Assembly: GCA_017464685.1 (NCBI GenBank)
Contig: JAFTYO010000052.1
Span: forward strand, 1,251 to 65,250
Length of the DNA stretch: 64,000 nt
Direction: 5' to 3'
Origin: Alphaproteobacteria bacterium
Lineage (GTDB): Bacteria > Pseudomonadota > Alphaproteobacteria > RF32 > CAG-239
Made by a program: the position numbers and the translations under genes. This document shows, piece by piece, positions 1-64,000 of this stretch (the first letter of the stretch is position 1; each line of letters begins with the position of its first letter). Under the pieces are notes generated by a model. The model did no database searches. It had not been told where the DNA came from and saw only the letters and a list, made by a program, of their open reading frames with translations.

Positions 1-1194
1 TTCTGAATTATGCCTTATTTTAACAAAATATCCATATCCCCCAACCCACTTTGCTTGAGTAACTACTCCGTCTCCACTAGCATAAACTTTTGTACCCATA
101 GGAGCTGCATAATCAACCCCGTGATGATTTCGATAATCTTTAAAAATAGGATGTAAACGACGACCGAATCTCGATGAAATGCGAGCATTTTTGAAAGCTA
201 AGGGTTTTTTATCCAATGTTTTCTTTAATGCTAATCCCTTTTCATCATAATAGTCAATGTTTCCCTTAGAATCTTCAAAGCGATAAAGTGCTGTCTTTTC
301 TTTGCCAAGCTTTAACGAAGCATAGATTATATCTCCATACTTTACAACTTTACCATTTGGAGCAAGTTCTTGTTCATAGCGAACTTCAAAAGTATCACCG
401 GCTTTAACATCTCGTCTGAAATCAACACTAAAAGAAAAAATATTAATAAAGTTGCCAGCAATTGTAGCCGGAACACCTGCATTTTGCATCGCACTCGACA
501 CATTGCCTTTGATGACACCTCTTACAGATTTTATGTCGGTTATCAAATCATCTTGTTCGATTCTTGCTTCATATTTTCCTTCATCATTTAACTCTACAAT
601 ATAACGAGTACCGCTTATTGGTTCTGTAACAATTTTATCAACCGATACAAGTTCATTATAAACATTATCAATTGTAGAAGTTATAGAAATATTTTGACCT
701 ATTTTAATATTTTTTGCATCAAAAACTTTTTTATAGGCCGTATAAATATCGGTTGCTTTTGCATAATCTAAGCCCATTTTAGTTAAAACACCAATAAAAC
801 TATCACCTTTTTCAACCGTAATCACATCATGATTTATATATCTCGAATTTGAAGCCACTACCTCTTGTGCCGGCGTTTGCGGATATTTTGCTTCATCATT
901 TTCAAACATCAATGTCTGAGTTTCCTGATTAAGCGGAATATCTTCAATTTGATCATCTTCCGTTAAATTGTACGATGTAAAATTAGTTTCTATATCAGAA
1001 AATTCTTCAGGTACAATTTTTTCAACTTCAACATCATATGGTGTTGACGCTTTAACGCTGTTATTATTATATACAGAAATAATTAAAGCAGCAGTAACTG
1101 CAAGAGCATATACCAACAAAAGTGCTCTTTCTCTCCTAATTCTTTGCGCTTTTTTTCTTTTTTTAGAAAAATTCATTTTTAATAAAGCCCTCAT
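1..1194 (-). CDS. M23/LytM-family metallopeptidase, partial (C-terminus beyond the window edge)
   Basis: Absent from the ORF track because it runs off the window. I checked every minus-strand codon from nt 1 to 1218 and found no stop. In-frame ATGs sit at 1176, 1194 and 1218, so the start is uncertain. The N-terminus is basic plus a TM segment (MNFSKKRKKAQRIRRERALLLVYALAVTAALII). The C-terminal part reads FGRRLHPIFKDYRNHHGVDYAAPMGTKVYASGDGVV, the HxxxD motif of M23 peptidases. Confidence 0.8.
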   Translation of the reverse strand, partial: MRALLKMNFSKKRKKAQRIRRERALLLVYALAVTAALIISVYNNNSVKASTPYDVEVEKIVPEEFSDIETNFTSYNLTEDDQIEDIPLNQETQTLMFENDEAKYPQTPAQEVVASNSRYINHDVITVEKGDSFIGVLTKMGLDYAKATDIYTAYKKVFDAKNIKIGQNISITSTIDNVYNELVSVDKIVTEPISGTRYIVELNDEGKYEARIEQDDLITDIKSVRGVIKGNVSSAMQNAGVPATIAGNFINIFSFSVDFRRDVKAGDTFEVRYEQELAPNGKVVKYGDIIYASLKLGKEKTALYRFEDSKGNIDYYDEKGLALKKTLDKKPLAFKNARISSRFGRRLHPIFKDYRNHHGVDYAAPMGTKVYASGDGVVTQAKWVGGYGYFVKIRHNSE

Positions 1195-1383
1195 AAATTT
1201 CGTTCTCTTACAATGCATCAAGAGTATTTTTTTTTCAAGTAGATAATAAAGTTATACAATATCAAAGATAAATATAGTTTATTTACAATAAGTTATATTA
1301 AAAAGATAAAAAAAATTAAAAAACTTAAAAAAAAGACTTGCAATTATAAATTTTATTATATATAAAGTGCTTGTTAAATTGAT

Positions 1384-1460
1384 GGGGGCGTAGTTCAGTT
1401 GGTTAGAATACATGCCTGTCACGCATGGGGTCGCGAGTTCGAGCCTCGTCGCTCCCGCCA
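1384..1460 (+). tRNA. tRNA-Asp (anticodon GTC), CCA encoded
   Basis: A 77-nt cloverleaf folded by hand. Acceptor GGGGGCG/CGCTCCC with one G-T pair, D arm GTTC...GAAT, anticodon loop CT-GTC-AC, T arm GCGAG-TTCGAGC-CTCGT, 3' GCCA. Confidence 0.9.
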
Positions 1461-2888
1461 GTTTGAAAAATGACGGAAATATCTTAGCTTTGAAAATGGA
1501 AAATTCCAAGTATAGCTTAAGTTTCCGTCATTTATTTTTAAGTTCGAAAGTAAAAAATTTAAAATCTCTCTTTTCGTGTCAACTTTCGAACTCTTAAACA
1601 CATTTTTCAAGTCTTTACCGATAGATAATATAGTAACCACCGCAACTTCAAAATGTTTGTTCGCCATTGTATGCAAAGCGATTTCATCATCAATTTCTTT
1701 TAACTCATCTTGTAATTTATCACGAGCTTCTATGTATTCGGCATTACTAAATACTTTGCTTAATACCAATGTTCTGGCATTTCTCAGTTGTTCGTCTTTA
1801 GCATTGCGTTGTTTTTGCAGTTCGGATATTCTCTTTGTATGTATTTTATTTTCAAGATTAACTGCCTTTTCTACATCTTCTCGAATTGCTACGGTTAGCT
1901 TTTCGGGCATAACCAATTCATCAAAAATATCAATTAGTTGCTCCAAGATTTTATTTTCATTAACTGGTTTGTTTGTGCAATTCCCTTTATAATGCGAACA
2001 AAAAAGGTATGTGTATTCTTTTCCTGATTTTTTAATTTTTTTATCCTAAGTCATCAAACAACCACATTGTCCACAATGTATCAATCCCTTAAATAAAAAA
2101 GGCTTACTTGCACATTTATAACGGCGATAACTTTCCATATTTTTACCGCTAAGAACATCATTACATTGTTTAAACAACGCTTTTGTTATCAACGGCTCGT
2201 ATTTATGAGGGTACAGCGTATCGTTATAAAGCATTTCACCGTAATAAAGGGGGTTTCAACATTCTATGAATTTGTGCTTTATTAATTGGTTTGCCATACC
2301 TCTTACTGGTTAACCCCCATTCCTTGCACTTTTTTACTAATGGTGCTCTTTCCTTATCAATAATAACCATAGATTTATCGTGTTCATCACGCACATTCAG
2401 ATAACCTAAAGGAGCTTCTCCAACAATTTCTCCATTTTCTAATTTAAAATGATATGACCTTTTAACATTTTCAGAAGATGACGTTACGTACGCTTTTGCG
2501 GCTAACACTGCATAATCCCACCGCATCACATCCATCGCCGAGCAATTTTCCCCAATAATCATTGCATCTCTCAAAAAATGCAATTCAATAACCTTCTGTT
2601 TACGTAAGTCATCGAGAATAGTAGTATCTTTGAAACTTCTCTGTGCACGGTCAACGGCATCAAAAATCAAAGCCACCGTTTCTTTTTTTGATATGACTTT
2701 ATTTCCTCTATCGCCATATAAAAATTTTTGCGTTTTCCTCGTGTCGAACTTTCCACGATTTTGTAAGATTTTATGATATTAAAAGTGTGTCGTTGAGCAT
2801 AAGTAGTTAATCGTTCCTCTTGGGCGTCTAGACTGAAACCGTCCTCTTGAGAACTGGAAGACACTCTGCAAATCAAAAAACAGTCCAT
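1419..2888 (-). pseudogene. Large serine recombinase, disrupted by two homopolymer frameshifts and one in-frame TAG
   Basis: Four track ORFs (2667-3077, 2236-2676, 2046-2234, 1419-1946) join into one roughly 480-aa protein. It has a resolvase domain ([14 protein letters not shown], catalytic Ser; FDAVDRAQRS), a recombinase domain, a Zn-ribbon (HCGQCGC...YLFCSHYKGNC) and a coiled-coil tail. The likely start is ATG 2888 with AAGGAG 6 nt upstream. Lesions are an A7 run at 2683-2689 (A8 would restore the frame), a C5 run at 2249-2253 on the coding strand (C4 would restore ...LKPLYYGEMLYND), and TAG at 2046-2048. The reading frame runs antisense into tRNA-Asp. Confidence 0.8.
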
Positions 2889-2906
2889 ATTCATCTCCTT
2901 ATAAAA

Positions 2907-3872
2907 ATGTTTTTTGAAAAGTTTATTAGAGATAGTTGGGGTAACTTTAAGAGGGTAAATAAAATAAAAAGTAAAAATCCTAAGAAAACTAAAGATGAAA
3001 CCTCTTTTGTTATTGATATGGTTTCTAAATGTCGAGAAAACAATAGCTGTATAAAAAGCTATGAAGAAAAGTATCAATCATTTTATGCCGCATTTAAAAA
3101 TGAGCTTAAACAAAGTGGAGCTTATGATTTTGCAAGATTATTAAAGGTTGCCAAAAATAAATTAACTCAAAATACTGAACCTTTATACGTCTTTGTAGAT
3201 GAATTTCAGGATACTTCAAAGGCTCGGTTTGATTTTATAAAGGCACTAGTTGGAAATACTAATTACCTTTTTGCTGTAGGCGATGAATATCAACATATTT
3301 TGGAATGGTCTGGTGTTAAAAATGTTAATGTGTCAAGACTGAAACGTCATTATAAGCAAGAACTTTCAATTTATAAGCTTACATATAGTTACCGATTAAC
3401 TCCTCAACTTGCAGAAATATCAAATAGGCTATTGTCTTTTATGTCGGACAGAAAAACAACTAAGAAGCTAAGAGGATGCAACAATGTCAAATTTACTTTT
3501 GATGTAAAAAAGTTTAACTCTCAAAAAAAAGAAACGGAGTGGTGTGTCAACTACATTAATGAGTTGATAAAAAAAGGTGTTAATCCTAAAAACATTGGGG
3601 TGCTATATCGAAATTCAAATGTTGTTGACCAAGCAGTTATTAATACCAAAGCACATTGTTCAACAATCCATAAAGCTAAAGGTCTCGAATTTGATTATGT
3701 TATATTATTAGGATTAGAGGATGGTGTATTTCCTAGTAAAAATAGCAATATTGAGGAAGAACGTAGAGTCCTTTATGTAGCTATAACTAGAGCGAAAAAA
3801 TATTTAGCTATACTTCATTTTTACACCATCTTTTTGGCAGTAACCACTATCGTATCTTCAACAGTAAGGTAG
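2907..3872 (+). pseudogene. UvrD/Rep/PcrA-like superfamily-1 helicase, N-terminally truncated fragment
   Basis: Carries motif [12 protein letters not shown], motif [37 protein letters not shown] and motif [15 protein letters not shown]. There is no Walker A or motif Ia. The track ORF's first roughly 20 codons overlap the recombinase promoter and start in antisense, so the real start is undefined. Confidence 0.7.
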
Positions 3873-4062
3873 TATCGTTTGGGGATAACTTTTTAACAGC
3901 ATCTGCAAAACGATAGTCTGCATACTTCAAAAAAATCAAGCCCAAAACAGGGGTTGAAAATTCATTGGTTTTTAAACTTGATTGTGCCCTTAATTTATCT
4001 GCAGCATTCCACAATTCTTCTTGATACGAGGTCTTAGACTCGTTTTTCGATGCTTTTGCCAT
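3847..4062 (-). pseudogene. hsdM: Type I restriction-modification methyltransferase (HsdM) N-terminal fragment, 71 aa
   Basis: [38 protein letters not shown] matches the conserved HsdM N-terminal domain. The ORF stops after 71 aa, tail-to-tail with the helicase fragment. Confidence 0.65.
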
Positions 4063-4210
4063 AACAAATTCTTAATAAATAGTTAATTAACTATCTATAT
4101 TTTAAGAAAAATTTACTTTATAAAGAGTTAATAAATCAGATTAATTACGAAAAAAATAATAAAATTTAATATCTTATTAAAAACTTATAAAATATTTGCA
4201 AGCGATATAA

Positions 4211-4642
4211 TTATTTAAATATTGACACAAAAAGTGCCATAACAGAAACAACCATACTAATAATTGCTACAATTAATGCCTTTTTAGAAATAGAAAGACC
4301 GCTGGTGGATTGATATTGTTTGTATTTATCGTCAACTGCAGGTAAAGTTAAACCTTTCGTTTGTTTATAAGGAAAATAAAAAGCACACTGCTTTTGACAC
4401 AATTCCGATATAGGAACAGTTATAATACCTTGTTTCCACGGTCTGTAACTTCCTTTTGTTGGTAACTGCGATTTATAACAAGCTATGTGTTGAGTATCTA
4501 CAACACTAAATCCCTCAACTTTCTTTACTACATTTGAGTTATTTTGTTTTACAGTCGTTCTTTCATCTTCTGATAGTTCAGAATATACCGAATATCTTAG
4601 TTTACACAAGAAACCGCAATTCATACAATTTTTATTATCCAT
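4211..4642 (-). CDS. Hypothetical Cys-rich, C-terminally membrane-anchored protein (143 aa)
   Basis: Track ORF 4211-4687. I prefer the internal ATG at 4642 (GGGAG 7 nt upstream), which removes the overlap with the upstream ATPase. It has an N-terminal CxxCxxxC (MDNKNCMNCGFLC) and a C-terminal TM helix (ALIVAIISMVVSVMALFVSIF). No family recognised. Confidence 0.5.
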   Translation of the reverse strand: MDNKNCMNCGFLCKLRYSVYSELSEDERTTVKQNNSNVVKKVEGFSVVDTQHIACYKSQLPTKGSYRPWKQGIITVPISELCQKQCAFYFPYKQTKGLTLPAVDDKYKQYQSTSGLSISKKALIVAIISMVVSVMALFVSIFK

Positions 4643-4655
4643 ATTACAACTCCCA

Positions 4656-5972
4656 TCATACTTGACCGAGCAACCAATCAAGCACATTTAATCGTTTAAT
4701 ACCGTTATTTTCACCAGAGCCATAATCCATCGAAAGTATGAATTTCGGGTAATTATCCTCTATAGCTTCAAGCGGAGCAAGTTCACGTTCCAATGTCTCA
4801 TTTCCCAGCACATTCAAAGCAACTTGATAATATTCAACAATTCCACCACTTTTTTTAGCGATAAAATCTACTTCAATCAGTTTACTTCCACTATGAATTT
4901 TACCAACAGAAACCTCATAACCACGACGTATTAGTTCAAGATATACCACATTTTCAAGAATATGACCTGCATCCATATCCTTCATACCGATTAAAGCAGT
5001 TCTCAGTCCAATATCAGCAACATAATACTTCGAGTTGCTGTCAAGGTATTGTTTGCCTTTAATATCATATCGTTTGCACTCATACATCAAGAAACTATCA
5101 AGCAGACCTTCAAGAATTTTATCTATCGTCGGTACTGAAATTTTATGACCACCAGAACCAAGACCTTTTTCAATATTACGAATAGATGTCTCATTTCCGA
5201 TATTATCAAACATATATTTTACCACCGCATCAAGCTTATTAGTATCTGCGATATTAAAACGTTTAACTATATCCTTTTGAATTGTGTTCAAATAAACAGT
5301 ATCTAGCAAATAATCGCTTATTAATTGCTTATCATAAACTAAGTTTAAGGTCTGAGGAAAACCGCTTTCAGTTATATAATGAGAATAAACAGCCATTGGA
5401 TTATGCAAGCTTTCTATCTCATTTTTAGTTCTAGCATAAACGCCCGCAAACATTGAATATGCAGAAAAATATTCCTTAAAAGAAAATGGTTGCATTTTAA
5501 TTTCAATATATCTACCACCTAACGAATTAGCCAAATCACTGGAAAACATATAGGCATTTGAACCTGTCAAATACAAGTCAACATTATTTTGCAACCTTAA
5601 AGCATTAGCGACTTTATCCCAATCTCTCAGCAACTGTATTTCATCAATAAAGACATAATTCATCTTTTGGGGTTTGAGAATTGATAAAACATAGTCCAAC
5701 AACTTATTATAGCCGACTAAAAAGTTTTCCTTATCATAAGAAAGTCCGATTTTGTTAGTCTGTACCAAATCTTCCAGATTTATATTTACAATCTGGCTAT
5801 CGTCAGCTTGTTTATTAGTGATTAAATCAAGTTGATAAAGGTAAAACAATTTGGATTTACCGCAACGTCTTACCCCTGTGATTATTTTTATTAAATCACT
5901 TTGCCCTTGCCACTTTTTAAGTTGCTCTATATATTGTGGTCTGCCAACTATTCTTTCAGATGCACTTTGCAT
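4656..5972 (-). CDS. AAA+ ATPase of the AAA_14/DUF4143 (COG1373) type
   Basis: 438-aa ORF with Walker A GVRRCGKSKL and Walker B-like VFIDEIQLLRDW. The C-terminal region resembles DUF4143 proteins as I remember them. Confidence 0.65.
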   Translation of the reverse strand: MQSASERIVGRPQYIEQLKKWQGQSDLIKIITGVRRCGKSKLFYLYQLDLITNKQADDSQIVNINLEDLVQTNKIGLSYDKENFLVGYNKLLDYVLSILKPQKMNYVFIDEIQLLRDWDKVANALRLQNNVDLYLTGSNAYMFSSDLANSLGGRYIEIKMQPFSFKEYFSAYSMFAGVYARTKNEIESLHNPMAVYSHYITESGFPQTLNLVYDKQLISDYLLDTVYLNTIQKDIVKRFNIADTNKLDAVVKYMFDNIGNETSIRNIEKGLGSGGHKISVPTIDKILEGLLDSFLMYECKRYDIKGKQYLDSNSKYYVADIGLRTALIGMKDMDAGHILENVVYLELIRRGYEVSVGKIHSGSKLIEVDFIAKKSGGIVEYYQVALNVLGNETLERELAPLEAIEDNYPKFILSMDYGSGENNGIKRLNVLDWLLGQV

Positions 5973-6437
5973 TGTTTATTCTCCTTAAGCTATATGTTAA
6001 TTATATTTAACAAAAACCAAAAAATCAAGCATTTTGTAAAATATATTTAACAAAATCTAAAGAGTATCGTTTTTCGTAAAATAGAATTAACAATCAAAGT
6101 GTTCCGCATTTTTACGCACACGTAAACGGATTTGTCTTTAAACCGCATAATTTATCAATATTAGACGTTTTCTGCGTGTACGAGTAAAAAATCGGCGATA
6201 AAATTAAGGTTTTAAACATTTTACAATTGATTTTTATAAAAAATTAGGTATTATTTCCTTAATTGGTCATATCGATTCTTTGATATGGGAACATTGTTAA
6301 GATGTTCGTGTGCGTACTATGAGAGCCTAAACATGCCAGAAATTCAGCCCTCACTTTTTAGAAGAAGTGTGGCTTTTTTTATACCTAATTTCTCCTATGA
6401 AGTTTGTTTTTAATCTTTTAATTTTTGGAGAAATAAA

Positions 6438-7034
6438 ATGTCTAAAAATATAAAAAATGTTGAAGTTGCTATGATTTGCAGTCCTGATAATGAGGTGGCA
6501 GTTTTTATTCGTGATAATGAGGCTAACACTAATTATCTACTTTGCAAAAAACAACTTCATACTGATAGCAATAATACAACTGCTAAATTAGTTTGGGAAT
6601 TATGGTGCAAGCGTGAGCTTGATTATAAAGAGCTGACTAATATATTAGGTGGTGAAGTTAAACTTAAAAAGAAAATAAACCAGGCGTTTAATTTTTTACC
6701 TCAATCGTCAATTGAAAAATTTTTTCCTGTATTTGCGGAAAATAAGGTAAAATTTACACCCAAAATAAAACTAACTGATTTTATTCCACCTGATACAAAC
6801 ATTACATTTAAAAGCGGAAAAACTAAAAAGCAGTCTTTAGAGTCATACGAAGAAAAAATAGCTTGTTATCTTTTTAATGTTCATACAGATGGCTCTTATG
6901 AATTAGAACGTAGTTGTCAACATAATTTTATGGCCGAAAATTTCTGTATCGACTATCAATTTTATGATAATGATAATTTTGAGGATTGGAAGTTGTTTAA
7001 TCTTCCTAATAATCTTCGAGTAAACATTATGTAG
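6438..7034 (+). CDS. Hypothetical protein (198 aa)
   Basis: Clean ORF with GGAGAA 7 nt upstream of the ATG. No recognisable motifs. Confidence 0.5.
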   Translation: MSKNIKNVEVAMICSPDNEVAVFIRDNEANTNYLLCKKQLHTDSNNTTAKLVWELWCKRELDYKELTNILGGEVKLKKKINQAFNFLPQSSIEKFFPVFAENKVKFTPKIKLTDFIPPDTNITFKSGKTKKQSLESYEEKIACYLFNVHTDGSYELERSCQHNFMAENFCIDYQFYDNDNFEDWKLFNLPNNLRVNIM

Positions 7035-7271
7035 CTTAGTCCGATGCCTGAGTTAGATTCGCTTGCACCTTCAGATAGCGAGAGTAAATCCACATAACTT
7101 GGTCGTAGTTTTTGTAAAGCTCAATTCCAAACTCTGTTCGAAATGTGTCGTATTCAGATCGCCATTAAAACAAAAAATGCGTCTGTACGGCGATTTTCTT
7201 TTTTTAAAACATTAAAAAAAGCCGACAGGATGTCAGCTTTTTTAACAAATTGACCACGATATAAATAAATT

Positions 7272-7709
7272 TTATCTATCTTGCCCCATACCCAAGGCAT
7301 CCTTAAACATAGCATCGTGTGCTTGTGTCATTTCTTTATTAGTTTTTACAATTTCTTCATGACGCCATCTGGAGCTAATTACGCCGGCCCTTGGAATCAA
7401 TAATTCTTTTTGTTTTTCTGTTAATAATGGTTTTCCTGCAGCCATACGCTTATTATCTTCTTCCCTCAAACGCAGTAACTCTTCAGCTATATCTTCTTTA
7501 AACATTCTGGTTCTACCTTCAGAGGAAGTTAACTCAGGGTGGCTTTCCAAAAATTTATTCGCTTTTATTTTCTCTGCCACAAGAAGTTTTGAAAAATTAG
7601 AAGTTTTAACATCATCCTTATGTTCTTTTCCATCTTCATTAAACCATTCTTTTGCCTTTTCTTCCGGAACTACTATTCCTCCGGGACCTAAAACATAACC
7701 ACCACTCAT
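7272..7709 (-). CDS. Hypothetical charged protein (145 aa)
   Basis: ORF with AGGAG-like RBS (taggagatacttATG). An imperfect hairpin plus T-run terminator follows at about 7219-7245. No family recognised. Confidence 0.55.
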   Translation of the reverse strand: MSGGYVLGPGGIVVPEEKAKEWFNEDGKEHKDDVKTSNFSKLLVAEKIKANKFLESHPELTSSEGRTRMFKEDIAEELLRLREEDNKRMAAGKPLLTEKQKELLIPRAGVISSRWRHEEIVKTNKEMTQAHDAMFKDALGMGQDR

Positions 7710-7859
7710 AAGTATCTCCTATTAAAAACAACTATAACACTTACAATGTATCATATTTGTCCAAAAAATTCAAGAATTATTTTATAAAATTTTAAAAACA
7801 GTTGATTTAGAAATACAATTATAGTACTTATCATACGAACAAATTGGAATTATTCATTA

Positions 7860-8984
7860 ATGATGATAAAAAAGCTTACATATATATTATGCTATTTTGT
7901 ACTTTGTTATGCTACAGTTTGTTACGCAGAAGTCAGAATTGCAATCGTTGTTCCCAAAACTGGCGAATATAAAGTTTGGGGAGATGAATTAACAATTGGT
8001 GCACAAACAGCCATAAACCAAATAAATGAAACAGGAGGAATAAACGGAAAAAAGCTTGAACTTATAAGTGTGGACGATACTTGTAACGAAAATCTGTCAA
8101 TATCTACAGCTCAAATGCTTTCTGTTTCTTCTTCTATTAAACCTGCTCTTGTCATCGGTCCATATTGCTCAAATAGTTTTGATGAAATAGCCAATATATA
8201 TTCTAAAGCCAAAATTTTTCAAGTTGTACCCACAACTCTTAGTTATCATGATACGGTTTTAGAGCACAAAGGGGTAATGAAATTAGTCAGCTTTAAAGAA
8301 CAAGCTGGTAAAGACTTTTTTGAAATCTATAATCAAAGATTTGCCGGTTTTAAAACAGCACTTATTTATGACAATAAGACTGACGGAAGCAAAGAAACGG
8401 TTTTAGCTGTTGCCGACGAATTTAGAAAACGAGGAAAAAGTTCTTTATTAAAACAGTTTAATTTTGCCGAATATAAAGATTTAAATTTATTGACTGACAC
8501 AATAGTATCATCAGGATATAAAATTGTTTATTTAGCAGGTACCCCCAAAAAAACTGCAAAAACCATCAGGAAAATAAGCAATATAGATAGTAATACACTT
8601 TTTTTTATTAGCAAGAGTTCTGCTACTGATGCATTTTTTGAAAACGTAGGAAATAGGTTAGATAATATATATTTCATGGCATTACCATCTTTGGAAGACA
8701 ATATTAATCTGACCGAAGATTTAGTAAATTTACGCCTTCACGGTATTGAATTTGAAGGGCTTAATATCTATGGTTACATAGCTGTCAGGACATGGACTGA
8801 TTTGGTAAAAAAAAGTGGCTCACTTTCTTATGATAAGGTACTTAAAGACATTCAAAATAAAAAAATTGAGAATGTATGGCAAAATTTATTTTTCAATAAT
8901 GCTGATATGAAAAATCCTCTTCATTATAAATTTTATAAATATAAAAACGGAGAATTTGTGTTAGCAGATTATAAGCTTTTGTGA
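7860..8984 (+). CDS. Periplasmic substrate-binding protein, Leu/Ile/Val (LivJ/K)-type ABC transporter family
   Basis: Has a signal peptide, then VRIAIVVPKTGEYKVWGDELTIGAQTAINQINETGGINGKKLELISVDD, typical of type-1 periplasmic binding proteins. Confidence 0.7.
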   Translation: MMIKKLTYILCYFVLCYATVCYAEVRIAIVVPKTGEYKVWGDELTIGAQTAINQINETGGINGKKLELISVDDTCNENLSISTAQMLSVSSSIKPALVIGPYCSNSFDEIANIYSKAKIFQVVPTTLSYHDTVLEHKGVMKLVSFKEQAGKDFFEIYNQRFAGFKTALIYDNKTDGSKETVLAVADEFRKRGKSSLLKQFNFAEYKDLNLLTDTIVSSGYKIVYLAGTPKKTAKTIRKISNIDSNTLFFISKSSATDAFFENVGNRLDNIYFMALPSLEDNINLTEDLVNLRLHGIEFEGLNIYGYIAVRTWTDLVKKSGSLSYDKVLKDIQNKKIENVWQNLFFNNADMKNPLHYKFYKYKNGEFVLADYKLL

Positions 8985-9063
8985 ATAATGAAAAATATGC
9001 TTTAATAATTATTTTTTTAAGTTTATAGTTAATTTCAGTAGAAAAATTTTAAAGGATAAAAAA

Positions 9064-9525
9064 ATGGCAGGTAGCATAAATAAAGTTATATTGGTTGGAA
9101 ATTTGGGTGCTGATCCTCGTGTTGCAAATACACAAAACGGTACAAAAATTGTTAATTTAAGTCTTGCAACAAGCGATACTTGGAAAGATAAACTTTCAGG
9201 TGAACGTAAAGAACGAACAGAATGGCATCGTGTTGTGATTTATAATCCACAATTGGCTGAAACAGCTGAAAGATATTTACGTAAAGGATCAAAAGTATAT
9301 CTTGAAGGACAACTCCAGACTCGTAAATGGGAGGATAATTCAGGTCAAGAAAGGTATACAACAGAAATTGTTCTTCAAAATTATAGTGGCACACTGGTTA
9401 TGCTTGATGCTAAGGGTGATGGCGCTCCTACCGGAGGAAATGAGGTTTTCGGAGGCTCATCGTCAGGATGGGATAGTAGCTCATCTAATTCAGCATCTGC
9501 ATTAGATGATGATATTCCGTTTTAG
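9064..9525 (+). CDS. ssb: Single-stranded DNA-binding protein
   Basis: The OB-fold N-terminus ([16 protein letters not shown]...TEWHRVVIY) and the acidic tail DDDIPF are diagnostic. Confidence 0.95.
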
Positions 9526-9540
9526 AAATTTTTAATGTTA

Positions 9541-9572
9541 AAAGGCTCACTTAAGTGAGCCTTTTAATTTTT
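9541..9572. terminator. Bidirectional intrinsic terminator between ssb and the small minus-strand ORF
   Basis: AAAGGCTCAC-TTAA-GTGAGCCTTT, a 10-bp stem flanked by A and T runs. Confidence 0.75.
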
Positions 9573-9632
9573 ATATACCAAAGAAAAAGCCACTATAAAT
9601 CTACAGTGGCTTATTGTACAAAAGCTTTATTA

Positions 9633-9806
9633 CTACGATTGCCTTCCATTATTTTTATCTTCATTGACCTTAGAATAGTTATTGGTATTATTGTAACTTT
9701 CAGCCAATTTGCCGACAGCAACCTTTTCCTGCATAAAGCGCAAACCCGTAAGCATTGACTTGCGTTTGAAGTCTTGTGCTTTTTTAAGTGAAATCTCGTT
9801 TACCAT
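9633..9806 (-). CDS. Small hypothetical protein (57 aa; below the ORF-track cutoff)
   Basis: ATG at 9806 preceded by AAGGAG at 7 nt. Translation is MVNEISLKKAQDFKRKSMLTGLRFMQEKVAVGKLAESYNNTNNYSKVNEDKNNGRQS. It ends at TAG 9635-9633, just before the shared terminator. Confidence 0.45.
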   Translation of the reverse strand: MVNEISLKKAQDFKRKSMLTGLRFMQEKVAVGKLAESYNNTNNYSKVNEDKNNGRQS

Positions 9807-9910
9807 GACTATTCTCCTTTAGCCAAATTTTATTATTAATGTCAATATATCACAGTTTTAAAAGGCTGTCAAGAAATTGTAACAAAAATATTACAATTTT
9901 TTCACAACTT

Positions 9911-12346
9911 TTATCTTCCCAAGCAACCTTCGGTTTCTTTAGCATAACGAACATAATGTTTGTAATAATCATCTAAATTTTTAGCCACCAAATAGTTTAC
10001 CGTACCTTTGGGATATTTGCCGTTTTTGTCGGGAACACCTGCCGGTACTCCGGTCAAAATTTCAATTCCGTCATCAACCGTATCAACGGCATAAATGTGG
10101 AACATGTTGTTTTCAACTGCTTCTATAATTTCTTCCTTAAGCATCAGGTTGCTTACATTTGTTCTCGGGATAATCACTCCTTGCTCACCGGTTAAGCCGT
10201 TATACTTGCAAACTTCAAAAAAGCCTTCAATTTTTTCGTTTACTCCACCGATTGGCTGAACTTCCCCAAACTGATTTATTGAGCCGGTTACCGCTATGCT
10301 TTGTTTAATCGGCAGTTCGGATATTGCCGATAACAAACAATAATATTCTGTAGAACTTGCACTGTCGCCGTCAACGCCGCCGTATGATTGTTCAAACACA
10401 ATTGATGCCGACAATGATAATGGTTTGCGTTTGGCAAAACGATTCGATAACAATGCTTGCAAAATTAAAACACCTTTTGTATGTATCGGTCCACTCATTT
10501 CAACTTCTCGTTCAATGTTCACAAATTCGCCTTTTCCTAAACGAACCTGAGTGGTGATTCTAGCCGGTTTTCCAAACGAATTGCGTGAAAAATTGTATAC
10601 AACCAATCCATTAATTTGCCCAACTCTTTCGCCTTCGACATCCATCAAAATTGTACCTTTATCAATTTGTTCAAGCATGGCTTTATTTATTCTATCGCTT
10701 CGATATATCTGTTCTGCAATAGCTTGAATGATATGATTTTTACCAATTTGCTTGGCATTAGATTTTCGTGCCCAATAGTCAGCTTCTCGTAGTAAATCGC
10801 CAATAGATGCAATATGGGCGGTAAGTTTTTCCGAATCGTCTGCCAAACGAGAAGAATATTCTATCACTTTGGCAACCGCTTGTCGGTTAAGAGAACGGAT
10901 TTTCTTTTTCTTAGACAATGAACCGATGAGTTTTGCATATTCAATTTCGTTTTCTTCAGTTCGATCCATCACAATTCCAAAATCAGCCACAACTTTAAAA
11001 TAATCAGAAAAATCCGGATCTCTTTCAGCCAATAATTCGTACAATTCTTCATCACCGGTCAATATAATTTTTACATCTAGCGGAATCGGTTCCGGATCAA
11101 GTGAAATGGTGGTAAAACTTGTTTCATCACCTGGTGATTCAATTTTTATGGTTTTGGAAGCCAAAGCTCTTTTTAACGAATCCCACGCATAAGGCTGAAG
11201 CAAAAGTTTTCGAGCATCAATGAGCAAAAATCCCCCATTTGCTTGATGCAAGGCACCTGCTTTTATGAGTGTAAAGTCTGTAAGTAACGCACCGTATTGT
11301 TGCACCCTTTCAACCTTTCCGACCAAATTTCCTTGAGTAGGATGATCAAGTAACACAATCGGAGCTCCCGATTCTGGAGTGTTTTTAACAATTACATTGA
11401 CCTTAAATTTTGCAAATTTGTCTTCTTCATTTTTATTCATACGACTCAAAAGCTGAGTTAGAGGATCTTCTTCAGTAGTTACCATTTGCGGTTGAGATTC
11501 CGGCATATATTCATCAAGACAATCAAGAATATTATTTTGAACAGATTTTAAAAATTCCACAACTCCTTTAAATTGCTTATATTGTTGTTTTAACTCGTCA
11601 ATCGGTTTAGAAATGAGCTTTTTGGCCATTTTTTCTCTTAAGCGCTCAATTTCTTCACGTTGCTTTTCTTCCCACTGTGGTAAATCATGCGAAGAATTTT
11701 CAATTTCGGCTTGCATGGCATTCAAATCCTGAGTAATTTTTTGTTTGTCTTCCGGTGATAGTTGTTCAAAAGCTTCAGGACTTAACACTTCACCGTCTTT
11801 AACCGGAGCTACTACAATACCAACCGGCATGTGCAATAAGGATACACTTTTACCACGAGCTTTTTTCTGTAACATTTTGATATAATCGTCTTTTTTGCTT
11901 TTATATTTTTCTCGTATAATTTCTAATGCAGCCTTATATTCTTCGCTTTCTGTAATCGTTGGTAAACAGGTTTTAAGTTCATCAACCAAATCATCAACAG
12001 CATCAGCAAAATCAGATGCGTAGCCGGCGGTAAAACAAATTGCATTCGGTTTGTGAGGTTCATCAAAGTTGTAGACATAAGCCCAATCGTCAGGAGTTTT
12101 GCGCAAAACAGATTCTTTTTCCAAAATGCGTTTAACTAAGCTCATTTTTCCGGTGCCCTCCGGTCCGAAACAAAACAGATTGTAACCCTTAGATTTAATA
12201 TTTATGCCAAGTTCAACCGCTTTTATGGCTCTATCTTGACCTAAAGCCGACAACCGCTCTTGCAAATCGGCCGTAGAATTAAAATCAAATTTTGTGTGGT
12301 CGCATTTTTTGTAAAGTTGGTCAGGAAATAATTTTGTGATAGCCAT
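9911..12346 (-). CDS. Lon-like ATP-dependent protease (COG1067/LonC-like: AAA+ module with insertion, S16 protease domain)
   Basis: 811 aa. Walker A is FGPEGTGKMSLV. The C-terminal Lon proteolytic domain reads GPIHTKGVLIL...YGGVDGDSASSTEYYCLLSA...VTGSINQFGEVQPIGGVNEKIEGFF, with the catalytic Ser in GDSAS. Confidence 0.8.
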   Translation of the reverse strand: MAITKLFPDQLYKKCDHTKFDFNSTADLQERLSALGQDRAIKAVELGINIKSKGYNLFCFGPEGTGKMSLVKRILEKESVLRKTPDDWAYVYNFDEPHKPNAICFTAGYASDFADAVDDLVDELKTCLPTITESEEYKAALEIIREKYKSKKDDYIKMLQKKARGKSVSLLHMPVGIVVAPVKDGEVLSPEAFEQLSPEDKQKITQDLNAMQAEIENSSHDLPQWEEKQREEIERLREKMAKKLISKPIDELKQQYKQFKGVVEFLKSVQNNILDCLDEYMPESQPQMVTTEEDPLTQLLSRMNKNEEDKFAKFKVNVIVKNTPESGAPIVLLDHPTQGNLVGKVERVQQYGALLTDFTLIKAGALHQANGGFLLIDARKLLLQPYAWDSLKRALASKTIKIESPGDETSFTTISLDPEPIPLDVKIILTGDEELYELLAERDPDFSDYFKVVADFGIVMDRTEENEIEYAKLIGSLSKKKKIRSLNRQAVAKVIEYSSRLADDSEKLTAHIASIGDLLREADYWARKSNAKQIGKNHIIQAIAEQIYRSDRINKAMLEQIDKGTILMDVEGERVGQINGLVVYNFSRNSFGKPARITTQVRLGKGEFVNIEREVEMSGPIHTKGVLILQALLSNRFAKRKPLSLSASIVFEQSYGGVDGDSASSTEYYCLLSAISELPIKQSIAVTGSINQFGEVQPIGGVNEKIEGFFEVCKYNGLTGEQGVIIPRTNVSNLMLKEEIIEAVENNMFHIYAVDTVDDGIEILTGVPAGVPDKNGKYPKGTVNYLVAKNLDDYYKHYVRYAKETEGCLGR

Positions 12347-12418
12347 TTTTAAAATCCTTTTGCAATTATATTTTTTAATCTGTATGATTATAGTGGTTAA
12401 AAAACTAATTTAGTGTAA

Positions 12419-13912
12419 ATGTGTATGAAATATTTTTTATTTAACATAATAATTTTACTGCTTGGCATATGGTTAGTGCTTAAATCAAGCTTACGACAAA
12501 AGTTTTATCGAGCATACATATTGCGAAAAATTGCGCAAAATTATTTTTATTTGAACGACAAGGGCATCTTTTCTTCATATATAATCTTAAAAATTGCCGA
12601 TTTAATTTATGCCGAAAATATTAAAAATCAAAAAATTTTGCTTTCTTATATCAATGCGCATGATTTTAAATCCGTAACCGATTTTTTTATGAAAAAAGAC
12701 AAAGTGGCGGCATATGCTTTTGGAGCGTTTTTTAACTTAAAAGAAAATAAAAAAAATTTGCAACAATATATCAAACAAAATTCTAAAGATAAATTAGGAC
12801 TTTTGATTCTTGGTCTGATTTACGATTCGGAATTTCAAAAAAACAGATTAAAACAGATTGTTAATACTTTACAAAATTTTAAATTTAAAAAAGCTCAAAA
12901 CGGTATAAAATATTATTTAAAGGCAAAATCAGAGCTTTATGATGCGGATATGTTTGAGGCTAGCGCTCATACCTTAAAGGCTATTAAAATTTTTAAAAAA
13001 CACAACTGTTTTTATGAAGAAGCAGAATCTTACGCCTTATTGGGAGAAATTTATCGTATCAGTGCCGTATATGATTTGTCACAAACAATGTTTGACACAG
13101 CCTTAAAAATGTATGATTGTCTTGATAACGAAATTAAATCGGCTCAAATAAAAGCCCTGAAAGCCATGCTTTTTGTCGGACAAGAAAGGTTTGGTGAAGC
13201 CGATAATTTATTTTCTCAAAGCAAAAAAACGCTTAAACGAGCTAAATTAACGCAATTCGAAGCCGAAATTATAAACCAACAAGCTTTGTTAAATATTTTA
13301 CAAAAAAAATATTCAAAAGCTCTTAAATATACCACTAACGCTTTGATGTTGCATCAAAAATGCAAAAACATATCAGGTAAGGCTTTTTCTTTTGAGCTTA
13401 TGGCTATGATATATTTTTATAAAAAAGATTATCAGGCATCTTTGGTAAATGCGCAAAATGCGATGAAAAATTATCTTAAAACAAAAAATTATTCCGGATT
13501 TGCAGATTCGGCATTTATTGCGGCACAAAGCTTGTTTGAGCTTAAAGAATATGAAAAAGCCGAAAATATGTGTCGTGAACTTATTGACACATATGAAAAG
13601 CATTCCACCTGTTTTCATATAGCAAGTGCATATTCTTTGTTGGGGCTCATTTATATCAAATTAAAAGATTTCAATCGGGCGGCAGCACTATTTAAAAAGT
13701 CTGTAAATTTGGAACAGTGCAATGAGCGCTATACGGCAGCCGCAACTGATTATACAAATTTGGCATTGATAGAAAAAAAACTCGGGCATAAGGAAAATGA
13801 GTTAAGATATTTAGATGCAGCACTTGAAAATGCTAAAAAGCAGGGTGATGATAAGCTCATTAAAATAATTGGTCAACAAATAAAAAAACAAACAGTTTTA
13901 GATAATAAGTAA
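12419..13912 (+). CDS. TPR-repeat protein with N-terminal membrane anchor
   Basis: 497 aa. N-terminal TM segment (FLFNIIILLLGIWLVL) followed by repeated TPR-like A/Y/L helical units (e.g. AESYALLGEIYRISAVYDLSQTMFDTALKMY). Confidence 0.6.
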   Translation: MCMKYFLFNIIILLLGIWLVLKSSLRQKFYRAYILRKIAQNYFYLNDKGIFSSYIILKIADLIYAENIKNQKILLSYINAHDFKSVTDFFMKKDKVAAYAFGAFFNLKENKKNLQQYIKQNSKDKLGLLILGLIYDSEFQKNRLKQIVNTLQNFKFKKAQNGIKYYLKAKSELYDADMFEASAHTLKAIKIFKKHNCFYEEAESYALLGEIYRISAVYDLSQTMFDTALKMYDCLDNEIKSAQIKALKAMLFVGQERFGEADNLFSQSKKTLKRAKLTQFEAEIINQQALLNILQKKYSKALKYTTNALMLHQKCKNISGKAFSFELMAMIYFYKKDYQASLVNAQNAMKNYLKTKNYSGFADSAFIAAQSLFELKEYEKAENMCRELIDTYEKHSTCFHIASAYSLLGLIYIKLKDFNRAAALFKKSVNLEQCNERYTAAATDYTNLALIEKKLGHKENELRYLDAALENAKKQGDDKLIKIIGQQIKKQTVLDNK

Positions 13913-13981
13913 TACATTGTTAATCAATTGGGAGTATATATTGAAATGCTACTCTTATAAAAACATAATAGAGAGGACGTT

Positions 13982-15403
13982 TTGATATTTAAAGATATAG
14001 CATTATATTTGTTAACTACTCGTATTGGGGCCGCAATAACGCAAAACTTAAGCGGTATGGCTGGATTTTTCCAAAAACATTTTTCCGGATCGGATAATTT
14101 GCGTGTGGTTTCTATTATATTATTGCTTTTAGCATTTGTATTATTTCTGTTTTTAGTGGTAATTTTATATATCAAATCATTACTTTCATTTATCAAAACA
14201 GACATTTCACCTTCCATACATTCATCCGGCGAAGGTTCGTCATCACGACTTTCCGATGATTTGCAAAATGAAAAAACAAAAGAAGAAGAACTTGAAAAAG
14301 AGTTAGAAAAGTCTCGTAAATTAAAAATAAAAGAAGATATACAGAACAAGCAAAAACGAGCACAACTAAAAAAACAACAAGAAGAAAAATTACTCAAAGA
14401 GAGAAAATCACAAGAAAATATTGAGCAAATATACCAAAAGTCAAAAATCATGGAAAAACCACAAAGTGTTTTTGCATTGAAACAAAGTGAAAACCGAAGA
14501 AAGGTTGCAAGAGATTTTAATTGGAGAACTGATAAAGTAGTTGAGTTAGATGAAATTTCAGCCGGTATCACTTCTTTCAGATATGAGCCAACGTATAAAA
14601 CTTTAGATTCAATGACCGGATTAATCTTAAATATGTTTTCCCGAAATATCGATTCTGGTAAAATTGCTCAAACCATCAAAGTAAGATGCGGTGATAATGC
14701 AACCGAAGAAGATATTATTCAACTTATTGACTCGATGAAAAACTTTATATCTTTGAGCAACAACGGAAAATTTGCTAATTTGCCTGATGCTGCATACTTA
14801 CCGACACCGGAAGAAGCATTATATAACTTAGCCGAAGGTGACAGCTCATATTGTTTGGCTATGCTTGAGGCTTTGATGAATAGTAATATTGACAAGGGGC
14901 ACAATGTTAAAATGGTGCAAAAACGCGATATTGCGTTTATGGAAGCATCAAATTATGCTTGTACATTTGGAACGCTTGCAAGCCTGACTGATAAACATTT
15001 AGCAGTAAGTTCATTTGAACTCGCAATAGAGCTCTCCCCTAAAAATGTCAATGCTTGGAGCAGAGTTGCCGATATGTATGCATCAACCTCTTTTGACAGT
15101 AAAGCCATTTGGGCTTACCAAAATGTTATAAATACCGGAGATGAAGATATATATCCGCACCAAGTTGCAAACGCTTATATGCAAATGGCAAAATTCCACC
15201 AGGCACAAGGCGATATGGCAAAAGCAAATAGCCTATATGCACAAGGAAACGAGTATTTCTCATCAATCGGCATTAATCAGGATTTAACTGGTAAAGAACA
15301 CGATATTATCAATATTATCGAATCGAAACAAAAAGAAGATTTACCAGAAACTATCAATAAATTGCTTAATATTTCAAGACAAAGACAAGCCTCTTACGGA
15401 TAG
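13982..15403 (+). CDS. Membrane-anchored coiled-coil/TPR-like protein
   Basis: 473 aa with a TTG start per the track. It has a TM segment (LLLLAFVLFLFLVVILYI), a K/E-rich coiled coil, and C-terminal TPR-like repeats (AWSRVADMYAS..., ANAYMQMAKFHQAQGDMAKANSLY). Confidence 0.55.
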   Translation: MIFKDIALYLLTTRIGAAITQNLSGMAGFFQKHFSGSDNLRVVSIILLLLAFVLFLFLVVILYIKSLLSFIKTDISPSIHSSGEGSSSRLSDDLQNEKTKEEELEKELEKSRKLKIKEDIQNKQKRAQLKKQQEEKLLKERKSQENIEQIYQKSKIMEKPQSVFALKQSENRRKVARDFNWRTDKVVELDEISAGITSFRYEPTYKTLDSMTGLILNMFSRNIDSGKIAQTIKVRCGDNATEEDIIQLIDSMKNFISLSNNGKFANLPDAAYLPTPEEALYNLAEGDSSYCLAMLEALMNSNIDKGHNVKMVQKRDIAFMEASNYACTFGTLASLTDKHLAVSSFELAIELSPKNVNAWSRVADMYASTSFDSKAIWAYQNVINTGDEDIYPHQVANAYMQMAKFHQAQGDMAKANSLYAQGNEYFSSIGINQDLTGKEHDIINIIESKQKEDLPETINKLLNISRQRQASYG

Positions 15404-15430
15404 TATAAAATTTAACAATCTTCATACAAC

Positions 15431-15456
15431 AAAAAGGCACCGGTTGGTGCCTTTTT
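15431..15456. terminator. Bidirectional intrinsic terminator
   Basis: AAAAAGGCACC-GGTT-GGTGCCTTTTT between convergent genes. Confidence 0.8.
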
Positions 15457-15472
15457 ATAATTGCAGAAAACA

Positions 15473-15712
15473 TTATTCATTTGCTGAAGGGCAGATTTTT
15501 GCTTGCTCGGCATTAAATTTTACAAACTTTTCATCAGCATCAGCATCATTTGCAATAGCGCTTTGCGGACATTCGGCAATACAAACGCCGCAATCAATAC
15601 AAACATCTGGGTCAACCACGAGCTGAGTTTCGCATTCACGAAAAGCCTCAACGGGACATACACTTGCGCAAATTTTACACTTGATGCAACTATCATTAAC
15701 AACTGAAGGCAT
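15473..15712 (-). CDS. 2x[4Fe-4S] ferredoxin
   Basis: Two CxxCxxCxxxCP motifs: CIKCKICASVCP and CIDCGVCIAECP. Confidence 0.9.
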   Translation of the reverse strand: MPSVVNDSCIKCKICASVCPVEAFRECETQLVVDPDVCIDCGVCIAECPQSAIANDADADEKFVKFNAEQAKICPSANE

Positions 15713-15862
15713 AAACTATCTCCTAAAAATATTTAAGTTAAATTCAAGACGTATTTTTAGCTTTTTTAAAAATAAAAGCAAGTAAAATTTGTATATAACC
15801 CTTGCGAAGTGGATTTTTTATCCCCATATAACAATCAGGATAAAAATTTTTGGGAGCAAAAA

Positions 15863-17701
15863 ATGAGCGAAAAAAGAGAGTTTCAAACCGAAGTTGCAAA
15901 ACTTTTAGATATTGTGATTAACTCGTTATATTCAGAAAAATATATTTTTTTAAGAGAACTGATTTCAAATGCCAGTGATGCTTGCGACAAGTTAAGATAT
16001 TGGACTTTGACAAATCCGGATATTGCAAAACCTTCCGGACAATTGAAAATTGTTATAACCCCCGATGATAAAGAACAAACACTCACCATATCAGATAACG
16101 GTATCGGGATGAACAAAGATGACCTGATAAACCATATCGGTACAATTGCAAAATCCGGTACGGCAGATTTTGTCAGCAATGTAAAAGATAACGGCTCAGT
16201 TGTGGATTTAATTGTCCAATTCGGTGTCGGTTTTTATTCGGCTTTTATGGTAGCTGCAAAAGTTGAAATCATCACCCAAAAAGCAGGTGATGAAAAAGCT
16301 TGGAAATGGATTTCCGATGGTCTTGGAGGATATGAAATATCTGAAACAACAAAAGAAACAAACGGCACCGATATCAAACTTTTCTTAAAAGAAGATGCCA
16401 AAGACTTTACCGATACAATATATTTAAGACATATCATCAGAACATATTCTGACCATGTGGAATATCCCATTGTTCTAAATTTGGGCACAGCCGGTGAAGA
16501 AACCGTAAATAATGCCTCTGCACTATGGACACGAAACAAGGCTGAAATTACCGATGAGCAATATAAAGAATTTTATCATCATATATCCAAAAACTTTGAT
16601 GACCCGTGGCTTACACTTCACTTTAAGGCTGAAGGCAGTATTGAATATAATGCGCTTTTGTATATTCCGTCTGCCGCACCTTATGATTTGTTTCAACCTG
16701 ACAGACAACAAAGCCTAAAGCTATATGTAAATAAGGTGTTTATCTCAGATAAAGTAGAGGGCTTAATGCCGGCATATTTGCGTTTTGTTAAAGGTGTAAT
16801 CGACAGCTCCGATTTACCGCTTAATATTTCAAGAGAGATGTTGCAACAAAGCGCTTTGCTTGCAAAAATCAAACAAGGTACGGTTTCAAGAATCTTAAAA
16901 GAGCTCAAAAAACGCATCAAAGACTATGATGATTATATCAAATTTTGGAAAGCTTTCGGCATTGCTTTCAAAGAAGGAATTTATGAAGATTTTTCAAATC
17001 GTGAGGAAATTGCCGCATTATCAATATTTGCCAGCACATTTTCCGATGACAAATTAACTTCGTTAGATGAGTATATTTCTCGTGCAAAGCCGGAACAAAA
17101 AGCCATATATTATATCACCGGTGATGATGTTGCAACACTTCGTAACAATCCGCAATTGGAAGCATTTAAAGAAAACGGAGTTGAGGTGTTGCTTTTAACC
17201 GACCCGATTGATGAGTTTTGGACACAGACTTTAACAACCTATAAAACTTTTGCCATTAAGCATATTTCAAAAGCAGAGATTGATTTGGGTATAAAAAGAA
17301 ACAAGCCCAAAGCTCTAGATGGTGATTTGAAAAAACTTACTGATTTAATGAGCGAAATGTTTGTTAAAGAAGTGGGCAAAGTGACAGTTACCGAAAAACT
17401 GACTAAATCACCGGCAGCCTTAAATGTTGAAGAAGGACAAATGAGCATTCATTTAGAGCGTTTGATGCGTAATCATCAACAACAAACAAGCTTTGCCAGT
17501 ACCCGAATTTTAGAAATCAACCCCTACCATCCGCTGATTATCAAACTATCAGAAATGACAACAGATGATAAAAACAAGGGCAAAATTGCCGATATATCAA
17601 GACTTATACTTGATCAGGCCAAAATAACAGAAGGTGAACCGGTATCAGATCCGTCATTCTTTGCCTTAAAATTCAGCGAATATATCTTAAACGGTATGTA
17701 A
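15863..17701 (+). CDS. htpG: Molecular chaperone HtpG (Hsp90 family)
   Basis: Motifs LRELISNASDA, ISDNGIGM and QFGVGFYSAF. I prefer ATG 15863 (GGGAG upstream) over the track's upstream start at 15809. Confidence 0.95.
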   Translation: MSEKREFQTEVAKLLDIVINSLYSEKYIFLRELISNASDACDKLRYWTLTNPDIAKPSGQLKIVITPDDKEQTLTISDNGIGMNKDDLINHIGTIAKSGTADFVSNVKDNGSVVDLIVQFGVGFYSAFMVAAKVEIITQKAGDEKAWKWISDGLGGYEISETTKETNGTDIKLFLKEDAKDFTDTIYLRHIIRTYSDHVEYPIVLNLGTAGEETVNNASALWTRNKAEITDEQYKEFYHHISKNFDDPWLTLHFKAEGSIEYNALLYIPSAAPYDLFQPDRQQSLKLYVNKVFISDKVEGLMPAYLRFVKGVIDSSDLPLNISREMLQQSALLAKIKQGTVSRILKELKKRIKDYDDYIKFWKAFGIAFKEGIYEDFSNREEIAALSIFASTFSDDKLTSLDEYISRAKPEQKAIYYITGDDVATLRNNPQLEAFKENGVEVLLLTDPIDEFWTQTLTTYKTFAIKHISKAEIDLGIKRNKPKALDGDLKKLTDLMSEMFVKEVGKVTVTEKLTKSPAALNVEEGQMSIHLERLMRNHQQQTSFASTRILEINPYHPLIIKLSEMTTDDKNKGKIADISRLILDQAKITEGEPVSDPSFFALKFSEYILNGM

Positions 17702-17793
17702 GATAAATCTTTTCACAATACATACTTCGTAATTAAAACCGCACCCTTCAATGAAGATGGTGCGGTTTCATAAAATATATAATTATTTTTATA

Positions 17794-18330
17794 TTACCAC
17801 TTACCCCAATGAACTTTTGCGGGGACATATCTGTCCTCAGGTTGTTTTGGGGTTTCCAAAGGATAGCCGATTGGTACAATTGCTACCGGCCTTATATTTT
17901 CAGGCAAGTTAAATAGTTTTCTCAAGCCATCAACAATTGAAATTATCGGAGCGGCTCCGCAAAAACAGGCACCTAAACCTTTAGAATGGCAAGCAAGCAA
18001 TAAATTTTGCGTTGCCAACGAACAATCTACATCGGAAATATTCCAGTAAGGTTCATTTTCTCGGCTATGAAAAGCAACGTCTGTATTACCGCACACAATG
18101 ATAACACATGATGCATTTTTTGCAAAACTTGTCCATGGTTGAAACTCTCTGATCTTATCCATAATCGACAAGTCTTCCAAAACCAAAAACTCCCACGGTT
18201 GTTTATTATGTGCCGACGGCGCATAACATGCGGCTTTTAAGATTTCTTCAATGTCTTGTTTAGACACTTTTTTGCTTGTATCAAACTGACGAACAGATCG
18301 TCTGGTTAAAAGTCCTTGATATAAATCCAT
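17794..18330 (-). CDS. Nitroreductase-family protein
   Basis: RRSVRQFD...APSAHNKQPWEF is a typical nitroreductase fold signature. Confidence 0.8.
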   Translation of the reverse strand: MDLYQGLLTRRSVRQFDTSKKVSKQDIEEILKAACYAPSAHNKQPWEFLVLEDLSIMDKIREFQPWTSFAKNASCVIIVCGNTDVAFHSRENEPYWNISDVDCSLATQNLLLACHSKGLGACFCGAAPIISIVDGLRKLFNLPENIRPVAIVPIGYPLETPKQPEDRYVPAKVHWGKW

Positions 18331-18341
18331 ATTTTTTCTCC

Positions 18342-19202
18342 TTATTTGATTAAAATTAAAGGTATAGTCAATGCAAAAGATACAACACCCAATATAAGCT
18401 GATTTTTTATACTTTGCTCCTTATATTTAATTGCAGATATAATCATAACAACTGGTATTGCCAGACGCATAAACAAACAAGCAAATGACACCGGCATAAT
18501 GTTTATCATACTATAAATAATTAAAAATTCTGAAACAGTATAAAAAATACCCGCTATTATAGTGGTGCGATTTACAAATATTGTTTTTATATCTCTAATG
18601 GTAACTTTATTTACAAAACTTGCCAGAAACATAAAAAGTGAGGATATCAATAAATGAGGATACCAACCAATATTTGAAATTGCTAAATGGTCTTCTATAT
18701 GAAATGATGTCCAAAACAAAACTGCCAATACAAAAGCTATTTTATTTTTAATTGATAATCTTTTAGCATCTCCATACACAAAAAACAATAAGCCTACAAT
18801 ACCTATACTTACCACACATACTAATTGATATTCTTTTAAGCCCTCATCAAAAAAAACATTATTAATAATAGACGATAAAGCCATTGAAACAAATAAAAAA
18901 AATGTTGAAGAAGATGTGCTCTCTTTATTTATACTTTGTTGTATCTTAATTGCCAGCCATAAACTACAACCTTTTAAAACACTCAACCAAATATATGGAG
19001 ATGTTAAAACATACTCAAATTTATCGGTAAGTAAGTGCTCAAAAATCGGAAATGTAACTATAAGTCCAAATATTAACCACACACTTGTAAAAAAAGATGA
19101 CATATTAAGATTAAACAATAAAGCTGCCGGTTTGTATAAAAATGGTCGTAATACCATACACAGTGTCAGCAAAAGGCCAATAAAAATTTGTAAATTAGTC
19201 AT
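18342..19202 (-). CDS. Polytopic membrane protein, DMT/EamA-like permease
   Basis: 286 aa with about 10 hydrophobic segments. The size and topology fit EamA-type transporters. No strong motif. Confidence 0.4.
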   Translation of the reverse strand: MTNLQIFIGLLLTLCMVLRPFLYKPAALLFNLNMSSFFTSVWLIFGLIVTFPIFEHLLTDKFEYVLTSPYIWLSVLKGCSLWLAIKIQQSINKESTSSSTFFLFVSMALSSIINNVFFDEGLKEYQLVCVVSIGIVGLLFFVYGDAKRLSIKNKIAFVLAVLFWTSFHIEDHLAISNIGWYPHLLISSLFMFLASFVNKVTIRDIKTIFVNRTTIIAGIFYTVSEFLIIYSMINIMPVSFACLFMRLAIPVVMIISAIKYKEQSIKNQLILGVVSFALTIPLILIK

Positions 19203-19220
19203 AATATTTAAGTCCGAAAA

Positions 19221-21005
19221 TTATAATTTAATTTTTCTATCCAGTTCTTCCAACTCATCTATATATGCCGATATTAAATCCAAACCTTTCTGCCAAAAAT
19301 CGGAATCTTTCGGATTTAAACCGAACGGTTTTAAAATTTCTTCATATTCTCCGATAGCGGTTTTTGATAACAACTCAAGATATTTATCGGCAAAATTTTC
19401 CACCTTGTTCTCTGTGTTTACCTGATATAACGAATTTACCAAGCAATCGGCAAAAGAATATGCATATACATAAAACGGCAAAAAGAAAAAGTGTCCAACA
19501 TTTGACCATATATATTTGCAATTTTCATCAACTTCTACATAATCACCAAGACTGTCTTTCATTTCTTCAATCCAAATTTGGCATAATCTGTCTTCCGACA
19601 GTTCACCTAATCTTCGTTCTTCATGTGCTCTTGTTTCAAAAAAATGAAAAGCAATTTGCCTGATAGCCGTATTTATCATATCAGAAACTTTTGAGGCTAT
19701 TAAGCAAAGTTTTGCTTTATCATCTTTGATATTTGACAACATATTTTGAAAAACAAGCATTTCTCCAAACACCGATGCAACTTCTTCGGTTGTCATACGA
19801 GAGCGCTCATTTAAATCGCCATTTTGGGTTCTTAATTGATGATGACAACCATGTCCTAACTCATGCGCCAAGGTCAAAACATCGTTTTGTTTGCCGGCAA
19901 AATTTAAAAACAAATATGGGTGCTCGCTTGCAAGCGGTGCACTGCAAAATGCTCCGCTTCTTTTACCATCACGAGGCGGAACATCAATCCACGCATTATC
20001 AAAAAATTCTTGCGCAACTTTTCCGAGTTTATCGGAAAAACCGTAATATCCTTTTAGCACCATATCAACGGCATCTTTCCAAGAATATGTAACATCTGCT
20101 GAAAACGGCAACGGGGCATTTCTGTCCCAATAGCTGATTTTTTCAACCCCCAGCCATTTTGCTTTGAGCCTGTAAAACCGATGTGCAATATTTTTATAAT
20201 TTGCCTTAACGCTTCTAGCCAAAGCCTCAACCATTGTGTCATCCACTTCTTCGGCCAAATTACGAGCTGATACTGGGCTTTTGAAACCTCTTTTGTTATC
20301 TTCTATGGCTTTGTCTTTTATTATCATATTATATACAAGAGAAAACAGTGGAGCGTTTTCTTTTGCAACTCTATTTATCTCAGCCCCTGCCTTATGACGA
20401 ATGCTTGCATCTTTATCCAACAACAACTTTGAAATTTCGGCATCGTTATATTTTTTGCCGTCAACTTCAAACCCAAGCCTTGAAGATGTTTCTTCATATA
20501 AACGCACCCAAGCCTCAGATGATGTAACCGATTTTTCGAGCAATATTTCTTCCACCGGCTCACTTAACTCATATTTTTTATATTTTCTTACCCGTTTGAT
20601 AAACGGCTTATAAAAAGCGACATCTTTGTTTTTGAGCCATTTTTTAATAGTTGCTTCCGGCACCTGATTTAATTCAAGAGAAAAAAACACCATCGGTTTG
20701 TAATATTCGGTAAGCCTTTCAGATATGTTCTGATAAAAAGCCATCGCCTCTTGGTTTTTCATCTGTGTTGACATATTAAGATAAGCAAATCCACCCAAAC
20801 GAGAAGAAATTTTTCTTAAAACCTCGCAATCTTTAAGAACTCTCAAAAATTCTTCCGCCGAAAGACTTGCCAGTTTGCCTTTATATTTTTTTGCAAAAGC
20901 GACCGAGCTTTTGCGATATTTTTCTAAATCTTTTTCGATTTGCGGTGCTTTTATATAATCATATAAATCCGATAAATCCCAAGCCGGTAAAGTATTATTT
21001 GTCAT
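19221..21005 (-). CDS. pepF: Oligoendopeptidase F (M3B family)
   Basis: Zinc motif HELGHGCHH in an approximately 600-aa protein. The start was moved to ATG 21005 (MTNNTLPAWDLSDLY). Confidence 0.85.
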   Translation of the reverse strand: MTNNTLPAWDLSDLYDYIKAPQIEKDLEKYRKSSVAFAKKYKGKLASLSAEEFLRVLKDCEVLRKISSRLGGFAYLNMSTQMKNQEAMAFYQNISERLTEYYKPMVFFSLELNQVPEATIKKWLKNKDVAFYKPFIKRVRKYKKYELSEPVEEILLEKSVTSSEAWVRLYEETSSRLGFEVDGKKYNDAEISKLLLDKDASIRHKAGAEINRVAKENAPLFSLVYNMIIKDKAIEDNKRGFKSPVSARNLAEEVDDTMVEALARSVKANYKNIAHRFYRLKAKWLGVEKISYWDRNAPLPFSADVTYSWKDAVDMVLKGYYGFSDKLGKVAQEFFDNAWIDVPPRDGKRSGAFCSAPLASEHPYLFLNFAGKQNDVLTLAHELGHGCHHQLRTQNGDLNERSRMTTEEVASVFGEMLVFQNMLSNIKDDKAKLCLIASKVSDMINTAIRQIAFHFFETRAHEERRLGELSEDRLCQIWIEEMKDSLGDYVEVDENCKYIWSNVGHFFFLPFYVYAYSFADCLVNSLYQVNTENKVENFADKYLELLSKTAIGEYEEILKPFGLNPKDSDFWQKGLDLISAYIDELEELDRKIKL

Positions 21006-21516
21006 CTGTTTGTTCCTTATCTTCAATTGTTTTTTCATCAAAATCAAAAGGCTCTACGAGTTGGCTTTCTTCTTTGATTTGAGCATTGTTGATTTGTTGT
21101 TCAAGCTCTTGCCTTTTTTTATCAAGTTCTTCCATATCTTTTGAAAGATACGGATTTTCTTCATAAAACTTCAACAATTCCTCATCATCTGGTACAATCT
21201 CGGGATCAATTTCGGGATCAAAGAAATAATTTGACCACGGTGTAGACTGTTCGCCTTTAACCCAATTTGTAAGCCCCTTTGCCACAACTTTTGCATCACA
21301 ATATGTATTTTCGATTATAATTTTTGCAAGGATAAACGAACTTTGTTCCTTATTTTGCAACATTTTAGCAGTCACTTCTTGAGTACAAGGAATAAAACCT
21401 CGATTAAGTTTGTCTGTTTTGGGTGAAAACAATACACACAAAAACACCGTCAAATACAATATGATAAAAATTGTAATAAGAGTAGTAAACCAATATTTTT
21501 TAACAAAATTAAGCAT
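20995..21516 (-). CDS. Hypothetical membrane-anchored protein with acidic C-terminus
   Basis: N-terminal TM segment (WFTTLITIFIILYLTVFLCVLF). Its 3' end overlaps the pepF start by 11 nt, which suggests an operon. Confidence 0.55.
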   Translation of the reverse strand: MLNFVKKYWFTTLITIFIILYLTVFLCVLFSPKTDKLNRGFIPCTQEVTAKMLQNKEQSSFILAKIIIENTYCDAKVVAKGLTNWVKGEQSTPWSNYFFDPEIDPEIVPDDEELLKFYEENPYLSKDMEELDKKRQELEQQINNAQIKEESQLVEPFDFDEKTIEDKEQTDDK

Positions 21517-22240
21517 TTTTTCTGTTCTCTAAAAACTTTTCCAACATAGCCAATTCTTCACGAGTGTTAGCACTGGCAACTTCTTTTTCATCACCTTCAA
21601 AAGCCGTACATTTTAAGCCCATTTCGGAAGCAACTTTAACCGCATCGGTAAGATAATATTCACCAGCAGCATTTTCATTGCCTATTTTATTTAAAATTTC
21701 AAACAAAACTTTACCGTCAAAAGCCATAAATCCCGAATTGCAAAAATTAATGGTTCTTTCTTCTTCGGTTGCATCTTTATATTCTACGATTCTATCTAAC
21801 ACATCACCTTTCATAACCAAACGGCCATATCTGGCCGGATCTTCCGGCCTAAAGCCCAATACAACCACAGAGTATCCTTCTTTTACTTTATTAACCGAGC
21901 GCTCAAAAGTTTCTTTTTTAATCAACGGAGTGTCACCGAAAATAACCATAATCGGGCCATCAAAATCTTTTAACAAAGATGCACTGCAATTTACAGCATG
22001 CCCTGTTCCCAGTTGCTTATCCTGAACACAAGTTTTATACGGAGCTACTTCTTTTTTCACAATGTCACCATCGGGCGCAATTACAGTCACAATTTCATCT
22101 ACTTTCATTTCTTCCAGTGTGTCGATAATATGTTTTACCATGGGTTTACCGCATACAGGCATCATTACCTTGGGTAAATCAGATTTCATACGAGTACCTT
22201 TTCCGGCACCTAATATAATTGCAGCAATTTTATTGTTCAT
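21509..22240 (-). CDS. Sugar-1-phosphate nucleotidyltransferase, GlmU N-terminal-domain-like (no LbH acetyltransferase domain)
   Basis: Motifs AAIILGAGKGTRMKSDLPKVMMPVCGKPMV, QLGTGHAV, FGDTPLI and GEYYLTD match the GlmU uridyltransferase domain. The protein is only 243 aa. Confidence 0.75.
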   Translation of the reverse strand: MNNKIAAIILGAGKGTRMKSDLPKVMMPVCGKPMVKHIIDTLEEMKVDEIVTVIAPDGDIVKKEVAPYKTCVQDKQLGTGHAVNCSASLLKDFDGPIMVIFGDTPLIKKETFERSVNKVKEGYSVVVLGFRPEDPARYGRLVMKGDVLDRIVEYKDATEEERTINFCNSGFMAFDGKVLFEILNKIGNENAAGEYYLTDAVKVASEMGLKCTAFEGDEKEVASANTREELAMLEKFLENRKNA

Positions 22241-22328
22241 AAATATTCTCCTAAGTTTTAATTTTTTTTAATATTCTATATTATATGATACACAATATGT
22301 TTGATTAGTTAATATCAGGAATAATTTT

Positions 22329-24404
22329 ATGAGAAAACTTTTTTTTGCAATTTATTTCATTATTTTTAGTACAAATTCGGTTAATGCAAAAGTTGAAACT
22401 TTGGATTCAGCCGCCCAAGATCGGAAAACACCGCAATATACAGATCCGTTTCAGTCGATTACGGGTATGCCTGATCCTAATAATCTAGAGGAAGTTATTA
22501 GCTTTTTCAGAAATCGGTTTAAAAATGCCAGTGTTTCAACTAAAGAGCAAATGGGCGATTTAAGTAAGCTGGGAACAATGGATATTCAGCATTCGGAAGA
22601 ATATATAAAAGAATTACAACAACAAAATAAATCTACTTTTGAAAAAATTTATGAAGCAGCAATGCAACGTATTTCGGATAATGCTCAGCCTAACAACAGA
22701 CAACAAACTGTTTTTTACAATCAATTACAAAATAATATTGAGCAAATCCCTCAAGAGGCTGCCGATCTAGCGGTAGTTGATGTAGTATTACCTACAGGAA
22801 CTAAAATTATTGCACCTGCAATGGAACACATTCCTTATATTCTTACTTCCATCAACATTTTACCCACCGGGCTCATCAAGATTGAGGAGGAAATAACTGT
22901 AATTGCAAACAATCAAAAACTCAGAGACGGTCTGATTAAAATTTTGCCTAAGTTTTCAACATCAAGGACAAAAGTAAAGAAAAAACTGGATATAGATTTA
23001 ATAAGCGTATCGGTAAACGGAAAATATATTGATCATATTTTAGAAGAAATCGGTGATAAAATTTACATTAAACCAATAGAAAAATATACTCTGGCACCAG
23101 GTGTTTATAATTATAAATTCAGTTATTTTCTGGATAGAAAGCTCTGGTATTATGATGACTTTACTGAGTTTTATTGGGACGTAAGCGGAAGTTATTTAAA
23201 TTTGGTGATAGGCTCTGCCAATGCAATTGTTTCAATTAGTGACGGAAAAAACTTTTTATCACAAAACACTTTTATAGGCCATGCTAATAAATTATCAAAT
23301 AATAGGACTGTTATTGCAAAGTTAGATTCAAATGCTTTGGGATTTGCTTCTGCAACACCATTACTTCCCGGTGAGGGTATGCACATCTTAGTATCTTTGG
23401 ATAAAAATGCGTTTTTAGCTCCGGATATAAATAGGACATTTGTGTGGTTTGTCACAGACTACGGAGATATCTTTTTTGCATTGTTAGGATTAGTATTTAT
23501 TTTGGGAGCCTATATGCTTTCGTGGAGCTATATTAAGAAAAATAAAACTAAAACACCTATAACTTTTAATAATAGTGCTCCGAGTAACAGATATTTTATA
23601 AAAAATATTTTTGACAGCAGATCTTTTGTGGCTTTCCTTTTAGATATGAAAAAAAGACAATTTATTGATATTCAAAAACAAGACAACAATATTTTATTAA
23701 TTAAAAAAACCGATAATTTTTCTTCCCTTAAAAAAGGAGAACGTAAGGCTCTTAATAACTTATTTTTAGGAAAAGAATCTGTTATAAATGCAAATATTTC
23801 CAATGCATTAAAATTTAAACGTGCCTATCAAGAACTTAAAAAGAGCACTTTATCAGGAGTTAAACGTCTTGGTCTGAAGTTAAATATCGGCTACTTAGGA
23901 TTTAGTGTCGGTATGTTTATTTTGGCTATAATTGCTATTTCAATGCTAGGTATAAACGGATGGCAAACCGCAATTGTATTAATATCATCCAGCATGACTA
24001 TATCTTTTTATACCTATATGTTAAAAAAGAAATTTCGTTCAAAAACTGTATCTTGTATAATTAAGTTCTTTGGAACTATATTTATAATTTTTTCGATTTT
24101 ATTAATGAGTATATATATACATCTTATTAGCGCAATTATATTAACCTCAATTATATATACAATTTTTGAATATTCTGCTTTGTTTACTAAAAGAGGAGGT
24201 CTATTGAAAAATAAGATTAAAGAAACTGAAAAATTAAAATCATATCTTGAAAAAAATGTATTGAGTATATCTATTTCACAAGAATTTGTAAATCAACAAG
24301 CAAATATATATGCTTTTGAGATTGATGATTTATACATAAAAACCGATAAAAACCGAAAATTTTATTTGCTAGATATTGCAAAGGAAATTGAAAATATAAT
24401 ATAA
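22329..24404 (+). CDS. Large membrane protein, DUF2207-like architecture
   Basis: 691 aa with a signal peptide, an extracytoplasmic domain of about 370 aa, then several TM helices. The family assignment is from memory of the architecture only. Confidence 0.4.
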   Translation: MRKLFFAIYFIIFSTNSVNAKVETLDSAAQDRKTPQYTDPFQSITGMPDPNNLEEVISFFRNRFKNASVSTKEQMGDLSKLGTMDIQHSEEYIKELQQQNKSTFEKIYEAAMQRISDNAQPNNRQQTVFYNQLQNNIEQIPQEAADLAVVDVVLPTGTKIIAPAMEHIPYILTSINILPTGLIKIEEEITVIANNQKLRDGLIKILPKFSTSRTKVKKKLDIDLISVSVNGKYIDHILEEIGDKIYIKPIEKYTLAPGVYNYKFSYFLDRKLWYYDDFTEFYWDVSGSYLNLVIGSANAIVSISDGKNFLSQNTFIGHANKLSNNRTVIAKLDSNALGFASATPLLPGEGMHILVSLDKNAFLAPDINRTFVWFVTDYGDIFFALLGLVFILGAYMLSWSYIKKNKTKTPITFNNSAPSNRYFIKNIFDSRSFVAFLLDMKKRQFIDIQKQDNNILLIKKTDNFSSLKKGERKALNNLFLGKESVINANISNALKFKRAYQELKKSTLSGVKRLGLKLNIGYLGFSVGMFILAIIAISMLGINGWQTAIVLISSSMTISFYTYMLKKKFRSKTVSCIIKFFGTIFIIFSILLMSIYIHLISAIILTSIIYTIFEYSALFTKRGGLLKNKIKETEKLKSYLEKNVLSISISQEFVNQQANIYAFEIDDLYIKTDKNRKFYLLDIAKEIENII

Positions 24405-24406
24405 AT

Positions 24407-24440
24407 AAAAATCCCCTTGTTTTATATAACAAGGGGATTT
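24407..24440. terminator. Bidirectional intrinsic terminator
   Basis: AAAATCCCCTTGTT-TTATAT-AACAAGGGGATTTT, a 14-bp stem between convergent genes. Confidence 0.8.
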
Positions 24441-24455
24441 TTATTTATAAGTAGA

Positions 24456-24947
24456 TTAAGATACTTGCCACTTAATAGCCCAAACAGACGAATGAATAGC
24501 AGGATAGAATTTACCGGAAAGTTGAATTTTTTCCTTATTTTTGCCGGAATAACCAATATCCATAAAAACATCTCCATAGGTTTTTGATGACCAAACCTGA
24601 CAACTATTACCGATATATTTCAATTCAAAAGTCTCATCTTTAATATCAAGAGGTTCAACAAAAACTCGACCTTCTTCATCTTTTGTTTTAGGATATACCT
24701 CACTGATTATGCAAGGGATATATGTAGGTAAGGCACGATTAGTAAATTCACGAAAATCTGTACATACATAATCGTTGATATCTTCTACAGGCTTTTTATC
24801 TATACCGACAAACATTCCGGTTTCTCTGATAATAAAACCTTGCAGACCGATAATGCGATTAACTGTCTCACTTTTCTGTTTTACTCCACAAAATAAAACA
24901 ACCGTAAGCACTACAAATGCAACAAAAAAAATAATAAAAATACTCAT
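24456..24947 (-). CDS. Hypothetical protein with N-terminal TM anchor
   Basis: 163-aa ORF with N-terminal hydrophobic segment IFIIFFVAFVVLTVVLF. Confidence 0.5.
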   Translation of the reverse strand: MSIFIIFFVAFVVLTVVLFCGVKQKSETVNRIIGLQGFIIRETGMFVGIDKKPVEDINDYVCTDFREFTNRALPTYIPCIISEVYPKTKDEEGRVFVEPLDIKDETFELKYIGNSCQVWSSKTYGDVFMDIGYSGKNKEKIQLSGKFYPAIHSSVWAIKWQVS

Positions 24948-25011
24948 AACTTCTAAATTATATGTTTATGGCAACAGTCTTATAATGTTTGTAAAAAAAT
25001 GTCAAGTTTTT

Positions 25012-25365
25012 TTACATTACGCACCAATCTCCCTTAGTGAGCCATTTAGTTACTTTGTTATTTACAATAATGAAGGTTGTATTACACCATTGATTTGCAA
25101 TATATGTCGGTGAATATGTAGTTGTATAATTATTTGCTCCGTTATATGTTGTATAAGCAGTACCAGGTATAAAGTATGATTGCCTTTTTTTCCAAGTTAA
25201 ATATTCGGTTTTTGCATTCAACCTGTATGTGCTGTCGGGCACACCCATAGCATCAATTAAAGCAGCTTTATCCATACCGATATATGTATCAAGATAGGCT
25301 GCATATTTTTCATGTGTAGCACAAGAACTTAAAAAAAGCACCAATAATAAAATTATCTTTTTCAT
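25012..25365 (-). CDS. Lipoprotein (hypothetical)
   Basis: Signal peptide with lipobox: MKKIILLLVLFLSSC. Confidence 0.6.
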   Translation of the reverse strand: MKKIILLLVLFLSSCATHEKYAAYLDTYIGMDKAALIDAMGVPDSTYRLNAKTEYLTWKKRQSYFIPGTAYTTYNGANNYTTTYSPTYIANQWCNTTFIIVNNKVTKWLTKGDWCVM

Positions 25366-25724
25366 ATCCGTATCCTTTGTTTATATAGCTTATTTTATAT
25401 AATTAATTGTTTATTTTTAAACTAAATTTATTAATATTTATTCATAAATATAAAAATTCCCACATTGAAACAAAAAACTTGTTCTTTTATATTAAAGAGA
25501 AACAAGTGTTAATTTACGATCCAAGATATTCTCCACAGATGTTTATATCCGTAGAGATTTCTGAACTTTGCTGACAACAGCATTTTTTGACCGACAACGG
25601 GAGATTTAAAAAAACTCAGTCGTTTAATTACAATCTCTCCATATTTTTTGGAAGAAAGCAAAATATTTTTAGCCTTGCAAAATGATTCATATTGGCTTAT
25701 TTTTTGTGTTAGGGAGAAAATAAT

Positions 25725-26663
25725 ATGTCAGAATTTAACTCAAAACTTATTATCATAGGCTCAGGTCCCGCCGGATATACTGCCGGAATTTATGCCGCTC
25801 GTGCTGGACTAAATCCAATTCTTATATCCGGAAACCAAATCGGCGGACAACTCACAATGACAACTTTTATCGAAAATTTTCCAGGTTTTTGTGAGCCCAT
25901 AACCGGACCTGAACTGATGGAAAACATGAAAAAGCAGGCTCTAAATAGCGGCGTAAAAATTGTAGATGATAAAATCACCGAGGTAGATTTTGTAAACAGA
26001 CCGTTTGTTTTGAGTTCCGAAAACGGCAATTCGTTTACTGCTCAGGCAATTATCATCGCTACCGGTTCATCAGCCAAGTGGCTTGAGCTCGATTCGGAAA
26101 AGAAATATATCGGATTTGGTGTTTCAGCCTGTGCAACTTGTGACGGATTTTTTTACAAAGACAAAATCGTTGCTGTAGTTGGCGGCGGCAATTCGGCAGT
26201 TGAAGAAGCCTTATACTTAACAAATTTTGCCCAAAAAGTGGCTTTGATACATCGTAGAGATATTTTAAGAGCCGATGCCTTAATGCAAAAAAGATTAAAA
26301 AACAATCCAAAAATAAGTATAATGTATGATAGTGTCATAAAGGAAATAATTGGTACAGAAACCCCAAAATCCGTAAATGAAATTGTGGTAAAGAATGTTA
26401 AAACCGATAATATTCAAAACCTACAAGTTGATGGAGTTTTTGTAGCCATCGGACACAAACCGAATACGGATATATTCAGAGAATATTTAGAGCTTGATGA
26501 AACCGGTTATATAAAAACAAAACCTGAAAGTACTCAGACAAACATTGACGGTATTTTTGCCGCCGGTGATGTAAAAGATCCTCGTTTCAGGCAAGCCATA
26601 ACTGCCGCAGGAAGTGGTGCAATGGCAGCTATGGAAGCCTCAAAATATTTATCACAAATTTAA
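25725..26663 (+). CDS. trxB: Thioredoxin-disulfide reductase
   Basis: Motifs GSGPAGYTAGIYAAR, redox-active CATCDG, GGGNSAVEEA and GIFAAGDV. Confidence 0.95.
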   Translation: MSEFNSKLIIIGSGPAGYTAGIYAARAGLNPILISGNQIGGQLTMTTFIENFPGFCEPITGPELMENMKKQALNSGVKIVDDKITEVDFVNRPFVLSSENGNSFTAQAIIIATGSSAKWLELDSEKKYIGFGVSACATCDGFFYKDKIVAVVGGGNSAVEEALYLTNFAQKVALIHRRDILRADALMQKRLKNNPKISIMYDSVIKEIIGTETPKSVNEIVVKNVKTDNIQNLQVDGVFVAIGHKPNTDIFREYLELDETGYIKTKPESTQTNIDGIFAAGDVKDPRFRQAITAAGSGAMAAMEASKYLSQI

Positions 26664-26697
26664 TAACCATTATTATATGAATTGCAACTATTGGCAT

Positions 26698-26768
26698 TAC
26701 CTCAAATTTGATTTAGCCCAAAAATCAATACACTTTAAACTTGCAAAAAAAAAAAAACGGTTTAGAAT
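26698..26768 (+). promoter_or_regulatory. Putative promoter module: TACCTCAAATTTGATTTA box, TTGCAA -35, A13-containing 16-nt spacer, TAGAAT -10
   Basis: -35 at 26741-26746 and -10 at 26763-26768. A-run at 26745-26757 (13 A). The module is repeated at 49356-49424 upstream of a second surface-protein gene. Confidence 0.55.
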
Positions 26769-26799
26769 GTGAAAAAATATACATTATGGAGTTAGTTTG

Positions 26800-27429
26800 A
26801 TGAGAAAAGTTTGTGAGCTCGGCCGTTCAATGGTTGAGATGTTGGGTGTGTTAGCCATAATTGGAGTGTTATCGGTCGGAGGTATTTCCGGTTATTCAAA
26901 AGCAATGTTTAAGCATAAGATGAATAAACAAATGGAACAGCTTAATACTATTATCAGTTCTATTACACGTTTTAAACACGAACTTAAAAGATCTTCTCCT
27001 GATGGTTCGTATATTGAAGTTATTCCTATTCTAAAGAAAATGGGAGAAATTCCTGAAGATATGTATATTGAAAATAATGATAGATATATTCAAGATGTTT
27101 TTAAAACCAGATACCAGGCCTATTATCAATTAGCCGGCGGTGATTTTGTTGGTATGTATGCTACTACTCACACGACTGCAATGAATAATTTTATTGATAT
27201 GTGTAAAAATGCACATCTGATTGCTAAAGACTGGCGTCAAGAACTATCTTTAATTCAAATTTTAGATACGAATTTAAAGTCAATATATCAGCTTTACGGA
27301 GATAAACGTTGTGATACTTCTAAAAAATGTCTTAAAAACTTAAAAATTACTGACATTGACGATTTATGCCGAATGTGTGAAGAAGAAGACTGGTGTGGTT
27401 TTTATTTTATTTGGCATGTTAAAGATTAA
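26800..27429 (+). CDS. Prepilin-type (type IV pilin/pseudopilin-like) protein
   Basis: The N-terminus MRKVCELG/RSMVEMLGVLAIIGVLSVGGISGY has a Gly cleavage site, Glu at +5 and a hydrophobic helix. The C-terminus is Cys-rich. GGAG lies 8 nt upstream of ATG 26800. Confidence 0.75.
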   Translation: MRKVCELGRSMVEMLGVLAIIGVLSVGGISGYSKAMFKHKMNKQMEQLNTIISSITRFKHELKRSSPDGSYIEVIPILKKMGEIPEDMYIENNDRYIQDVFKTRYQAYYQLAGGDFVGMYATTHTTAMNNFIDMCKNAHLIAKDWRQELSLIQILDTNLKSIYQLYGDKRCDTSKKCLKNLKITDIDDLCRMCEEEDWCGFYFIWHVKD

Positions 27430-27536
27430 TTGCTTGTAAAAGCGAGGCTTATGAAGCAAGAACGAACCTTGGTTCGAACTCCGCCGAGGTTTAAAAAATG
27501 AAACGACCTTAAGCTCACCTTAAAGTCGTTTGAAAC

Positions 27537-27613
27537 TGGCGCGCTCGGCGGGGTTCGAACTCACAACCTTCTGATCCGTAGTCAGATGCTCTATCCAATT
27601 GAGCTACGAGCGC
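27537..27613 (-). tRNA. tRNA-Arg (anticodon ACG), CCA encoded
   Basis: The reverse complement folds by hand. Acceptor GCGCTCG/CGAGCGC, anticodon stem TCTGA/TCAGA with loop CT-ACG-GA, T loop TTCGAAC (one A-C mismatch in the T stem). A minus-strand terminator hairpin (AAACGAC...GTCGTTT plus a T run) follows at 27492-27531. Confidence 0.85.
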
Positions 27614-27791
27614 ATAACAAAGACCTTAATAATGCAAAACAATTTATTTTGCAAGCATTATTTTTATTTTTTTCAAAAAAAATTTACATAACAATAAAAA
27701 CTTGTTAACACTTGTTTTTTTAACTTTAGATTTTGTGTATCTGTGATATTGTTTATCTCAGTTAACAATAACTTTTTAATGGTCAAAAACA

Positions 27792-28910
27792 ATGAAATTT
27801 AAAATTGAAAGAGCTACTTTATTAAAAACTCTCAGCCATGTTCAGAGCATTGTTGAGAAAAGAAACACAATTCCGGTTTTATCAAATGTTCGTATTGAAG
27901 CCATGGGTGACGGTATCAGCTTTAAGGCAACCGATATGGACACTGAAATTACTGAAATTACCGATGCAAAGATTATTGAGCAAGGTGCAACAACAGCTCC
28001 CGCTCATATGCTTTATGACATTGTCAGAAAGCTAAGTGACAGCTCAGAAGTTGAGCTTACATTCCCTGATGAAAAAGGTCAATTAAGCATTGCGTCCGGT
28101 CGTTCAAAGTTTTCGCTTTCTACCATTGCGGTTGAAGATTTTCCGGTTATTTCAGGTGATGCATTACCTACCAATTTTGCTATGGCAAAAGAAGAACTTA
28201 AAGATGTTATCGACCGCACACAATTTGCCGTTTCAACAGAAGAAACCAGATACTATTTGAACGGTCTTTACATTCATGCCAAAACGGAAGGACAAACCAA
28301 TGTATTGCGCATTGTAGCAACCGACGGTCACAGACTTGCCTGTGTCGAATCGCCACTTCCTAGTGGTGCCGAAAAGATGAGTGGTGTAATTGTACCCAGA
28401 AAAACCGTTGCCGAAGTCAGAAAACTTCTTGATGACACAAAATCCGAAACAGTGGCAATTTCACTTTCTGAGAACAAGATTCGTTTTGTTTTAGAAGATG
28501 TAACTTTAACTTCAAAGCTCATTGACGGTACATATCCTGATTATGAAAGAGTTATCCCGACCGACAATGATAAAATTTTGGAAATCGGGGTTAAAGAGCT
28601 GTCTTCAGCTGTTGACCGCGTTTCGGTTGTGGCCGAAAGAACAAGAGCTATCAAGTTGATTACAGGTAAGAACCATATTGTGCTTACAACTTCAAGTCCT
28701 GATTTAGGAAGTGCTTTGGAAGAATTGGAAGCAAAATATGAAAATGATGCTTTAGAAGTCGGTTACAATTTCCGTTATTTGTTAGATATTTTATCTGAAA
28801 TCAAAGGTGAAAATGTTAAAATCAGTTTTTCTGATGGGTCATCACCTTCGGTTATTCATGATACATCTGATGCAAGTGCTATTTATGTTTTGATGCCGAT
28901 GCGTGTATAA
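27792..28910 (+). CDS. dnaN: DNA polymerase III beta sliding clamp
   Basis: 372 aa. Motifs MKFKIERATLLKTLSHVQSIVEKRNTIPVLSNV and C-terminal YVLMPMRV. Confidence 0.95.
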   Translation: MKFKIERATLLKTLSHVQSIVEKRNTIPVLSNVRIEAMGDGISFKATDMDTEITEITDAKIIEQGATTAPAHMLYDIVRKLSDSSEVELTFPDEKGQLSIASGRSKFSLSTIAVEDFPVISGDALPTNFAMAKEELKDVIDRTQFAVSTEETRYYLNGLYIHAKTEGQTNVLRIVATDGHRLACVESPLPSGAEKMSGVIVPRKTVAEVRKLLDDTKSETVAISLSENKIRFVLEDVTLTSKLIDGTYPDYERVIPTDNDKILEIGVKELSSAVDRVSVVAERTRAIKLITGKNHIVLTTSSPDLGSALEELEAKYENDALEVGYNFRYLLDILSEIKGENVKISFSDGSSPSVIHDTSDASAIYVLMPMRV

Positions 28911-28924
28911 GCGAGGTGTTTTAA

Positions 28925-30136
28925 TTGGATAATTTGGCAATTAAAATCAGTGAGGTTGTTAAAGAAAAGTCAGGTGTTTCTCGCCTGACTTTAACCGACT
29001 TTAGAAACTATGCGTATTTACGCATAAACGCTGATTTATGCCCAATTATTTTAACCGGTGAAAACGGAAGCGGCAAAACTAACATATTAGAAGCCATTTC
29101 GTTTTTAACCCCCGGACGAGGTTTAAGAGGAGTAAGGCTTGCCGACATTAAGCGCATATGTCCTGCCCTTGTTGGCGCAGAATACAGAGCACCTGCCGAA
29201 TCGCTTAATTGGGCAGTTTCCGGAATCGTGAAAAAAAACAATGAAGAATATGTTTTGGGTACGGGTGCACAAAAAAATCAACGAGAAACCGAAGATGAAG
29301 TCAGAACTTTTGAAAGGCGAATTGTTCAAATCAACGGACAAAAAGTTTCATCACAAGCAGATTTGGGTAAATATCTTTGTGCAATTTGGATAACTCCGCA
29401 AATGGACAGATTGTTTTTGGGAGGTACACAACCCAGACGCAGCTTTTTAGATAGAATCGTATATGCGTTTGATGTAGAACACGCAAAGCGAATCGCCAAT
29501 TTTGAACATCTTTACAGACAGTGGTATCAACTTTTGAAAAACGGCTCAGCTGATAATGGTTGGTTAACCTCGTTGGAAGAAGAAATGGCTTGCTTAGGGG
29601 TGGCAATTGCGGCTGCTCGCCGTGAATTGGTGGCAAGGTTGAACACATTTATCACCCATGATCCCGATGATGTATTCCCCGATATTATGCTTGAACTTGA
29701 CGGCACAATTGAAAAAATGCTTGATAAAATGGCAGCCGTTGATGTGGAAGATTTTTATATCAACAATTTGAAAAAGTCTCGTAAAAGTGTTGTTACAAAC
29801 GATTATGTTGACGGAGTAAACAGAACGGATTTCAAGGTATATTATAAGAAAAAGCATATGCCGGCCGAACTTTGCTCCACCGGTGAGCAAAAGTCTTTGC
29901 TTATCAGCATAATTTTGGCTCAAACAAAATGCCAAATTTTAGATAAGGGGTTTGCTCCGGTTTTGCTCTTAGATGAAGTTACCACTCACTTAGATGATAT
30001 CAAAAGAGATGCTCTTTTGCACAAAATAAAAGACTTAAAACTTCAAGCTTGGATTACATCAACCGAACATCAAATTTTTGATGTATTAAAAAACGATGCC
30101 CAATTTTTTAGTATTAAAAACAATCAAGTGTTTTAG
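28925..30136 (+). CDS. recF: DNA replication and repair protein RecF
   Basis: Motifs FRNY...GENGSGKTNILEAISFL and STGEQKSLLISIILA...LLLDEV. It sits immediately downstream of dnaN, with a TTG start per the track. Confidence 0.9.
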   Translation: MDNLAIKISEVVKEKSGVSRLTLTDFRNYAYLRINADLCPIILTGENGSGKTNILEAISFLTPGRGLRGVRLADIKRICPALVGAEYRAPAESLNWAVSGIVKKNNEEYVLGTGAQKNQRETEDEVRTFERRIVQINGQKVSSQADLGKYLCAIWITPQMDRLFLGGTQPRRSFLDRIVYAFDVEHAKRIANFEHLYRQWYQLLKNGSADNGWLTSLEEEMACLGVAIAAARRELVARLNTFITHDPDDVFPDIMLELDGTIEKMLDKMAAVDVEDFYINNLKKSRKSVVTNDYVDGVNRTDFKVYYKKKHMPAELCSTGEQKSLLISIILAQTKCQILDKGFAPVLLLDEVTTHLDDIKRDALLHKIKDLKLQAWITSTEHQIFDVLKNDAQFFSIKNNQVF

Positions 30137-30268
30137 GAAAAATCGTCCAAGCATTTTCCGATTTTTTAAAAATTTATCTTTTATCAAGATTATATTTATG
30201 TGTTGCCTTTTTTTCTTTTTTATGAGACAATCAAAGTATAAAAGAATTATTATAAGAAGTATATTGCA

Positions 30269-30610
30269 TTGTTTTTGATATGCAAGAGCTTTAGGATTCG
30301 CGATTATGAAGGCGGCTTGTGGCTTCGTATCCTAAGATATATCGGCTCGATATTAGGTATATCCATATTACTGGCCTTTGCCAATGCTGTTTTATATTTG
30401 GCAGGATACCTTGTTTCGTGGGTTTTCGGACTCGATCTTTTGAGTGTGGGAACAAATGTATTTATAGGTCTTGTGATTCTGGCAATTGTTATTGCGATTG
30501 TTGCCGTATGCGGCTACATTAAAGACAATGGTTGGACAAAAGCTCTGAATAATTTTGTCAGAATTTCGGGCATATTGCTGGTGATAACCCTCATAGGCTG
30601 CCTGATATAG
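30269..30610 (+). CDS. Small integral membrane protein (hypothetical)
   Basis: Three hydrophobic segments. The start is uncertain (TTG 30269 per the track, with an alternative downstream TTG). Confidence 0.45.
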   Translation: MFLICKSFRIRDYEGGLWLRILRYIGSILGISILLAFANAVLYLAGYLVSWVFGLDLLSVGTNVFIGLVILAIVIAIVAVCGYIKDNGWTKALNNFVRISGILLVITLIGCLI

Positions 30611-30625
30611 TGGATATTTTAGCTG

Positions 30626-30651
30626 AAAGGCCTCTTTTCTAAGAGGCCTTT
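30626..30651. terminator. Bidirectional intrinsic terminator
   Basis: AAAGGCCTCTT-TTCT-AAGAGGCCTTT between convergent genes. Confidence 0.8.
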
Positions 30652-31427
30652 TGGTTATTTTTTTCCGATTTTTTCTTTGTACGAACAACTTTTTTAGTTT
30701 TAGTTATTGAGGTTTTTTCCGTTTGTTCAACTTTCAAATCTTTCTTGATAATTTCATCAATTACGCTCATTACAAAACTTAAAATCAATAAAAAAGATAT
30801 GAGCAAAAACGAAGTAAAAAACACCCAAGAATATTCAAAAACAGACATAACAGGTCTTGCAATGGCAGAGGCCCAGCCGTCCAAAGTAAACACTTGCATC
30901 AAAGAAAACACAGCTGATGACAAAGTTGAAAACTCGATAAACACATTACCGTATAAACTGGTTGAAATGATGGCAAAAACATACAAAAACACAGCAAACA
31001 CCAAGCTGAAAGCAACAAAGTTGGGTAAAAGAGTGCTGAAAATGTTAATAATGCGTTTTAGTTTTGAAAACTTATTGATATATTTTAACAAGCGGAACAA
31101 TCTGAATGTTCTGAGCACAATAAAATAACTGGCAAACGAAAAAGACGAAACGGTAATAACCGTAAAGTCAAAGACATTCCATTTTGATTTAAAAAACCCG
31201 ATTGAATAAACATAAAGTTTTAAGAGCATTTCAACAATAAAAATTGCCATACACAAACGGTCTAAGGTGAATAACACATTAACAAAACCATTGCTTAAAT
31301 GTTCCGAGGTCATCAAACCGAATATAACCGCATCTAGGCAAATAAGCATCATAATGAACATATCAAAACTTTTGTTTTCAACCAAATGTTTAACTTTTTC
31401 ACGATTTTGTTCCAAATATTTATTCAT
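30639..31427 (-). CDS. Voltage-gated cation channel of the bacterial NaChBac/BacNav family (single 6-TM repeat)
   Basis: 262 aa. S4-like segment RTFRLFRLLKYINKFSKLKR has a positive charge at every third position. The pore region is MQVFTLDGWASAIARPV (compare NaChBac TLESWAS). Confidence 0.75.
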   Translation of the reverse strand: MNKYLEQNREKVKHLVENKSFDMFIMMLICLDAVIFGLMTSEHLSNGFVNVLFTLDRLCMAIFIVEMLLKLYVYSIGFFKSKWNVFDFTVITVSSFSFASYFIVLRTFRLFRLLKYINKFSKLKRIINIFSTLLPNFVAFSLVFAVFLYVFAIISTSLYGNVFIEFSTLSSAVFSLMQVFTLDGWASAIARPVMSVFEYSWVFFTSFLLISFLLILSFVMSVIDEIIKKDLKVEQTEKTSITKTKKVVRTKKKSEKNNQKAS

Positions 31428-31472
31428 GTTTTTTTCCTTACAAATATGTCGTTATTTTTTTTACATAATAAA

Positions 31473-32171
31473 CTAAATGTAAAAAAATACAAGAATTATT
31501 GCCGATATTACAATTGCGGGTCCGAATGCGCCGGCTCTTTGCCTTTTTATAATCGAAAAAACGGCAAAAACCGCACTTGAAAGCAAAATCAAATACGGAA
31601 CTGATTCTAAGCCTAACCAAGCGCCTAAAGCGGCAAGAAGTTTTATGTCGCCACCACCAAAACAATCGGGATATTTTTTAATTAAGAACATTGAGGCAAT
31701 AACAGGCAGAAAATATCCGGCAATAGCGCCCAGAGCACTTAATTGCATCGGGGATAAAAGTATATCAGCGGAGTTTTGATATGCAAAAGAACTCCATGCG
31801 AATCCACCGATTAAAAGAGGTATGGTTAAAATGTCCGGCAACAAAAACATTCTTTCATCAATTTCATACAACAAGAGCAAAATTAAGACCAAAAACATCA
31901 ACCAAGGTCTATATATCGGCAAAAAGCACAGAAACACTCCTGTACACAAAGCTGATGCCACAATTGCCCAACCGATTGAACGCATAACATATTTTTTGAT
32001 TAATTTTTGATATTTTGTGTTAGTTTTCTTTTTATTTTTGCTAACTGTTTTAACCGGTTTTATCAGTCGGTATATGGCATAGGCAAAAGTTGCCGGCATA
32101 AATTTTGCAAAACGACGCGCCACATATGGTATTAAAAGCCCGAAAATAAAACCGAATATAGTGTAAAACAT
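31473..32171 (-). CDS. Prepilin peptidase (A24 aspartic peptidase family)
   Basis: Motifs YEIDERMFLLPD and FGGGDIKLLAALGAWLG carry the two catalytic Asp residues. The start was moved to ATG 32171 (AGGAGG 8 nt upstream). Confidence 0.85.
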   Translation of the reverse strand: MFYTIFGFIFGLLIPYVARRFAKFMPATFAYAIYRLIKPVKTVSKNKKKTNTKYQKLIKKYVMRSIGWAIVASALCTGVFLCFLPIYRPWLMFLVLILLLLYEIDERMFLLPDILTIPLLIGGFAWSSFAYQNSADILLSPMQLSALGAIAGYFLPVIASMFLIKKYPDCFGGGDIKLLAALGAWLGLESVPYLILLSSAVFAVFSIIKRQRAGAFGPAIVISAIILVFFYI

Positions 32172-32326
32172 TTGTTTGCCTCCTTGCTTAAAGAAATATT
32201 TTACGCATAAAAAGTTAAAAATCACTTGAAATATAAAAAATAAAGTTGTATGAATGCGTTACCTTGTAAAACACCCCTGGAGGTTTTGTAAGGTAATTTG
32301 ATTTAATTTATAGTAAGGAAAATAAA

Positions 32327-32617
32327 ATGTCAGATATTACATTTAAAGCTTTAAAGCGTGAGAAAGCAGGTAAGGGGGCAGCTCGTGCATGTCGTCGTGA
32401 GGGTCGTGTTCCTGCCGTTATTTATGGTGGTAAAAAAGATCCGGTTTTGGTTAGTCTTGATCCGGTTGAATTAGAAAAAGCCTTAAACTTGGCTGATTTC
32501 TACCAATCTGAAATTGTGGTTGATGTTGAAGGCAAAGCTACAAAAGTTTTCTGCCAAGATGTTCAATTCCATCCTGTTTCAGATATGCCTATTCACGTTG
32601 ACTTTTTACGCAAATAA
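32327..32617 (+). CDS. rplY: 50S ribosomal protein L25 (short form)
   Basis: 96 aa. Motif KGAARACRREGRVPAVIYGG. Confidence 0.85.
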   Translation: MSDITFKALKREKAGKGAARACRREGRVPAVIYGGKKDPVLVSLDPVELEKALNLADFYQSEIVVDVEGKATKVFCQDVQFHPVSDMPIHVDFLRK

Positions 32618-32627
32618 GAGGCAACAG

Positions 32628-33200
32628 ATGTTTTTAGTGGTAGGTTTGGGAAACCCCGGTTCAGAGTATGCCAATACCCGCCACAATGTAGGTTTTATGG
32701 CGGCTGATGCAATATACAGCCGCTATAACTTTGAAAGTTTTAAGAATAAGTTTGACGGTGAAGTTTCGATGGGGCAGATTGCAGGTGAAAAAGTTTTACT
32801 CTTAAAACCGCATACTTATATGAATTTATCCGGTAATTCTGTTGTAAAGGCCGCGCTGTTTTATAAAATATTACCGGAAAACATCATTGTTATTCACGAT
32901 GATATGGATTTAAAAATCGGACAATTAAAAGCCAAAATCGGCGGTGGGTCAGGCGGACATAACGGCTTAAAAAGTATTGATTCGCATATCACACCTAACT
33001 ACAATCGAATCCGTATCGGTGTGGGTCATCCTCAAAACAAGGGTGCAGATGTGGTTAATTATGTTTTAGGCTCCTTTGCAAAGGAAGATAAAAAAGTCTT
33101 GGAAAACAGTTTGGAAATTGTTACTGAGGCTGTGGAAGTTTTAATTAAAAATGATGTTGCCGCTTGTTCAAACTTTTTAGGTATGGCAACGAAAAAATGA
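32628..33200 (+). CDS. pth: Peptidyl-tRNA hydrolase
   Basis: Motifs MFLVVGLGNPGSEYANTRHNVGF and GGHNGLKSI. The start is at ATG 32628 (AAGAGG upstream); the track's longer ORF overlaps rplY. Confidence 0.95.
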   Translation: MFLVVGLGNPGSEYANTRHNVGFMAADAIYSRYNFESFKNKFDGEVSMGQIAGEKVLLLKPHTYMNLSGNSVVKAALFYKILPENIIVIHDDMDLKIGQLKAKIGGGSGGHNGLKSIDSHITPNYNRIRIGVGHPQNKGADVVNYVLGSFAKEDKKVLENSLEIVTEAVEVLIKNDVAACSNFLGMATKK

Positions 33201-33216
33201 AATAAGAGAGGTTTTT

Positions 33217-34329
33217 ATGGGTTTTAACTGTGGTATTGTCGGTCTTCCCAATGTCGGAAAATCAACACTTTTTAATGCGCTGACTCAAACAATTGCGGCT
33301 CAGGCGGCCAATTTTCCGTTTTGTACCATTGAGCCGAATACGGGAAGAGTTGCAGTTCCTGATTATCGTTTGGATAAATTGGCAGAACTTGTTAACCCCA
33401 AAAACATTGTCCCTACGCAACTTGAATTTGTTGATATTGCAGGTTTGGTAAAAGGTGCTTCAAGAGGTGAAGGACTTGGCAATCAGTTTTTGGCCAATAT
33501 CAGAGAAACTGATGCCATTGTTCATGTGTTGCGTTGTTTTGAAGATGAAAATATCACCCATGTTGAGGGCTCGGTTGACCCTATAAGAGATGCCGAAATT
33601 GTGGAAACCGAACTGATGATTGCTGATTTGGAAAGTTTGGAAAAACGCTATGAACAGGTAAAGAAAAAAGCTCAAACCGGCGGTGATAAAGAAGCAAAAT
33701 TGTGTGCTGAGGTTATGGGGCCGATTATTGAAGCATTAAGAGCCGGAAAACCGGCCAGAACAGCCGCTCCTGATATGAGCCAAAGAGATGCTTATAAACA
33801 GTATAAAATGTTGCAGCTTTTGACCTCAAAACCGGTTTTGTATGTGTGTAATGTTGATGAAAATTCGGCGGCCGAGGGGAATGAATTTTCCAAAAAAGTT
33901 TTTGAAAAGGCAAAAAATGAAAATGCAAGTGCAGTAATAATTTCGGCTGAGATTGAATCGGAAGTTGCCCAGCTTGACAGCCAAGAAGAAAAAAATGAGT
34001 TTTTGGAAAGCTTGGGATTAAAAGAGACCGGATTGGCAAAAATTATTCGTGCCGGATATGAACTTTTGGGCTTACAAACATATTTTACGGCTGGTCCGAA
34101 AGAGGTTAGAGCTTGGACATTTTTAAAAGGCGCAAAAGCTCCGCAATGCGCCGGTATTATTCATACCGATTTTGAAAGAGGCTTTATCAGAGCTGAAACA
34201 ATCTCGTATGACGATTATGTAAAATTAGGCGGTGAGCAAGCTTGTAAAGAGGCCGGAAAAATCCGCTCCGAAGGTAAAGAATATGTTGTTCAAGACGGCG
34301 ATGTAATGAACTTTTTGTTTAATGTATAA
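33217..34329 (+). CDS. ychF: Redox-regulated ATPase YchF (Obg-like GTPase family)
   Basis: Motifs GIVGLPNVGKSTLFNAL and FVDIAGLVKGAS, plus a C-terminal TGS-like domain (RAWTFLKGAKAPQCAGIIHTDFERGFIRAE). Confidence 0.95.
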   Translation: MGFNCGIVGLPNVGKSTLFNALTQTIAAQAANFPFCTIEPNTGRVAVPDYRLDKLAELVNPKNIVPTQLEFVDIAGLVKGASRGEGLGNQFLANIRETDAIVHVLRCFEDENITHVEGSVDPIRDAEIVETELMIADLESLEKRYEQVKKKAQTGGDKEAKLCAEVMGPIIEALRAGKPARTAAPDMSQRDAYKQYKMLQLLTSKPVLYVCNVDENSAAEGNEFSKKVFEKAKNENASAVIISAEIESEVAQLDSQEEKNEFLESLGLKETGLAKIIRAGYELLGLQTYFTAGPKEVRAWTFLKGAKAPQCAGIIHTDFERGFIRAETISYDDYVKLGGEQACKEAGKIRSEGKEYVVQDGDVMNFLFNV

Positions 34330-34330
34330 A

Positions 34331-34529
34331 CAAAAACACCCAACCTGAGTTGGGTGTAAAAAGTTTTTTAAGCCATCTGACCGTTTATTACATTTCATAT
34401 CGAACCGCTTGGACAAGGTGGGTGCCATATAATCAGACCACGATCTGAACAGTGACAGCTCCCGATAATATAAACGTTGGCTCGGATAGACCATGCGGAA
34501 TAATACGTATCAGACAGCCTGCCTTTTAT
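34331..34529 (-). ncRNA. Candidate small non-coding RNA, possibly 6S RNA (ssrS)-like
   Basis: Lies between the convergent genes ychF and rplQ. A minus-strand promoter TTGATT(34564-34559)-17 nt-TACTAT(34541-34536) is present. The terminator ACACCCAAC-N4-GTTGGGTGT (34336-34357) has its U-run on the minus strand. A long closing stem pairs GCUGUCUGA..CGU.UUAUU with AAUAA.ACG.UCAGAUGGC. Internal motifs GAGCC.A...UUU.AUA and CACCUUG..CCAAG.GGUUC.A resemble E. coli 6S RNA as I remember it. Confidence 0.4.
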
Positions 34530-34723
34530 GCTTAAATAGTATCAAAAAATTTAAAAAAAATCAAGTTTTTTATCTTATTAACTAAAAAATAAATAACTTG
34601 ATTTTTTAATTTTTTTATTTAAAATGATGCCTGTTGTAATTCCAAGATAATATATTGAGATGCAAAAAAAACGAATCGCTTGAGCGACTCGTTTTTTATT
34701 TTTGCTAAAATTTTGCTTATAAA

Positions 34724-35167
34724 TTACTCAGCAGAATTATTTTCAGTTTCAGCTGCGGCAGCTTTTTCAGCAGCAACACGGGCTAAGTCTTTAGCACCTT
34801 TTGCATTTACATCACGGTCAACCAATTCAATGATTGCCATAGGAGCACAGTCACCATAACGGAAACCGGCTTTCAATACACGAGTATAACCGCCGTTACG
34901 CTCTTTGTAACGTTCTGCCAAAGTAGAGAAAAGTTTAGAAACAACTTCTTTATCTCTTAAAAATGACAAAGCTAATCTGCGACTGTTTAAGTCACCTTTT
35001 TTAGCATAAGAAATCATATTATCGGCAAAAGTTCTCAATTCTTTAGCACGAGGCAATGTAATGTTGATTTGTTCGTGTGTTAATAAAGCATTTGTTAAGT
35101 TAGCAAACAAAGCTCTGCGCTGGCTTTTCGGCATATTAAACTTTTTATGTTTATCACCATGTCTCAT
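34724..35167 (-). CDS. rplQ: 50S ribosomal protein L17
   Basis: Motif MRHGDKHKKFNMPKSQRRALFANL. A terminator (AAAAAACGAGTCGCTCAAGCGATTCGTTTTTT on the minus strand) follows at about 34667-34698. Confidence 0.95.
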   Translation of the reverse strand: MRHGDKHKKFNMPKSQRRALFANLTNALLTHEQINITLPRAKELRTFADNMISYAKKGDLNSRRLALSFLRDKEVVSKLFSTLAERYKERNGGYTRVLKAGFRYGDCAPMAIIELVDRDVNAKGAKDLARVAAEKAAAAETENNSAE

Positions 35168-35389
35168 TTTAATTTTCCTTTCTTTTCTCTAGTGCTTTGA
35201 AACTCAAAGCGTATAAATCCAATAACCTTTACCACGGATTCTTTTATCAAGCTCATGCATAAAGATTTTTTATTCAAGACGGCTTTTAGCATATAAAATT
35301 ATTAATTGCAAGAACTTATTTAAATTTCTTGATAAAGCCGTAGTGTCAAAAAAAACCTTTTCATATTCTGAAAAGGGTTTTGTTTTTTA

Positions 35390-35638
35390 CTATTCATTAA
35401 AATCTTCAAATTTTATCACAAATTTTTTATTAAAAACAAATCCGAGTTGGCTTAAAAAATTTGTATCAAAATAGCCTTTACCTACTTTTATATGCCATAC
35501 TCTACGAGGTTTGATTGCCATTATTCGGGCAAATTCTTCTTCGGTGATATTTTTTTCTTGCAATAATTTTTCTATTTCCAAAGAAAATAGTTTTAAAGAT
35601 TTATTTTTTACATTTTTTACGGTTAAACTTTGATTCAT
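35390..35638 (-). CDS. Small putative HTH DNA-binding protein (82 aa)
   Basis: The internal ATG 35638 has an AGGAG RBS. The segment LQEKNITEEEFARIMAIKPRRVWHIKVGK looks like a helix-turn-helix. An intrinsic terminator follows at about 35350-35388. Confidence 0.5.
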   Translation of the reverse strand: MNQSLTVKNVKNKSLKLFSLEIEKLLQEKNITEEEFARIMAIKPRRVWHIKVGKGYFDTNFLSQLGFVFNKKFVIKFEDFNE

Positions 35639-35824
35639 TTTAGACTCCTGTTTTATTTTGGTTACAAAAAACCGCCTTGAAAAAATCCAAAGCGGAGGAG
35701 CCGAAAAACTGTCTATCACAGTCAGGTTTATTCGCGCTATTGCCTTATTTCACCCACTCCCCCAAAAAGGAGTTTAATTGATAGATGATGTCTTGTGGAC
35801 ACCGCCGTCATTTGACGACAGTGT
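35639..35824 (-). promoter_or_regulatory. Structured 5' leader with an intrinsic terminator immediately upstream of the HTH gene (attenuator- or riboswitch-like)
   Basis: Putative promoter TTGATT(35855-35850)-17-TAATAT(35832-35827). A 5' hairpin at 35799-35824 is fully paired only on the minus strand (two G-U pairs). The terminator is CCGCUUUG-N8-CAAGGCGG plus U6 (35666-35695), only 28 nt before the ATG. A 16-bp palindrome ATCGTTATATAACGAT (35880-35895) lies just upstream of the -35. Confidence 0.4.
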
Positions 35825-36059
35825 TTATATTATAAAAAAGTCTAATAAAAATCAAGATGTTTTGTTATTCATATTCATTATCGTTATATAACGATGTTAG
35901 CACTTTACTTTTGCTTTCGGTTATACTACTTTCACTTATGTCGGATTTTTTTATTTCCGCAACAGTATCTTTTAATCCTTGAATATTTTTCAACATACTG
36001 TTTCTTTTTTCTTGTTTATTTAATTCTTTCTCTTGCCTTAAATTTGCAAGTATATTTAA

Positions 36060-36893
36060 TTACAATCTAACCCTATTAATCGTAATTTGTTCATCAATAT
36101 AAATATCAAGTGCAAAAACATCTTCTGTTAAATGCTCATTTCCTACGGTTGCAGATATTGTTTCCCCTATTTTTTGCATAAAATCCCCTGAATTAACTAC
36201 ACTATCGTGAATATGTCCGTGCAATGTCAAAAGCGGTTTTTTGCTTTCTATAATTTTGCGAACAGCTCGACTTCCGATATGTCTTAATTTTCCTGCTTTA
36301 TCTTTTGTTAAATCACAAACGGTTTCAAAAGGTGGAGCATGAGTAATTAATATTAGTTTATTTGATGGAATATCTTTACATAATTTATCCAAATCATCTT
36401 CAATGCTGGATTTTAAATAATTTTGCAATATGTCATAAGATTTATCAAAATCAATTTTTCCGACAGTTAAAACATCTTCTCTTAAATCTTTTTCGGTGTC
36501 GGATGTAAGGTCTCTTTTTTCCCAATCTTTCCAAATAAAGGGAGTATGAGGAACATATGAGTATCCGATAAAACAGTATTCGTTGAAATAATACGGGGTA
36601 TCAATTATTTTATAATTACACATTGTTTCGTTTTCTTTTAAGAAATTTAAATTAGTGCAATAGTCATCATTACCTAAAATCAACAATGTTTTAGCATTAC
36701 TCGTTTTTGTTAATGGGAAAAGTATATTTTGAAAAAAATCTTTTTGTGAAGTGGGATTTCTTTTTTCTTTATCTTTTGGTGATAAATCACCACCCAAAAC
36801 AAGCAATTCAATATGTTGCTCTTTTACATACTGAAAGACTTTGTTATATTGAAACTCATTTCCGTGTAAATCAGCGGTAAATAAAAATCTCAT
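36060..36893 (-). CDS. Metallophosphoesterase (calcineurin-like)
   Basis: Motifs FTADLHGN, LVLGGDLSP, ILGNDDY, ITHAPP and LHGHIHD. Confidence 0.8.
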   Translation of the reverse strand: MRFLFTADLHGNEFQYNKVFQYVKEQHIELLVLGGDLSPKDKEKRNPTSQKDFFQNILFPLTKTSNAKTLLILGNDDYCTNLNFLKENETMCNYKIIDTPYYFNEYCFIGYSYVPHTPFIWKDWEKRDLTSDTEKDLREDVLTVGKIDFDKSYDILQNYLKSSIEDDLDKLCKDIPSNKLILITHAPPFETVCDLTKDKAGKLRHIGSRAVRKIIESKKPLLTLHGHIHDSVVNSGDFMQKIGETISATVGNEHLTEDVFALDIYIDEQITINRVRL

Positions 36894-37037
36894 AAATTCT
36901 CACTTAAAACAAATTATAACAGTATTTATATTATATAACCTTAAAAATAAATCAAGTGATTTTTGATATACGATTCCATAATCAACTTGCATATGATTTG
37001 ATTTTATGATAAAATCATAATCATAGTGGAGAAGTTT

Positions 37038-38222
37038 ATGGCAAATTCAAATCAGGATATAATCGGAAAATATGTTGAGCAGATACAAAACAATGTTCAA
37101 CAAGCCATTTCTTTGCAAAAAACTTTTTCAGAAACTGCCAAAATTGATGAAAATGGCGATTGGATATTTACTGCCCGACAGTCAAATGATGTTATATCTG
37201 AGGATATATCAATTCGTATCAGTAAAGATAAAATTTCTTTATTTGCCCCTGAAGATGAACTTAAAAACAAATCTGCTGAAATGGCTCATATAACTGTGAT
37301 AGAACAAGCTCAAAAATATAAAACTTCTTCAAAAACCCCATTTGAATATTATAAAAGCCTAAATGATGAGGATAGGCAACAAATTGATGAAGCGGCTGAT
37401 TTATATAGCAAGAATACGCCTGACCTACAATTTGAAGCAACCAAACAACTTTTACTTTCTAATGCTGTAATGCCCAGAATTGTTAATCGGGCTTTACAAC
37501 AATCTGCCACCACAGCCAAGCAAAAAGAATTATTAGCAAATTCTCAGATTAATAGCAAATCAGATAACGGATATTGTACAAAATCTTTATTTATTCCTTT
37601 GTATGAATTTTGTGACCGATATGGCGGTTTTGATTGGTTACCTAAAGATGCCGAAACAGCTTCTCACCCACAAACAATGATTAATCATATCAAAGAATAT
37701 AACAAAGATATGGTAAGTGATGTGGTAAACCTTAATTCGCAAATTGTAAATTATGACCCCAGAGCAATTGTTTTAGTTGACCAAGGAAAATCACATATGC
37801 ATGCCATGATGTATAACGGTATAAACCAAACTACATCAAAACCGCAATATATCGGGTTTAATTCTAATGATTTAAATAGAGGTCTTAGCGATAAAAGAGT
37901 TGGTGTTATAATTGATTTACCTAAATTGATACAAAATGATGATAAAATTAATGCCGGAAAGCAAAATCAATCAAATTTATCTACACATGAGGATACGCAA
38001 CAACAAATCAATATAGCGGAAAAGACCTCAATTCCATCGGAAAAATTATCAAGAGGGGAAAAAGCTGAATATGTTAATTTGCAAATCAATCGTGTTCGTA
38101 AAAAATTGCAAGAAAGAAATAAAACAACAACTATTGATGATAAACCTCATAAAACACTTCCGCAAAATATAGATAAAAATATTTTAAAATTATATCAAGA
38201 TAGTAGAGCTAAAAGATTTTAG
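37038..38222 (+). CDS. Hypothetical protein (394 aa)
   Basis: ATG 37038 has GGAGAA 5 nt upstream (the track starts at GTG 37026). No signal peptide. See findings for a weak Cys/His hydrolase idea. Confidence 0.55.
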   Translation: MANSNQDIIGKYVEQIQNNVQQAISLQKTFSETAKIDENGDWIFTARQSNDVISEDISIRISKDKISLFAPEDELKNKSAEMAHITVIEQAQKYKTSSKTPFEYYKSLNDEDRQQIDEAADLYSKNTPDLQFEATKQLLLSNAVMPRIVNRALQQSATTAKQKELLANSQINSKSDNGYCTKSLFIPLYEFCDRYGGFDWLPKDAETASHPQTMINHIKEYNKDMVSDVVNLNSQIVNYDPRAIVLVDQGKSHMHAMMYNGINQTTSKPQYIGFNSNDLNRGLSDKRVGVIIDLPKLIQNDDKINAGKQNQSNLSTHEDTQQQINIAEKTSIPSEKLSRGEKAEYVNLQINRVRKKLQERNKTTTIDDKPHKTLPQNIDKNILKLYQDSRAKRF

Positions 38223-38632
38223 TTGTTTGTCTTTTTAACACTCTTATAGGTAGCCCATAACAGAGCACAGAACAACAAACCCAAATGTACAAAAGAAAAA
38301 TATTCAAGATAGAGAGGTATGTTTGAAGCATATTCTTCATTATTATACATAGCATTGGCGGATTTATACCCATATATTACCCCCGGAACAAAGGTAAATA
38401 TGAGGTTGATATATTCTACCATACCAAAAGCCAACAGATAATTGCTTGTTTTAGGAAATTTTGTTTGCAGTTTTTCTATAAATACAAACTTCTTTTTAAT
38501 GCATAAGGCAATCAACAAAACGATAAATAAGAAAAACAAAACCATAGATAGCGTTTCAAAAAAAGAAACAAGCAGGGAAGTAATAAAATAAACACCTCCA
38601 AACATCAAAATTTGCTGTAAAAAAGACTTCAT
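38219..38632 (-). CDS. Small 4-TM membrane protein, paralogue of 38667-39053
   Basis: 137 aa, MKSFLQQILMFGGVYFITSLL... It shares its N-terminus and RBS context (CAGGAGGTAATTTAATG) with the upstream paralogue. Confidence 0.6.
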   Translation of the reverse strand: MKSFLQQILMFGGVYFITSLLVSFFETLSMVLFFLFIVLLIALCIKKKFVFIEKLQTKFPKTSNYLLAFGMVEYINLIFTFVPGVIYGYKSANAMYNNEEYASNIPLYLEYFSFVHLGLLFCALLWATYKSVKKTNN

Positions 38633-38666
38633 TAAATTACCTCCTGCTGTTTTTAAAAATTAATCA

Positions 38667-39053
38667 TTATTTTCGCTTTACTGTTCGAACTAAAATTATC
38701 AATAAAGAGATAAACACAGATACAATAAAACCAAAAGAAATCGCCCCATCAATTAAAGCCATATAGTCAGAAATATCAGATAGTAGCGGAATAACGATTA
38801 TATTTAATAAGAAGGAAATTAAAACATACCCACCCATAACATTTAGCAACAAAGTTAAGTTAGGGTATTTAATTTGAAAATTTGTTACTCGTGACAATTT
38901 ACTCATTATACATAACAAAACGATTATTATCAGAAAAATGGGAAATATAACAGCACAAATTTGCTGAAGAATATAACTAATCATACTCAAAACTGAGGAG
39001 ATAATAAAAAATCCTCCACATAATGTCAAAATTTGCAACATTTTAGATTTCAT
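38667..39053 (-). CDS. Small 4-TM membrane protein, paralogue of 38219-38632
   Basis: 128 aa, MKSKMLQILTLCGGFFIISSVL... This is a tandem duplicate with an identical RBS region. Confidence 0.6.
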   Translation of the reverse strand: MKSKMLQILTLCGGFFIISSVLSMISYILQQICAVIFPIFLIIIVLLCIMSKLSRVTNFQIKYPNLTLLLNVMGGYVLISFLLNIIVIPLLSDISDYMALIDGAISFGFIVSVFISLLIILVRTVKRK

Positions 39054-39075
39054 TAAATTACCTCCTGTTGTAGAA

Positions 39076-39324
39076 TTATATTTTATTATCTTTTATCATA
39101 TCAGAAGTTATACAACCGTGTTCTTTATCCCACTTGGCACAATCATGACGACAAATTTTTTGTTCATCATCCCAAACCCCATGTTCTTCACTTATACAAT
39201 ATCCGGCATCATCAAATACCAAATATAGAAAATAAGCAGTAACACCAAAGCCAATAAAAGCAAAAATATTCCAAAAGACAAGAAATATTTTCCAAATGAT
39301 TTTCTTAAAATTAATATTTATCAT
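39076..39324 (-). CDS. Small membrane-anchored Cys-containing protein (82 aa)
   Basis: N-terminus MININFKKIIWKIFLVFWNIFAFIGFGV (TM), then a 4-Cys domain. It overlaps the SAA-like gene stop by 14 nt. The N-terminus resembles that of 39882-40145 (MINFKKI...). Confidence 0.55.
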   Translation of the reverse strand: MININFKKIIWKIFLVFWNIFAFIGFGVTAYFLYLVFDDAGYCISEEHGVWDDEQKICRHDCAKWDKEHGCITSDMIKDNKI

Positions 39325-39691
39325 TTATTCCTCGCACACGGTATAATTTACAAGCATCTTTAGCATTCCTGTATACACCACTTTTAGCTCTTTGTCTACC
39401 GGTTTTGTTAACCGCTTTGTCATGAGCTTTATCTTTTAGAGCAGCTTTTTTAGATAATCCTTTCCATATCTGATTATAATAATAATCAAAATTTTCTTTT
39501 GCATTACCTAATTTTTTAGCAACTCTTTCACCTGTAACGCCTCTTGAAGTTGCTTCATAATTTGCTTTACAGTGGAAATAATCATCTCCTTTAACTGTAT
39601 TATCTCTTTTCATATCCCAATAGTTTCTATTTAGGTCTTGAACAGCTAAAATAGTTTCTTTCAATTTATTTAATTTACTTTTTCTAGGCAT
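39311..39691 (-). CDS. Serum amyloid A (SAA) family protein homologue
   Basis: 126 aa. WDMKRDNTVKGDDYFHCKANYEATSRGVTGERVAKKLGNAKEN...DKAVNKTGRQR...RGINDKY aligns by eye with human SAA1 [42 protein letters not shown]...DQAANEWGRSG...AGLPEKY, with 10/16 identical across [16 protein letters not shown]. It has an AT-rich bacterial RBS and promoter context. Confidence 0.7.
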   Translation of the reverse strand: MPRKSKLNKLKETILAVQDLNRNYWDMKRDNTVKGDDYFHCKANYEATSRGVTGERVAKKLGNAKENFDYYYNQIWKGLSKKAALKDKAHDKAVNKTGRQRAKSGVYRNAKDACKLYRVRGINDKY

Positions 39692-39862
39692 ATTTTTTTC
39701 CTTTCTTATTAAAAAGTTAACACAATGATAGCGCTATCATTATATTATATAGGGTAGCAATATATTAAAATCAATATATTTAAATGAAAAATATTATATT
39801 AATTTTACAACCATGTGATAACGGGCAAAAAAAGAGTGCTTTAACACTTTAAAGCACTCTTT
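39689..39862 (-). repeat. Copy A of a roughly 172-bp duplicated expression cassette (terminator, promoter, 18-bp palindromic operator, RBS)
   Basis: About 90% identical to 40480-40651, with a perfectly identical 66-nt core (39746-39811 = 40536-40601). It contains the palindrome AATGATAGCGCTATCATT (39724-39741), a minus-strand TTGATT-17-TATATA promoter just upstream of it, and a 12-bp-stem terminator at 39833-39860. Confidence 0.85.
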
Positions 39863-39881
39863 TTATCAGATTGAATTTTGT

Positions 39882-40145
39882 TTACTCCAAAATAAAAATG
39901 TAGCTTAATATCCAAGCAACAAAGTATAACATAAAATAGAAAACATATCGATTAGATATTTTATCTTTTATTTTCCCCTGATAAAAACAAGGAAACAAAA
40001 TATAAATCAGGACATATATTACACCAAACAAACCCATAAAATCGGTGTAATCAGCTTTCAATAAAATTGCTGTTAAAAAACTTAAAATCGGCGGAACTAA
40101 ATATATTCCTGCAACAAAAAATCCTATTTTCTTAAAATTAATCAT
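39882..40145 (-). CDS. Small multi-TM membrane protein (87 aa)
   Basis: Start moved to ATG 40145 (GAGAGG RBS): MINFKKIGFFVAGIYLVPPILSF... There are three hydrophobic segments. Confidence 0.55.
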   Translation of the reverse strand: MINFKKIGFFVAGIYLVPPILSFLTAILLKADYTDFMGLFGVIYVLIYILFPCFYQGKIKDKISNRYVFYFMLYFVAWILSYIFILE

Positions 40146-40227
40146 CAAAACCTCTCTATTAGTTATTATCAAAAAAAACAAGCAAAAGCAATATAATTAT
40201 TGCCTTTGCCGTTTTTTTATTTTTACA

Positions 40228-40482
40228 TCAATATGTTCCTGTTTTTCTGTATTTCCTCCTTACATTGTTACCAACAGATTTACAATAATCCAAACTATTA
40301 TGTGGATTCTGCAAACAGTTGATGGTTTCTCTTTCTCCAACATTTAAATCAGAGATACCGAACAATCTACGATTCATACGTTCATAGGGCTCAATTACTT
40401 TTTCAGCCACTTTGTTAGCCACTCTGTTTTTGGTTCTTTTAAGGGCATATTTTGCTACCTTAGTCACTATTTTATTTACCAT
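40228..40482 (-). CDS. Small basic protein (84 aa), hypothetical
   Basis: ATG 40482 occupies the same position in repeat copy B as the SAA-like ATG does in copy A. Sequence MVNKIVTKVAKYALKRTKNRVANKV...NCLQNPHNSLDYCKSVGNNVRRKYRKTGTY. The track's longer ORF would start inside the operator palindrome. Confidence 0.55.
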   Translation of the reverse strand: MVNKIVTKVAKYALKRTKNRVANKVAEKVIEPYERMNRRLFGISDLNVGERETINCLQNPHNSLDYCKSVGNNVRRKYRKTGTY

Positions 40483-40651
40483 ATTTTTTTCCTTTCTTAT
40501 TAAAATTAACAAAAATGATAGCGCTATCATTATAATATATAGGGTAGCAATATATTAAAATCAATATATTTAAATGAAAAATATTATATTAATTTTACAA
40601 CTATATGATAATAAGCAAAAAAAAGAGTGCTTTTATTTTAAAAGCACTCTC
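40480..40651 (-). repeat. Copy B of the duplicated expression cassette
   Basis: Palindrome AATGATAGCGCTATCATT at 40514-40531. The terminator AGAGTGCTTTT-N5-AAAAGCACTCT (40624-40650) also ends gyrB. Confidence 0.85.
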
Positions 40652-40675
40652 GTAAATTTGAAAATAAATAAAAGA

Positions 40676-43117
<2,442 letters not shown>

Positions 43118-43316
43118 TTATGCCTCTGTTTTTATAGTTTATATCTTGCAGAAATATACACCAAAGCACAAAAATAACCAAGACTTAATTTCAAGATATC
43201 AACGATTTTCACAACAAACAAACCGTTTTTTCCAAACTTTTAAAATACCCTCTTGTAAGTAAACGAAAAATATGATATATAACGGGTAACAGGTTTTTAG
43301 AGGATATTGATTTGTT

Positions 43317-43676
43317 ATGATAATCAACAGTAACGACAGTTCGCAAAGAAATATTTTAACAAATAAATGTTACTATCAGACCACTGCTCAAATTATGCAC
43401 GATTTTGAGCAGAAGGGTTATGCCAACTCGGCTGATGAAACTGCAAAGGTTATTGCCGCTTATCACAATATGGTGCAAAAAAAATCCAAAAACACCTACA
43501 ATAAAGACTATAACGAGGCTTTTACCAAAATTGACAGCGCCATAAAAAGTATGGCTAACAAGGTTTTCTATACCTTTGATAAAAAAAGTTTTGATATAGC
43601 TTATAAATCTTTTCAAGAGTTTGATTATATCAATGCCATTATCGGTCGTCAGCGTATGAAAAAAAATAAATTTTAA
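43317..43676 (+). CDS. Hypothetical protein (119 aa)
   Basis: ORF only; no recognisable motifs. Confidence 0.4.
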   Translation: MIINSNDSSQRNILTNKCYYQTTAQIMHDFEQKGYANSADETAKVIAAYHNMVQKKSKNTYNKDYNEAFTKIDSAIKSMANKVFYTFDKKSFDIAYKSFQEFDYINAIIGRQRMKKNKF

Positions 43677-43769
43677 CCTCGGTTGTTGACTGTTTGTTGT
43701 TTATCATTGAAAATATAACTCGATACATATAAAATTTTGCCATAATTTAACTAATTTATGAGGTATCTT

Positions 43770-44747
43770 ATGAAACAAATGTCAGTTATCGGTTGTGGAA
43801 GATGGGGAACATTTTTAGCTTGGTATGCCGCCAACTACTGCATTGATAGTGTGATTATGTATGATATTCCGACATCACCTAATTTTATTGAACTTAACGA
43901 AACCAGAAAAAACTCTTATCTTTCTTTGAGCGATAATATGGTTTTAACTCCGGATATTGAAAAAATCTTAAAAAATGACAACATCATTATTTCCATCGGT
44001 TGTCAGCATTTAAGAACTTTGGCTAAACAACTGAACGGTTATGATTTGAACGGAAAATCGTTTTTGCTTGCCATGAAAGGCTTGGAAGAACCGAGCGCAA
44101 AAATATTGGTTGATGTGTTTAAAGAAGAAATAAAACAAAATATTAAAGTTGCTTGTTTGGGCGGCCCCGGTCATGTACAAGATTATATGAAAAAAGTACC
44201 CTCTTGTGCAGTTATTGATAGTTATGAAGAAAATACAAAAGATGAATGGATTAAACTTTTGCAAAGTGATTTAATCAGATTTTATTACGGAAATGATGTA
44301 ATCGGCAACCAAATCGGTGCAGCTTTGAAAAATGTTATAGGTATTGCTGCCGGTGTTTTAGACGGTTTAGAGTGGTATGGCTTAAAAGGTGCTCTAATGG
44401 CAAGAGCTCCGGTTGAAGTTGGCCGTTTAATTAAGCATTTCGGCGGAAATCCTTTTACCGCATATGGTTTAGCTCATCTGGGAGATTATGAGGCCACCTT
44501 GTTTTCCAAACATTCTCACAACCGCACATATGGTGAAATGTTTGCAAAAGGTGAAAGATTCGGTAAACTTGCTGAAGGTGTTGCCACCTTAAAAGCCGTA
44601 AAATTAATTGCCGATAAAGAAAATATTGATATGCCGATATGTCAGGCTCTTTATAAAGTTATTTACGAAGACGCAGATATAAAATCAACTATCAGAGCAA
44701 TGTTTGACAGAGGCTTGAAAAAAGAGTTTGATTATGTTTGTGCATAG
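43770..44747 (+). CDS. gpsA: NAD(P)H-dependent glycerol-3-phosphate dehydrogenase
   Basis: Motifs MSVIGCGRWGT (Rossmann fold), GPGHVQD and GAALKNVIGIAAG. ATG 43770 has GAGG 6 nt upstream. Confidence 0.85.
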   Translation: MKQMSVIGCGRWGTFLAWYAANYCIDSVIMYDIPTSPNFIELNETRKNSYLSLSDNMVLTPDIEKILKNDNIIISIGCQHLRTLAKQLNGYDLNGKSFLLAMKGLEEPSAKILVDVFKEEIKQNIKVACLGGPGHVQDYMKKVPSCAVIDSYEENTKDEWIKLLQSDLIRFYYGNDVIGNQIGAALKNVIGIAAGVLDGLEWYGLKGALMARAPVEVGRLIKHFGGNPFTAYGLAHLGDYEATLFSKHSHNRTYGEMFAKGERFGKLAEGVATLKAVKLIADKENIDMPICQALYKVIYEDADIKSTIRAMFDRGLKKEFDYVCA

Positions 44748-44798
44748 ATTTATTTAATAAAACAAAAAAAGGAGCCCTAAAACAGCTCCTTTAATTTT

Positions 44799-45530
44799 TT
44801 AGAATTCCTCGTAGACCAGAGTGTCATCCCTTAAGTTAAACATTGAAACTTTATCACCTTCACTTGCGTTGAGTGCAACAAAAGCTTCTCTTGTACGAGG
44901 TATAATTGCCGGCACTCCGCAGTTGATGTCACAGAACAGCCAGCCCTTGTTGACTTCGCCGGACTGCACATCCGGAATTCCTACAGGTGTTGCGAACACA
45001 TAATATGTTCTGTCTTTAAGAAAATAGCCGCAAGACTTTTTCTTGAAAGTCACCTTGTAGAGCCGAGGAAGCGAATCTTTCGGAGCAAAATCAAGAAGAT
45101 TTTTCTGTCTCCTGATGTGCTCAAACATCTCTGCCACACACTTTCTGTTGCGACATTCCCCATCAGCTAGAATCAGCATCACTCTGTCGCCATCTCGCTG
45201 ATAAATTGCCGACTCCGACAACACCACATCATCTGCATACTTTTCAGCGTCTGGTTCATACAGAGAGTAAATCTGCCCGAAACCACGAGAAGACATAAAG
45301 TCATCTTTCTGATGCGGGAGGAAGTTCTGCATAAAGAGCAAATCCTTGCCACACCTCAAGAATGTTCTTCCGTTGTTTTTCTTGTACTTGCTGACACCAA
45401 CCACAAACAAGAAACCGTTAGGTACCTGTTGTGAGTTTGCCATCATGTTGAATTTTTCTGGCGAAATCGCTTCAAAATCCGCCAAGGAAGAAGTTACATT
45501 GCTTTTCTTCCCGCCTATTAAGATTCCCAT
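44799..45530 (-). CDS. Hypothetical protein (243 aa), compositionally atypical
   Basis: Clean ORF. Hand counts on six 60-nt lines gave 35-55% G+C, versus about 30% in the flanking lines. No family recognised. Confidence 0.55.
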   Translation of the reverse strand: MGILIGGKKSNVTSSLADFEAISPEKFNMMANSQQVPNGFLFVVGVSKYKKNNGRTFLRCGKDLLFMQNFLPHQKDDFMSSRGFGQIYSLYEPDAEKYADDVVLSESAIYQRDGDRVMLILADGECRNRKCVAEMFEHIRRQKNLLDFAPKDSLPRLYKVTFKKKSCGYFLKDRTYYVFATPVGIPDVQSGEVNKGWLFCDINCGVPAIIPRTREAFVALNASEGDKVSMFNLRDDTLVYEEF

Positions 45531-45603
45531 ATGTATATAAAAATTATAAGGTTTATGTCTGGAATATAAGCCATATTTAAATATTTGTCAATATCAAGTT
45601 TGA

Positions 45604-47376
45604 TTATTTTTCAAAAGATGCTTTTATGTGTTTGCGTTGTTCATCAAGTGTAAAATCTGCCGGAATATTGAGTTGCGGCGCAATGGCTTTTATAATGTTT
45701 CCGCCTGTCGGAGCCGCATTCCAACCTGATGTAACAAAGCCGAATGTATCATCACCTTTGGGTTCATCTAAAACCACCAACAGTGAATATTTAGGCGAAT
45801 CGGCCGGAAATGCCGATAAAAATGAAGTCATAACCTTTTTTTGTACATAACGACCATTTACAAGTTTATTTGCCGTACCGGTTTTACCGATTACCTGATA
45901 ACCATCAATATTGGCACTTTTTGCCGAACCTTTAACCACTACATCTCTTAATAAAGGTATCATTTTTTTAGATGTATTCTCAGATATAACTCTTCGAGGA
46001 GATGGTACATTCGAACTCTTAATTATGGTAGGATAATAGTATATTCCGCCATTAATCATGGCATTAAAAGCAGATATAATATGCAAAGGAGTAGCTGACA
46101 AACTATATCCGTATGAAACTGCCGCCATAGTGTGTTCATGCCAATCTTTTTGAGCAGGAAACAAAGGCTTTGCTTTTTCATAAACTTCAAACTCACTTAG
46201 TTTTTCAGAAAATCCGAGATTTAGCAAAAATTCTCGTTGCTTTTCTTTTCCGACACGAAGTATGATTTGTGCCGAACCGATATTTGATGAATGTATCAAA
46301 ATTTCACCCACTGACAACCACCTATTTTCACCACGATAATCGCTAACCGTGATTCCTTTAAGTTTAAGAGGCTCAGTTGCATCAAACTTATCGCTCACTT
46401 TTATTTTTTTACTTTCCAATCCGAGTGCAGTGTTAAAAGTTTTGAAAACAGAACCTGCTTCATAAACACCTTGAGTGGCAAAATTAAACATCGCTCTATC
46501 ACCAACCGGAATTTTTATATTCGGATTATAATCGGGCAAAGATACCATAGATATAACTTCACCATTTGTTGTATCCATTAATATTGCCGTTGCTCCCAAG
46601 GCTTTATATTTTACAATTGCTTTGCCAAGTTCTTCCCTTATTGTATCTTGAACTGTAGTATTAATTGTCAATTGCAATGCCTTGGTAGATTGTGTCAAGC
46701 GGTTATGCATAGATTTTTCTATCCCGCTAATTCCAAAATTATCAATATCCGTATAACCAATGATATGTGAAAATAAATTATCGTGAGGATATATGCGAGC
46801 TTGGCTCTTTACAAATTCCAGCGCCGGAATACCAAGATTGTTTACCGCCGCCTGTTGTGCCGGAGATAAATTGCGTTTAATGTCGTTATATCTCTGCTTT
46901 TTCAGTTTTTTTAATATTGTTTCATAATCTTCATCAGGAAATATGTATGCAAGTTTTTGTGCCAATTTTTCCGGATCTTTAATTTTCGGTTTCGGCGCAA
47001 CTTGCAAATTAACGGTTGGAAGGGATGTTGCTATAATTGTTCCGTTTATATCAACTATATCAGCTCTCGAAACCGGTGCTATAACAGTAATGTTTTCTCT
47101 ATTTATATCTTCAAATCCCGAGATAACTATTCCACTTGAAAGACACGCATAAAATATTTTGACTACAATAATCAGGTAACATAACAAAAATGCAGCTATA
47201 GCATATGGCATACGCTGTTTACATGTCAAAATAGATTGACTATCCAAATTTTCTGTAAAAAAAATCTGCCCTCCGGAAACCTTTTTCTCCCTTCCGGATA
47301 GTAAATAAGATTTACTTTTTTTAGAAATATTTGCTTCTAACAATTTTATCTCACTATTCGCGTTCTGCTCTGACAA
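45604..47376 (-). CDS. ftsI: Penicillin-binding protein 3 / FtsI-type transpeptidase
   Basis: N-terminal TM segment. Motifs SVFK (SxxK), HSSNIG (SxN) and KTGT. It sits in the dcw cluster. Confidence 0.9.
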   Translation of the reverse strand: MSEQNANSEIKLLEANISKKSKSYLLSGREKKVSGGQIFFTENLDSQSILTCKQRMPYAIAAFLLCYLIIVVKIFYACLSSGIVISGFEDINRENITVIAPVSRADIVDINGTIIATSLPTVNLQVAPKPKIKDPEKLAQKLAYIFPDEDYETILKKLKKQRYNDIKRNLSPAQQAAVNNLGIPALEFVKSQARIYPHDNLFSHIIGYTDIDNFGISGIEKSMHNRLTQSTKALQLTINTTVQDTIREELGKAIVKYKALGATAILMDTTNGEVISMVSLPDYNPNIKIPVGDRAMFNFATQGVYEAGSVFKTFNTALGLESKKIKVSDKFDATEPLKLKGITVSDYRGENRWLSVGEILIHSSNIGSAQIILRVGKEKQREFLLNLGFSEKLSEFEVYEKAKPLFPAQKDWHEHTMAAVSYGYSLSATPLHIISAFNAMINGGIYYYPTIIKSSNVPSPRRVISENTSKKMIPLLRDVVVKGSAKSANIDGYQVIGKTGTANKLVNGRYVQKKVMTSFLSAFPADSPKYSLLVVLDEPKGDDTFGFVTSGWNAAPTGGNIIKAIAPQLNIPADFTLDEQRKHIKASFEK

Positions 47377-47722
47377 GTTGTTTATATTGCTTTTTATTTA
47401 TACCAGCAATAGCAACATTCTTATCCGATGCTTTTTCATACCTAAATGGTAACGCAGAATAGTTAATAATTTGTTCAGCTCTAACATTATTTAAAAAAAT
47501 ATGTTCAGAGGCCAATTTTCTCAATCGTTGCGGATTATTGAGTTGACTCCATTGAGCTTTTAACACCTGAATATTTTGCGCATCTGATTGTATCTCTTTG
47601 TTAATGCGAGATAACTCATTTTCAAGCTCGTGAACTTGATTTTTTAGAATAAAAGAACCGAAAATAACAACACAAGTCAATGTTGTCCATAATATACTTA
47701 TAGCAGCTTTAGTATTAATCAT
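47354..47722 (-). CDS. ftsL: Cell division protein FtsL
   Basis: 122 aa with one TM segment plus a coiled coil (LENELSRINKEIQSDAQNIQVLKAQWSQLNNPQRL). Positioned between rsmH and ftsI. Confidence 0.7.
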   Translation of the reverse strand: MINTKAAISILWTTLTCVVIFGSFILKNQVHELENELSRINKEIQSDAQNIQVLKAQWSQLNNPQRLRKLASEHIFLNNVRAEQIINYSALPFRYEKASDKNVAIAGINKKQYKQLVRAERE

Positions 47723-48647
47723 TATTCACTCCTTTTGCTTTTATGGCATATCTGAGCTTTGCCGATCGAGATCTTAAATTTGATTTGCATTCCTCATCTG
47801 TAGGTAAAATAGCTTTAGATACGACATCAAAAATTACATCAGTATTATTTTTAATTTGCGGCATATAACGAGATACACCTTCTGTTTTGCCTGATTTTTC
47901 GTTAAAAAACTTTTTAACGATTCGGTCTTCAAGCGAGTGAAAATCAACTACTACTAACCGACCTTGTTCCTTTAACAAATCGGCAGCAGATTCTAAACCG
48001 TTTTTCAGCTCATTTAACTCTTCGTTTACGGCAATGCGTAAAGCTTGAAAAGTTCGAGTTGCTGGGTTGATTTGTCCGAAATTCTTATGAATAATGCTAT
48101 AAATAATTTCAGCCAACTCGGTGGTTGTCTCAATCGGTTTTGTTTTTCTGTATTCAACAATTTTACGAGCAATTTGACGAGATTTTCTTTCTTCACCGTA
48201 AGTGTAAATAATGTCGGCAAGCTCTTTTTCTTCGGCATTATTTACGATATCTGCCGCACTTATTCCGCTTAACGACATACGCATATCAAGAGGAGCCTCT
48301 TTGGAAAAAGAAAAACCTCGATCGGCCTCATCAAGTTGCATTGAAGATACTCCGATATCAAAAACAAAACCATCAACCGATTCGGAAATCAAATTTTTGA
48401 TATCCCCGAAACGGCCGGATACAAATTCAAAACGTTCGGAGTATTTGTCTTTTATTTCCTGAGCCCTTTTTATAACGGTAGGGTCTCTGTCAATGGCAAT
48501 AACTTTGCAATTCGCCGATTCTAAAATTGCCGTTGTGTATCCGCCGTTGCCGAATGTCGCATCAACATAAGTCTTGCCGTCCTGAGGGTTTAAATATTTC
48601 AAAACCTCATTTAACATAACCGGAATATGCCTTTGCTTTAAATCCAT
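47715..48647 (-). CDS. rsmH: 16S rRNA (cytosine1402-N4)-methyltransferase RsmH (MraW)
   Basis: Motifs HIPVMLNEV, DATFGNGGYT, DIGVSSMQLD and FHSLEDRIVK. Confidence 0.95.
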   Translation of the reverse strand: MDLKQRHIPVMLNEVLKYLNPQDGKTYVDATFGNGGYTTAILESANCKVIAIDRDPTVIKRAQEIKDKYSERFEFVSGRFGDIKNLISESVDGFVFDIGVSSMQLDEADRGFSFSKEAPLDMRMSLSGISAADIVNNAEEKELADIIYTYGEERKSRQIARKIVEYRKTKPIETTTELAEIIYSIIHKNFGQINPATRTFQALRIAVNEELNELKNGLESAADLLKEQGRLVVVDFHSLEDRIVKKFFNEKSGKTEGVSRYMPQIKNNTDVIFDVVSKAILPTDEECKSNLRSRSAKLRYAIKAKGVNND

Positions 48648-49120
48648 TATTTGTTTTCTCCTGCCTTAGCAGAGTTCAAAATCGGACGATTTTTTAACAC
48701 TTCAGATCTGACACGAGCCTCTTCAAGTTCCCAGTTTTGAGGACTCCAAATTTGAAACTTACGACCTTTACCGACAAAAACGGCAACATCTGTTATATCC
48801 GCATGTTTCAAAAGTTTTTCACTCAAAACAATTCTGCCTGTACTATCAAAAGTAAAACGTTTAGCATCACCAAAAATCAAATTTGTTAAATCATCTTGAG
48901 CTTGAGAAAAAAAGTCAGTTGATGTTTCAATTTCAACAGCCAACTTTTCCAACAAATCTTCAACACACCCCTCAATGCACGGAGCGGTCAAACTGCGATA
49001 ACATACAATTTCAGAATTAAGTTCTTTAACAATGGAGCGATAATCAGCCGGCAAGGAGACACGACCTTTGTTGTCCACCTTATTATAAACTGTATCCAAA
49101 AAGAGAAATGTTTTTCTCAC
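48647..49120 (-). CDS. mraZ: Transcriptional regulator MraZ
   Basis: 157 aa. VDNKGRVSLPADYR plus a second DSTGRIVLSEKL half-domain. It is the first gene of the dcw cluster, with a GTG start. Confidence 0.9.
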   Translation of the reverse strand: MRKTFLFLDTVYNKVDNKGRVSLPADYRSIVKELNSEIVCYRSLTAPCIEGCVEDLLEKLAVEIETSTDFFSQAQDDLTNLIFGDAKRFTFDSTGRIVLSEKLLKHADITDVAVFVGKGRKFQIWSPQNWELEEARVRSEVLKNRPILNSAKAGENK

Positions 49121-49150
49121 TGTTAAACCCCATGAAAGTTAATTAACCAT

Positions 49151-49190
49151 TAATTTATGGTATATCATGGTAATTTATGGGAATCAATGG
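49151..49190. promoter_or_regulatory. Four direct 10-bp repeats ending in ATGG, exactly phased, 31-70 bp upstream of mraZ (candidate MraZ operator)
   Basis: TAATTTATGG TATATCATGG TAATTTATGG GAATCAATGG, read directly from the sequence. Confidence 0.45.
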
Positions 49191-49355
49191 AAAAATTTTA
49201 TCACTTTCTTCAAGGTTCCGACTTTGTTCTTTTAGGCAGCGCTGTAAGTATTGTGTATACTCAATTATAACAACTTAAAAAATAATGAAAAAAAATTAAA
49301 AACATGTGTGTATTTTTTCACACATATGTCTTACTAACCTTCTCTTGGAGAGCCA

Positions 49356-49424
49356 TACCTCAAATTTGATTTAAATCTACAAACAGACTCTTTTTACTTG
49401 CAAAAAAAAAAAACGGTTTATGAT
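49356..49424 (+). promoter_or_regulatory. Second copy of the promoter module: TACCTCAAATTTGATTTA box, TTGCAA -35, A12-containing 15-nt spacer, TATGAT -10
   Basis: -35 at 49398-49403 and -10 at 49419-49424. A-run at 49402-49413 (12 A). Compare 26698-26768. Confidence 0.55.
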
Positions 49425-49495
49425 GTGATGTAGAAAGGCATTTTCAACTACCTTTCTGCTTTAAGTTAAACTATTTTTATAAAGGATTAAAAATT

Positions 49496-49957
49496 ATGAG
49501 AAAATATTTTCTTTTATCTGCCGCAGCTTTGATGATTTCAGGCACCGCAAACGCAACAACAGACTACGCAGAAGTTACTGCAAAAGCCACAATTGAGGTG
49601 GCTGGTACTATTAGTTGTTCCGATATGAATTTTGGAACTATTGTCGTAAAGCAAAATAATGCTGAAACAACGATTAGTTATGGTGACGGCTTGGAATATA
49701 CACACTATGACAAGACATCAATACTATCAGTAACGAATGTAAGTAATAGTTTGTGTAGCACATTATCAACCGAAGATACGGGTGTAGATTATCCTGATAG
49801 CATAGAATTAAAAGCAGATGGAAAAAGCACAAAACTTATTTATTATCCATTGATGGATATAGAGGATGCCCCTATGTTCTATGGAGACCTCGAAATCCCC
49901 GCACAAGTTCAAGCAGGCGAATACACTGGTTCATTTACAGTTACACACACCTACTAA
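49496..49957 (+). CDS. Secreted beta-rich protein, DUF4402/SCPU-like (fimbrial-subunit-like)
   Basis: Has a signal peptide (MRKYFLLSAAALMISGTANA). ATIEVAGTISCSDMNFGTIVV and the C-terminal GEYTGSFTVTHTY resemble DUF4402/spore-coat-U-type proteins as I remember them. Confidence 0.45.
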   Translation: MRKYFLLSAAALMISGTANATTDYAEVTAKATIEVAGTISCSDMNFGTIVVKQNNAETTISYGDGLEYTHYDKTSILSVTNVSNSLCSTLSTEDTGVDYPDSIELKADGKSTKLIYYPLMDIEDAPMFYGDLEIPAQVQAGEYTGSFTVTHTY

Positions 49958-49970
49958 TTCATAAGCCGCA

Positions 49971-49998
49971 AATAAGGGAGCTTAAAGCTCCCTTATTT
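49971..49998. terminator. Bidirectional intrinsic terminator
   Basis: AAATAAGGGAGC-TTAA-GCTCCCTTATTT. Confidence 0.8.
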
Positions 49999-50341
49999 AT
50001 TCTTTTCTTAAATTTGCAGCTGATTGCCACATTTTTTCTATATTATAAAATGCTCTAACTTCGGGCTTAAAGATATGCACAATTACATCAAACGCATCAA
50101 TTAAAACCCAATCAGCTTTTTCCTCACCTTCCATAGATGACTTATAGCCGGATTTTTTCAAATTCTCAAACACTTTTTCGGCAATTGAAGCAACATGTCT
50201 TTGCGAATTACCGCTTGCAACCACCATATATCCGGCAATTGAGGTTTTACCTTTTAAATCAATTACAACTACATCTTCGGCTTTGCCGTCTTCCAAGGTT
50301 GTTTTGACAATCTCCAAAATTTTTTCTTCTGCATTTTCCAT
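49997..50341 (-). CDS. rsfS: Ribosome silencing factor RsfS (iojap-like)
   Basis: 114 aa. Motifs DLKGKTSIAGYMVVASGNSQRHVASIAEKV and DWVLIDAFDVIVHIF. Confidence 0.9.
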   Translation of the reverse strand: MENAEEKILEIVKTTLEDGKAEDVVVIDLKGKTSIAGYMVVASGNSQRHVASIAEKVFENLKKSGYKSSMEGEEKADWVLIDAFDVIVHIFKPEVRAFYNIEKMWQSAANLRKE

Positions 50342-50357
50342 TTTTCATTCTCCTTTT

Positions 50358-51413
<1,056 letters not shown>

Positions 51414-51486
51414 TTACCATATATATTTTGTTAAGTAAAAACAAAGGGGGTAAAGTCTACCCCCTCCGCCTGAAATATTATCCAAA

Positions 51487-51738
51487 CTATTCGGTAACTA
51501 CAGAAACAAAGACTCTGTCATCTTTTTTCTTAAATTCAACTTTGCCTTCTGCAACCGCAAAAATTGTATGGTCTCTACCCATATCAACATTTGTTCCCGG
51601 ATGATATTTTGTTCCGCGTTGACGGATAATGATGTTTCCGGGGATTACAGCTTCACCGCCGAATTTTTTAACACCTAAACGGCGACCGATAGAATCACGT
51701 CCGTTTGATGAGCTACCGCCTGACTTCTTATGTGCCAT
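51487..51738 (-). CDS. rpmA: 50S ribosomal protein L27
   Basis: Motif [24 protein letters not shown]. Confidence 0.97.
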
Positions 51739-51756
51739 CTGTTTTACTCCCTTATC

Positions 51757-52068
51757 TTATTTACCGCAAACATCAGTAATTTTAACTAATGTAATCTGTT
51801 GTCTGTGGCCGTTTTTACGACGATAATTATGTCTTCTCTTTTTCTTAAAGATAATAACTTTAGCATCTTTGGCTTGTTTCAACACAAGAGCTTTAACACT
51901 TGCACCGGCAACCAACGGAGTACCGACAGTTTCACCGCAAGCCAAAACTTCGTTAAAAATTACTTCTTTACCTTCTTCACCGGCGATTTTTTCAATTTTA
52001 ACAACATCACCTGTTGCTACTTTATATTGTTTTCCGCCTGTTTTAATTACTGCGTACATTTTTTTCAC
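51757..52068 (-). CDS. rplU: 50S ribosomal protein L21
   Basis: Motifs MYAVIKTGGKQYKV and KKRRHNYRRKNGHRQ. Confidence 0.95.
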   Translation of the reverse strand: MKKMYAVIKTGGKQYKVATGDVVKIEKIAGEEGKEVIFNEVLACGETVGTPLVAGASVKALVLKQAKDAKVIIFKKKRRHNYRRKNGHRQQITLVKITDVCGK

Positions 52069-52147
52069 CTAAACTTTTTAAAATTTAAACATAAATAGTT
52101 GAGTTGCAATATACATAACTTTTTAAACGTGTCAACAAGAATCTGTT

Positions 52148-52636
52148 TTATTTTGCAAGTTTTTTTGATTCTTTTTGATGTTTTCTCAAAATTCTGTACA
52201 ATTCAGGGCGCATAAACTTACCCTGCCAGATACCCTTTTTGTGAGTTTTGGCCTCATATTCTTCTTTTTTATAGCTGTCATGACGATAAGAAATTGCATA
52301 TCCTGATTTAATCATTTCCAGATTGATATTTGTTTTTCCTATAAAACATTCGCTTAAATCACGCTTATATTTATCAATTCCTTTCTTATGACATTTTACT
52401 TTTTCTTGGTTATTTAATCCTTTCTCTACCAATATTTTCAAAAACAAATAGGATTCCTGCCCGCAATCATATTCGTAACCGTTTTCATCAAAGCAAGTTT
52501 GGTCATATTCGGGAGCGTCAATCCCGATAAGACGAATATCTTTGCCGTTAAATATCAAGCTATCACCATCAATAACTTTTACTTTAGCCTCGACATTAAA
52601 AGTTAAAAACAAGAAAAAAACCAACAAAATTTTCAT
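52148..52636 (-). CDS. Secreted thermonuclease (staphylococcal nuclease/SNase-like)
   Basis: Signal peptide from ATG 52636 (AGGAG RBS). Motifs VIDGDSLIFNGKDIRLIGIDAPE and GIWQG. Confidence 0.75.
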   Translation of the reverse strand: MKILLVFFLFLTFNVEAKVKVIDGDSLIFNGKDIRLIGIDAPEYDQTCFDENGYEYDCGQESYLFLKILVEKGLNNQEKVKCHKKGIDKYKRDLSECFIGKTNINLEMIKSGYAISYRHDSYKKEEYEAKTHKKGIWQGKFMRPELYRILRKHQKESKKLAK

Positions 52637-52774
52637 ATTAATCTCCTTAAGGTTCAAAGTATAAACAGTTGATAAAAAAATTACAAGTATGTTTTTTGTT
52701 TACTTTTCTTTCATATTATTGTTTTATAGTGTAGTATATTTTAACGTGTTCCGTAAAATTTGAGGATATTAACC

Positions 52775-53794
52775 GTGATTAAAAAAATTAGCTTATGTTT
52801 GTTGTTTATAGGTGCCACAATTACGGCATCTTGCACCAATTCCGTTTATTACATAGATAGAGTAAAACGTGCTCAAAACTGGCAACCGCAAATTGATTTG
52901 CCTTCATCTGTTGTTGTATGTCGTCAAAAGCAATGTGCACCGGCAAAACTTTCAATGTCAAAAGAGTATATATACAATTCTCTTTTACATTTATTAGATA
53001 ACAATTCTCAAAATAAAGCTTTATTATGCAGGGCTGATGCTGCCAGTCATGTTTGTACACAAAACTATCTTACAGTTCCGATAACTGTTGGTATAACTCC
53101 GGCCAATATGTACATTGATAATGTCAAAATAACCGATGTTTCTGCCTCTATCGGTAAGCAGTCATTAGATGTTATATTAAATTATAACATAACCTACAAT
53201 GGGCAAACACCAACTTGTAAACCGGCAAAATCTTTAATTTATGTTAAAAATGCCAATAATATAATTATGGAAGATGCCGGATATTCTTGCAAGATGACCA
53301 CAATAGGCAACACAACCATCAAAACATTGTTTGCTATTGATTATATTGATTTAGACTATGGTTATATCGGTGGATACTATTCTATCGGATTGTCAGGTCC
53401 TGCATTTGGGGGCGATTCGGGATATATGTTAATGCGCCTGCCTAATGACGCTTATCCGTTATCACCTGATTTAATTTTTAAGCAAGAAACAACTCCTGAA
53501 CCTAAAGCTGTTCAAATGGTGTTAGACCCTAATGGTGAACCGGTTTATGTTGAAGTAAATCAAACCGCAAGTGGAGCTAGCGCTAGTGTTATTAATGCTA
53601 CCGAGCCAACCTCCAAAAAAAGAGTGGAAGCTAAAAGATTTACAGATGTAGCCACAACAGTAACCACAACCACAACTCCTATAGAAAGTGTTACCCAAAC
53701 AACAATAATGGAAAACACAAAACAAAAAGCAAAAGTCCAAGAACCTTATGAAGGGGTTCAGGTTTTCCCGATACAACAGAAGAAAACTAAATAA
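52775..53794 (+). CDS. Lipoprotein (hypothetical), Thr/Pro-rich C-terminus
   Basis: GTG 52775 (GAGGA 8 nt upstream) gives MIKKISLCLLFIGATITASC with a lipobox. The track starts at TTG 52760. Confidence 0.55.
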   Translation: MIKKISLCLLFIGATITASCTNSVYYIDRVKRAQNWQPQIDLPSSVVVCRQKQCAPAKLSMSKEYIYNSLLHLLDNNSQNKALLCRADAASHVCTQNYLTVPITVGITPANMYIDNVKITDVSASIGKQSLDVILNYNITYNGQTPTCKPAKSLIYVKNANNIIMEDAGYSCKMTTIGNTTIKTLFAIDYIDLDYGYIGGYYSIGLSGPAFGGDSGYMLMRLPNDAYPLSPDLIFKQETTPEPKAVQMVLDPNGEPVYVEVNQTASGASASVINATEPTSKKRVEAKRFTDVATTVTTTTTPIESVTQTTIMENTKQKAKVQEPYEGVQVFPIQQKKTK

Positions 53795-53808
53795 AAGCTC
53801 CTTTATCA

Positions 53809-53842
53809 AATGCCCGTTTATCTCGGATAAACGGGCATTTTT
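53809..53842 (+). terminator. Intrinsic terminator
   Basis: AATGCCCGTTTATC-TCG-GATAAACGGGCATT plus TTTT, a 14-bp stem. Confidence 0.8.
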
Positions 53843-53856
53843 CACATATAAGAACT

Positions 53857-54201
53857 CTATTTTGAACTGTCTTTTTTCCAAAGGAGAGCTTGCTTAACCA
53901 GACTATCACATAACAAATTAAGCTGAGAAAGTTTATTAATTGCAATAACATTAATATCATTACAAACTCTCAGTCTAAGTTTTATTCTTTCCACGATTAT
54001 TATAAAACTTTCTAAATATTGAATACGTTGTGCCGGAAAATAACAAGCTTGATGAAGATACTCAAATAATTTAAAACAGTCATCTTTTAAATCTTTACCA
54101 ATGCTATATTTATGTTCTTTATTAAATCTTGAAACTATTTTAAAAATTTCAATTAGCAAACTATAAGAATCGACATAAATCGGAAGATTTTCAAGTTTCA
54201 T
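53857..54201 (-). CDS. avd: DGR accessory variability determinant (Avd)-like four-helix-bundle protein
   Basis: 114 aa from ATG 54201, 2 nt after the RT stop (the track gives 118 aa from GTG 54213, overlapping the RT). MKLENLPIYVDSYSLLIEIFKIV..FNKEHKYSIGKDLKDD...LRLRVCNDINVIAINKLSQLNLLCDSLVKQALLWKK matches the Avd / 23S-rRNA-IVS protein pattern (LPIY, KYxxG, LRLxxDL, W-K tail) as I remember it. Confidence 0.6.
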   Translation of the reverse strand: MKLENLPIYVDSYSLLIEIFKIVSRFNKEHKYSIGKDLKDDCFKLFEYLHQACYFPAQRIQYLESFIIIVERIKLRLRVCNDINVIAINKLSQLNLLCDSLVKQALLWKKDSSK

Positions 54202-54203
54202 AA

Positions 54204-55538
54204 TCACCAACACATAAAATATTTTAATTTATATAAATTTTGGCGCATAATAATATTTTGACGAATAGATGTAACTAAATTAAACTTAGAGCAACTATCA
54301 TTTACAAGAAAACACTTCTTAAAATAAGTTTCACAAAGAATGCTCCATATTTTACATCTTAATTTTTGCGTCATATAATGTATCATAATTACAAAATAAG
54401 AATTAATACTTGCCATAAACTTTCCGCAAATTTCAGAAAGATATTTTCTGTTCTCGGCAAATAAACTTTTCAAAGCTTCCATATTATTTTTATCCTGATT
54501 GCTTTTTAAAAAGTTTTTAACACACAGATAAAGTTTATGTTTAACTCTACGCCCTATATAAATGCAATTTTGCTTTATAAAGGCTCCTAAAAATCCAACT
54601 CCGTGTTTATAATGCTGTAAATAAACTTTATTAGGATGCAAATCAGCATAAAGAACTTTTTTCAAAAACAAAGCAATTTTTTTATGCACAAATTTTAAAA
54701 AATCTTTATCCTGATGCACTATTATAAAATCATCAACATATCGAGCATAATGGGTAATACCTAAATCTTGAGTTATAAACTTATCTAATTTATCTAAGTA
54801 GAAATTAGCAAAAATTTGCGAAGTCAGATTACCAATCGGTAGCCCTTTATGTTTTGCTGACCAAAACAATGTTTTATGACAAGGCAAACCATTCCAATCC
54901 GATATTTTACCTTTGATTCGACAATTATTTTCAGGATTATTGAAAATAATCTGTTTAATCAACTTTAATATAATCTCTTTATCCGAAGCTTTATATTTTT
55001 CCTCTAAAAACTGATACAACATTTTATAGAGAACATTTTTATCAATATTCATAAAAAAGGAACGAATATCCATTTTTAAGACATAGCAATCTTTAGAATA
55101 ATTATCTGAACATTCCTTAATTTTCTGCGCCACACTTTGCACAGCTTTAAGAGTTCCTTTTCCTTTGCGGCAACTGTAGCTATCGTCAATAAACAGTTCT
55201 TCAAAAAGATGATTGATTTTGTTAATAATAAAATGATGTATCACTCTATCCCGAAAATTTGCAGCAAAAATTTCACGTTGAACAGGTTCTTTTACGACAA
55301 AAGCAACCGAGCGACCTATTTTATAACTACCGTTATTAATTTCGCGCCACATTTTAATCAACTCGCTTTCAAACCTGATTTCAAACTTTATGGCACTGGC
55401 AGTCCTACGCTTATTTTTACGACAATCAAAATAAGCTTCGAACAATTCCTCAAGCGCAATTTGCGGCTTCAGGTTTTCAGCTTGGTCAAAAAGTTCTAAC
55501 TGCTTTGCCTTTCTTTTTCGACGATAAATATTACGCAC
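54204..55538 (-). CDS. DGR-type reverse transcriptase
   Basis: 444 aa with a GTG start and AAGGA RBS. Motifs REIFAANFRDRVIHHF, LPIGNLTSQIFANFYLDKLDKF (the I/LGxxxSQ signature of DGR RTs) and the YxDD box YARYVDDFIIV. The TR lies 45 nt upstream. Confidence 0.9.
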   Translation of the reverse strand: MRNIYRRKRKAKQLELFDQAENLKPQIALEELFEAYFDCRKNKRRTASAIKFEIRFESELIKMWREINNGSYKIGRSVAFVVKEPVQREIFAANFRDRVIHHFIINKINHLFEELFIDDSYSCRKGKGTLKAVQSVAQKIKECSDNYSKDCYVLKMDIRSFFMNIDKNVLYKMLYQFLEEKYKASDKEIILKLIKQIIFNNPENNCRIKGKISDWNGLPCHKTLFWSAKHKGLPIGNLTSQIFANFYLDKLDKFITQDLGITHYARYVDDFIIVHQDKDFLKFVHKKIALFLKKVLYADLHPNKVYLQHYKHGVGFLGAFIKQNCIYIGRRVKHKLYLCVKNFLKSNQDKNNMEALKSLFAENRKYLSEICGKFMASINSYFVIMIHYMTQKLRCKIWSILCETYFKKCFLVNDSCSKFNLVTSIRQNIIMRQNLYKLKYFMCW

Positions 55539-55583
55539 AATTTTTCCTTTTGTTTTCTACAGAAATCCTCGTGTTTTTTATCC

Positions 55584-55696
55584 AAAAAGCCAGGGCAACC
55601 CGAACGTAATAGATGTCGCGATTGTTGTTGTTCCGGTTACCATTATTGATGTTGAGTTTCCAAGAGTTGTTAGAAGAGTACTCGACCGACGACCAA
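55584..55696 (-). repeat. DGR template repeat (TR), 113 nt
   Basis: Non-coding copy rich in AAY triplets. Its conceptual translation is WSSVEYSSNNSWKLNINNGNRNNNNRDIYYVRVALAF. It matches the VR at 96 of 113 positions. Confidence 0.9.
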
Positions 55697-56098
55697 CTCA
55701 AAGATAAAAAGTTGCAACTAGGGAAAATACGACAGAAAATAAATATCTCAACTTTCTGCTGTGTGCAACCCTTTTTAAATAAAATACAGGCCCTCTCCAA
55801 ACGGTTTTCATTATAAGCATATTTTTATTTTTCTTATTTATATTTATAACTACTGGGCGTTTGAACTCTCGCCGCCAGATTTCTGCTTCACTATTTATAT
55901 AACGTTACTCATTAAACACTTTTATTTTATCTGTCACACAATTACTTGCAACTTCTTTAATAAACCTGTTTAATTTTATTAAATTTTCTCAACTTAAATC
56001 CTGTTTCAAAAATTTTTTATAGCCTTACGGCTATACACTTTTTATTTTATTTTTTCTTTTCTTACTTCTCCTTCTTGTTCCTGTTGTTTCTCTTGTTC

Positions 56099-56135
56099 GC
56101 CGCCCCGTTTTCTATACGGGGCGGCATGGTGCCGC
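56099..56135 (-). other. GC-rich hairpin element 28-64 nt downstream of the VR / target stop
   Basis: GCCGCCCCG (56099-56107) pairs with CGGGGCGGC (56117-56125), giving a 9-bp all-G/C stem with a 9-nt loop. An overlapping alternative is GCGGCA-TGG-TGCCGC (56121-56135). No U-run follows on the minus strand. Confidence 0.6.
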
Positions 56136-56160
56136 TCCGGATTAGCCGTCGCTAGGGCTA

Positions 56161-57306
56161 TTAAAAAGCCAGGGCAACCCGAACGTAATAGACGTCGCGA
56201 AAGCTGGTGTACCGGAGACCATAACCGATGCCGAGGTACCAAGAGTAGTAAGAAGAGTACTCGACCGACGACCAATAATAATTATTCGTTAAGACTTTTG
56301 CATCAACTCCTTTATTGGCAAGCGCTGTTAATGTGTTATTTACTATCGTCTTTGTAGTCCCTGTCGCTCCACTTGTACCACTTCCTGACGTCATTTTACT
56401 TACATCTGTTCCGTATAACAACGCCAGTTCTCCAATGGCTGGTAAATACCAGTTACCTGCACCGGCTATCGCATCTGAACTGCTCACTTCCGGTGGATAA
56501 AAACTTATTGCTGCTTTGGCTGCTGTCGGCGCACAATATCTATTATAACTTGATGTGCCAACTGCATAACTTCCGTTTGTGCAATTACTATATGCCGGTG
56601 TCGCTGTCGCAAATTTAGCCGTGTTTTCTTTTCCGCTATATAACTCTATATCGTCATTTTGGAACCCTGTTAGCATTAATGCTGAGCTGCTATAATTTGT
56701 TAATCCGCTTACATCTGTCCTATATAAACCGAACATTAAATATGCATAACTATTATCATACGGATTTTCAGGGTCAAATGCATAAGTTGTGCTATCAGAT
56801 GTTAAATTTCTTAAATTTATTACTCTTCCATGCTCTGCCCTAAAGCCTTCTGCCTCGGCCTCAGCTGTGGTATAAGGCATTCCACCTTTTTCTGCCGATA
56901 GGGCAAACACTACTCCAATTGCTGTTTTTGAACTGTCATATTCATCAACACTGCCACAACTTCCGTCAGAATAAAAAACATCGCCAAGTGCGCATTTTGT
57001 CTCTTTAGGACCGGCACAAATTGTTAATGTTTTATCTTCCGGACATTGAACTATCTTTCCACACCACTCGGACTTATCATCGGTCGTAAAACCATATTCT
57101 AAACAATTTTTTTCTTTTGCTACACATTTTTTATATGTTAAATCAAACGGACAATACATATATCCGTCTTTTGGACAACCCTCAACATCTTCTGTGGAAT
57201 AGCCTAACATAAAACAATCTGGAACTGTATTGCAATCTAATGCTAATATTTCACTATGGGCAATTGTTAAAACTGTTATTATACTTCCTGCCACTTTCAC
57301 TCTCAT
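56161..57306 (-). CDS. DGR target protein: secreted, Cys-rich N-terminal region plus DUF1566/C-type-lectin-fold C-terminal domain
   Basis: I prefer ATG 57306 (GGGGAA 5 nt upstream), which gives MRVKVAGSIITVLTIAHSEILA (signal-like). The track start GTG 57351 lies inside a 34-bp palindrome. NWYLPAIGELALLYG and YYWSS are DUF1566 (Lcl C-terminal) hallmarks. There are 14 Cys in the first ~130 residues. Confidence 0.8.
   Translation of the reverse strand: MRVKVAGSIITVLTIAHSEILALDCNTVPDCFMLGYSTEDVEGCPKDGYMYCPFDLTYKKCVAKEKNCLEYGFTTDDKSEWCGKIVQCPEDKTLTICAGPKETKCALGDVFYSDGSCGSVDEYDSSKTAIGVVFALSAEKGGMPYTTAEAEAEGFRAEHGRVINLRNLTSDSTTYAFDPENPYDNSYAYLMFGLYRTDVSGLTNYSSSALMLTGFQNDDIELYSGKENTAKFATATPAYSNCTNGSYAVGTSSYNRYCAPTAAKAAISFYPPEVSSSDAIAGAGNWYLPAIGELALLYGTDVSKMTSGSGTSGATGTTKTIVNNTLTALANKGVDAKVLTNNYYWSSVEYSSYYSWYLGIGYGLRYTSFRDVYYVRVALAF
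56163..56275 (-). repeat. DGR variable repeat (VR), the last ~37 codons of the target gene
   Basis: Encodes WSSVEYSSYYSWYLGIGYGLRYTSFRDVYYVRVALAF*. It has 17 differences from the TR, all at TR adenines. Confidence 0.9.
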
Positions 57307-57347
57307 ATTTGTTCCCCATATTAGTTCTACATGTTTATTAAACCTTA

Positions 57348-57381
57348 ACACGGACTTTAAACGATCGTTTAAAGTCCGTGT
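57348..57381. repeat. Palindromic element copy 1 (34-bp perfect palindrome)
   Basis: ACACGGACTTTAAACGATCGTTTAAAGTCCGTGT, centred on CGATCG, 42 nt upstream of the DGR target ATG. Confidence 0.9.
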
Positions 57382-57438
57382 GGTATAAAATATTTAACAT
57401 ATTGACTTATGGTAAAATTAGTTTATCATAATGGCAGG

Positions 57439-57460
57439 ACTTTAAACGATCGTTTAAAGT
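57439..57460. repeat. Palindromic element copy 2 (22-bp perfect core)
   Basis: ggACTTTAAACGATCGTTTAAAGTtt. It lies 85 bp centre-to-centre from copy 1 and immediately downstream of a plus-strand TTGACT(57402-57407)-16-TATCAT(57424-57429) promoter-like pair. Confidence 0.85.
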
Positions 57461-57641
57461 TTCGCAGCAAAAGAAAAAAGCCGAGAAAGTTTTGTGCAAA
57501 ATAAATTTCACCCGTTTAAAGGTTTTTAGCGGGTATTTTTTTACTTGCTAAATTGTAAAAAATTTGATAAATATGCCTTTGTCTATAAATTATTATGTCA
57601 ATCAGTTATTAGATATTATAAAAAAATTAAACAATTAAATT

Positions 57642-58304
57642 ATGAAACTTAAACAATTATGGGACGAGTTTATGTACGATAGGACTAAACTCGTAGCGGG
57701 ATTTGATTTATCCTGCTTTGTTGCCGCGGTTGCCGCGGTTGTCTTGATGTTCTTCTTACCGGCATCTACATTCTTTCAGTGGTTTCTGGTCGGTTTGTTT
57801 GCAGGTGTAAATGTTATCATAATCTTCCTGATTATGTTTTTTTATCCTGACACATCTGCCGAGGATACCTATCTGGCTCGAAAAGTTTGGGGTTGGTGTA
57901 TGTTAGCATCTGTAATTATATGGATGTTTCCGATTCCGGTTAATTGGGCTCTTATACCGCTTACCGTCGGTATTTTGATAGAAACATCGGTGGAAGAAGG
58001 CGAACTTAAAATCGGTCAGACCTGTTTGGTTTTTATGTTTTTTGCGATATGTTTTATTTATACGCAATACAACATCGACAAGAAATTACATCTTCAATCA
58101 AATCCGGTACCGGAAGTGGTGGTTTTAAGCAATTATGACCGTGGGCAATCGGTATTTTTCATTAAAGGGCAAGATAACTGCTTGAAGTTGGACGGTTATA
58201 AAGCCTTAAAACAAGCAGGTGAACTTGACCTTGAAAAAGGGGATACAGTCAAAATTGTAAGACATCCTAACGTGCATAAACATGTGATAAAAATCACAAG
58301 ATAA
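57642..58304 (+). CDS. Integral membrane protein (hypothetical, 220 aa)
   Basis: About 4-5 hydrophobic segments followed by a soluble C-terminal domain of about 70 aa. No family recognised. Confidence 0.55.
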   Translation: MKLKQLWDEFMYDRTKLVAGFDLSCFVAAVAAVVLMFFLPASTFFQWFLVGLFAGVNVIIIFLIMFFYPDTSAEDTYLARKVWGWCMLASVIIWMFPIPVNWALIPLTVGILIETSVEEGELKIGQTCLVFMFFAICFIYTQYNIDKKLHLQSNPVPEVVVLSNYDRGQSVFFIKGQDNCLKLDGYKALKQAGELDLEKGDTVKIVRHPNVHKHVIKITR

Positions 58305-58354
58305 CAAAAATTTACTTGCTTTTAGTTAAATTTAGTTATACTAAAAGAAATGAC

Positions 58355-58431
58355 GTCGGCGTAGCTCATCAGGATAGAGCAACAGTTTCCTAAACTGTGG
58401 GTAGTGGGTTCGAGTCCCGCCGCTGACGCCA
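58355..58431 (+). tRNA. tRNA-Arg (anticodon CCT), CCA encoded
   Basis: Hand fold. Acceptor GTCGGCG/CGCTGAC (one G-T pair), D arm GCTC..GAGC, anticodon stem ACAGT/ACTGT with loop TT-CCT-AA, T arm GTGGG-TTCGAGT-CCCGC. Confidence 0.85.
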
Positions 58432-58435
58432 TACA

Positions 58436-58463
58436 AATACCGCCTTTTTGTAAAGGCGGTATT
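58436..58463 (+). terminator. Intrinsic terminator after tRNA-Arg
   Basis: AATACCGCCTTT-TTGT-AAAGGCGGTATT, followed by a T-rich tract. Confidence 0.75.
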
Positions 58464-58636
58464 TATATTTTGCCAGCGCCGACACTCTCTCCTAAAGGTT
58501 CGGTCTTGCTCCGTAAATCTCGCTTTAATTCAAAGCTCGATAACTTCGCTTCGGTCACTCGGTTTGTAACATTTGTCTCACTTTATCATGAGGCTTTAGC
58601 AATTTGTTGAATTTTATCATCTGTACATAAAATGTT

Positions 58637-59719
58637 TCAAAACAAAGTGTTATCTTCGGGGGGGGGGAGCACTTGTTTAATATTTTCAATTACATCATTT
58701 AAATCGTGTCTATCTTTTTTGAATATTTTTTTATAAAAAAACATTCTGAGCATTCTTGATGGCTTTACAAACATTAAAATTCTTCTTAATTGCAAAGATG
58801 ATGATTTTGATAAACTAAACATTTTCAATTCAGGATATTTTTCTTCAGGAATTAAAGATTCTTGCCTATCACAACCCGTAAATTCAGAACACCTTTTAAT
58901 TAGCTCATTTCTTAGTTTTAAATATTTATCAGGATTAGAAGGAGGATTTTCAAAATCGTAAATTTCTTTATTATTAAGAAAATCATCAATTTTTGCAGAG
59001 TGAACAAAAGTTTCATAACCCGAAAACCTACCTTCAATATTTCTTTCATACTTACCGCTGATAATACGCAAAACCGGAGTTTCAAGCGCTAAACAAGGCA
59101 GTAAAACATGTAAACGGGAAGATATAACACAATGCGCATTTTGATACGCTTGTAAATATAATTTTGCAATTTCCAAACGTTGTTCAAAAGTATAATATTC
59201 TGATAAATCAACCGGAATTTCATATACCTCACGATTTGTACGTTTCTTAATTTCCTCAACAACTTCGTCAGGCATATCAACACATAAAATATAATCTTTT
59301 TTCGGCATATTGTTTTTTTGTAAGGTTAGAGTTAAACACCCTGAAAAATAAGCAGGGATGTTTTGAGAATTAAAAAAACTTGCAGTATCGGTATCTCTGC
59401 AACCGATGGGACCATATTCTATAAGATATCTTTTAGCCTTTGGGGTTAAAAAATTCTTCTTACCGTTTCTTATTTCTTTACGAAAATACATTGATATCAG
59501 CAAAGGATTTATATAAGAAGATGGTAAAAACCTCTCCGGATGCCACATCCACCAAGCGTTCATTATAAGTTTAACAGTTTTTTTATCTTTTGAAACAAAC
59601 TTATTTATATGTTCCCTATGTACCCATTCGTCTATTTGCGGTAAAAAGCGCATTGCAGCAATTTCTTGTATTTCTTCTCCAATATTTAGAGGTGTGGTTT
59701 TTAAGCATCCAAATGTCAT
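58637..59719 (-). CDS. Polysaccharide pyruvyl transferase family protein
   Basis: 360 aa. GPIGCRDTDTASFF and ISSRLHVLLPCLALETPVL are typical of PF04230-type enzymes as I remember them. Confidence 0.65.
   Translation of the reverse strand: MTFGCLKTTPLNIGEEIQEIAAMRFLPQIDEWVHREHINKFVSKDKKTVKLIMNAWWMWHPERFLPSSYINPLLISMYFRKEIRNGKKNFLTPKAKRYLIEYGPIGCRDTDTASFFNSQNIPAYFSGCLTLTLQKNNMPKKDYILCVDMPDEVVEEIKKRTNREVYEIPVDLSEYYTFEQRLEIAKLYLQAYQNAHCVISSRLHVLLPCLALETPVLRIISGKYERNIEGRFSGYETFVHSAKIDDFLNNKEIYDFENPPSNPDKYLKLRNELIKRCSEFTGCDRQESLIPEEKYPELKMFSLSKSSSLQLRRILMFVKPSRMLRMFFYKKIFKKDRHDLNDVIENIKQVLPPPEDNTLF
58658..58667. repeat. G10 homopolymer (C10 on the coding strand) inside the pyruvyl-transferase CDS
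   Basis: Encodes ...L-P-P-P-E..., beginning 10 codons before the stop. Confidence 0.95.
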
Positions 59720-61011
59720 TGTAATTCCCCTTCTAAATAGTCTAAAATATTTTGAGCAGCACTTTTATCAGATTTTCCAATTAAAGATTTTAAATCTTCG
59801 AGACGAGCTGATTTTAAATAGTCGTCATTGTTTTTTACAACTCTTTCAAATGTTTGTTCAAAGATTTTCCAGTCAGTAATTTGATAATAATGAGAAGTAA
59901 TTTTTTCGCCAAGTTCGGTAAAAGGTGCAATCCGATTGTCTGACTTTAAGAAAAAAACAGGATTTTCAGTCGGCATATATTCTGCCAGAAACGAAATACA
60001 ATCGGTAATTAAAAGTGATGATTGTTTGAATAAAGGATAATAATCGCCTTTGGTATAGACGGTTCCAATTTTTTCCCATTTATTAAAATATTGTACAGCC
60101 TTTTCTTCGGTCAAAAGCCCTTGTCTAATAACAGAATCCTTAAAATGTGGGTGAGGCTTAAAAAACCATTCAAACTCTTGATGTTCTTGTGCAAATTCCA
60201 ACAGTTGTTTTCCGTTATGATGCCAAGTGGCAAATTTATGATGATCACAATTGTAATGATGTGGTGCATAAATAATTATTTGTTTTTCAGGTCGTTCGAT
60301 TTTTTTACTTAAATAATTATCTAATTTAGTATGCCCACTGAAAAATACATTTTTTGCATTAAACTCGTCTTTATACTTTTTTTCATAGATTTTAGATTCA
60401 ACAAAATAGCACCATAAAAGTTTATGAAAATGTGCAAAATAATTGTTTTCTTCTTCTAACATATGAAAACAATAGGGCACATAAGCTGTAAGAGCAAACT
60501 TTGCCACTGAATAAACTTCTTGCGTATAATGTAAAAACCATGGTTGTTGATAAAAAATTATATCACAATTAAAATTTTTAAGGGAAATATACTTCTTTTT
60601 TTTGATATCATACGCAATTTCAACCTTAATGCCTTTTTTTTCAAAAAAATCAATATTTTCTTGTATCCCGCTATAATGAGTAGATGCTTTATAATGAAGC
60701 GTACTCATTAAAGTTAAAATAATTACAGGTTCAAATTTATTATTCTTTGAGAGCTCATCATACAATGATTGACAATTCCATTTTTGATTCTCACTTACCA
60801 AAAAACCTATCCTTATTTTGCCTTTTTTGTTTTTTAATCTCTCAATATGTCTCTTATAATATTTACAAACTAATTTATGTCTAATATTTATCCTTATGGA
60901 AGTAGTATAAGCAAAAAGTTTTTTACGTATGTTTTTTCTCAGCTGATTATTCCAAAAAAATAATCCTGAAAATATTCGGCAAAAAAACCTAATAATCTTT
61001 TCTTCTAACAT
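59716..61011 (-). CDS. CDP-glycerol/CDP-ribitol glycerophosphotransferase family protein (TagB/TagF-like)
   Basis: 431 aa. YAPHHY...KPHPHF...LLITDCISFLAEY resembles the TagF catalytic domain. It overlaps the downstream gene's start by 4 nt. Confidence 0.65.
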   Translation of the reverse strand: MLEEKIIRFFCRIFSGLFFWNNQLRKNIRKKLFAYTTSIRINIRHKLVCKYYKRHIERLKNKKGKIRIGFLVSENQKWNCQSLYDELSKNNKFEPVIILTLMSTLHYKASTHYSGIQENIDFFEKKGIKVEIAYDIKKKKYISLKNFNCDIIFYQQPWFLHYTQEVYSVAKFALTAYVPYCFHMLEEENNYFAHFHKLLWCYFVESKIYEKKYKDEFNAKNVFFSGHTKLDNYLSKKIERPEKQIIIYAPHHYNCDHHKFATWHHNGKQLLEFAQEHQEFEWFFKPHPHFKDSVIRQGLLTEEKAVQYFNKWEKIGTVYTKGDYYPLFKQSSLLITDCISFLAEYMPTENPVFFLKSDNRIAPFTELGEKITSHYYQITDWKIFEQTFERVVKNNDDYLKSARLEDLKSLIGKSDKSAAQNILDYLEGELQ

Positions 61012-62338
61012 CGATAACCTGTCCTGTATAGTCTGATAAAAGAGTATTTAAGCAAGCTTCGGCTACTTTTTCAGGTGCAAGCAAGCTGCCATCCGGTTCT
61101 TTACCGAAGCTCTTATAACGCATAGGGGTTGCCGTCCTTTCCGGATTAATTACATTAATCCTTATACCATCATGATACAATTCTTCGGCTAAAGCCTGTG
61201 TCAAGTTTACAATCGCCGCCTTGGTTGAAGAATATGTTGAATATAAAGCTCGGCCTCTGGTGTATGATGATGAAGCAAACAACAAAATACACCCTTTTGT
61301 TTTTAACAAATAAGGAATAGATGCTTTTGCAACATTAATACTACCCATATAATTTACGGCAATTTCTTTTTGAATATGTGCAATATCTCTGTCAAAGAGT
61401 TTTCCTATATTTAAAATTCCGGCAGTATTTATAACATAGTCTATCTTTCCCTCTGTTTGATAAACTTGTTTTAATTTTTCGGACACATTTTCATAGTCAG
61501 ATACATCACAACCATTTTCAAGAGAAAACGCATATGTTTTAGCTTTGTATTCTTTAGCCAAGTTTATAACACATTCACCAATTCCGCTATGTCCGCCAAA
61601 CACAACCACAACTTTATCTTTCATGGCAGAAAAATCATTTACTGTCGGTGCCTTCATACTGTTTATTTGAAAAATTTTATCAGCCATAAAAATATCTTCC
61701 GGCATTGTAACCTTAAGGTTTTTATTTTCACCCTCAACAACATATACAGAAGCCAAATTATGTTTGACAACCAAGCCGCAATCGTCTGTGAAGTTTTCGT
61801 CACCCTGTGACAGTTCGTGAGCTTTTTTAATTAATGACAGTTTAAAGCATTGCGGAGTTTGACCACGACGCATAAACTTTCTTTCCGGAATATTTTTGAT
61901 GATTTTTTCATCATTTACTTCAATTAAGGTATCTGCCGAAGCAATTGCCACATCAACAGCATCGTAAGTTTTTAAGGCCTCAACACAATTTTTTATGACA
62001 TCATCGGATAAAAACGGACGAGCACAATCGTGTATCATAACATAAGCATTTTCTTCATCAATTGAGGATATGGCAATGGAAGAGCTTTCTTTTCTGGTAT
62101 CTCCACCGTTAAGAACTTTATAAATTTTACCATAATGGTTTCTTAACAAAATATCTTCTAAGATATGTCTGTATTGCGGGGTTATTACAATAATTGTTCT
62201 ATCAATATGTTTGTTTCTCTCAAAAACTTCAATTGTATGCTCCAATACGGTTTTTCCGGCGACTTTAGCAAATTGTTTGGGCAAATCATCACTGAAACGA
62301 GTTCCTAATCCTGAAGCTAAAATTATACCATATAACAT
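60989..62338 (-). CDS. Bifunctional IspD/TarI-like cytidylyltransferase plus short-chain dehydrogenase (CDP-ribitol synthase, Bcs1/TarIJ-like)
   Basis: The N-terminus GIILASGLGTRFSDDLPKQFAKVAGKTVLEHT is the cytidylyltransferase. The C-terminus VVVVFGGHSGIGECV...YSSTKAAIVNLTQALAEE has the SDR glycine motif and YxxxK. Confidence 0.75.
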   Translation of the reverse strand: MLYGIILASGLGTRFSDDLPKQFAKVAGKTVLEHTIEVFERNKHIDRTIIVITPQYRHILEDILLRNHYGKIYKVLNGGDTRKESSSIAISSIDEENAYVMIHDCARPFLSDDVIKNCVEALKTYDAVDVAIASADTLIEVNDEKIIKNIPERKFMRRGQTPQCFKLSLIKKAHELSQGDENFTDDCGLVVKHNLASVYVVEGENKNLKVTMPEDIFMADKIFQINSMKAPTVNDFSAMKDKVVVVFGGHSGIGECVINLAKEYKAKTYAFSLENGCDVSDYENVSEKLKQVYQTEGKIDYVINTAGILNIGKLFDRDIAHIQKEIAVNYMGSINVAKASIPYLLKTKGCILLFASSSYTRGRALYSTYSSTKAAIVNLTQALAEELYHDGIRINVINPERTATPMRYKSFGKEPDGSLLAPEKVAEACLNTLLSDYTGQVIDVRRKDY

Positions 62339-62339
62339 A

Positions 62340-63455
62340 TTATATCCTTTCTATATGTTTTTTAATTAAGTTTACACATTGTTTGGCCGCATCACCTTTA
62401 TCGGCACATCCTTTATCTTTAATAAATTTTTTAACCGCATCTTGGTAAGGCTTTTGCTTAAACTCGGCTATATTTTGTACTAATTCTTCATTATTTACGG
62501 CAATCGGAAAAGGCGTTGTTTCTAAAGGATAATAAAAACCCCTGTCTGTATTATATTTTTTAATATCTGTTGCAAAAACAAAAGCCGGTTTGATTGAAAG
62601 CATAAAGTCAAATATACAGCTTGAGTAATCGGTTATCATGGTATCGGCAGAAAATAACAATTCTTGTATGTCCGGATATTTACCGCCATCATAAACACCT
62701 CTGATTTCAGGAATTATATTTTGGAATTTGGAAATATTTGGATGTAACCTTGAGATAATAACCCACCCGCACCCAAACTTGCTCTCCAGAGTTTTAAGCA
62801 ATTCTTCATAATCCAAAGCATAACAGTCTAAATTTTTATCATCTCTAAATGTGGGAGCATAAAGGCAAATTTTAACATCCTTTTTAAGATTAAAATATTT
62901 ATAAACTTTTTCTTTTGTTTTCTGATTGTTACTAAAAAAAATATCATTTCTGGCATTTCCGGTTTCAACAATTTTTCCGTCATAAAAAAAAGAAGAGTTA
63001 AAAGCTGTTGTCAACCATTTGCTGTTTGAAAGTAAACAATCAATATTTTGCGAATCTGCTTTTGCTTGTTTTAGGTACGAAGAAGATAAATTTTCACAAT
63101 CTCCCTCCATTTTTTTAATACCCAATGAACCATGCCAAGTTTGAATATAAAGCTGATTTTTCTTCTTTTTAAAACCTTTTAGAAAATAATTTCCAATACG
63201 AGAATTGGCAACAATCACATTTGCGGTTGAAAGCGCATAATACGTACCGATTTTAGAAGTTACCACCTCGATTTTTTCAGGAAAGCCATTGTTTTTTTTG
63301 GAAACAAAAACCAACTCATAAGGCAGATTTTGTCTTAATATTTCTTCGGCAATATATTTTGGATTGCAACCATATCCTTTGGCAAAATTTTTAAAAACAA
63401 TCTTACCTTTTTTTACAGGTAACAAGTTGAATAGAAATGCTAAAATTTTTATCAT
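62340..63455 (-). CDS. CDP-glycerol glycerophosphotransferase family protein (TagF-like)
   Basis: Motifs WHGSLGIKK and MITDYSSCIFDFML. I prefer ATG 63455 (MIKILAFLFN...), because the track start 63506 would put palindrome copy 3 inside the CDS. Confidence 0.7.
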   Translation of the reverse strand: MIKILAFLFNLLPVKKGKIVFKNFAKGYGCNPKYIAEEILRQNLPYELVFVSKKNNGFPEKIEVVTSKIGTYYALSTANVIVANSRIGNYFLKGFKKKKNQLYIQTWHGSLGIKKMEGDCENLSSSYLKQAKADSQNIDCLLSNSKWLTTAFNSSFFYDGKIVETGNARNDIFFSNNQKTKEKVYKYFNLKKDVKICLYAPTFRDDKNLDCYALDYEELLKTLESKFGCGWVIISRLHPNISKFQNIIPEIRGVYDGGKYPDIQELLFSADTMITDYSSCIFDFMLSIKPAFVFATDIKKYNTDRGFYYPLETTPFPIAVNNEELVQNIAEFKQKPYQDAVKKFIKDKGCADKGDAAKQCVNLIKKHIERI

Positions 63456-63472
63456 ATTGTTATTTTCACACA

Positions 63473-63498
63473 GGACATTAAACGATCGTTTAAAGGCA
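63473..63498. repeat. Palindromic element copy 3 (degenerate; 16-bp perfect core 63478-63493)
   Basis: GGACATTAAACGATCGTTTAAAGGCA matches the 26-nt consensus at 23 of 26 positions. It lies 18 nt upstream of the preferred start (63455) of the TagF-like gene. Confidence 0.8.
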
Positions 63499-63589
63499 AT
63501 ATACATACCATATTATATTCTGTCAATAAGATATTATGTTTTTGTGCATAATCAAACGGTTAAAACTTTAGACGTATTTTTAAGTTTGT

Positions 63590-63617
63590 CGGACTTTAAA
63601 CGATCGTTTAAAGTCCG
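63590..63617. repeat. Palindromic element copy 4 (28-bp perfect palindrome)
   Basis: CGGACTTTAAACGATCGTTTAAAGTCCG lies 13 nt upstream of the GT8 gene ATG (adjacent to its RBS) and 118 bp centre-to-centre from copy 3. Confidence 0.9.
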
Positions 63618-63629
63618 CTTGGAGACAGT

Positions 63630-64000
63630 ATGCTTAAAACTAACATTGTATTTGCCGTAAATGACGGATATGCCGAAAAGCTCGGAGTTACCGTTGTTTC
63701 AATTCTTGAAAATAACAAAAATGACAATTTTTCTTTTTATGTCCTGAGTTCTGATTTTAGCGAAAAATCTAAACAAAAATTATCAGAAATAAAGAAAAAA
63801 TATCAAAATTTTTCGATAGAATATATTGAGCCTGATAAATCTTTATTTGCAGGGTTAAAGCTTAACATTGAATATATCAGTATTGAGACATATTATCGCT
63901 ATATTATAGCAAATATTCTACCCTCAGCCGATAGAGCTTTATACTTAGATGCTGATTTGGTTGTAAATGGTTCGTTATCTGAATTGTACAATACAGATAT
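63630..64000 (+). CDS. Glycosyltransferase family 8 protein, partial (continues beyond the window)
   Basis: Not in the track because it is open-ended. GGAGA RBS, then ATG 63630. Translated by hand as MLKTNIVFAVNDGYAEKLGVTVVSILENN...ETYYRYIIANILP...ALYLDADLVVNGSLSELYNTD. The DxD motif and context are typical of GT8. Confidence 0.75.
   Translation, partial: MLKTNIVFAVNDGYAEKLGVTVVSILENNKNDNFSFYVLSSDFSEKSKQKLSEIKKKYQNFSIEYIEPDKSLFAGLKLNIEYISIETYYRYIIANILPSADRALYLDADLVVNGSLSELYNTD

Follow-up and report, generated by a model that had tools for sequence, protein, structure and literature searches.

The window analysed here, a 64-kb stretch of alphaproteobacterial DNA, carries a two-gene cassette: a gene for a 126-aa protein that belongs to the SAA (serum amyloid A) family and, immediately downstream, a gene for an 82-aa membrane protein of the Imm-SAA type. 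The initial annotation placed the SAA gene between gyrB and rplQ, which is correct, as is the overlap of 14 nt that it noted with the following ORF (39311-39324); the partner starts within the last SAA codons, where the terminal …INDKY and stop codon overlap MINI…. Contamination and a eukaryotic contig are both rejected: the surrounding genes are those of dnaN-recF…gyrB and of ribosomal proteins, the cassette is found in three independent assemblies, and the gene recurs at 99% identity in two independent MAGs of the same species (L009 and L010), with a shared flank in L010. The gene had also been called AT-rich like its neighbours—this is true of the ORFs of the surrounding island (GC 0.26-0.30, SAA gene included) but not of gyrB, which lies about 10 points higher (0.39-0.45). 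The features of the region are collected in Table 1.

Table 1. Features of the SAA/Imm-SAA cassette and its surroundings (positions in the window unless given as residues).
Feature	Position	Strand	Details
rplQ	34724-35167
HTH ORF	35390-35719
Strain-variable accessory part of island	36971..39053		absent from same-species MAGs L009 and L010
Orphan ORF	37026-38222	+	398 aa
Two paralogous multi-TM ORFs	38219-38632, 38667-39053	-	31% identical to each other
Imm-SAA-type partner, predicted cognate immunity protein	39076..39324	-	82 aa; overlaps SAA gene by 14 nt
SAA gene, predicted toxin	39311..39691	-	ATG start, 126 aa; standalone prok-SAA domain (Lipocone superfamily, SAA-Wnt clade)
Helices of 126-aa protein (AF2)	residues 6-29, 37-48, 52-75, 81-104, 110-113
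Predicted catalytic positions of 126-aa protein	residues H40; E66, D69; D91 and N95-K-T-G98-R99		helix 2; helix 3; helix 4 (sNxxGR)
5' regulatory unit of SAA-Imm operon	39692..39864	-	basis: sequence, scan, repeat
RBS of SAA gene		-	AAGAAAGGA, N7 ahead of ATG
Perfect 18-bp palindrome	39724-39741		AATGATAGCGCTATCATT; abuts -10 box
-35/-10-like boxes	39768-39739	-	TTAATA-18-TATAAT
Hairpin terminator of upstream unit	39829-39864		16-bp perfect stem
Module A, possibly a second toxin-immunity-like pair	39882..40482	-
ORF87 of module A	39882-40145	-	about three TM segments; start MINFKKI…
Terminator-like hairpin of module A	40210-40181		between ORF84 and ORF87
ORF84 of module A	40228-40482	-	basic, two Cys; corrected start MVNKIV…
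Second copy of regulatory unit	40483..40651	-	drives module A; terminator after gyrB, promoter-like boxes, palindrome, identical RBS
Identical 18-bp palindrome, second copy	40514-40531
gyrB	40676-43117

The bacterial ribosome binding site that had been claimed for the SAA gene is present, and the claimed operator corresponds to the perfect palindrome beside the -10-like TATAAT box. Both belong to a regulatory unit that occurs twice: pairwise alignment finds the two units near-identical from the hairpin to the ATG, and they form direct repeat D1 (39694-39833 versus 40484-40623, 87% over 140 nt). Across the window the palindrome is observed two times against 0.04 expected; among the SAA loci compared, only L009 and L010 have it 5' of the SAA gene. 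A sigma-70 consensus scan is uninformative in DNA this rich in AT (18 sites observed, 18 expected), hence the promoter assignment rests on the duplicated unit and not on the scan. No structured RNA was found when the cassette region was scanned against Rfam. The nearby HTH ORF was considered as the palindrome's repressor and is unsupported, its region not being conserved in L010, which retains both palindromes.

The SAA domain and its family

In both sequence and fold, the 126-aa protein is a true SAA homologue, as the initial annotation proposed. It matches Pfam PF00277 at 72 bits where the gathering score is 30.8 (E 5.8e-20), the match running from position 3 to the last of the 102 in the model, and phmmer against the PDB returns eight SAA chains (E 5e-9 to 3e-7). 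The SAA-type fold that had been expected is what AF2 predicts—four long helices and a short fifth, with pLDDT 91.6 and pTM 0.87. Foldseek matches this model to SAA3 and SAA1 crystal structures only (4q5g, 6py0, 6pxz, 4ip8, 4ip9), the top seven matches having target-normalised TM-scores of 0.83-0.89, rmsd 1.9-2.8 A and probability 1.00; every further match has E>3, and a search of the viral BFVD gave no match at E<1. Neither outcome that the initial annotation had named as refuting the homology, a missing PF00277 match or an unrelated fold, came about.

Vertebrate SAA is an HDL-associated, retinol- and lipid-binding acute-phase protein, and human SAA is a major marker of inflammation and an amyloid precursor. 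Vertebrate SAA1 and SAA3 (4ip8, 4q5g, 6py0) share the fold of the 126-aa protein at an rmsd of about 2 A, along with the motifs YFH, A(K/R)EN, D..(A)N..GR and a C-terminal (D/E)KY; the likenesses AKEN/AREN, D.A.N..GR and DKY/EKY noted earlier are borne out by alignment, while a 16-residue segment credited with 10/16 identity to human SAA1 recounts as 9/16. The differences are equally clear: vertebrate SAAs are secreted by means of a signal peptide, have no cysteines and no immunity partner, and are only 31-33% identical to the 126-aa protein, which has extra length in the helix 3-helix 4 region (residues 70-90) and a C41/C114 pair (C41 invariant, C114 in at least 90% of homologues), and is very basic (pI 9.95, net charge +17). 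It is also soluble and of low hydrophobicity (GRAVY -1.17). That it lacks a classical signal peptide is confirmed; a search for any hydrophobic segment, signal peptide or TM helix found none, the best 15-residue Kyte-Doolittle mean being -0.02.

The suggestion that bacterial SAAs would be rare, and by implication new, does not survive the searches. An exhaustive search, clustered at 50% identity, yielded 625 clusters when E<=1e-3 was required and 140 when E<=1e-10 was. Bacterial SAA proteins were reported by Zamocky & Ferianc (Int J Biol Macromol 2023), and the "prok-SAA" family was placed in the SAA-Wnt clade of the Lipocone superfamily by Burroughs, Nicastro & Aravind (eLife 2025, PMC12419801), with a published census of 195 prok-SAA loci. 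The domain of MBQ8751046.1 in their Prok-SAA list is identical to that of P0002, an orthologue that shares 75% identity with the 126-aa protein and has the same cassette. The 126-aa protein is an ordinary standalone member of a family already described.

PMC12419801 defines the prok-SAA active site by a His in helix 2, a Glu in helix 3 and sNxxGR in helix 4, and predicts an activity that cleaves or transfers lipid head groups linked through phosphate. In the 126-aa protein these are H40, E66 (with D69 as the acidic residue near the end of helix 3) and V94-N95-K-T-G98-R99; all the predicted Lipocone catalytic positions (His40, Glu66, and Asn95 in sNxxGR) are thus intact. H40, E66, D69, D91, N95, G98 and R99 are invariant across 42 homologues, and H40 and E66 align with H37 and E63 of human SAA1. 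Residue conservation alone is no proof of catalysis, because vertebrate SAA, a lipid- and retinol-binding protein, retains the same polar residues.

The partner protein and the toxin-immunity reading

The partner begins with a K-rich N-tail of 12 residues (+3), followed by a TM helix 25 residues long and an ectodomain of acidic pI (4.67) with four short β-strands, in which C43, C58, C62 and C71 are invariant in 42 sequences (motif C-x14-CRxDC-x8-C). Its AF2 model (pLDDT 86.7) has helices at 6-37 and 39-45 and strands at 50-52, 57-59, 64-66 and 70-72; Foldseek found no match for it in the PDB. The helix, the four strands, the four cysteines, the TM anchor and the position immediately downstream of a prok-SAA gene are the characteristics of immunity type (iii), "TM+Imm-SAA". 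The Lipocone paper (PMC12419801) describes this type as an α-helix ahead of four β-strands that four absolutely conserved cysteines stabilise, anchored by a TM segment, and records it on the downstream side of Prok-SAA 75 times, of RHS 17 times and of MuF 14 times.

In our data the partner gene adjoins the 3' side of SAA genes in 55 loci, and 27 of 40 distinct pairs have the 14-nt overlap. The 55-locus figure comes from BLAST clustering; a regex-based partner count (41/58 ORFs) is an underestimate. A word-indexed search with the single Imm sequence returned 3 relatives, and a profile built from locus-derived Imm sequences returned 190 clusters, none with a Pfam domain. This conserved, translationally coupled partner gene is what points to a toxin-immunity pair, and it was disregarded in the apolipoprotein-like lipid- or retinol-binding role first proposed for the SAA protein. 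The 82-aa protein is predicted to be the cognate immunity protein; it could in principle instead be a membrane receptor, an activator or a holin-like protein rather than an inhibitor. The positive-inside rule puts its Cys-rich domain outside the membrane which, together with the toxin's conserved Cys pair and the complementary pI values (9.95 and 4.67), argues for an extracytoplasmic site of action. As an indication that toxin and partner bind each other, the charge complementarity is only suggestive.

SAA domains occur in other toxin contexts as well. Two RHS/YD-shell proteins (P0189 and P0214), whose SAA domains are more distantly related, have that domain at the C-terminus, two further proteins (P0081 and P0105) are PG_binding_1 + SAA fusions, and arrays of SAA/Imm paralogues are found in L015, L041, L061 and L063, with up to seven SAA genes (L041 and L061). 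An adjacent immunity gene and cassette arrays are traits of polymorphic toxins in the sense of Zhang/Aravind 2012; the N-terminal trafficking or secretion module (such as RHS, PAAR, LXG, MuF or a signal peptide), joined to a C-terminal toxin tip that varies, which is also expected of them is present in the RHS relatives and absent from the bare 126-aa domain. Since it has neither such a module nor a signal peptide, we class the gene as part of an "allied" standalone toxin-immunity pair and not as a polymorphic toxin proper.

The SAA and Imm-SAA pair is found again and again in gut and rumen Alphaproteobacteria, at dozens of chromosomal positions unrelated to one another and in the genomes of phages. 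The flanking genes differ at every one of the chromosomal loci. Close phage homologues, 57% identical (P0020, 81 assembly blocks), lie between the large terminase and portal/head genes with the same partner gene; in podovirus-like contigs, some from IMG/VR, a PGBD-like + SAA protein and a short TM partner have tail tubular proteins A/B on one side and the tail fibre on the other. A scan of IMG/VR gave three distant matches only, and the informative phage contexts come from metagenome contigs. Varying flanks, low island GC, copies in phage structural modules and an island content that varies between strains of one species (compared with L009 and L010) lead us to regard the cassette as mobile.

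The locus is probably, in our judgement, a mobile cassette of two genes, toxin and immunity, that gut Alphaproteobacteria and their phages carry; its predicted toxin would cleave the head groups of lipid carriers from the periplasmic side. The 126-aa protein would be an enzyme acting there on lipid head groups joined through phosphate; by analogy with the Lipocone toxin TelC, its likeliest substrates would be cell-wall precursors linked to undecaprenyl-(pyro)phosphate, lipid II for example. The membrane-tethered Imm-SAA ectodomain would bind and block the enzyme in the periplasm, sparing the producer and its kin, and a repressor at the 18-bp palindrome over the promoter may control expression. 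Against this reading counts that the protein has no signal peptide, trafficking domain or adjacent secretion genes that would account for its export: a search of the window found no secretion genes next to the SAA gene, and among 130 neighbour-cluster representatives no secretion machinery is recurrent in the best 25 of 155 families, with rare T6SS or MuF neighbours possible. Candidate routes for the leaderless 14-kDa protein are as cargo in a contractile or phage-like particle, release by lysis, and a dedicated exporter encoded elsewhere.

Competing readings and related systems

The initial annotation took inter-domain transfer as the obvious hypothesis, and the family does span bacteria and animals, with transfer at some point; what finds no support is the implied animal-to-bacterium direction or recency. 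A gut bacterium could have captured host SAA as a host-mimicking lipid- or retinol-binding or immunomodulatory protein—the bacterium lives as a commensal in the gut or rumen, its protein has the fold and several motifs in common with vertebrate SAA, and retinol/lipid binding by vertebrate SAA is named in the titles of PDB 6py0 and related entries. The domain tree of SAA sequences, however, largely refutes such a capture. In this NJ tree of 134 domain sequences, which is indicative only, the 126-aa protein belongs to a clade that comprises at least 53 clusters and zero vertebrate members, and vertebrate SAAs, 123rd to 133rd of the 134 in closeness, join a different bacterial branch with the RHS-repeat toxin P0189 (51% identical to human SAA1); this grouping and their low identity to the 126-aa protein argue against a recent capture from the host. 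The bacterial protein does not group with animal SAAs, has cysteines where metazoan SAAs are cysteine-free, and has no signal peptide for secretion toward a host; there are hundreds of bacterial clusters and a conserved bacterial immunity partner; and the literature infers the opposite direction, from bacteria to Metazoa before the cnidarian split. We give this origin next to no chance. Very unlikely, too, is a self-directed envelope enzyme, cytoplasmic or membrane-peripheral, that serves housekeeping or the stress response by remodelling lipid carriers or phospholipid head groups of its own cell, with the TM protein as anchor or regulator, or an intracellular abortive-infection effector as a variant of the same idea. 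The leaderless protein, a regulated promoter of its own with an operator, and a location among housekeeping genes would suit it, as would the intracellular roles proposed for some leaderless standalone Lipocones (cyanobacterial prok-TelC and phage Min-Wnt; Lipocone paper, PMC12419801). The patchy, strain-variable distribution, the multi-copy polymorphic arrays, the fusions of SAA to RHS and PGBD and the lack of any PADLOC match speak against it, and the partner is oriented the wrong way: its Cys-rich ectodomain faces the periplasm, whereas a cytoplasmic enzyme would need a cytoplasmic surface, and the N-tail there is too short to offer much of one.

The phage occurrences raise a different alternative, a phage-derived entry or lysis module, in which the SAA protein is a phage enzyme directed against the cell wall or the lipid carrier of the envelope, either delivered by the virion at infection or acting like an endolysin at lysis; the TM partner would serve in superinfection exclusion or resemble a holin/antiholin, and the chromosomal cassette would be a domesticated or orphaned remnant. 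The phage homologues amid terminase and portal/head genes with the same partner, and the PGBD-like + SAA protein with its TM partner amid podovirus-like tail genes, speak for such a module; a PGBD, a catalytic domain and a small TM protein make up a lysis-cassette layout, a leaderless protein suits holin-dependent or virion-mediated export, and MuF (a phage head protein) is fused to prok-SAA 19 times in the published data (PMC12419801). Nevertheless we hold this origin unlikely: no phage genes were found when about 30 kb either side of the SAA gene was searched in the window, most chromosomal loci have none either, phages of the L003 type already have a conventional cell-wall hydrolase, PHROGs and BFVD contain no SAA-like family, and an RHS-tip SAA followed by Imm-SAA shows the partner acting as immunity in non-phage systems. 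A bolder version, which we rate distinctly unlikely, makes the pair at root a phage weapon and shield—SAA-fold enzymes, which tailed phages infecting gut Alphaproteobacteria would carry or deploy without a MuF fusion or as PGBD-SAA proteins from among the tail genes, breaching the lipid-carrier and cell-wall layer at entry or lysis, and Imm-SAA serving as superinfection exclusion. Chromosomal cassettes would then persist as the immunity gene guards against such phages and the toxin gene makes the cassette addictive. If true, the fold of a human acute-phase protein would underlie both a phage enzyme of a new, envelope-attacking class and a new principle of defence against phages.

For the preferred toxin-immunity cassette, the mechanistic model is taken from TelC-TipC of Streptococcus intermedius (cited in PMC12419801), and with it, by analogy, the putative prok-SAA substrate: TelC is a soluble Lipocone toxin that cleaves lipid II outside the cytoplasmic membrane and is neutralised by an extracytoplasmic, membrane-associated immunity protein whose gene lies alongside. 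The two systems differ in that TelC belongs to another Lipocone clade and, at about 550 aa, is an LXG/T7SS substrate from a Gram-positive bacterium, TipC and Imm-SAA are unrelated, and the cassette pair has no recognisable secretion signal. In small T6SS cargo pairs (Tse1-Tsi1, Tae-Tai), a leaderless small effector acts in the target periplasm and its immunity protein, encoded adjacently, is exposed to the periplasm. The cassette resembles them in pairing a leaderless toxin of about 14 kDa with an adjacent immunity gene; the domains are unrelated, and no T6SS genes are found in the window or among the recurrent neighbours (best 25 of 155 families).

The closest relatives are the published prok-SAA/Imm-SAA pairs (PMC12419801), which have the same PF00277 domain, four-plus-one helix fold, sNxxGR, His and Glu positions and "TM+Imm-SAA" partner. 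The emphasis in that article is on T6SS/RHS and MuF toxin tips and PGBD fusions, whereas the cassette toxin consists of the 126-aa domain alone, free of any trafficking, PGBD or signal module. The parts of the article and its supplements that were searched make no mention of stop and start codons entangled over 14 nt, of a promoter unit duplicated together with its palindrome, of island variation between strains or of MuF-less copies in phage structural modules; relative to them, the duplicated promoter unit with its 18-bp palindrome, the strain-variable island content and the copies within phage structural modules are new. The cassette is close to minimal—a toxin and an immunity protein without accessory domains, each with a high-confidence model—and is a convenient minimal model for the predicted lipid-head-group phosphoesterase activity of the SAA fold and for an inhibitor-bound structure. 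Gut and rumen Alphaproteobacteria and their phages exchange the SAA module frequently, which bears on competition within the gut microbiota.

Searches of PHROGs, PADLOC and NCBIfam with the SAA gene, the partner and all island ORFs gave no matches, and Pfam likewise none for the ORFs of module A and no family for those of the accessory part. The same searches gave weak HTH matches for a neighbouring 109-aa ORF. Module A, whose starts were corrected from the alignment of the repeated regulatory units, is present in L010 and absent from L009, and is possibly a second toxin-immunity-like pair; the starts of ORF87 and Imm-SAA have 17 identical nt in common (repeat D4). In the accessory part, the two paralogous multi-TM ORFs may be orphan immunity-like membrane proteins, and a homologue of its 137-aa ORF lies 3' of the SAA/Imm array in L015.

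SAA fold and family

The 126-aa protein matches the serum amyloid A family PF00277 in Pfam (E 5.8e-20; 72 bits, gathering score 30.8) across positions 3–102 of the 102-position model, and it also matches eight SAA chains in PDB (E 5e-9 to 3e-7). An AlphaFold2 model (mean pLDDT 91.6, pTM 0.87) contains long helices at residues 6–29, 37–48, 52–75 and 81–104, with a short fifth helix at 110–113; a Foldseek search of PDB returned seven matches at probability 1.00, all crystal structures of mouse SAA3 or human SAA1 (target-normalised TM 0.83–0.89, rmsd 1.9–2.8 Å), and everything beyond these had E>3. The initial annotation had claimed an SAA homologue by eye and named the PF00277 search and the predicted fold as checks—both bear it out, although the 10/16 identities it counted between a 16-mer and human SAA1 come to 9/16. 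Across our alignment of 42 homologues H40, E66, D69, D91, N95, G98 and R99 are invariant; the model shows the SAA fold, and the predicted catalytic residues are intact. The protein is basic (pI 9.95, 14 kDa), lacks a signal peptide, as had been noted, and has neither a hydrophobic segment nor a trafficking domain.

Burroughs, Nicastro & Aravind (eLife 2025; PMC12419801) assign animal SAA to the 'Lipocone' superfamily. Within it they delineate prok-SAA, a family of prokaryotic proteins that Zamocky & Ferianc 2023 had been the first to note, and they regard this family as ancestral to metazoan SAA. Prok-SAA proteins have a core of four helices and a fifth helix besides, carry sNxxGR in helix 4, and conserve a His in helix 2 and a Glu in helix 3. 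Their source data name a partner, Imm-SAA, with architectures 'TM+[TM+TM+]Imm-SAA' and 'PGBD(f), TM+Imm-SAA'; the genes upstream of it are Prok-SAA 75 times, RHS 17 and MuF 14. Our pair agrees with these descriptions in every feature, and the Prok-SAA list includes MBQ8751046.1, whose domain is identical to that of our protein's 75%-identical orthologue (P0002); the family, subfamily and toxin–immunity reading are therefore already published. We consider it probable that the window carries a standalone prok-SAA/Imm-SAA toxin–immunity cassette, a fresh member of a known family, and hold the family membership with much higher confidence than the toxin–immunity reading. A specialist would find the cassette unsurprising; it is also a very compact, well-modelled system in which to first probe the function of the SAA fold experimentally.

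An exhaustive search of representatives gave 625 SAA clusters at E<=1e-3, 140 of them also at E<=1e-10, so bacterial members are not rare, contrary to what had been supposed. Among the best 150 of the 625, the domain is almost always C-terminal in longer proteins, including RHS/YD-shell toxins (P0189, P0214) and PG_binding_1 fusions. We aligned 134 domains, with four vertebrate SAAs verified against PDB; these are 31–33% identical to our protein and rank 123–133 of 134 in closeness to it. In a neighbour-joining tree—crude, as a distance method on about 120 columns without invertebrate SAAs—they share a branch with the RHS toxin P0189, itself 51% identical to human SAA1, and the clade of our protein holds at least 53 clusters and no vertebrate member. 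Crude as it is, the tree excludes a recent capture of SAA by a commensal from its host. Of the inter-domain transfer first proposed, the homology is real and the recent acquisition from animals falls away; the tree agrees with the bacteria-to-Metazoa scenario in the literature. The initial annotation's interpretation as a whole is thus partly supported.

The partner gene and a possible mode of action

The key to interpreting the SAA gene is the partner gene that overlaps it by 14 nt, an overlap the initial annotation gave correctly. When all ORFs of 69 fetched loci and the window were clustered, the partner family appeared in 55 loci, far above any other neighbour family; the 14-nt overlap is common to 27 of 40 distinct pairs. 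The overlap ties the two proteins together in sequence: the partner start (MINI or MKNI) is encoded within the conserved SAA C-terminus (INDKY or INEKY before the stop codon). The pair is mobile: a locus with a 75%-identical homologue (L001) keeps pair and overlap in a wholly different neighbourhood, and elsewhere the pair, again with this overlap, adjoins rpsF-rpsR-rplI and rpoD (L006/L007) or McrBC (L008). Relatives of the SAA domain also form toxin tips.

The partner has a Lys-rich N-tail (+3), a 25-residue TM segment and an acidic ectodomain (pI 4.67, net −6), with four cysteines; C43, C58, C62 and C71 are invariant. Its AF2 model (pLDDT 86.7), in which four short β-strands come after a long helix, found no match in PDB with Foldseek. 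A profile search recovered 190 clusters of relatives, none with a Pfam domain and all named members 'hypothetical'. The partner is translationally coupled and membrane-anchored, with its cysteine-rich domain outward. Some variants have three TM segments or an additional Cys-rich C-terminal extension, and at some loci two Imm genes stand one after the other.

By analogy with TelC, a characterised Lipocone toxin that cleaves lipid II (PMC12419801), the SAA protein would approach a lipid-linked precursor of the envelope from the periplasm and act on it there, and the Imm-SAA ectodomain would block the toxin at the surface of the membrane. That the two proteins meet outside the cytoplasm is supported by the positive-inside rule and by the cysteines that are invariant in each of them. 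The model is weakest on delivery: the 64-kb window contains no secretion genes, and Pfam annotation of 130 neighbour-cluster representatives gave no recurrent family around SAA loci among the best 25 of 155 families.

A 57%-identical homologue that recurs in 81 assembly blocks is encoded, together with its Imm gene, between large terminase and head genes, and in related loci (L022, L026) a portal gene follows the pair. Podovirus-like contigs, including two IMG/VR sequences, have genes for a PGBD-like + SAA protein and for a short two-Cys TM partner; these genes are located after those for tail tubular proteins A/B and before the tail-fibre gene, and the large terminase is encoded further downstream. 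The main text of PMC12419801 mentions phage Min-Wnt and MuF-fused prok-SAA, and neither of these arrangements. Such copies permit a reading in which SAA/Imm serves phage entry, lysis or superinfection exclusion, which we think unlikely. L041, L042, L043, L061, L062 and L063 carry three to seven SAA-domain genes in tandem (up to seven in L041 and L061); the genes vary in length and are interspersed with small ORFs, which is how polymorphic-toxin cassette arrays are organised. Two of these loci, L061 and L062, belong to Pseudodesulfovibrio MAGs. In the 57%-identical phage or prophage homologue, a peptide of 36 aa containing IDEFGIDHSNFSLRDELEY is cut off from the SAA domain that follows it by an in-frame TAA; P0053 and other homologues read CAA at this codon and are fused, and the motif recurs in N-terminal extensions of many chromosomal homologues.

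A strain-variable island and its duplicated regulatory unit

The window, from an uncultured gut Alphaproteobacterium, is a stretch of housekeeping chromosome close to the origin (dnaN, recF, gyrB, htpG, PBP, rsmH, obg, rplQ, 6S RNA). The flanks first named, gyrB and rplQ, are correct; between them the SAA gene sits within a ~3.7 kb island of family-less ORFs, none matching PHROGs, PADLOC or NCBIfam. The GC content of the SAA gene and other island ORFs (0.26–0.30) is about 10 points below that of gyrB (0.39–0.45); 'AT-rich like its neighbours' holds for the island and not for gyrB. Two same-species faecal MAGs also have this SAA gene, 99% identical: L010 lacks the 398-aa ORF and both multi-TM paralogues (31% identical to each other), and L009 lacks these and module A (ORF84 + ORF87), which L010 has. 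SAA-Imm is the constant core of this island in all three. In L015, a homologue of the 137-aa ORF follows an SAA/Imm array on its 3' side. A Cys...His pattern in the 398-aa protein (GYCTKS ... HMHAMMY) seems, by eye, reminiscent of a papain-like peptidase.

Near-identical copies of a ~175 bp unit stand upstream of the SAA gene and of the gyrB-adjoining ORF, each with a hairpin terminator, −35/−10-like boxes, an RBS and ATG, and with a perfect 18-bp palindrome (AATGATAGCGCTATCATT) that directly adjoins the −10 box; the RBS first reported is present, and the reported 'operator' corresponds to the palindrome, a putative one. The palindrome occurs twice in the window against 0.04 expected and, among fetched loci, in same-species MAGs only. 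One copy would drive SAA-Imm and the other ORF84. Aligning the units corrected the start of 'ORF100' to ATG 40482, which makes it the 84-aa ORF84, and the second copy reveals a second module, ORF84 and the 3-TM ORF87, under the same control. In the first codons of ORF87, 17 nt are identical to the start of Imm-SAA. Neither module A protein matched a family; the module may be a second toxin–immunity-like pair. The duplicated unit, strain variation, phage copies, and arrays and variants go beyond the description in the published text and source data consulted.

Coordinates of the features discussed (window positions unless a locus is named)
Feature	Position	Strand	Remarks
Metallophosphoesterase gene	36060-36893		left island border; other border gyrB
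Orphan ORF	37026-38222	+	398 aa; no counterpart in L009, L010
Multi-TM ORF	38219-38632	-	paralogue pair
Multi-TM ORF	38667-39053	-	paralogue pair
Partner ORF (Imm-SAA)	39076-39324	-	82 aa; overlaps SAA-gene 3' end
SAA gene	39311-39691	-	126 aa
Regulatory-unit copies	39694-39833; 40484-40623		upstream of SAA-Imm; of ORF84
18-bp palindromes	39724-39741; 40514-40531
ORF87	39882-40145	-	87 aa; about three TM segments
ORF84	40228-40482	-	84 aa, basic, two Cys; corrected start MVNKIV...
Imm-SAA variants	L001 6793-7176; L013 5371-5760; L015 5334-5714; L044-L052		L044-L052: 132-aa forms
Phage/prophage SAA with in-frame TAA	L003/L004/L005 4887-5372
Podovirus-like contigs	L059 4294-5113; L067 5494-6084; L068 3925-4750; also L057, L058, L060		layout also resembles endolysin-holin lysis cassette
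Reverse-transcriptase ORF	54204-55538	-	444 aa; RVT_1, E 4.8e-18
6S RNA gene	34366-34523	-	just downstream of rplQ region
Three tRNA genes	1384-1457; 27540-27613; 58355-58428
LonB/LonC-like protease	9911-12346	-	811 aa; AAA_32 + Lon_C
ATPase	4656-5972	-	AAA_14 + DUF4143

Other genes in the window

Rfam showed neither a group II intron RNA nor a member of any other RNA family near the reverse-transcriptase ORF, which may for this reason be a retron, DGR or orphan RT. The AAA_32 + Lon_C and AAA_14 + DUF4143 architectures are sometimes found in defence islands.
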